Positions 1 to 64,000 of a stretch of 64,000 nt of DNA are shown here, piece by piece. Source of the stretch: Balanoglossus misakiensis (lineage: Eukaryota > Animalia > Hemichordata); assembly GCA_040954595.2 (NCBI GenBank), contig CM082583.2, forward strand, positions 13,552,391 to 13,616,390, in the 5' to 3' direction. A model generated the notes under the pieces. That model was not told the origin of the DNA. It saw only the letters and a program-made list of their open reading frames with translations, and did not search any database. Within the stretch, counting starts at the first letter, position 1. Each line of letters begins with the position of its first letter. Position numbers and translations under genes: made by a program.

Positions 1-63
1 CGAGCTTACTTAGGCTTGTGAACTTGAATCAAGTCAACTTCAGCTAAATCGTTACCAGCTTAC

Positions 64-70
64 CTGACAT
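64..70 (-). CDS. Possible first coding exon (ATG TCA G|gtaagc) of a gene running off the left edge, head-to-head with endophilin
   Basis: Minus strand reads ...ttttccATGTCAG|gtaagc, a start codon followed by a consensus donor. Only 7 coding nt are visible. Confidence 0.3.
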
Positions 71-723
71 GGAAAACGCTTTTCAGTGAATGTGATACTT
101 ATCAACGATAGCAGTTTGCATTTAGAAGTCTCCTTAAAAACGGGTTCGTTATATTTGCATAGTATGGCACTGCGCCTATGGTGCATAGCCTAGGCTATGT
201 TGCTTAGCCTTTGGCCAATGTGAAACCAAACTGACATTTACTGAATCATTGAAGCCTCAAGGTCATCGCACATATACGAAAAAAAAATCGAAAGAAAATC
301 AGTACATACCATCTGAAACCGATGACGTTATTTTCTTCTTTGCATCTATCCTTTGCCCTATCACTAATTCCCCCAACATGATAAAAGATTTGAGCAGAAA
401 AAAAGGAATTTCTTCAGGAAAAGACAGACCTACACAGAAACAATAAACTACCAATGGTATGTATTCGAAGTTGGCGGGAAAGGTTAGTAACATAACTTGT
501 GATTGGACGAATTTAATCATGTGAAGTATGGTCATGACCTTACACCTACGTTTACAAAACTCTCGCAATTGACGAGAACTGAAATCACGTATGCGTAGTT
601 CAAATGTTACGTCACATTTTTGCGCATATGAAAGACTGATTCATATTCGCCTGACAGTGTGACTGTTTTAACTTTATTTGTGAACGTAATATTTCAGTAT
701 AAGTAGCTGCAGAGATCGTCAAG

Positions 724-3700
724 ATGTCGTTTGCGGGGTTAAAGAAACAGATAAACAAAGCAAACCAGGTACGTATACAACAGCAGTGCACTGCGTCTCC
801 AGTCTATGGCACAGTTTCGCCGAGTATAGTAGTAATAGTATTGGACAAGGTGACCGGACGAATCGTCCTGACTCCACCTGCAGTGCAGTTTTAACGCCCA
901 CTGCATTGAATTTATTGGTTACGTTAGATTTCGTGGGATCAGAATCCTAAACTGTAACCAATTACGTTTGGTAGGGGGAGCAAAATGGCTATACATGTAT
1001 ATATATAATGTAAAACACCATGGTTTAACGCCTCACATTGATTGAAAACATAGTTGAACTGTGTTCATACAATTACATTGAGAAGAGTAACACAGCTCAT
1101 TCACACGTCGTTTGTCTCAGCATGTGAGGACCACCAGTATCTCATTAACTATTATAACATAAATGCCCGGCATAAATACTACATGTAATCTAATTATCAA
1201 ACTTTGTCTCCCAACCCAATCAAATAAAGTCTTCCAATAAAATATGAAGAAGAAGAAGTAAAGTGTCCTCAAAGTGACAATAAAAAACCTTGAAAATGTT
1301 CTTTCAGATAGAGAGGAAGTTGGGTATGACGTGAAACCATATAACCGTATCACATTGGCACACACATACATATATAGGGGAAAACATTTCTCCACATATC
1401 CTGCGTAGGTGTAAATACAGTTCCGTGAAGCCATACCAAATCATAATTTTAACGTAGATACTGTAGAAATGATACTCCAAAACAATCACTATCAAAAGTT
1501 TTTCCCCCCAACAATCATTTATAGAACAAAGCAGAATAACATAAACAGCTCGCCAAAGAAATATAAATAACCAAAATAATGTCAGAAGTTAACGATTTTA
1601 ATAAAAACAATCAGGTGGCATTTCATTTAGGTTTGCTAATTTTTGTGTGGAATATTAATCTGCTTATACCAATTTGAAACTGAACTTTGAAAAGTTTAGA
1701 TCACAAGAAAGGAAAGATTGCTAGTCACAGCATTTTAGAGTTAGGTGAGTTGGACTATATTTCAGGCAAAATTCACACAGCTTTTTACTGTCCTTGTAAA
1801 GCAGGACAAGTTCTGGATTGATAAACGTTAGAGGATGTTGAAGCATCCTGTTGATAATGGTCAGCAGTGTTAGTTTCTTTTTGCTGTTGCATATTTAATA
1901 GATGCACCATGTTAAGGTCGTTTATGTTGTAACTGAATGCCTATTTAATTTTAGACGGTACCAGAAGACGTCTAAAATTAAATTGCCATATCTTCCGACC
2001 AGAAATATTTGACAGGTCACTCTACATGATTTTGGAATGTCAATTTCTGTACATTTCAGTAATAATTCTGCAAGTTATTATAATAATGAGTTATATGAAA
2101 TGGAATCTATTGAAGGCTTCAGCATACCAGTATTCTGGCATGTTTTTGAATTCTAAACATTAATATGTTACCCATGTTTCAACAATTATTAGCTTTGTTC
2201 TAAATAAAATAAGCAAGTCTTGTGGTGAATGTTTAAGCTGACTGTGGGGGAGCACAAAGTTTACCAGTTGCGCAGTTTACTGGTAGAAGTATACCATTGG
2301 TCCCAATTACATGCATTTCGATCAACACCTGAATTGGATGAGGTTCCACTCTGATTGTTGATACCTATAATGTGTTTGCCACCTAATAGTTATGGCACTT
2401 ACAAATATTTACATAATGATATGTATCCATACAATAATACCGTGTTCTTGTGTTAAATTGTATGTTATATGTCAGGCCAAGTGAAATTTGATACGAGTTT
2501 GTAACATATGTTTTATGTGTTTACTTTTGTAAGTGCAACATGATTGGTGTCTACTCAGTATTTTCCAAAAATGCCAATGAACATAAACCATTAATTTCAT
2601 GGAAATGCCTTTCCAGACACCAAGTCAACAGGTGTTAGTCTGGACAACAAGTGCACTGTGTGCTATTTGGGGGGGAAGGGGGGGGGGGAAGGTATAATTG
2701 TCAACTTAAAAGAAAGAAACTTAGTTTTGTAGGTTTACGGAGGGAAACTTACAAAGAGGAAACTGTGTGACAGTACGTATTTGGCAGTTCTTTGAATTGC
2801 TTGGAATAGAAACCAATGCTGTAAAATAAATACAGGAAGTTGTTTTTAGAGTTTTGGGGACTAATGGATATCTGCTGACATTCTAAATTTTTTAAACAAT
2901 TACATGATAACGAAAGCAATAAATTTCTATGAAGAGGTTAGTATTGTGACCAACAGGGATTGGTTTTAAAATGATACTAATTGACATTGACAATTTAATG
3001 TATCGACTTTTGTTGTAGTATATGAGTGAGAAGATTGGTGGCGCTGAGCATACCAAACTAGATGAAGATTTTGTTGAAATGGAAAGGGTAAGTTTTTCAC
3101 AAAATCATACGTTCCTTTTAATACTCTACACCTGTAGACAAACTGATTTTATCAATTATATATGCATGAGAAGCACTCGATATTATTCCAGATCAAAAAT
3201 AACTTTTCAATTAAATCTGTATGCAAATTGATCTGTCTGCATGTCACCATATATGACCTATTTAAGTTGCTTTCTATCTTGAAATGTTGGTCTGTCATTT
3301 TAATTGTTATACTGTGATAAAATTAAATATGACAGCTGAAATGGGCTCAGTATTCTCATATCATCTAATGCTGTAGACTTCTTAGCAGATATATGTAGAG
3401 GGAAAGGCTGAAATGCTGATGCACATCTCATCATTGAATTGAAATATGTTATTTGCCCATATGGAATACACATGTAGCTTGATTAAAATAATAAGTACTT
3501 GTTAATTAATTCATAATTTTCATTATCTGTTTCTGATCTTTACTTTATTCAACTGAAACAAAGGTGATTATGTTGGTAAATCATACATGTTACATGAACA
3601 TGTATGTTTTGTTATGTTAATTACATTATGCTGTTGTAATATGCTTTTCTCATTCATATATGAATGTATACAGCACATTTCTGATGGTTCAAAAGACAAT

Positions 3701-6700
3701 ATGACTGCATTGGTATGCCAAGGGGATCCTGTTAACATTAACCTGGGCACCATCCTTAACAAAAAATAGCATTGGTGGGTCATTGTATATGTGTGTTGTG
3801 GGCAAAGAATTGCACAACAAACTGCCTGAGTCTGAGAGGGCACACCCTGATTTTTCGATTGTGTGTAGGACTAGGTCTGGCCATATTGAATTTACACTGG
3901 TTTCAATACATCCACATTAGGTTCAGGTCAACTGTAGAATTTAGGAAGATCAATTAAATACTATTTTTAGGAGTGTACGTCCAACCAATACAACAGGAAT
4001 TCTATACTACTTCAATAATCTTGCAGCAAAGCAAGAATATTATGGCTTATTTGTAGATGACCTCTGTGTCACCTTAAAAGTGTCAGATGACCGCAAAATA
4101 TCATGCGGTGCAACCAGGTGGACTATTCAAAGATAGATTAATTTTATTCTATCATTTATCTTTGTTAATTTATTCCGATTAACAGCTAGCATGATTAGGG
4201 TTTTGCTTATTTTATCTCCTGATTTCAGAAAACTGATGTCACCAAAACTGCAGTTGAGGATCTTATGGTGAAGACAACAGAATTTTTACAACCCAATCCG
4301 GGTGAGTTTCAGATATTTTTTGAAAAGTACAGTAAACACCTTTGGAACCTGTGCCCATGATTGATAGATAGGTATTAAGATTAATGGGCTGATAAGTACA
4401 TGTATGTTGTATAACTGAGTGCTTGAATATTGCATTTGTAGAAATGGGACATTGCAACATCATATCTTGCAGGTTCAAAACTCTCCAGTAACACTTAATG
4501 GTTATAGTGCAGCTACATAGGGTACAAAGTCACAAAACTGTGTTCACCCATGCAACATACTATCAGTTTATTGGAGTTATACTACTCTTTTTGCAGATTT
4601 TTCTGGCCTAACCTTGTTTACAGAACATTCTAAATTGCCAGTTCACATAGTTCAAGCAACTTTTTGTTCATTTTTTGTGTCTAGCATCAAGGGCAAAGTT
4701 AGCAGCTCAACAGACATATTCCAAGATGAGAGGCCAAGCTAAAAACACCAGATATCCACAACCAGAATCTATACTAGGTGACTGTATGCTCAAGTATGGA
4801 AAAGAACTTGGAGATGACTCTGATTTTGGTGAGTTTCTTGTGTCCTGTTATTTGCTCTGTAAAGAATAATTACAGAAATAACAGCCTTTAACTTTTAAAT
4901 GCTGACTTGTATCCTTTGATGGGTCAGATAAAGATATCAGCAATGTTACAAATTCTGATGAGTTATTCAATGTTGTATTGCATTGCAAAAGGTGCTGCTC
5001 TTCTGGATAGTGGAGAAACCATGAAACAATTAGCTGAGGTGAAGGATTCTTTGGATTATAGTGTCAAGCAGAATTTCTTGGATCCATTGGAACATCTCAA
5101 GTCAAAAGAAATTAAGGAAATTTTAGTGAGTATCTGTGTCTGTATTGTGCAACTTGTTTTGTGTATAAATGTAAGTGTACCTTGCAGTGGAGCATGACTG
5201 CCTTAAGATGTTTTTATCAGCTCATTAAGTAAGGAGTGAAAACTGCATACATTCAAATATGTAATATTAGACAATGATCATGTGTTTGTACTATTAGCAT
5301 TGTTACAGAGATGTTTTTAACTTTATGCAGTTTGAAGAGAGAGAGAGAATTGGTCTCTGTCTTGTCTTAACATCTCAGAATATCTGTTAGGATAGCAGAG
5401 TTTGGATTGCAGAGTGACCTCAGCTCACTACGACCCAGGACAATCTAACTGATCTCAGGATCACATAATTTGCTGTGAGAGCCCAGGTCAATGGGAGGTC
5501 AAATAACAGGATTGGCCATAATAGAATCTCATACAATTAAATATCGTCTATTTTTACCAACAGCATCACAGAAAAAAGGTAGAGTCCAGACGATTAGATT
5601 ATGACTGTAAGAAGAGGAAACAAACCAAGGGTATGTACATGTACTATTTATTTCAAATTCATTCTAAAATCGTTGTTAAAAGTTTCATCACATTTGATCA
5701 CATTTACATCTGCACATTTTAAGCGTTGAAATCCATATCTATTGTTTTCATGACATAATATTATTTGTATCAAACAGTAACAATGAACCAGTTATCAGAA
5801 AAGGTGTTTGATTTTGGCATTTTAAGTAATTGTTTGCAGTGCATTAAGAATCAAAAATAAATTTATTTTCTTTGCCATTGACCATTCCTTGTGAATGAAT
5901 ACTGACAAGCTATATGTGACCAGAGAGTGTACAAAAGACTGGATCAAAAAACACAGTGTTTATTTCAATGAAACAAGTCCACATGTAAACTGCAGGCATA
6001 AAGTAGACACTTGCCCATATATTAAATTGTGCATACACAGCTTGTAACATGACCAGGTAACATTTCCAAGGAATAGGTCATTGAAATCAAACTTACTATT
6101 GAGTGTGGCTCTGATATAAATCCATGCTAATTTAGTATTCAGTAAATTAATTATAACTTAGTCAATCATGCAAATCTGTTTGCTGTTGTTGACCCATGAT
6201 AATCAAACTTAATTAATCACTTGATTAATCATTTGATTCCTTTTCTTTTTTCCCCCATGATACAAACTTGCTTCAAATGATCATTGTCATTTTAACAGGA
6301 CCTAGTGGTGCCGGTAAATACAAACAGAATTTCTGCCCCAATTCTAATATCAGTTATCACTCCATTTTATGTGAAGTTGAATGCAGTACATGTAGTTGAA
6401 TGCATGGGGGTGTAATAATTCATCATTATTTGGCATAGTGCTTATAGAAATCTTATAGTGGTGGACATGTCTATTACACTTGGCATGTTTTTGGGGATAT
6501 AGGATATAGAATCGTTCCAAAGTGGTGTTTTCTTTTTGTCAAATGTTTTCAATATCATTGTATACATTACTGCAAACTTCACAAAATACTGATGGTGCTC
6601 ATGAGTAAAATGCAAATGACTAGCTTTTTGGTATCAATGACAAAAACAAAATCAAATGCAGTACCAACTGATTGGTTTAAATCAAGTTTTGATTTTAAAC

Positions 6701-9700
6701 TATTTTTGTTGCTTTTTTGTGCAGTTTTCATGTCATTGAAAATAAATAGTGACAATTGGATCAAACTCAACATTAAAACATTGATTAACAAAACTTGCCA
6801 AAAAAGAGAATACCACTCGAGTGTCAAGTGAAAACAATTTAAAAGTTGTGCCCCATCCTTAAAAATGATCTCATACCATGATTTGCCCATATTCTTTATT
6901 AGAATGATCTAACAGAAACTTGTCATCCATTTAGAATAATTAACACTGAATAGGCAAGCATGATGGTAATATATGTACCTCTCTGCTATCCTACCATACA
7001 TGATACAATATTGCCAGAATCAATCTTACATGGATTGATTTACAATTAAGTTGGCAGAAACAAGCAGTTGGTACGAATGTGAGATTTCTGCTAAGGAAAA
7101 ATGGAAAGCAAAATATTCAAACATTTCTATTGCAATGATTTGATTATTTTAATATTTATGGAATTATAACAAACTGATTGAAGGAATTGGTAAATTCACA
7201 AGATGGTACCGTCTTCAAACTAAAAACTAATGTTTCATCATGATGAAATCATAAAAATGCTTGATTCAGGACAAGTTTTATGAGTTCCCCAGCTATCCTA
7301 TTACTATGCAGAGTTTCTAAGTCTATCCAATACTGCAGCTGTTGTTTGTTTACTGTGTTTTTATCATATCTTTGTCCTTTATTGAAAAGTTCACGGGTGT
7401 TAAAGCAGGTATAGTTAAATAATGCTTGAGAATGTCTGGCATGAAATATGAATCCCTGAATGTCCTTCTGTTTGTAGTCAAAAAAGTATGTTAAAGCTGT
7501 ATAGGAAATGAAAATGTTCTAAGACATTTCTTGAGACTTACAGTAGTACAGTCAGTATGGATTTTGATGATGCCATAGTACCATGGTCATGTTCTCCATG
7601 ACCTTTATCAGAAATGAAGAATAAAGAGATGATAGCCATAGACATTAGAGGTCAAAGGTCAATGTGGGTGAACCATGTGACCTTATACAGACTGTGTGAC
7701 ATTGTATGTAACTTTATCATGGAAGAGAAGCAACAGTAATTATTTGATGCTTATCAACTAACATTAACAGATATCTTCTTTTCTTTTTTTCCATGCATTA
7801 ATGTTACCTTTGCTACTTCTACTTTGCTCTGACAGGAGGTAATTGTATACATTGTGTCAATAAAATATGTCTACAAGTGTTTTTTCTCATGTTTATAGAT
7901 GATAAACTCAAATCATGATACCATTACGAAAACTGGCAAATCCATTTTCTCTTTTCCATCAAGTTTTTCTTTCACCCAAGAAATTATTCATATTCTATTT
8001 ATTGACCTTCCCTGTGTCAGCTCGTAGATCTGAGTAGTATCAATAATGATACTTGATACAAATATTAGGTTGTTCAATTTGTTGTCCTTTTTTCTTGCAA
8101 ATTATATAGTTGGGTTATAGCAGGCTGGGTGAAGGATTATACCTTGGTAAGGGTAGAGTTTTATACAGCCGGGTTTAAAGCCAGGAAGAGGAGGTGGTTT
8201 CACTTGGGTGAAAAGTAGGTTAGAGCAGGCTGGAAGCAAGACTATTGATGGGTGTGTGGTTACGGTTGGGTTATTGCTAGATGATTAGCAAAGGAGACTT
8301 GAGTCATAATTTAGTGAATGTGTGGTTTGGTAAAAAGAGTAACCTAATAGTGAATTATTCAATCTGTTTCTTGAGAAGAATTAACACAAATATAATCTGA
8401 TTTGTAAAAAAGTGTTTACTGTGGAAATATATCATTGACAAGATATGGCTTATGAAATGAACCAGTCTGACAGTCCATTTCCTTGATAATATACATCAAG
8501 CATTATTGTTCTGCATGTTATATAAACAGTGGGCAAATAGATCTCTTGCTGTTTACAATCCATGACATAACAATTAGTAAAATAGTGACTTTCTCTGTAA
8601 TGTAAATGCACAATTGTCTGTCAAAGAAAGGTTGAAATTTGGAATGGCACTTTTTTGTTGCTTCTAGACGTGAGCTGAGTTTTTGTGACAAAAATAGTGC
8701 ATAGCTAGTTAGTCAATGTGTGGTGACGGTAGGTGATAATGGGTCTATGGTGTGTTGATCAATAGAATGCTTTTCAAGAGCCTGGTGTAAACACTTAATA
8801 TAGAGATAATTTTTCTTAGGAATATAGCCATGCATGCTATTATTGTTTTTTTTTTATTTCATTGTCATGGCACTTTACATCTAGGTGATGGATTGAAACA
8901 GTTGCCTGTTTTGTATGACATTTGTTTCTATATTCTGATGTATTCATATTAATGCCATGTGACTCCAGTCATAGTGTTTACATTACTGATATAGGATGAT
9001 GTGTGTTATAGTGCTTGGCTTGAAAAATACTATGCTTGAAGTATTAGCTATGCAAGGCTGTTTTTACTTGTAATGAGCATAGGAATACAGTTTGCTGAAT
9101 GGTCTATGTGTTGTCAAGATCCTTGAATAGTGACTTTACAACAAGCAATTACATCATAAAGTCAAAAGAGCATTGTAATACCCAGTAGCTTTTGCTTTAT
9201 TGGCTCAAAGGTATACAGTCACCTATGCAGATTTAGCCATGTAGTTACTAAGCAGAACCAATCATAGATTTTAACATGGGTGGCCATGTGAAAAGTGCAC
9301 CACCACATGGTCATCAGATTTAGATATGCCCTTTTATCCATACATGGGCATATGTTAATTAGAGGTGATTGTATTCCTTTAAGTTCAAGTTACTGATTGT
9401 GTGATATTCTGATGCAGAGGGTAGCATCAAATGTTTCACCACCATATTCGCTTTGTCTGCTAGACAGAACCTGTGTTACTGACCTAACAATCAAATCTTT
9501 TTTTCTCTTTCTTTCCATGTGTTTACCTTCACTACTTTCTCCACTAAAAAGCAGGAGGTAAATTGAAAGTCTAATTTCTCAAAATCTACAAGTGTCAAAT
9601 CCTAATACTTCAGTTCCTGTTATTCACATCAAAGATGTTTTCACTGGTTGTGCCCCATATTGAGTTTAATAGACTGCAGGTCAAAGGTCACTTTGGGGAG

Positions 9701-12700
9701 AATACCAAAACAGTGGTGCTAGTTGACCTCAAGAAGAGGTCAGCTGAATATATTGCCCATTTGAACTCTGTATTGATAATTTGACACTGGTAGATTTGTT
9801 TATCTGCAAATGCATACATGTGTCTCTGCCATTAACTACTAACACTATGTGTCATGTAAACCAGGTCTGTTCATGTTTAATACTGACATCTTTTGATGGT
9901 ACCTGTCTGTGTTATTTATGAAGTTATGTGTATATGACTCCCAAAATATTCCACCATGTATCATAAAAATATTCTACCATATATCATAAATAAAATTATT
10001 AAATCAGGGATGGTGTTTGGAACATTATCAATTGTATTCCTTTTCTGGTGTAAGCGAAATACCCAAATAAGTAATGACTCTAGCAGACCAATCCATTATT
10101 CCTTGCTTCATACCTTCATATGAACATGGATATATGACAGAATATTTTGATACTTTCATTTTAAATGGTAAAATAATCATTGTAATGTTGGAGTGCCTAG
10201 ATTCCCCTTTATTGTGAAATATTATTGTAGATTGAAACTTTCCTTGTGTGAATGTTCCCATGTAAGTGTATTTTAAAACCTACATTGCTGAAACATAGAA
10301 TTATTTAGATTTGATGGCTGAGGCTCTTCTAGAAGTCGTCTAACCTCTTCACCCCTTTTCCCAATGGTATGACTGCATTCACCTTGAGAAACAGAAACAA
10401 ATGCTGTTATAACAGGGATTGTAGGGGTGAGAAGGTTTAGACAGAAGTCATCCTAAAAGCCTGACACAGCATTGTCTTAGGTATGAATGAAATTGAATTG
10501 ACTTGCAAGTACAGAGCAGACTATGAGTATAGCTTACATGTATACTAACTTGAACAACTGTGCTATTCAAGAGTAGGTCAGATTCAGAACCACCAAGACA
10601 TGGCAATTAACTGAAAGGAATGTGACTTGACTGCCTTATAAGCAGCTAACAGTACAGTGGAGGATAATTCCAAATCCCTGTGGTTTAACATGGAACTCTC
10701 TATTGCCTTCTCTGAGAAACTTAATGGATAATGTGCCATTGCACTACAGCTTGTAACATTTCCCATGAAACATTCTGTATACAATCAGTGCAGTGATGCT
10801 ATCACAGTAATATCTAGAGACTTGGAACATCTGAGATTTGTCCCACAATTGATTCAGCACAGTTGTCAATGTCATTCTTGGCAGTAACAATTGCATGAAA
10901 CTTGGCACAGGTTTATAACAGAGGCTCTTTGTGCTTGCAAGTAGCTGATCGCTGATGGGGATAAACAGAATTATTTGTTTTCAAGTATTTGATGGTATGT
11001 CATAATTTGTGATTTGATTGGCTGATCTACTTGTGTTGTTTCTGATGAGAACAGTGAAAAAAACTTGTGATAAAAAAGGCAAAGTACAATTAAACAGCTT
11101 CTGGTTAACAAACTTGAGGAGAAAGTCAAGGTAAACTGTTATTCTCTGTCTGTTTCTCTCCCCCCCCCCCCTTCTCTCTCTCTCTCTAGGTTCCAATATC
11201 TCTGAGGATGAGATTCAGCAAGCAGCTGATAAATTTGATGAATCTAAAGAACTTGCAGAGAGTGGAATGCATAATCTTTTGACTAGTGATGTAAGTTGCA
11301 AGAATTCTTGTCAGTTAGAATCATAGATTTGAAGGTTTAAAGCTGCTGTTCTCAATCAATGGTTCTGTTGTGAGCATTTTTTTATCTTACATAAAAACAT
11401 ACCAGTAAGATATTCAGAAATCAAAGATCATTTATACTCTAACTGTCATACACCCATGTGTAAAACAGAACAGATTCCAACTTGCTGAATTTGTCATAGC
11501 TTAGACTTTGACTTCTTGTCGTCTCTTCCAGGTTGAGCAAGTGAGTCAGCTGTTGGCTTTAACAGATGCCCAACTCGAGTTTCACAAACAATCAGCACAA
11601 ATCTTACAAAATTTGTCAGATCAACTCCAAGATCGGTAAGTCAATGTCTCCCTCCCTCTATTGGCCCAACCCTATTGTTTTCAGTGTAGAATCATATTTG
11701 TCTACACCAATGAAGACTGATTAACAAAACTTTTTTCAATAGAAATTAGTTCAGAAATAAGGTATGTCACGGTTACTAGAAGAAGACGGTTAGGAAACTC
11801 TATTGTTCGGAAGGTGTGAACGAGGTGTTAGCTAGGAGAGTACATGTCCAAACCGCTATGTGGGGTTGTATTGGGGAACGTAGCTAATTTTTGAACCCCT
11901 TCATCTGCCCTTTTTCGTCAGAGTACAGCGCCACTTTTTTTTGTACGAGTTCCATATAGGCTTATGGAGTGCACGGTCATAGTCTGTTGGGCTTGCGACA
12001 CTCTACCATTGTTTCTTGGGTGGTTAACTTAAAATCCAGATTCAAATAGCGTCGAATTTTGAACCCCTAGAATTCAACCCTGATGGTCGCATTTCTGTTT
12101 TTTTTTAATATATTTAGATATTTTATACCTTTTTGTATTGCATGGGCTATTTCGTTTATTCCAATTGGAATATTTCGTTGAGATTGCATACCCATTTCGA
12201 TACAGTCGTTAACATTATCGATATAGCCTTTGGCGGCCATCTTGTTTGTTTTGGTTCGCATCGAATCTCTAGGGCACAGTCAAGACAAAGAATGTATGGC
12301 TTCATCATGTCCTTGAAAGTTCAAAATTGTCATAAATGTGCTGTGACTTTATAAATTATCCACTCTCTGTTCTGTTTTCCTCAAATCTGGTGGTATACGT
12401 ACTGTGCGTGCAAGCAATTCCGTAAACACGAGTATGGTTTGCTTTGGATTGTGGGGGAATGACGTCATTATTCGTATGGCCAGGCTCGTTAGCACCTGAT
12501 ATCTTTCGTTTACACTAAGTGTTTACCGAGGCGAGCATCTAACAATGGAGAAAAAATAGTTTCCTAACCGTCTTCTTCTAGTAACCGTGGGTATGTCTTT
12601 CATGTGTGTTTCAAACTTAATTGATCGAAAAACGACCAATCTGCACACATTTTCCAAGAAATTCAACTGGTCATATTCTACGCTTCAAACAATTCCTTCA

Positions 12701-13991
12701 CAGGCAGTTTGTAAAGAAACACGATTGACAACATCATGAAGTCTCTTGTACAAATCTAGAATCTATCATAAGACAACAGCATTCAAATTTGTGAAGACTA
12801 TGTCCCCTTCATTTTTCAGCATCAACGATGCCAATAGTCGCCCAAAAGCTGAGCGTGTCAAGCGTAAAATACCTGAATCCAATATGTATGATAATTTTGA
12901 TAATGCTGATAGTGGGTATACAACTACTCCTTCACCAGGTAAGATGACCTATGACCCCATGGCCATTAGTCTAGAATCTATCCGTTCGTAGTCGCATTCA
13001 CCCTACTACCGTCTAGGAACGCAGAACCAAAATCTAGTAAGGCCATAAAAATGGTAATTTGAATGTGAATAGTCTCCAACTAAGCAGTCTGACGTCAGAG
13101 AAGTCAATCACTTACGTTGACCGACTAGTGATTGGCCGTGAGGTGATGACGTTGAATGTTAATTATGTTTACAATGTAGCTCCGCCCCGAATGATACATA
13201 ATCATGATCACGTGGTGACGCTTGACGTCAGATTGCTCAGTTGGAGACTATTCACATTCAAATTACCATTTTTATGGCCTTACTAGATTTTGGTTCTGCG
13301 TTCCTAGACGGTAGTAGGGTGAATGCGACTACGAACGGATAGATTCTAGACTACATGGCCATATTCTAAGACCTTTCTATGTATTTTCTCAAATCTCCAG
13401 AAGATACATCCTCATGATCAAATCATGAAATAATTAAAGCTTTTTGTGGAGAGTTCTATGGGAAAGGTAATGGTTTGAAATTGGTTGTGTTGTACAAACC
13501 TGACTGCTTTTGTACATTCATTGTATGTTGATGACAACTGTTCTGTAGTGAAACTAATAATAGAGCATGGAAAATATCTGAAAAGATCCTTTTACTGTGA
13601 TTATAGACATGACACATGACAATCTGTATAATCAGCAATATAGACGAGCTAGTTTACATCCTAAGTCATTTCATTCAGTAATTAGTGACTTGTTTGTTTG
13701 AGGATGACTTCAGTGACATTGTATGTCTGTCACATGCCATGAACAACACTGTATCTGCCTCAATATAAATGATTTGGTCTTGCTGCTGTTGTAGGTACCT
13801 CATCAAAGGAACCATGCTGCAGAGCCTTGTATGACTTTGAACCTGAAAATGAAGGTGAGCTGGAATTCTCAGAAGGTGACATTATCACGCTTACAAACCG
13901 AATCGATGAAAACTGGCTGGAAGGAACAGTCCGTGGAAAGAGTGGTTATTTCCCAACAAATTACGTCGAAGTCATAGTGGATGTCCCATAA
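724..13991 (+). CDS. SH3GL: Endophilin-A (N-BAR + SH3), SH3GL1/2/3 orthologue
   Basis: Constitutive exons, GT-AG and phase-consistent: 724-768 ([15 protein letters not shown], helix H0), 3019-3087, 4229-4301 (..EFLQPNP), 4685-4828, 4992-5125, 5564-5630 ([22 protein letters not shown]), 11190-11290, 11532-11635, 12820-12938, 13795-13991 (SH3: [49 protein letters not shown]). Confidence 0.96.
6299..6313 (+). CDS. Candidate 15-nt endophilin microexon (adds GPSGA)
   Basis: tttaacag|GACCTAGTGGTGCCG|gtaaat. Phase 1/1 matches the host intron. About 135 nt upstream contain no AG, with a distal pyrimidine tract and TGC. TGCATG lies at 6401. Confidence 0.75.
7836..7838 (+). CDS. Candidate 3-nt endophilin microexon (adds one Gly)
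   Basis: gctctgacag|GAG|gtaatt, preceded by an actaac branch-like motif, a long pyrimidine tract and three TGC motifs. Confidence 0.65.
9552..9557 (+). CDS. Candidate 3/6-nt endophilin microexon (NAGNAG acceptor; adds Gly or Ala-Gly)
   Basis: ctaaaaag|CAG|GAG|gtaaat, with a cctaac branch-like motif at 9483 and a long AG-free pyrimidine tract. Flanks resemble those of the 7836 cassette. Confidence 0.65.
11768..12589. mobile_element. Non-autonomous TIR DNA transposon, 822 bp, 32-bp perfect TIRs (CAC...GTG), 7-bp TSD; possibly P/Galileo-type
   Basis: cacggttactagaagaagacggttaggaaact at 11768-11799 has its exact reverse complement at 12558-12589. Direct repeat ggtatgt at 11761-11767 and 12590-12596. 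Located in the endophilin intron after exon 11532-11635. Confidence 0.9.
12967..13353. mobile_element. MITE, 387 bp, ~130-bp TIRs (TAG...CTA), 9-bp TSD; MULE- or AcademH-type
   Basis: 12967-13097 is the reverse complement of ~13223-13353 with 2 mismatches. TSD catggccat at 12958-12966 and 13354-13362. Confidence 0.9.
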
Positions 13992-16900
13992 ATAATGATA
14001 AGCCTACAATCTCCCCAACACACCGTTACGTTTGCATGGAACAAAAAGTATAGTTTTAGAAACATTTCTCTGATATTTGTATGTCTTGATATTTTTAGTG
14101 AGTGTGACATGCAGATGATTCAATATTTTTTTCAATGAAATTGCATTTCACACACAAAAAAAACATTTCAATATAGAGTTGGAATTTTTTTAAAAACATT
14201 GTTTCAGACAAGATAATGAAATACAAAATTTAACATAATATTCTGTCTTTCTTCCTTGAAAACCTCATTACCCTACCCTCTTACTACAATATGTATGTGT
14301 TTTCTATTTCAATGATAAAATGTTGGGTGTATACGTAAGAGTCAGAATACAGCCAAAGAGCAAAAAGTCTTCAGATTGATTTTTTTTTTCAAGCAGTATC
14401 CTTTGGAACAATGAAAATAAACTTATTATAATCTTTCTTTTAAGGCATTTTCAAGTAAAACTTAGCTGGGCTTAACATAACCAATGGAAAATGTGTATAT
14501 ATAAAGTATTATTGTCAAAAATAAATTTTAACTAACCCTGGTAATGTGTGGTCACCGAGACTTCAAGTAATTTGTCTGCAATGCCTCTGACTTAGAAAGC
14601 TCTCAGATCACATAAATACGCACCTTACTAATGTCACATCATAGAATGTGTTGTTTTGCATTCAGCTTTACAATCTAGAAAAAGGTTAGCTAAGAAATAC
14701 AGATTATATTTTATTAGATGTAGATATAAGAGTTTATTTGTTTTCTGAGTGACTTATAATATGTGAAAATATCAGATTAAAAGAAATTGCAGGCAACTTG
14801 CTAGTTTTAAATCCCTCTTAAGATTGCTGTTTTGTTGTGATTTAATGTTTTTATAGTTTAATGGATCACTCAGAAAATGAAGGCAGTGTAGGAAATATAT
14901 TCTGCTTTCGAGACAATACATCTGAAGCAGAAAGATGTACATCATTATCCGGAAAATTGACAGTATAATGTAAACACGGACGCAATACTGTCTTTGTTTT
15001 ATTTGAATACAATAAGATTTCCATTTCTCAGTTTTGGCATTAATATGGTATTGTGCAAATATGTGGCACACACTGAGGGAAGTGCAACCAATATGTACAT
15101 GTGTACATTTCATTTTTTGATTGACACATCTGTTCTAATCATTCCAATCATTATCAATTTTTTTGGAATTACAATAAACACCCATTTCCCCCCTTGTCTA
15201 CTCAACTTTTGTTGATTTCTTTCAGTTTTTCCATGCAAAATAGTGTTAGCATTAATTTTTATATGTGTTCTTAGTATATAACATACAATTTGGATTGAGG
15301 AAATTCTGGTTTAGCCATGATTGTATGTGCAGGTCTTCCTGCCGAGTAAGTCTTTCATTTTGACACAATTGGATTATAAATAACACATGCTATATTATTT
15401 TTGTCTTTTATGGACAGTAACTATTGTAATAGGAGTTTGATACATTGGTATCACAATATATCATTTAGAAGTTTGATATACTGATGTGAAATTAAGTCTA
15501 CATCTGCATTATTTCCACATTGTTGTGATATCTGGTGTCAATCACATTCTTACTGCCTTTTAAGTTTCTGTCATTCTTTCATCTGATTTTGTATTTCAAA
15601 AATTGAACAATTTTCTTGTTTAGAAATGAATATATATAACAGCAAGCATGCATTGTATCAAATCTTTCATCTTCTGCTTTCCAGAATAGTTTTTGTTTCG
15701 TCAAATTTTGGATGTAATTTAAGAACAGTTGTGTTTCTTTACTGTGTGATGTCAACGTCATGATGTAGTTCAAGTTGTGTCGTAATATTTCCATAACATA
15801 GCAGCTGCTTGTTGTCGAACGGAATATTCTGTAATATTTTATTTTGTATCATATTGACTGGAAAAGTTAACTTTACCATTCATTTAATGTGTAAAGATAA
15901 AAATATTTTTCAGTACAAGTATGTTGTATATCATAGCTTAATTTGCCTTCAAACCATGTTTGGCAATATAAAGTTGAGAGGGGATAACAGTATATTTCTA
16001 GATGAACTAATTTGCCAGCCGGATAAAAACCAAAATGGTTTGGGTGGAGTCAGTAATTGGCTTTCCAGCCATGTGATGTTTGTAACTTTGTGTAAATAAT
16101 TCATGACACCATAGATTGATTTCCTCTCCTCCACTTTCGTGGTTTACATCAATTTTGATTTTTTTGCACATGAAATTGTGAAACAATTGTACTTAAATCA
16201 TGGGCTTTTAATCCAGTTGAATGAATTTAGCTTGGTTTAGCTAGGTACATATAGCTTTGTGTTAATTGCCACTTCATATAGAACGCTAGTTTTCTAATAT
16301 AAGTACAATACAATTACATCCCAATTTTGGCGGCAGTGCAATGTCAGTATATTTGCAATATGTATATTATTATTAAACTTTATTATCCCTAAAATGAGAA
16401 ACATGTCTTGCAACAGCACAGACTTGAACCATTAAAAATATACAACAACGACAAAACAAGGGTGTTACATAACAGCTGGTAGATGCACTTTGTTTTTAAA
16501 GGATTTATGGTGGTGAAAGATCAATAAACATCTTGCAATCAATTTTTGGTTGTTATAAAAAACCAAGATTTGACAGAAAATAAATCTTGATGGTGTTATC
16601 ATAGCACTTCGAACTCTTCTCCATTTTGTGATGTGGACAAATAATTATACGTTGACATGACAGTCACCATTACACAAAGCAGTGCTGGAAGTAATGTTAA
16701 TCCTAAAATGTCTAACCTGGCCTTTTTGTGTAAAGTCTTGCCAAAATCTTTTACCTCTTGAAAAGACATATGAGCTTTTTTGACAAGCAATTTTTTGCTA
16801 TCTCAGGTAAAGACAATTGCTGGATCAAGAGGGGTTTCTGGTCATGTAGCATTGCAAAGCGCCCTCACAGTTAGAAGTGAGTATATCACACCCCAACAAA

Positions 16901-17429
16901 TGCTAACATAGAGATGTATATGCAGTAGCATTTTAACATCCAAGTAGCAAGTGTAGTATGAAATTTAAGGAGCAGGTTTCCTTTTCAAGTCAGTATATGA
17001 TAATTATTAATGCTGGAAATTATTCAAACATGTATGGTTAAGTTTGGTTACAAATAAAGATTTGTGTTCATGAGGATCAGCAAGTGATAGACTGCTTGTT
17101 TTTTTTTTCATGAATAATCCTCCATGAAACACCTCGATTGGAGGTAAAGCTGTATTCCACGGACAACGTTGCCGTGAAATGGTAATGCAGGTGGTGGTGT
17201 TTTGCAGCGATCAACAAGGACACTCATTTATGTCATGATCCAATATGGCGTGCAGTATAGTCAGCCATTTTATTTTATTTTTTCATATCTGGAACTTAGT
17301 TTTACAGAGTCAGACATGCCCAAACATGGAGTAAGAACAGTGTGCCGTGATCTAAATATATTCATTGATAACATTACATTGTAGTGTGACTGGGAGAACC
17401 CAGTACATGAAAAACTTGACGTGATCATC

Positions 17430-20400
17430 TCATACTGTAATCTGTCCTTTTAGCATGATAACTGCTTCACCAGCAATGTCAACGCGTCCATCATCATTGA
17501 CCTTGAGATGAAGGTCACCACCTCTCTTTGAAGCTTGACGAGCTGCAAAGGAAAACAAAACCCCATAATTTGATCATGAAACCTGTAGGCCAAATATCAA
17601 TCATGGATGATCAGTAGATGAAATATGTTGCTTTGTTGCATGACCTTCAAAGCAGAAAATGGAAGAGTCAGTGGTTTATAAGTTATTGGTGTTTCTTTTG
17701 GCCCTTTACACATTTTTCTGTTTGAATATTTTGGCAGCTGTTAATGTTATTCTAACAATTGTAAGTTTCCATTCTTACCATAAAGAGTTTTAGTCTGTAA
17801 TTGCTTTGACCAATAACTTGCTAGAACTGCATGAGCTGATCCTGAAAAAAAACAAAGTAAGACAAAAATATTGAACAAAATCTGGTGCACATAGGCGGCC
17901 AAATACTGAAACAAACATTCAGTAGATTCCCTAGGACAGTATTATTCAACAAATGCAGAACATATTTCATGTAAACTAAATAAACACACAATGGATGACC
18001 AATCAGGGAGTATTTTGTCTGGTTTTGGAAATTTTAACAATCAATGGGATACCCACACATAAATTGTATTTTCTCTATAAAGGTATGAACTAAACAACAC
18101 ATGTCATTTGTTACCTGTAACAGGATCTTCTGGCAAACCAAACCATGGACTGTATACACGTGACAAACAATCATAGCTTTGTTGGTTTGTGTTTTTGCTA
18201 CTCCCCTTCAAAGTCAAAATGACATCACTACAGTAATTGCCTTCTGGGTCCAAGTCTAACATGGCAGTTGTATTGGCAATATGCAACTCTAAAATCTCTC
18301 TATGAAAACAAAATTAATGTTCTGAGGAAAATCTAATATAATTTCATATACCAGTACATCAATTAGTGCCACAGACTGTACAATTGAATGGTTATTTATA
18401 CTAATTTGTACTTGTTTCATGTTTTTTTGTTTACTACATACTGCACAATCATCACTCTAACTCACCGGTGAATACCATGACACAGTCATTAACCCTTTCG
18501 ACCCTTCCCTTTTTGTTCAGGTCCAACTTCACCATAGAAAATAAAGAATGTAGACCAAACCATGGTGAGAAATTATAGCCTTTCATGCAGAGAGCTATAA
18601 ATACTTGCCGATGAAGAAAATCTTTAGTGTACCATCACTTGGTTCAAATTTTGTGCTTGTCTATCAAGAATGAACCTATTAAACTCCAAAACCATACATA
18701 CTTTTAACTTATGAAACATCTAGGAATAACCATTCAGTCACAGAATGTGTAACTTTTTTCTCTTAATTCTCTTCTCAATAATGGATGATCTGACTGCAGC
18801 AAACAAGACAGACCGTAATTGTCAACTGGTAACTGTCTCTTGATCTCGGCCAGTTTTTAAATATTCTGAATGCTTTCACAAGTTTTCACCCATGGCCAAT
18901 CAGATCAATTCATCATTGAAAAGGAGACAAGTTACAAAAAAACAAAAAAACAAACAATACCTGTAACTGGATCCTCATCAACACCATTCCAGGGACTAAA
19001 GAAGCGTGACATAAAATCATACACTTTTTCAGAGTCATCAACACACATGTTGTCATGACTACCTTTCAGAGCTGCAATGACATGTTCAACTGCATTGCCT
19101 TTAGGGTCAATACTGTACATCTTTTTAATGTTCGGCTTAAAGGCTTCAAAGTCAGATCTGGAAATATTAGAAACAGGTGGTTGAATATGATGTTGATGAA
19201 CAATGCATTTCTTCATCAAGAGTGGAAAATGTCAACATGTGATGAGAATCCAGCAACATGACAGATATGACTCCATAGTACAGTTCACCTGGTTGAACTG
19301 TATTATGATGTGGGATACATGGTACCTGAGTGTGGCGTGTCACTAGCAATGATTGCATGTCACCATCATGGATTGTATCCCCACGACAGAAGTCGCACAT
19401 TTGACTTGCAATGCCATAGACTGATACAGCTGTGTGCACACCTCTGTAACAACTCTTTGACTGTTGATCAATGTGGGACTTTCCTGTGTAAGCCACAATG
19501 AGGCCATAATTGTTGCCAATACAACATGTATACCAGTAATATTTACTACCTTTGGATCGAATCATCAAGTCTTATGATAAATGTTTTTGTTTCTTCTGAA
19601 TACTGCAAATCTTGAACAGGAAGATCCCCAACTGTAGCCTACAACACAAGAAGTTAAATCAGGTCATGTAGTTGTCTGCAATTGGAGCAAGATGACGGTG
19701 GACAACCATCTCATTAGTAATTCAACCCCACTTTGCTGACAGCGGAGATAAAATGACACTTTTACGATTACATGTACCGGGTGTCTGTATTTGGATAATG
19801 TAAGGAATGTGTTCTAGAAATAATGGTAATGTCAATCTAAAGTCAATCGTAGTATTCCTTGAAGAGTTCGTGGGAATTATTGAAGAGTTTAGATTCTCAA
19901 AGAAATTGACAAGTTACATGTACCTCAATTATTTCCTTGAAAGGTGTCACACTGCCATCCTGTCAATCAAGTTGACAAAAAAGTTAATTAATCGCTCCCT
20001 GGATGGACAGATTTCCTTACAAACAAAATCATTTTTCAGTCTTTGGTGGAACAAGGAACTTCTATCATGTATATGGAAATCATGAATATTGAGGAAACTC
20101 AGAAATGAACATTGCTTTATCATTATTATGCAAGGATCATGGACAAGAAATAAAAAAAAACACTTCTAAAGATCAGTTATGTACTATTTCCTCAAAACAA
20201 TGTTTCTTTGAAAAGCATATTTTTCATTGTCCATAAATGTATCTTTGTACTTTGGTTAAAACTATGGCATACTATAAATAATCTTGCCTGTTTTTTTGTG
20301 TCATATAAGGGGAAGTCTAGAGAAATCAAGTTTCCATGGTGACTGGCAAACACCTCTCCTCTCATCTTGGTTTGAAAGGTCAGTTTATCTGATGTATTTC

Positions 20401-23400
20401 CTGACATGAATTGGAAGCGAAAACAGAAAATGACATGTTATGATTAATGATGGAATAAAACCACATGAAAACTGTACAACCAGATTTCATGACCTTCATT
20501 GTTGAGTTAGTAGTGAGAATTCTTCATTGTAAAAGTAGGCACATGTTTTCAAAACCAACCAAAGAAGTTCAATTTTAAGCAAAACAAGCAGAATAAATGA
20601 CAGCATGTCCTCCATCTGGTACGCAAACCTTCATAGACCTAGTCTGTATTTCAAACTCTCACCAACTACATGGAAGAGTACAGCTGCTGATGCCAAAGTG
20701 GCATGTCCACATAATGGCACCTCATTAGTTGGAGTAAACCATCGAAGTTCAAATCTTGATGCTGAAACATGACAAAAAATCACATCAATTAGATGGCTAT
20801 TTTTAACACATTGTCTTACATGTATATACTAGTAACTTTCAGAAGCGCCTGAAATGAACAGAAAATCACGAAATAGTTAACTTTTGACTAATACCCTTGT
20901 AGTAGTTAGGATACATTTCCTATGATATTTTTAATCTAAATTCTGAGCTCTCATCTAACCCTGCGTACAGGTCTGTGTACGCAGAGCTAAGCTCTCATCA
21001 TGCTTCGTGTGATTTATTTAGTGACCTAAACAGTGGCTGCATTTACCAGTTTGACTTGATTCTCCTTCTTTCAAAGTTCTTACGTATGCAGTTTCAGAAA
21101 GATTCATCTCTGAAGCTATCTTCTGTTTCTCTTCATCATTCAAATCCTGTGATAGATAATCAAAACTTGATTTAGAACGATTAAGCGGATACATCCAAAC
21201 TGTCAATGCGCTAACTCTGGTTTCTTAAAGGGGAAATCCGCTGTAGCTGATTTCTAAATAATTTGGTAGCTTTGATATCTCTCTTTCAGAAAAAAACATA
21301 TTCGCCATGTATAGGTCGCGCGATTTTTTACAAAATCTAGGGAAAGTTGGCAGAATTTCCAATATGGCGTTTACTGTAATTTGAATCATGGGAAAAAAAG
21401 CGCCAGGACCAACTTCCGCCCACCTTGGTGAGGGTGATACCATTTTCCGATTGGTGTCACTGTGTCACAAGCTAAGCGTATTTGCTTATTTTTCATGGGT
21501 TATAGCTCATGAAAACTGTCAATAGATGACAAATTTTCGACTTTGCTGATGATTGTTTATTAACTGATGCAAAGAACAAACAATAGCTATGAAAATACGC
21601 CTAGTCTGTCGCCCAGTGACACCAATCGGAGAATGGTATCACCCACACCATGGTGGGCGGAAGTTGCTCCAGGCGCTTTTTTTCCCATGATTCAAATTAC
21701 AGTAAACGCCATATTGGAAATTCTGCCAACTTTCCCTAGATTTTGTAAAAAATCGCGCGACCTATACATGGCGAATATGTTTTTTTCTGAAAGAGAGACA
21801 TCAAAGCTACCAAATTATGTAGAAATCAGCTACAGCGGATTTCCCCTTTAAAAGAGTTTTTGGAAGAAAACCTCGACGTACGAAACGAATCTAGGAAAAC
21901 CTCCATTTCATCACGTGACGTCGTATTCAAATTTAGTAGTCTGGCTTTCGAATCTGCAGAGACAAGCGTGTTTTTTCGCTAGACTATTGGCAACGAACTG
22001 GTCGAGGGAGGATGCTAATGATGAACTAGGGAGCATAAGTCTGTATGTATATATATCGTATGACTAACGAGGCGATATCCATAATATCAACCGAGGACGA
22101 AGTCCGAGGTTGATATTATGGATGACGCCGAGGTAGTCATACGATATTTAACATACACAACGAGTGAATTCGGTGCAGGCCCCTCTACAAGTAAACACCC
22201 CTCAACCGACAATACAGTGTTTAAAAATCTTTTGTATAGACCCTAAGCGGTTGATATCAGCCTAACTTTCAAAATGGTATGGTCATACTTACGGAAAGTA
22301 TTTAATTATTCAGCGTTTTGCACCTGGGATGCATATATTACCTAGTTCAACCAATTATTGTTTATTATATTATACCAGTATATTGATGGTGTAAATCACG
22401 CTATTTGATTGGTCGAGACACGACACGTGACCGTGATATATTAGCCATATACCACAGTCATATATCATAGTTAAAGAAAATGCCTTTTTAAAATGTTTCA
22501 TGCAAAGTTTCAATATACTGGCATAATATAATAGCAATAAAACACCCCCAGCCATGGTATACCACTCGATTTTGACCAGTTCAACTCCATATACGCACTC
22601 GCTATCGCTCGTGCGTATATGTCGTGAACTGGTCAAAATCTCGTGGTATACCATGGCTGGGGGTGTTTTATTGCTTAAGTAATAAGCTCACACGCAATGT
22701 TTCTTCCAATTATATTGGCTGTGCATGTTTTACACATGCACAGTGGCATATATTATAATATAAATGCACGGCCACGAGGCACAATTTCTTTCTACCTGAA
22801 CGTGTCATAGTGGCAGCATGGCGCATGAGGTGTACGTGTATCCCGATTTTTCTGATATCTCTGATGAAGAGTTAATTGAAGCCTCACAAGCAGCAGAATA
22901 TTTGAACGAGCTTGGCTTCGAAAATATGGATATAGCAGTCAGCAGCATTCCTTCGGTGAGTCACGAATTCTTTTATTCATTCCGCCATTTTCACCTTTTT
23001 ATCGTGTACGTTGTCGTTGAACATGCACGTAAGAATGTATATTGAATCATTTTTTATTTCGTTAAAGGACATTCCCAGAAGGCGGTTTGCTGACCCAGTG
23101 TCGGATTCCTGCGTACAGGGGGTTGCAAAAATTCCATTCCCAAGAATACTCAACGCCGTAATATGTGGGCGCTACGGACTTTCAACGAATGGGCCATGGC
23201 CAGAAATGTTACATTTGTAGTTTTGTCTGCATTTTTATTTGGAGGTAGGTCGTGATATTGTCTCGAGGCGTAGCCGAGAGTCAATATCACGACCGTACCG
23301 CCAAATATTCATTTTCGAGGCATGATGGCTGAAATATCACGAGACGAAGTCGAGTGAAATTTCTGCTATCATGCCGAGAGTTCAATAGGTTGATATCACC

Positions 23401-23606
23401 CCACCCCAAAAATATCACCTCAAAATGAGGTTGCTCTCTAAAATATCAACCGCTAAATCTATTGTACTATCTGTGACGAGTTGTGTATTTAAAAAGTCCC
23501 TTACCTCGTTTTCAAGCAAACAAACTGCTGCAGGGTTTCCACTGAAAGGTTTATTGGTGAACGCATCAACCGTGTACAGAGGAAGAACTCTGCGACTTGC
23601 CATCAT
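17430..23606 (-). CDS. PBLD: Phenazine biosynthesis-like domain protein (PhzF/diaminopimelate-epimerase fold)
   Basis: Exons 23606-23505 ([17 protein letters not shown]), 21146-21047 (EMNLSETAY), 20761-20663 ([19 protein letters not shown]), 20400-20288 (GC donor), 19959-19924, 19638-19550, then 19157-18961 OR 18299-18115 (both end EDPVT), 17841-17779 ([11 protein letters not shown]), 17542-17430 ([17 protein letters not shown]). AATAAA on the minus strand near 17270-17279. Confidence 0.94.
18115..18299 (-). CDS. PBLD: PBLD duplicated exon 7b (alternative to 7a at 18961-19157)
   Basis: ttttcatag|A GAG ATT...GTT ACA G|gtaaca. 185 nt, phase 2 to 1 like exon 7a (197 nt). Encodes [63 protein letters not shown]. 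Confidence 0.85.
21229..21847. mobile_element. Foldback MITE, 619 bp, ~255-bp TIRs, TTAA TSD, AG...CT ends (Kolobok-type)
   Basis: TTAA|aggggaaatccgctgtagctga... and ...tcagctacagcggatttcccct|TTAA. The near-identical opposite-strand ORFs 21225-21443 and 21567-21851 in the track are the two arms. Confidence 0.9.
22042..23400 (+). mobile_element. Crypton-like (tyrosine recombinase/DUF3504-associated) degenerate or nested element with multiple hairpins
   Basis: ATG 22818-22955, an intron, then 23068 onward [21 protein letters not shown]. After a 1-nt frameshift in an A run it reads [26 protein letters not shown], resembling the N-terminal motif of CryptonA/ZMYM/KCTD1-type proteins. Long imperfect palindromes at 22042-22156, 22533-22675, 23241-23302 and 23319-23375. 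Boundaries are approximate. Confidence 0.65.
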
Positions 23607-25198
23607 GATCGACCAGGCCACAAAATGGGGTAAGTTCCGAGTATATTGTCGAAGATAAATATCAGGTGACCGCTACTAAACGTCATGTGGCATGATAATC
23701 AAGCCTCAAGGTCATTTACCCCACGAACGCACAAAGTAGGCCAAAAAAGGAGCTGTCAGTGATATACTTCAGATCCTACATCGAAAATCGAAATGTAGGG
23801 TCGAATCACCTCACCAGGTGACTCATGCATGCATGCATGCAAGACCGAGGTAAAGATTGTCGTTTACCAGAAGGTAGTATGCCCTGCTTGGTAGAGTTTT
23901 GTGTTTTATAGAGCTGGGTTAATTTTATTACAAGCTTATTGAGTTCGGCTTTGTAGAATGTACCCCACTTGGCTCCATTTTTATATTTACAATCCAGCCA
24001 TAGGAAGCACGAAATGGTTCAGCACACAAGCATCTGGGTGGTGTTGCATGTTGGGTCACTCTGCAGTCGAGGGGAGACGCACGTGGCTGTTTGGGGTCCG
24101 GGATATACCTCGGTACAGAATAAGAAAGTGCCACGTCATCACAAAGACACACACACACCAATCCTCAGTTGTGTTGTGTATTAAAACTTTATTTTCCCAT
24201 TTCTTTAATTGTAAACACACGAGATTATCAAAATATTAATTGGAAGACAATATGCGATATGCTCCGACCACCCGCTGTAAAACCTTTCCTTTACAGTAGC
24301 CCTAAGTTTATTTTAGAAGATCCGTAGCATTTAGAAATATTCATCAGAATATTTTGATCACAAACTTTCAAATATGAACAATTTGAAAGTTTTACACAAT
24401 AGTATAATAGGATTAATCAAACTATTAATGCGAAACTTTTTAAATATTTTCTATTTACAGCATCAGTTAAATGCGAAAGTTTACAAAATGTCCACTGAAA
24501 TTTTGTTTTCTCTACACACGTATCTTAGAAAGTTGGAAGAACTGATTATTTGAGCAGCTTATTGATCATCAACGTTATAAAAAGTGTTATATCAAAGGAT
24601 CGACAAACATCAACGTACGATAGAAACGTTCTATAGGCCCTACGTTCGGATAAAATTGCACATTTTCGGGTTTAAAGTTGGGAAAATGTTGCTTTCTTGA
24701 TTTTTGTAGGCCTAAGTCTTTAATACCATGATTAATAAACCATTGTTGTACAGTCTACCAACAATCACAATAAAAATAGGATCTTTGACACAGCAGATAT
24801 AAGCATAAGTCACTGAAGGTGCCTTCCCCTATTTAAAAATACTACAAAATCATACAATTGAAGTAGCCCCATCTCTATCGGTCTTTTGATCGAATTCGTC
24901 TTTACAAACAGCGACAGAGATTACAATTTACACACAACCCAGTTACGTATAAGTCGATTTAAGTATATGTGTTTAAATTGAAGTTTATCTAGACTTTCTG
25001 TACAAAAAAGTTCAGTTCACGCGTAGACTTCCAATGAACTGGTTCCTTAAACTGTTTGCGTGTAAACTAAGTTATGATGTAAATATTGCACTTTTTGGTC
25101 ATCCATTCTTTGGAAAGTTAAACAATGATCGGAGAGTAGACATCGAAGGCTGCAGTGTAATTGCGTTTTTGGCAGATTGGTATGGAAGAACATGGATA

Positions 25199-26158
25199 TC
25201 AGATTCTGGTGATTTGGCCTCGCTTTGATTTGTGGCTGGCGTCGTTAAGATCAACATCTACAAGTTGGCTGAAAAGTGAAAGGTAAAAGAAAAGAGAAAG
25301 AAACTTTAATGTCTTATCGTATAATAAGTCAGGGGAGTACAATGCAGGGTAAAGTCGTTGAAGAGCCTGTGTATCTGTTTTTGTTTCGACATTGAAACAT
25401 CAACATCTCATTGAATCAGATTTTATCATTTTTGTCTGGAATATTATTTGGTCGGAATTTTCATATATTTCACCTTTTAGTACCGGATGGAGAAATATAT
25501 TTTGTACATTTTTTATGAATGGATATGATCTGAGTCGGGAGGGTCGCAATTTCAATGATTCCGTAATATATAGATATAGTAATGAATGTAATTTAATTAT
25601 GACGAGATAGACAAATAGACACTGCGTAATATTAGAGGTACTCTCTTTTTTCATCATGTAAACAATAGCCTACATCTCAGTCGAAAATGTGAATAATACG
25701 GGCAATTTCGAACTATAGGTGACCCTAGTTCATTAAAATTAGAATTGAGTACCTTTTTTTCTCAGTGACACTCACTTTCCATTGTCCGTGATGTCGACAT
25801 CATCACCGTCGTCGTCAAAATATTCGAAGTCTCTACGTTCGACTTCAGTTAGGCCTACAGTGTTGGCTTGTGTCACGGATCCGTTTTCTCCATATGAACC
25901 GTTTTCACCTCCAATATATTCCATTTCTTCTTCGTCGTCTGTCGATAGGCGTTGGTGGTGGTCTTTCCGATGCCTCACAAACACAGCAAATGTTCCGATG
26001 GTATATGAAGCTGATACAATAGTCAATACGAGAGACACAATGTAGAGAACGCGATGATCACTAACATATGCGAATATAAAACTTGTTAAAAATAAAGCAG
26101 TCGAAAGGGTCGAGAGAGTACACACTGCGTTGCCCACCATTTTTACTGGGAGACACAT
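25199..26158 (-). CDS. Uncharacterised small membrane protein: two N-terminal hydrophobic segments and an acidic tail
   Basis: ORF 26158-25776 (start 26158 or 26140) ends at GGA AA|gtgagt. It joins in phase to the acceptor ttttcag|C at 25268 (NQLVDVDLNDASHKSKRGQITRI, TGA 25201-25199). No family recognised. Confidence 0.6.
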
Positions 26159-28335
26159 CCGGCAAATAATTCACAGAAATACTGGAAAACGTTTCGTCAT
26201 CAAACACATACTCCGTGGATGTGATGGTTAGAACAAAGCCGTTGTAGTTGCCCTATGCCAATCTGCAGTAAAGATAGGAAACAGACACGATGTGAGATAT
26301 GCAAATTAGCCAACATGTGGTTATGAATAGCACAGCATGCGTGCATGCATTATTAATATTTTAAGCTCGATCAATACATGAGGTCATCGCTCTCAAATAT
26401 CAAATTGAAAATTGACAATGCTCATAAAATTTATCAACTGCGGATAGCCGCTAAATTTTCGTGTTCACTAGCTCTATCAATGCAAAGCTGGTGCAATGAT
26501 TTTTCTTAGTTATCTTATATTAATTTCAAATTAAATTCACGAATAAAATTTCATTAAACAGAGAATAAGCTTATTGATTATACGGATATATTGGAGGTCA
26601 CATTGCGCGTGTACTATTCATCTACATTCAATGAAGGGTTGTACTGGTTTTATAAACGTAACTGAGGACTACAATTTGGTATCATGATATCAATATTGTA
26701 AATTTACCATTTATTGTCGGTTACACTTCCATTAATTTAATCAAAGTTATCCATTGCTACTACCACGCTCATGATGATTTCTTTGCTCTCTTCCGGATTT
26801 TCAGTTCATTCGCCATATGGTTAGGCATGGAAACTATTGCTATTTAGAAATTGCTTGGCTTACAGATTCATGTTCTTTGTTGAGTCGTTGAAATAGTATA
26901 GGGAAATGGACAATTTTCAGTAGAAATTTTGACTGTTGTTGAAGTCATTCCTGAAAAGACTACAAAATAGACGCTGCAATAAAAAATACCCGCAATTGTA
27001 TCTGTAAACGTGCGGCATCTCGTGAGCGAATAGTAGGCCTATACCTTGATATTTGTTGTACAATTCTGCTGTTTATCGCACTTATTATTTTTAAACTTTG
27101 AACTTACCTTAATATCAGTTTCAACCCCAACTTTCTGTGTTAGTGTACTGCACTATCTATTTAATGTCCATCAAATTTAAACTGGAGTAGTTATTGTTCA
27201 TTTGCCGAACATGACGTCACCACACATACCCAACCGACCATGCGGTGTCACAGCTGACAGCAACATTAGTCACATGATCTTTACATCAGTGAATCGCGAC
27301 GTGCCATCAATGGTAGGCAGATAAAAATTATAAATGAATTTAAATTAAATAAATGTAAAGTGTGTGTTAAGGGGAGGATGTGTATATGTGTGTACATGAC
27401 ACAATATTATCATAAATAATGATAAATATCTTTCGAGTACTTCAATTTTATTGTCTAAAATAAAACTAGTGAGACAAACTGTATTTGGAGATCTAAGAAT
27501 GTGCTGCATACATCCTCAAGAAAATATAAAAATAACATTTGCGTAATACTAGTATATAAAATAAACGTAGCTTTAAACACAGAGCTTTTTTTCTGGGCAC
27601 ATCTGTACCGAAATCTTACAATAGAACCACCCACAACCAGCCTCAATGGGTACATGCACAAGAATTGAACTCGCAACTCGTACAACGGAAAAAAAGGATA
27701 CGAAATGTGTCCCTATCAACAAATGGTATCGTCTGCTTTCTTTTAGAAAACAGGTATGCAAACTATGCCAAATCCAAAACACGATTTTGTGTGTAAAATG
27801 CAAACGTACGTAACCACTTTCCCAATCAATGGCGACACCCTAAGAGAGATAGCTGCAGCCTGTCGGAAACTTACGTGTGAGAGTGAGTATGTTCTTCTTT
27901 CTCTTGTTTTATTTAAAAAAGATATTCCCTTCCAGGCAGAGTTACATGGTGATTACTTTCGGAAACAACAAATCCACCTGTACATACAGTGCTTTGAAAA
28001 TGACACTCAGAAACAACCCATTTTTGAAATTCAATTCCCATTTTGTGAAACTGTTTGAAAACACACTCTACAATGTGAAACAGTCATCCCTGGTAGTGGT
28101 GCACAGACAGTCCCGACTGAACAGTCGAACGATCATGGTCACACGACAAAAGAATAATCGTTTGTCGGGATCAAAGTAGAAGACCAGAATTTAAATTTCT
28201 AAAGAGCCTGTTGCATATGATTATTGAAATCCTAATGCATCCGCTTGCTTGATTTTAGGATGCGCTTAGTTTTGGCACTTGACATAAGAGTGTGACAACG
28301 CCTCCACTTACGCCATTAACAGTCTACCCTTAGCC

Positions 28336-30743
28336 ATGGATGTTTCCAATGTAACCAGAGTGTTGACGTTACTTGCATGTATACTAGCAATGACTACAAC
28401 AACGGAGCTTGGACCGGGGTAAGTTATTTTACGATGCTGCGAAATTCTTGATTCGTGGAGGAATTCCACGTTTCTTATGTCCTAGTCACATATCCCAGGC
28501 AAAGTTTTTCATTTCTTTCACTTTCTTTTACTCTCCAATCTGTTGGTTCAGAGTATTTTTAATGATAATTACTACAAAACAAAAGTCTTTGTGCTCAAAG
28601 GCATTTGTTCAGGAGAGACAGAAGTTGCATAAGTACATTTTGTGACGCATAGTGTTTTCCCTGCGACATTGGTTACGCGGGATTGGCCGCACAATTGTCG
28701 TAGTCTTCAGTTCTGTTGTAACCGATGTAATCCATCCATTCAGTTCTATACATCATGTTCCCATTATATTTCATGCATGGTCTGATTGCTTTTGTTACAA
28801 CTTATGCCTATATTTGATATCTATGACGTTTATAACTTTATATCGTTCATTATATAACTCTTCACAACACAGGGAGAACGTGTGTCCTGTTATCGTTACG
28901 TATGTAAGCTACCAAGATATGGCCATAAACATCACCCGACAGGAAAGTTTTCGTGAACAGTGTGATCTGAGTTCACGTGACAATCTATGCACCAAATACA
29001 GGTAAGAGAAATATATCATTCCACTCACGAAAATGACCAAGGAAATCTATTACAGAATGATTTAGGTTTGGCTACACAAATCGTGATTTAATTCCCAATA
29101 GCAATGACGATTTAGACTGTTTGCTTTGTACTTTTGAGGGTGTTATCAAGAAGACAAAGACATACATGTATAATTGATAATAATTGGGTAGATGTTTTTA
29201 TTTAATCGATTGTATAGAATAGGATATCAACTAGTGACGCATCGACTGTCTCGTCTTCAGTATAAAATGGAATATCATTGCTGCGACGGGTACGAGGAAC
29301 GTCCTGTCGACGAAAGCATCGGATGTTTTCCCATAGGTGAGTGTTGCTATGGTGTAATTAGGAAAGCGAGTTTTGTGTTCGATGTTTAGGCAGGTCTCTT
29401 CACGAAAGATACTTTCACTCGACAGACGTTGCTTCTGGACTCTTGTAAGCGTATTTTCAATAAGATTCGTGATCAGAAATAAGGACTGCGCTGTTTTATT
29501 TCTTTCAAGACGAAATTCAAACAAATTGCCAAAACAACAACGGTGGATGTGATCATCTCTGTGCTGAGGTTAACGGCAGAGGGCAGTGTTCATGTGTGCA
29601 AGGATTCAACCTTGGTTGGGATTCGAGATCTTGCACAGGTAAGCACAATGTATTTCATGATAAGTGAGTGTCCAGTCCTACTCAGGTGAGCTACACTCTC
29701 TGTACGGAGAATGAATAACTACGAATGTGACTGAAAACGTTCCCATTTCCTACATTTTCTAAACTGCGATATTTTTGCTCTTGAATGTAACACAGATGTC
29801 AACGAATGCAACGACCAGAGTCATGAGTGCCACCATAACTGTATCAACACCATCGGTGGTTATGTCTGTTCTTGTCGGCCTGGCTATGAACAAAGTGAAA
29901 ACTCCAAAACATGTACTGGTAAGTAGGTCATATTTTCCTTTTCTGCCTATTTTGTCATCGCACACTGCAACTCGCCAGTTAATCTTCTGATTATCGTTGT
30001 TTATCTGTCTTCTCATAGAAATACAGTCAACAGTAGTTTCGACTGACGCCGTTTCAGTGCCTAGAACCACGGTCCCTCCACACACAAATGATGAGCACAA
30101 TACCCAATCGACCGTAACAACATACGCCGTCACAGAACCTACCATAGACGATGACAATAACACCAACATGACGTCATCTGGCAAAACCTCTCTAATATCA
30201 CACCTTTTGATCGGTTGTGCTGCCTTACTTCTCGTTTTTCTTATAGTGATGCTCTTTCTTTTATTCTGTAATAAAAGGTGAGTGTGAACGACAATCTGAG
30301 AACTTTCGAGCATTGAAAATGAATTAAAACCACTAAATACCGTTAGAATGCACAAGAACTGCAGTGACAATGAAGAACAATTATGGGCGTTACTCTATGC
30401 ACTGGACTAAACTCATATCGTGTTGTACGAAATGTGTTTAATTGTATACGTCGCTAAAATTGCTGCTTTAAATTTTTATTTTAGAACTTGCAAGAAGAAA
30501 AGTACAATGGAACGATATCGAGAAGCGGTTGCGAATAGCCATCGTCAAATGAATGTGTACACACTGTACAGCGAGACGTTAATTGAGGAGGCCACGATTG
30601 CGAATGGCGCCATCAACGGAAAGGAATCTATGCACAAGAATGACTCCATAGGTACAGAGAACGGTGATTTCGATAATGCACAGGAAGAGACTACCATCGT
30701 CGAGGGAAATTTTGGTGATAGGATAAAGTTAACTACCGTTTGA
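28336..30743 (+). CDS. Type-I membrane protein: signal peptide, EMI domain, EGF, calcium-binding EGF, Ser/Thr-rich stalk, TM, cytoplasmic tail
   Basis: Exons 28336-28418, 28873-29001 (ENVCPV..C..LCTKYR), 29218-29336 (YHCCDGY), 29510-29638 (CQNNNGGCDHLC..CSCVQGF), 29796-29918 (DVNEC..CINTIGGYVCSCRPGY), 30019-30277 (stalk + LLIGCAALLLVFLIVMLFLLFC), 30485-30743 (..KLTTV*). All GT-AG and phase-consistent. Confidence 0.88.
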
Positions 30744-31008
30744 TGATAATCGGGGGGGGGGGCGATAGAATCGTGATCTACTGACAGGGGTATGATCTCG
30801 TCATTCAACATTACAGTAATATCTAAATGTAAGCCTACAACATAATGGAATATATGTATCGCCAGTTCTCTTAAGTCAAGTTACGGTGATGTGGTACAAT
30901 ATCGTGTACAAAGCCTCAAACCATTGCACAATGGACGACTACTAATGAAACCTTGATCTTCCCTAATTAGGTGCAATGGCAACTAGTCGGCCAAGTTGTC
31001 ATTAGGTT

Positions 31009-34000
31009 TTACAGCTGAATATTATTGTCAGTGTCTCTCAGTAACACCGGCCAATACACCAGGTTAAAGGTTATGAAGCAGATAGGAAATGCATAACGAC
31101 AACATTTGTCAATCCGGAAAGCGCGAGAAACTTCCTCGTGTTGTTTCACTTGTTTTTCGATGTCGAGAGAGTCCTCTGTTCCAGAAGCACGTGCTTGAAA
31201 TCCATTTCCCTGATTTGGGCTGACTTCAATGAGAGCTAGCTCTGCTCCAGCTGACGTTAACACATCCTGGAATTTGATTGTCAAAAAAGTAACATCGTTA
31301 TTTCTAACTTGTTGAGACATTTGATGATTTTAAAGTAATGCTGCGAAAAATTGACGGTTGCGCTGAAAGTAATGCGACAGTCTCAGTACATGTACTGTAC
31401 TATGCAAAAACTCAATAATCACCTTGATTCTGCTTCTTCCGAATCTTTGCAAGCAATAATTGACGCATGCGTATTCAAAAAGTGCCCCAGTAACAAATAT
31501 CAAGCACAGCGCCATCCATACATCTATTGCCTATTAGACGAAAAAGAAAAACATTCCGTTTTGAGGACTGAGACCTGAATGATAGCGACGAGATAATTCT
31601 GTGTTGGAGAAAGAAAGAGACAAATGTCAAGTTTTTAATTTGGCATGATGACATTGTATTGTGAACACGTTATGCCGAGATTGATTGGTTCTTTTGAGCT
31701 CCATATATACAATGCATGCCAATAATGTTTAAACTTACTGTGGCGTATGAAACTTTTGGTAATGCTTCATGTACACCAATGGCCTGTGTAGTTATTGTGA
31801 GAAGTGATGTTATGCACAGTGATATACGTGCCGGTGATGCAAACGGGTTGATGAAAAAGGAAACCCACGACAGAAGCACCAATAGAAAGCTTGGGATGAA
31901 TATAATCAACCAATAATAGCCGAGCTCTCTTCTCAATGTAAAAATCGCCATGATGCAGGTAAAATTTCCTGTGGATATTGTAAAGTAGTTGAAAGAATTG
32001 GTCATTGAACCATCGGGAATGTCAAGAACGTCCATATTAAAAGAAAGTTACAAAGACAAGTCGTAACGGTCAGACCTTGGGCCCCATTTCCAATTATGTA
32101 TAAATTGCATATAATTTAATAGATTGATTTTTTATAACACACCTGTGCACTGGAATGAATGTCAACGCAATTATAGAAAATATGTGTAATAACTGACCGG
32201 TGTAGTAAAGTTTATCACATCGACCGAGTCTGTGATCGGTGACAGTAAACTGTTGCAATTCGAAGATAGTGTCGTTCGTAAGCGGTGTGTCGTCTTTCCA
32301 TTCAAATATGAGTTCTTGAGTTGTGTATCCATCTGCAGCAAGTAGAATGGTTACAATGTTACGCATTCTCAGCTATAGGATAAAATATAGCGAAAATCAT
32401 AAATCTTTAAGTATTTTAACGATTGTACGAAATCGAAAGCTTTCACTATAGTGACAAATAAAAAGGGTGGTAATTCACTTACAGCTCTCCATTTGTAAGT
32501 AACACATTTGCCGATCAAGAGGAAACTTTGAAAATCTCATTGGACAGGCTAAGGTTAATGTCAACCTGTGAAGTGGAGAAAAATGGAAGTAATCACAATG
32601 GCTCTAATGGAAGATTGCTTTGAAAGACTTCAACGTGGTGAGATCATGTGTTTTCCAAAGAACCACTACAAATTTTCAAAAGTACTGAAGTATTTGAATA
32701 TTTTGAGAGCATACACAATATCAACATACTTGTCGTTTTACTAATTGTGTTAGTGGTATTTGAACAAAAACGGACGGCAATCGGTTCTTAGTAAATTATG
32801 GATGAGAATACTCTGTGTTTCTATATCAATTATAAAACCAGATGTGAAATTAATATTCTCACGACCATGTACGTGATTTGAGTACAACTACGGTTCTCGA
32901 GAAACAGACATTCAATATTAATAACCAATAATAAAAATACTGCCTGTCTATATACATGTAAAAGGTGTATTGACTAGTTGACGAAGGCTGTAGGAAAAAC
33001 AGCAATTGATCATAGACCTAAAATATTAAATGATATGACATCATGTTTTTAAGGCATATCAAAGATGTCATTTACTAGACAATGCATTATCCTTGTGAGA
33101 AATTGTTTGTAAGCATATACACTTCATAACCTTAATTTGTTAACTTGGTATAGAAACATTAGCATTTTAAATTTTAGAAGAGTTTGTCACCCTACCGTAC
33201 ACTGTAAAGAACATCGCCGTTTGGCATGAACCGCAGCAGAATATTATCTCTGGTGACGTCGTGAAAATACGCATCTTTTTCGTTTGTGAAAAATAAATCC
33301 GGTATCCATATTTTATCTAACATGAAGGCTGACGGTGGTATATGATTTGTTGTTAGGTTGTATTTCAGACGAGGGTCATTCCAGCGCATGCGCAAGAAAA
33401 TTGTCATCCCGAAATCCTAAATACAACGAAACCGATTAAGAGATTGATAGATTTGCAGGTGAGATATTGCCTTCAGATATAGCAACTTTCAATTCTGCTG
33501 CAAAGTTACAGGCAAAAGACTCTGATAATCGTGATAATACAGATCTTATCCACATCTAAATTATAAATAAGTACAAATCCACCAAAATGGGCATTACGAA
33601 ATGACGTCTCAAATAATAATAAAAAGGCTCTTCGTATCGGCATTAATTATTTGTGACTTAAACAAGCACGACTGGCTGATGTATACTCACCATGGTTACT
33701 TCTTTAATACTGTCAAATCTACTAATATGAATGTCAATATGGATCGTCGTCGGCAGACCTTTAAAGAGACGAGCACTTATGTAATTTTGATAGGGTGGCA
33801 AAAATCGAAATATGCGACTAAGATATAGCTTATGAAAGATTACCAGAGATGATAGCTTATAAAAGCTTATGAAAGATTACAGGGTGGACATATTTGACTT
33901 ACGAGGAATTGCTTTTTAATACTTAGCTTCGTGCCCCGCATTAAGACGATTTGCTGGGAAAACAAGTTACTGTGGATGCGACGCGTTCACTACCGAGACA

Positions 34001-34170
34001 CATAACTCACCATCGAAGTTCGGTCGCAGTCTCCTATCATAGTTGTTCATTAAAGCGTCCAGAAAGAAAGTTGTAGATTTCATGTCATGGGCATCATGAG
34101 AGGGAGAATTCTCTTCTTCCGTGGTGCTGCAGACCAGCAAAAAGAAGAAAACAACGATTTTTAAAATCAT
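31009..34170 (-). CDS. Cys-loop ligand-gated chloride channel, glycine receptor alpha-like subunit
   Basis: Exons 34170-34011 (signal, YDRRLRPNF), 33758-33691, 33416-33196 (FLRMRWNDPRL, IWIPDLFFTNEK), 32565-32483 (Cys loop CPMRFSKFPLDRQMC), 32332-32198, 31968-31739 (loop C CDKLYYTGNFTC completed across the junction, M1, PAR-M2), 31530-31423 (M3 AIDVWM), 31266-31009 (M4, TAA). Confidence 0.93.
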
Positions 34171-36618
34171 TATTAACCATATTGAATTGGTTTATTACAA
34201 TTTGTGATACAGTCCCCTACACCAACTGCATTCGAATAGTGACTTACAAGTTTTCAAATATCATTTATTCATTCTAAAAGAACTATTTACACATGAAAAT
34301 ATCCATAACAGAGGGCATTGCAAAAGGTGAGCTGAAAAAAATAGTATCCGGAGGGTCAGTCATCTGATGACATTATGAAATTTAGCCTTTTCCAATAGTA
34401 CATGTTGTCTTTTTGATAGACTGCTGACCCACGTGACTTTCCGATGTCATACGTGCACGTGTGCCGATATCTATACGTTATGTTACGTTAATTGTTTAAA
34501 CCATCGGCACTTTGATCTCCCTATCAAGAGGAACTTTTCGAACAATGTACAATAACTTTGAACAGACATGTTAACAAGAGTGGCTGAATTCTACGTCCGC
34601 GTGTCATATTTTAGGGAGTCCTTTAGTAAAGCAAGAATAGACCAGGCAGCCAGACAGGTGGCCAGGAAAACCCATCTGTTTTTGCCAAATTTTCACACCC
34701 GGAAAGCTAAACTTCTGCTCTGAAATATGACAATAAAGTGTTATATTGCATTCTTTGCTCTCGGCTTTTGTATGATGTATTATACTTATACATTTACATA
34801 GAGTCAAACCTATTTGAACTGATGCAGAATATTACATCTCTGTAACTTACCTGCTACTCGCAACAGTGCAGTGAAGAAATGTCACAAAAAGAAAGAGACT
34901 GGAAAGACGGAAAGACGACGGGCACATTTTGATGAAGGCAGCTCACTGACACGCCTGATGATACAAGTCACTTCTCGTGGGCAGCGGGATAGCTGATTGT
35001 GTGTAAAAAATGTAGCCTGCATGAGAAACTGCCTCGCATACAACCGCGATATCTGTGGGAATGTATTAGCTGTTTGTACTCTTCGCAACTAATTGGTGAT
35101 GTCGCCTAAATGGATATACCTACTTTTTGAAGGGGTGTGCGGCTAGGCATCAGGTCCTCGGTGTGCTAGAAGTGTGGACTGAGAATAGCGCCAAAATTAG
35201 CTTGTTATCTATATTTGTCGTTTATTCATGTCATCATCATATTAGTTATTTCTGAGGCTAGGTGTCATCCTCAAAAAGACAAAAAATGAGACATAGCCAA
35301 GCGAAGACAAATAAAACAACAATAATTCGGAAATAAAATTATTTTGCCATCTAGTATATATCTATGCTGTTCCGTTGAAACGAAGTTCGCAATTTTTGAC
35401 CGAAAAATAGACGCATTTCAGAAGAGTAATGTATCTCTTTCGCTAATTAGGTTAATGGGTATGATAATCTACCATGACAGTGTCATTTATCACGTAACAA
35501 CTTCATGATCAATAGATATGATGTTATGGCCGATACTCAGTGAGATGGCCGGAATAAACGGGGCTGATATACATAATACTTATATGACCTTCAGGTATTT
35601 GGGATTATCGTCTTACTGTGGCAATTCCGCGACACCTTGTAGCTAAGCGATGCATCTTTTAATTATAAATATTTCAACAATAATATAATGTTCTATTTGA
35701 CTGCCTTTTGCACACAGGTTTCATCCAGGGTTCAGTCACGAGGAAAAAAAAACACACGTGTGTTTGTATCATCTTACAACTTCATATGATTGATTTTTTT
35801 TGCAAAGTTCAATTTGACTTCAGTTACATCTTTACCTTCAATGTGTGGCTAGCGAAGATAATGCACTTTGCAATTAACTGTCTCTTGGCACCTGTGCTTC
35901 GCGTTGTGAAGGAAATGAAAATGTACAAGACTTGCGTCCATTTTTGGTTATTTGATGCTATGGTTTATTAAAACATTGACTGAAGTGGACCGACACAATA
36001 GTATTATATAAACATTAAAAGAGAGATTGAAGATTCGACAAGCTGTATACTGGTAATTAATTGGAATTGGGTGCTTTGCAGACATCGTCCGTCAAATAAT
36101 TAATGCTATCTAACCTGAAGAGAAAATGAAATCATAATGTCATTAATATAAAGGTTGTAGTATGATTAATTTATGCTGATGTGTTAGCCTTTTTGAATAC
36201 AGGCCACTCTTTGCTGAAAACAAATTAATTGGCTAACGTATCTACAATACAGATATTCATGTCCCCCTCTGCCTGTCAATGTACTTTATTAAAGTTATCT
36301 TTGATCATAGATATATATGCCCAAGGTTTGTTAATGCTGAAATTCTGTGTGTACTTATTTCGTGATAAAGAATAATACAACAGAAACTGAAATAAGAAAA
36401 TATTACTGACAGAATCTGCCAGGAATATTCGTGAAAGAAAGTGCATACGAGCTGATTCCCTTCTGGCACATTCTAAATATAACGTAATCAATGATCAGAC
36501 AAAATTAGTTTTGGCGTATGCCTAACGATCAGCAGGAGGCCAGGAAAATAATTAGGAGAACAAATTATTGTCAGTGAATACATCTTAATTAGTGTGAGCC
36601 ACTAATTTCATTTTTATC

Positions 36619-36672
36619 ACGCCATCTAGAGGTTATTTGGATTCAAAAGTTTACCGTCACCTGGTGGCGCTA
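36619..36672. promoter_or_regulatory. Two CTCF-like motifs in divergent orientation upstream of the laminin start
   Basis: Minus strand CCTCTAGATGGCG (36632-36620) and plus strand TCACCTGGTGGCGCTA (36657-36672). Each is 1-2 mismatches from CCACYAGRKGGCR. Confidence 0.35.
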
Positions 36673-36926
36673 TTTCCTTGACGCTATCGGCACAAGTACA
36701 TGTACAACAGTTTGCACAAGCTTGTTGCAGACTCGACTATAGACGGAGGAGTTACTATTGTTTATTGTGCTCGTGTAAACAATGACTGTTTTATCGAATT
36801 TTTCGTTAAACTAGCGTCGAATTGAAACCTGTTGTAGGTGCACAAACGTATTGGATCGGATAATCTTACAGGAGGACCAGAAAGCCCACCGAAAATTTGT
36901 AAAAAAATAGCTGCCACTTAATTTCA

Positions 36927-63738
<26,812 letters not shown>

Positions 63739-64000
63739 GTAAGTCCAATAAATGAGTTCAAAATATCCTTATATTAGCCATACCGAAGCAGAAGCAAAAA
63801 GACTGGCTTGATTTGGATTACTTTCTTTTCATTTGCACTTATTAATCATTTTGAGAAAGTGAATCGTATAATGGCTGTGATTTATATATGAGAAGCTGTA
63901 TTATTTGCGTTTACCGTACATGTACTGGCCGAGAGTTGAGTTGTGATAATTGCAATGTGACCAAGCATATAAAGTGAACAGAACAACATTATCTATCAAA

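What the first reader, a model, noticed from the sequence alone, without database searches (positions are those of the whole stretch)
18115..19157. Mutually exclusive duplicated active-site exon in a PhzF/PBLD enzyme
Seen: two homologous exons in tandem. 7a (19157-18961, 197 nt) reads [67 protein letters not shown]. 7b (18299-18115, 185 nt) reads [63 protein letters not shown]. Both have intact splice sites and open frames, and both lengths are 2 mod 3, so including both or neither shifts the frame. DPxGN, VI, LKGS, YD, SR, SPW and EDPVTG are kept despite heavy DNA divergence. Established: in PhzF-fold proteins the EDPxTG motif and the preceding SRxF strand line the active-site cleft opposite the SET/LCGH half. 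Inference: one gene makes two isoenzymes that share the catalytic N-domain but differ in one substrate wall. I know of no description of this for PBLD, whose animal substrate is unknown.
Basis: partly seen in the sequence, partly recalled or inferred. Interest (0 to 1): 0.8.

Follow-up and report, generated by a model that had tools for sequence, protein, structure and literature searches.

The report
Either-or pocket exons in acorn-worm PBLD
An enzyme gene of unknown substrate (PBLD), likely from an acorn worm, carries two old, intact copies of the exon predicted to build one wall of its binding pocket, and gene models of related acorn worms use one copy or the other, so one gene likely makes two enzymes predicted to prefer different small molecules.

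Summary
7a (197 nt) and 7b (185 nt) are homologous, open, same-phase exons of a PBLD/PhzF-family gene; each alone gives a full protein (302 or 298 aa). The pair is old: Ptychodera, Glandiceps and Saccoglossus have both exons at identical lengths (65 and 61 aa), and a-copies and b-copies form separate clades. RefSeq isoforms of Glandiceps and Ptychodera differ only in this exon. Catalytic-type residues are shared or invariant. All four exon-7 positions that line the ligand in PhzF differ between a and b in 4 of 4 species (versus 18 of 58 columns, P=0.007). A Gly kept in 135 of 136 other PBLDs is aromatic in 7a and Asp in 7b. Not shown: junction reads, tissue use, any activity. One old Saccoglossus model includes both exons. 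Verdict: a new member of a known kind (coq-2-type pocket-switch exons), useful as a natural pocket series for an orphan enzyme.

The parts
23505..23606 (-). PBLD coding exon 1 (two in-frame ATGs, at 23606 and 23603; the model used the second)
21047..21146 (-). exon 2; holds the Glu equivalent to PhzF Glu45
20663..20761 (-). exon 3; LCGH motif (Cys, Gly73 and His74 equivalents)
20288..20400 (-). exon 4; ends at a GC donor
19924..19959 (-). exon 5 (36 nt)
19550..19638 (-). exon 6, single copy here; Thr at the PhzF His155 equivalent. This exon is the swapped one in amphioxus, Antedon and Lingula models
19510..19531 (-). intron-6 element Z: 13/13 complementary to 7b 18279-18267, weaker alternative pairing to 7a 19062-19045 (candidate regulatory pairing, unconfirmed)
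19343..19366 (-). intron-6 element Y: pairs with 7b 18179-18160 (-23.9 kcal/mol) or the matching part of 7a (-17.2) (candidate, unconfirmed)
19236..19259 (-). intron-6 element X: pairs with the last ~25 nt of 7a, up to its donor (-29.3 kcal/mol; candidate silencer of 7a, unconfirmed)
18961..19157 (-). exon 7a (65 aa); predicted pocket codons His 19084-19082, Phe 19003-19001, Asn 18988-18986, Val 18982-18980; invariant Asp 18973-18971
   Evidence: codon places counted
18115..18299 (-). exon 7b (61 aa); predicted pocket codons Asp 18226-18224, Val 18157-18155, Phe 18142-18140, Leu 18136-18134
   Evidence: codon places counted
17779..17841 (-). exon 8; completes the TGS motif
17430..17542 (-). 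exon 9 coding part, to the TGA stop

Best explanation
Exons 7a and 7b are an old tandem duplication in an acorn-worm-lineage PBLD gene, likely spliced one-or-the-other, giving two isoforms with the same catalytic-type residues and a differently lined pocket that is predicted to accept different substrates. Shown: two intact homologous exons in the same phase; both kept in four species; catalytic-type residues shared. Inferred from orthologue gene models: either-or splicing. Inferred from PhzF: cofactor-free proton-shuttling chemistry on a small amino-acid-like carboxylate, in which Glu (PhzF 45) moves the proton, the LCGH and TGS helix ends hold the carboxylate and Asp (PhzF 208) holds the amine. 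Exon 7 would set the far wall. 7a narrows it with His/Phe/Tyr plus Phe, suiting a smaller or stacking group. 7b puts in Asp and opens it with Val, suiting a larger group that is cationic or donates hydrogen bonds. Double inclusion at the normal sites would be removed by nonsense-mediated decay. The choice may be helped by intron-6 sequences that pair with 7a or 7b (weakest step). A second acorn-worm PBLD gene keeps the usual Lys/Gly/Tyr pocket and likely the ancestral job.
For: Isoform pairs identical outside exon 7: Glandiceps X1/X2 (41 differences, all in the exon), Ptychodera X1/X5 and X2/X6 (40 each). Of 6 Ptychodera isoforms, 3 are a-type, 3 b-type, none both. Identity a-a 57-68%, b-b 52-75%, a-b 38-46%; lengths 65 and 61 aa in 4 of 4 species. 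Tree: a-clade 99/97, b-clade 100/100, stems 0.64 and 0.83 against 0.25 for the rest of the gene. Both Glandiceps isoforms model as a whole PhzF fold (pLDDT 90.5 and 90.0); the a model matches 1s7j at Z 34.3 and PhzF at Z 26-28. PhzF ligand contacts (PMC4586147) in exon 7 are Ala183, Met198, Tyr203 and Val205. All 4 share no residue between a and b, versus 18 of 58 ungapped columns (P=0.007); 3 of the 6 fixed-difference columns are among them (P=0.0025). The only two residue columns at least 85% conserved elsewhere and lost in both copies are the Ala183 (Gly 135/136; 27/28 after dereplication) and Met198 equivalents. These two positions covary in 134 distant relatives: 13 of 20 non-Gly rows also lose Tyr/Phe, versus 6 of 114 Gly rows (relatedness not corrected). 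Precedent: coq-2 (PMC7434440).
Against: No reads were examined for this species or any orthologue. RefSeq X isoforms are automatic models (their reliance on aligned transcripts is recalled, not checked). Saccoglossus has no b-only model in what I saw: the new model is a-only and the old one carries both exons in frame. The pocket map rests on chained sequence alignments, not coordinates. The Ala183 register is clean but shifted by two; the shifted column also differs between a and b. The pocket list came from a paper, but I had already seen the alignments. 7a pairs a bulky 183 with a bulky 198, against the family trend, and could be a narrowed or dead pocket. I found no reported substrate for animal PBLD; the human papers listed describe signalling roles. 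Exon 7 differs at many surface positions too.
Confidence: 0.62

Rival explanations
1. Either-or splicing is real, but the isoforms differ in something other than substrate choice: protein partners, stability, rate or door dynamics, or one of them (likely 7a) is a ligand-binding or inactive form.
For: Listed human PBLD papers describe signalling roles. Residues 203-208 of PhzF also form the door of the site. 14 of the 18 no-shared-residue columns lie outside the four mapped contacts. 7a has two bulky residues where the family usually balances them.
Against: Catalytic-type residues are invariant in both copies. Fixed changes are enriched at ligand contacts. The exon-6 swap of other animals hits the fifth contact with a charge flip.
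Confidence: 0.23
2. One exon is the real one and the other is a minor or decaying relic.
For: Saccoglossus's current model has only 7a, and its 7b is the most diverged copy (52-59%, end branch 0.85).
Against: Both exons are open, of fixed length and with invariant catalytic motif in 4 of 4 species from three families; both are annotated in two species.
Confidence: 0.07
3. Both exons are spliced in together through the AG two bases inside 7b, giving one longer protein with a repeated segment.
For: That join is in frame in the window, and the old Saccoglossus model P0003 has this form.
Against: The inner acceptor is GAG directly behind a TAG (GAG being disfavoured is recalled). The newer Saccoglossus model dropped it. 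None of 8 Ptychodera and Glandiceps isoforms has it. P0003 is the only protein fetched up to with two ED-motifs at exon spacing.
Confidence: 0.04
4. Assembly artefact, or the remnant of a whole-gene duplication.
For: The Ptychodera isoforms suggest two near-identical gene copies in that assembly.
Against: The exons are 55% identical in DNA, the flanking exons are single-copy, and the same pair exists in three other genomes.
Confidence: 0.01

Closest known systems
coq-2 exons 6a/6e of helminths, annelids and molluscs (PMC7434440: abstract and section 6 read)
   Same: Homologous mutually exclusive internal exons in an enzyme; a few conserved residue switches next to the substrate; conserved across species.
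   Different: coq-2 has a tested outcome (ubiquinone versus rhodoquinone) and one ancestral-like exon. Here both exons depart from the usual pocket, the substrate is unknown and nothing is tested.
Homologous MXEs in general, e.g. PKM, PFKP (PMC7954323 abstract; PMC9741552 passage) and ACSL6 gate exons (PMC1543647, search listing only)
   Same: Tandem-duplicated exons that keep the fold and change residues at or near functional sites.
   Different: PBLD is absent from the main text of PMC9741552, from the one supplement of PMC8373072 and from six supplements of PMC7954323. Here the same family uses two different exons in different phyla.
PhzF/PhzC family PF02567: E. faecalis 1s7j, C. difficile 4dun, YddE, YHI9, P. 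fluorescens PhzF; vertebrate PBLD
   Same: Fold, and the Glu45, His74, Asp208, Thr211-Gly-Ser equivalents.
   Different: Only 25% identical to true PhzF, Cys at PhzF Ala72, different pocket lining, no phenazine pathway in view. No exon swap was seen among the vertebrate isoforms fetched (not searched systematically).
Competing RNA pairings at MXE clusters, docking site and selectors (PMC6071210, abstract only)
   Same: One upstream intron holds elements able to pair with either alternative.
   Different: The partners here lie inside the exons, and no conservation or covariation could be tested.

Membership tests
PhzF/PBLD family (PF02567) | Profile match | tested here: met
   All six closest orthologue proteins carry PF02567; the two exon fragments hit it below the whole-protein cut-off.
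PhzF/PBLD family (PF02567) | Two-domain DapF-like fold | tested here: met
   Glandiceps a-isoform model: 1s7j Z 34.3, rmsd 1.6, 260 aligned. The b model has the same element order; it was not fold-searched.
PhzF/PBLD family (PF02567) | Glu45, His74, Asp208, Thr-Gly-Ser equivalents | tested here: met
   Present in both window isoforms.
True PhzF, DHHA isomerase EC 5.3.3.17 | Pocket residues Ala72, His155, Ala183, Met198, Tyr203 as in PhzF | tested here: not met
   Cys, Thr, His/Asp, Phe/Val, Asn/Phe here; 25% identity.
True PhzF, DHHA isomerase EC 5.3.3.17 | DHHA turnover | not testable with these tools
   Needs an assay.
Homologous mutually exclusive exons | Tandem homologous exons, similar length, same phases, intact splice sites | tested here: met
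Homologous mutually exclusive exons | Both copies conserved across species | tested here: met
   4 of 4 species; separate a and b clades.
Homologous mutually exclusive exons | Exactly one copy in mature RNA | tested here: inconclusive
   8 of 8 Ptychodera and Glandiceps models and the new Saccoglossus model have one; the old Saccoglossus model has both; no reads.
Homologous mutually exclusive exons | Enforcement by conserved competing RNA structure | tested here: inconclusive
   Intron-6 pairing exceeds background, found post hoc; no orthologous intron DNA.
coq-2-type substrate-switch exons | Conserved residue switches at ligand-contact positions | tested here: met
   4 of 4 mapped positions in 4 of 4 species; mapping by sequence, not coordinates.
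coq-2-type substrate-switch exons | One exon ancestral-like, the other derived | tested here: not met
   Both lost the Gly and Tyr conserved in other animals; both have long stems.
coq-2-type substrate-switch exons | Isoform-specific substrate or product | not testable with these tools
   Needs purified isoforms or exon-specific knockdown.

The most novel reading that the evidence does not exclude
Animal PBLD is a substrate-switchable enzyme whose pocket has been put under splice control at least twice. One switch is an exon-6 pair flipping Lys to Asp/Glu in amphioxus, echinoderms and a brachiopod. The other is this exon-7 pair flipping aromatic to Asp in acorn worms, chosen by intron-6 RNA pairing with the exons themselves. 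PBLD would then act on at least two substrate classes of opposite distal charge, and these isoforms would be the direct route to the unknown substrate of human PBLD.
Probability: 0.33. Interest if true: 0.75.

Novelty: new member of a known kind. Interest (0 to 1): 0.52.

Why it matters
PBLD is conserved from bacteria to people and is studied as a tumour suppressor and antiviral regulator, yet my searches found no substrate for it. These isoforms are natural swap experiments: the same scaffold and catalytic residues with different pocket walls. They point to three positions that likely set specificity (PhzF 155, 183 and 198 equivalents) and predict ligands of different charge, which makes metabolite screens interpretable. 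Repeated use of either-or exons on adjacent pocket-building exons in different phyla also argues that catalysis, not only scaffolding, is under selection in animal PBLD. The splicing mechanism itself is textbook, and unchecked notes from this scan report similar exon pairs in other genes of this genome, so the surprise is moderate.

Tried and rejected
No whole genome was held for the window. No RNA holder was listed for 17400-21200, so no reads were laid; this blank is no evidence either way. Orthologous intron DNA: 308 metagenome pattern matches, none confirmed. Extra exon copies: none for exons 6, 8, 9 and no third exon 7; the exon-5 profile found nothing, even the real exon. Steric exclusion: rejected, the intron between 7a and 7b is 661 nt. 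Intron-6 matches as an inverted exon relic: unlikely, because the matching pieces are not in collinear order. Pairings of other introns: 16 of the other 17 pairs were reached by at least one shuffle; the intron between 7a and 7b against 7a was not (0 of 8, -21.6 kcal/mol). The global fold of 1461 nt was not informative (no shuffles). Dating the duplication: a+b as one clade is not rejected (p-AU 0.55) but not shown, and one amphioxus protein groups weakly with a (84/86). Convergence of P0161 on the 7b pocket: its grouping with the acorn-worm gene was not rejected (p-AU 0.24), so convergence is not established; the Atlas gave only the family name. Literature searches for a PBLD exon swap or substrate (only the top 15-30 listings seen, open-access library only) found none. 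One fish paper lists pbld1 as differentially spliced in a heatwave; the passage gives no event type and its Data S3 was not read. Look-ups of earlier findings by sequence and by words gave nothing relevant. dN/dS against orthologues could not be run (proteins only).

Full report
1. Observation. The minus strand carries a nine-position PBLD gene from 23606 to 17430. At position 7 there are two exons, 7a (19157-18961) and 7b (18299-18115), each with AG/GT ends and starting in phase 2 and ending in phase 1. Spliced singly they give open frames of 302 and 298 aa. Together they stop at codon 248, 237 nt before the last junction, which fits nonsense-mediated decay by the usual 50-nt rule (recalled). 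With neither, the stop falls 11 nt before the last junction and the EDPVTG motif is lost. The copies share 27 of 61 residues and 55% of bases, with dN 0.58 and dS 1.54. Profiles find two exon-7 copies and one each of exons 6, 8 and 9.

2. Relatives. Each exon's best hits are acorn-worm PBLDs: 7a finds Saccoglossus and Glandiceps X1; 7b finds Ptychodera X4/X6 and Glandiceps X2. The rest of the gene is 86, 79 and 71% identical to Ptychodera, Glandiceps and Saccoglossus, so the window is likely a ptychoderid-like enteropneust. Glandiceps X1 and X2 differ at 41 alignment positions, all in exon 7; Ptychodera X1/X5 and X2/X6 differ at 40, likewise. Ptychodera X3/X4 carry a few extra differences elsewhere, suggesting a second near-identical copy in that assembly, and X4 has two one-residue insertions in 7b. 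Against this reading, Saccoglossus has an a-only current model and an older model with both exons in frame. The window allows that join through an AG two bases into 7b, a GAG acceptor behind a TAG. No RNA data could be examined.

3. Age and selection. Exon lengths are 65 and 61 aa in all four species; identity is 57-68% among a copies, 52-75% among b copies and 38-46% between them. In a 33-row tree of the exon, a and b are each one clade (99/97 and 100/100) on long stems (0.64, 0.83), against 0.25 for the rest of the gene. With 64 columns deeper forks are unresolved and the bootstrap had not fully settled. The duplication therefore predates the split of these three families (hundreds of millions of years, recalled); both copies changed fast and were then held. 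These species also keep a second PBLD gene, a separate clade, with the usual pocket.

4. Where the differences fall. Both Glandiceps isoforms model confidently as the PhzF fold (a-isoform searches). PMC4586147 (abstract and passages) names Glu45, His74 and Asp208 as catalytic, Gly73, Thr211 and Ser213 as hydrogen-bonding, and Leu69, Ala72, His155, Ala183, Met198, Tyr203 and Val205 as ligand contacts; PMC5524880 (part 1 of 6 and passages) supports Glu45 as the proton shuttle. I numbered PhzF from the 1t6k chain printed and carried the positions over through YddE. The 198-213 block is unambiguous. His155 follows from the chained alignments. Ala183 is in register and shifted by two. Result for positions 155/183/198/203/205: usual animal PBLD Lys/Gly/Tyr/Asn/Ile; 7a Thr/(His,Phe,Tyr,Tyr)/Phe/Asn/(Val,Ile); 7b Thr/Asp/Val/(Phe,Phe,Cys,Asp)/Leu. 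Asp208 and Thr211 are invariant. All 4 exon-7 contacts share no residue between a and b, against 18 of 58 ungapped columns (7 gapped columns dropped; P=0.007); the shifted Ala183 column also qualifies. Gly183 is kept in 135 of 136 other named-search proteins (27 of 28 after dereplication at 70%). Among 134 distant representatives (136 of the 148 new ones were kept by length, 2 dropped for gaps), loss of that Gly goes with loss of Tyr/Phe198: 13 of 20 versus 6 of 114 (kinship uncorrected). 7b follows that trend; 7a does not. One unnamed PBLD, P0161, has the same Asp/Val/Phe triad; whether independently is open.

5. A second switch in the same family. Isoform pairs of amphioxus (B. floridae, B. 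lanceolatum and a hybrid), Antedon and Lingula differ only across the segment matching exon 6, with Lys or Asp at the His155 equivalent. Apostichopus and Patiria models carry a Glu form. The deuterostome acidic forms share a one-residue insertion that Lingula lacks. The Lineus pair does not show the swap, and the Limulus and Mytilus isoforms aligned share one exon-6 form. These are protein models only; I saw no genomic DNA for them. The window gene has one exon 6, with Thr.

6. How the choice may be made. Intron 6 pairs with 7a at -27.3 kcal/mol (0 of 25 shuffles; 1 of 157 window tiles as strong) and with 7b at -23.9 (0 of 25; 9 of 157); the sum is reached by 0 of 157 tiles. Element X covers the last 25 nt of 7a up to its donor and would loop out its acceptor (mean pairing probability 0.66 in a local fold). 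Element Z, 25 nt past the exon-6 donor, is a 13-nt perfect complement near the start of 7b; 0 of 313 tiles reach 13. This resembles competing-structure models (PMC6071210, abstract). It was found post hoc among 19 tested pairs and lacks any conservation test, so it is a lead only.

7. Mechanism. Most likely (0.62): either-or splicing gives two isoenzymes with common proton-shuttling chemistry and different distal pockets. The exon structure and conservation are shown; exclusivity is inferred from orthologue models (about 0.9); altered substrate choice is inferred from residue mapping (about 0.7 given that). DapF uses two cysteines (PMC13728532, passages; the family comparison also in PMC5690661, passages). 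Here the second position is Thr, so by recalled analogy with Cys/Thr proline-racemase-family dehydratases a one-base isomerase or dehydratase is likelier than a two-cysteine racemase.

8. Known versus new. The class is known: coq-2 switches substrate by such exons with two residue changes (PMC7434440, abstract and section 6), and MXE residues cluster near functional sites (PMC7954323, abstract). I found no description for PBLD (searches; text or supplement look-ups); subscription papers and unread supplements could hold one. The isoforms exist unremarked in RefSeq. Human PBLD is called an isomerase protein without a substrate in the passages read (PMC11711403). Unchecked notes on this genome report similar pairs in PDE10, RNF213 and TNF-like genes, which lowers the surprise. 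Verdict: real, conserved, a new member of a known kind; interest 0.52.

Noticed in passing
P0014/P0011, P0129/P0127, P0126/P0128, P0131/P0013, P0130/P0012, P0142/P0078, P0052/P0138, P0137/P0140; equivalent of window 19638-19550: Either-or exon-6 forms of PBLD in amphioxus, Antedon and Lingula, flipping Lys to Asp at the PhzF His155 equivalent; Glu forms in Apostichopus and Patiria. Possibly an older switch than the one reported here and worth its own study.
   Followed up: partly
P0028, P0035, P0043, P0044, P0143-P0145 (amphioxus) and five others: PBLD paralogues with Cys at both the LCGH position and the Thr211 equivalent: a two-cysteine layout like DapF-family racemases and epimerases, so candidate animal amino-acid racemases.
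   Followed up: no
P0020 (Branchiostoma belcheri model): Nearly identical to P0017 in the N-domain but different in exons 5, 6, 7 and 9; may be alternative C-domain cassettes or a chimeric model. Its exon 7 groups weakly with 7a.
   Followed up: partly
P0161 (unnamed, 289 aa): A eukaryote-type PBLD about 50% identical to many animal PBLDs carries the 7b pocket triad Asp/Val/Phe; convergence not established.
   Followed up: partly
window 20287 (-): Exon 4 ends at a GC donor.
   Followed up: no
window 19571-19167 (-): A 134-codon stop-free frame runs through intron 6 (41% GC), out of frame with exon 6; no Pfam hit. Probably chance.
   Followed up: partly
P0010, P0008 (Ptychodera X3, X4): A second near-identical Ptychodera copy has Asp for the catalytic Glu and two one-residue insertions in 7b; haplotype, paralogue or sequencing error.
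   Followed up: no
window about 31670-32047 (-) and 36900-62000 (+): Neighbours: an exon of a Cys-loop ligand-gated channel (PF02932) and a laminin gene with N-terminal, EGF and G domains.
   Followed up: no
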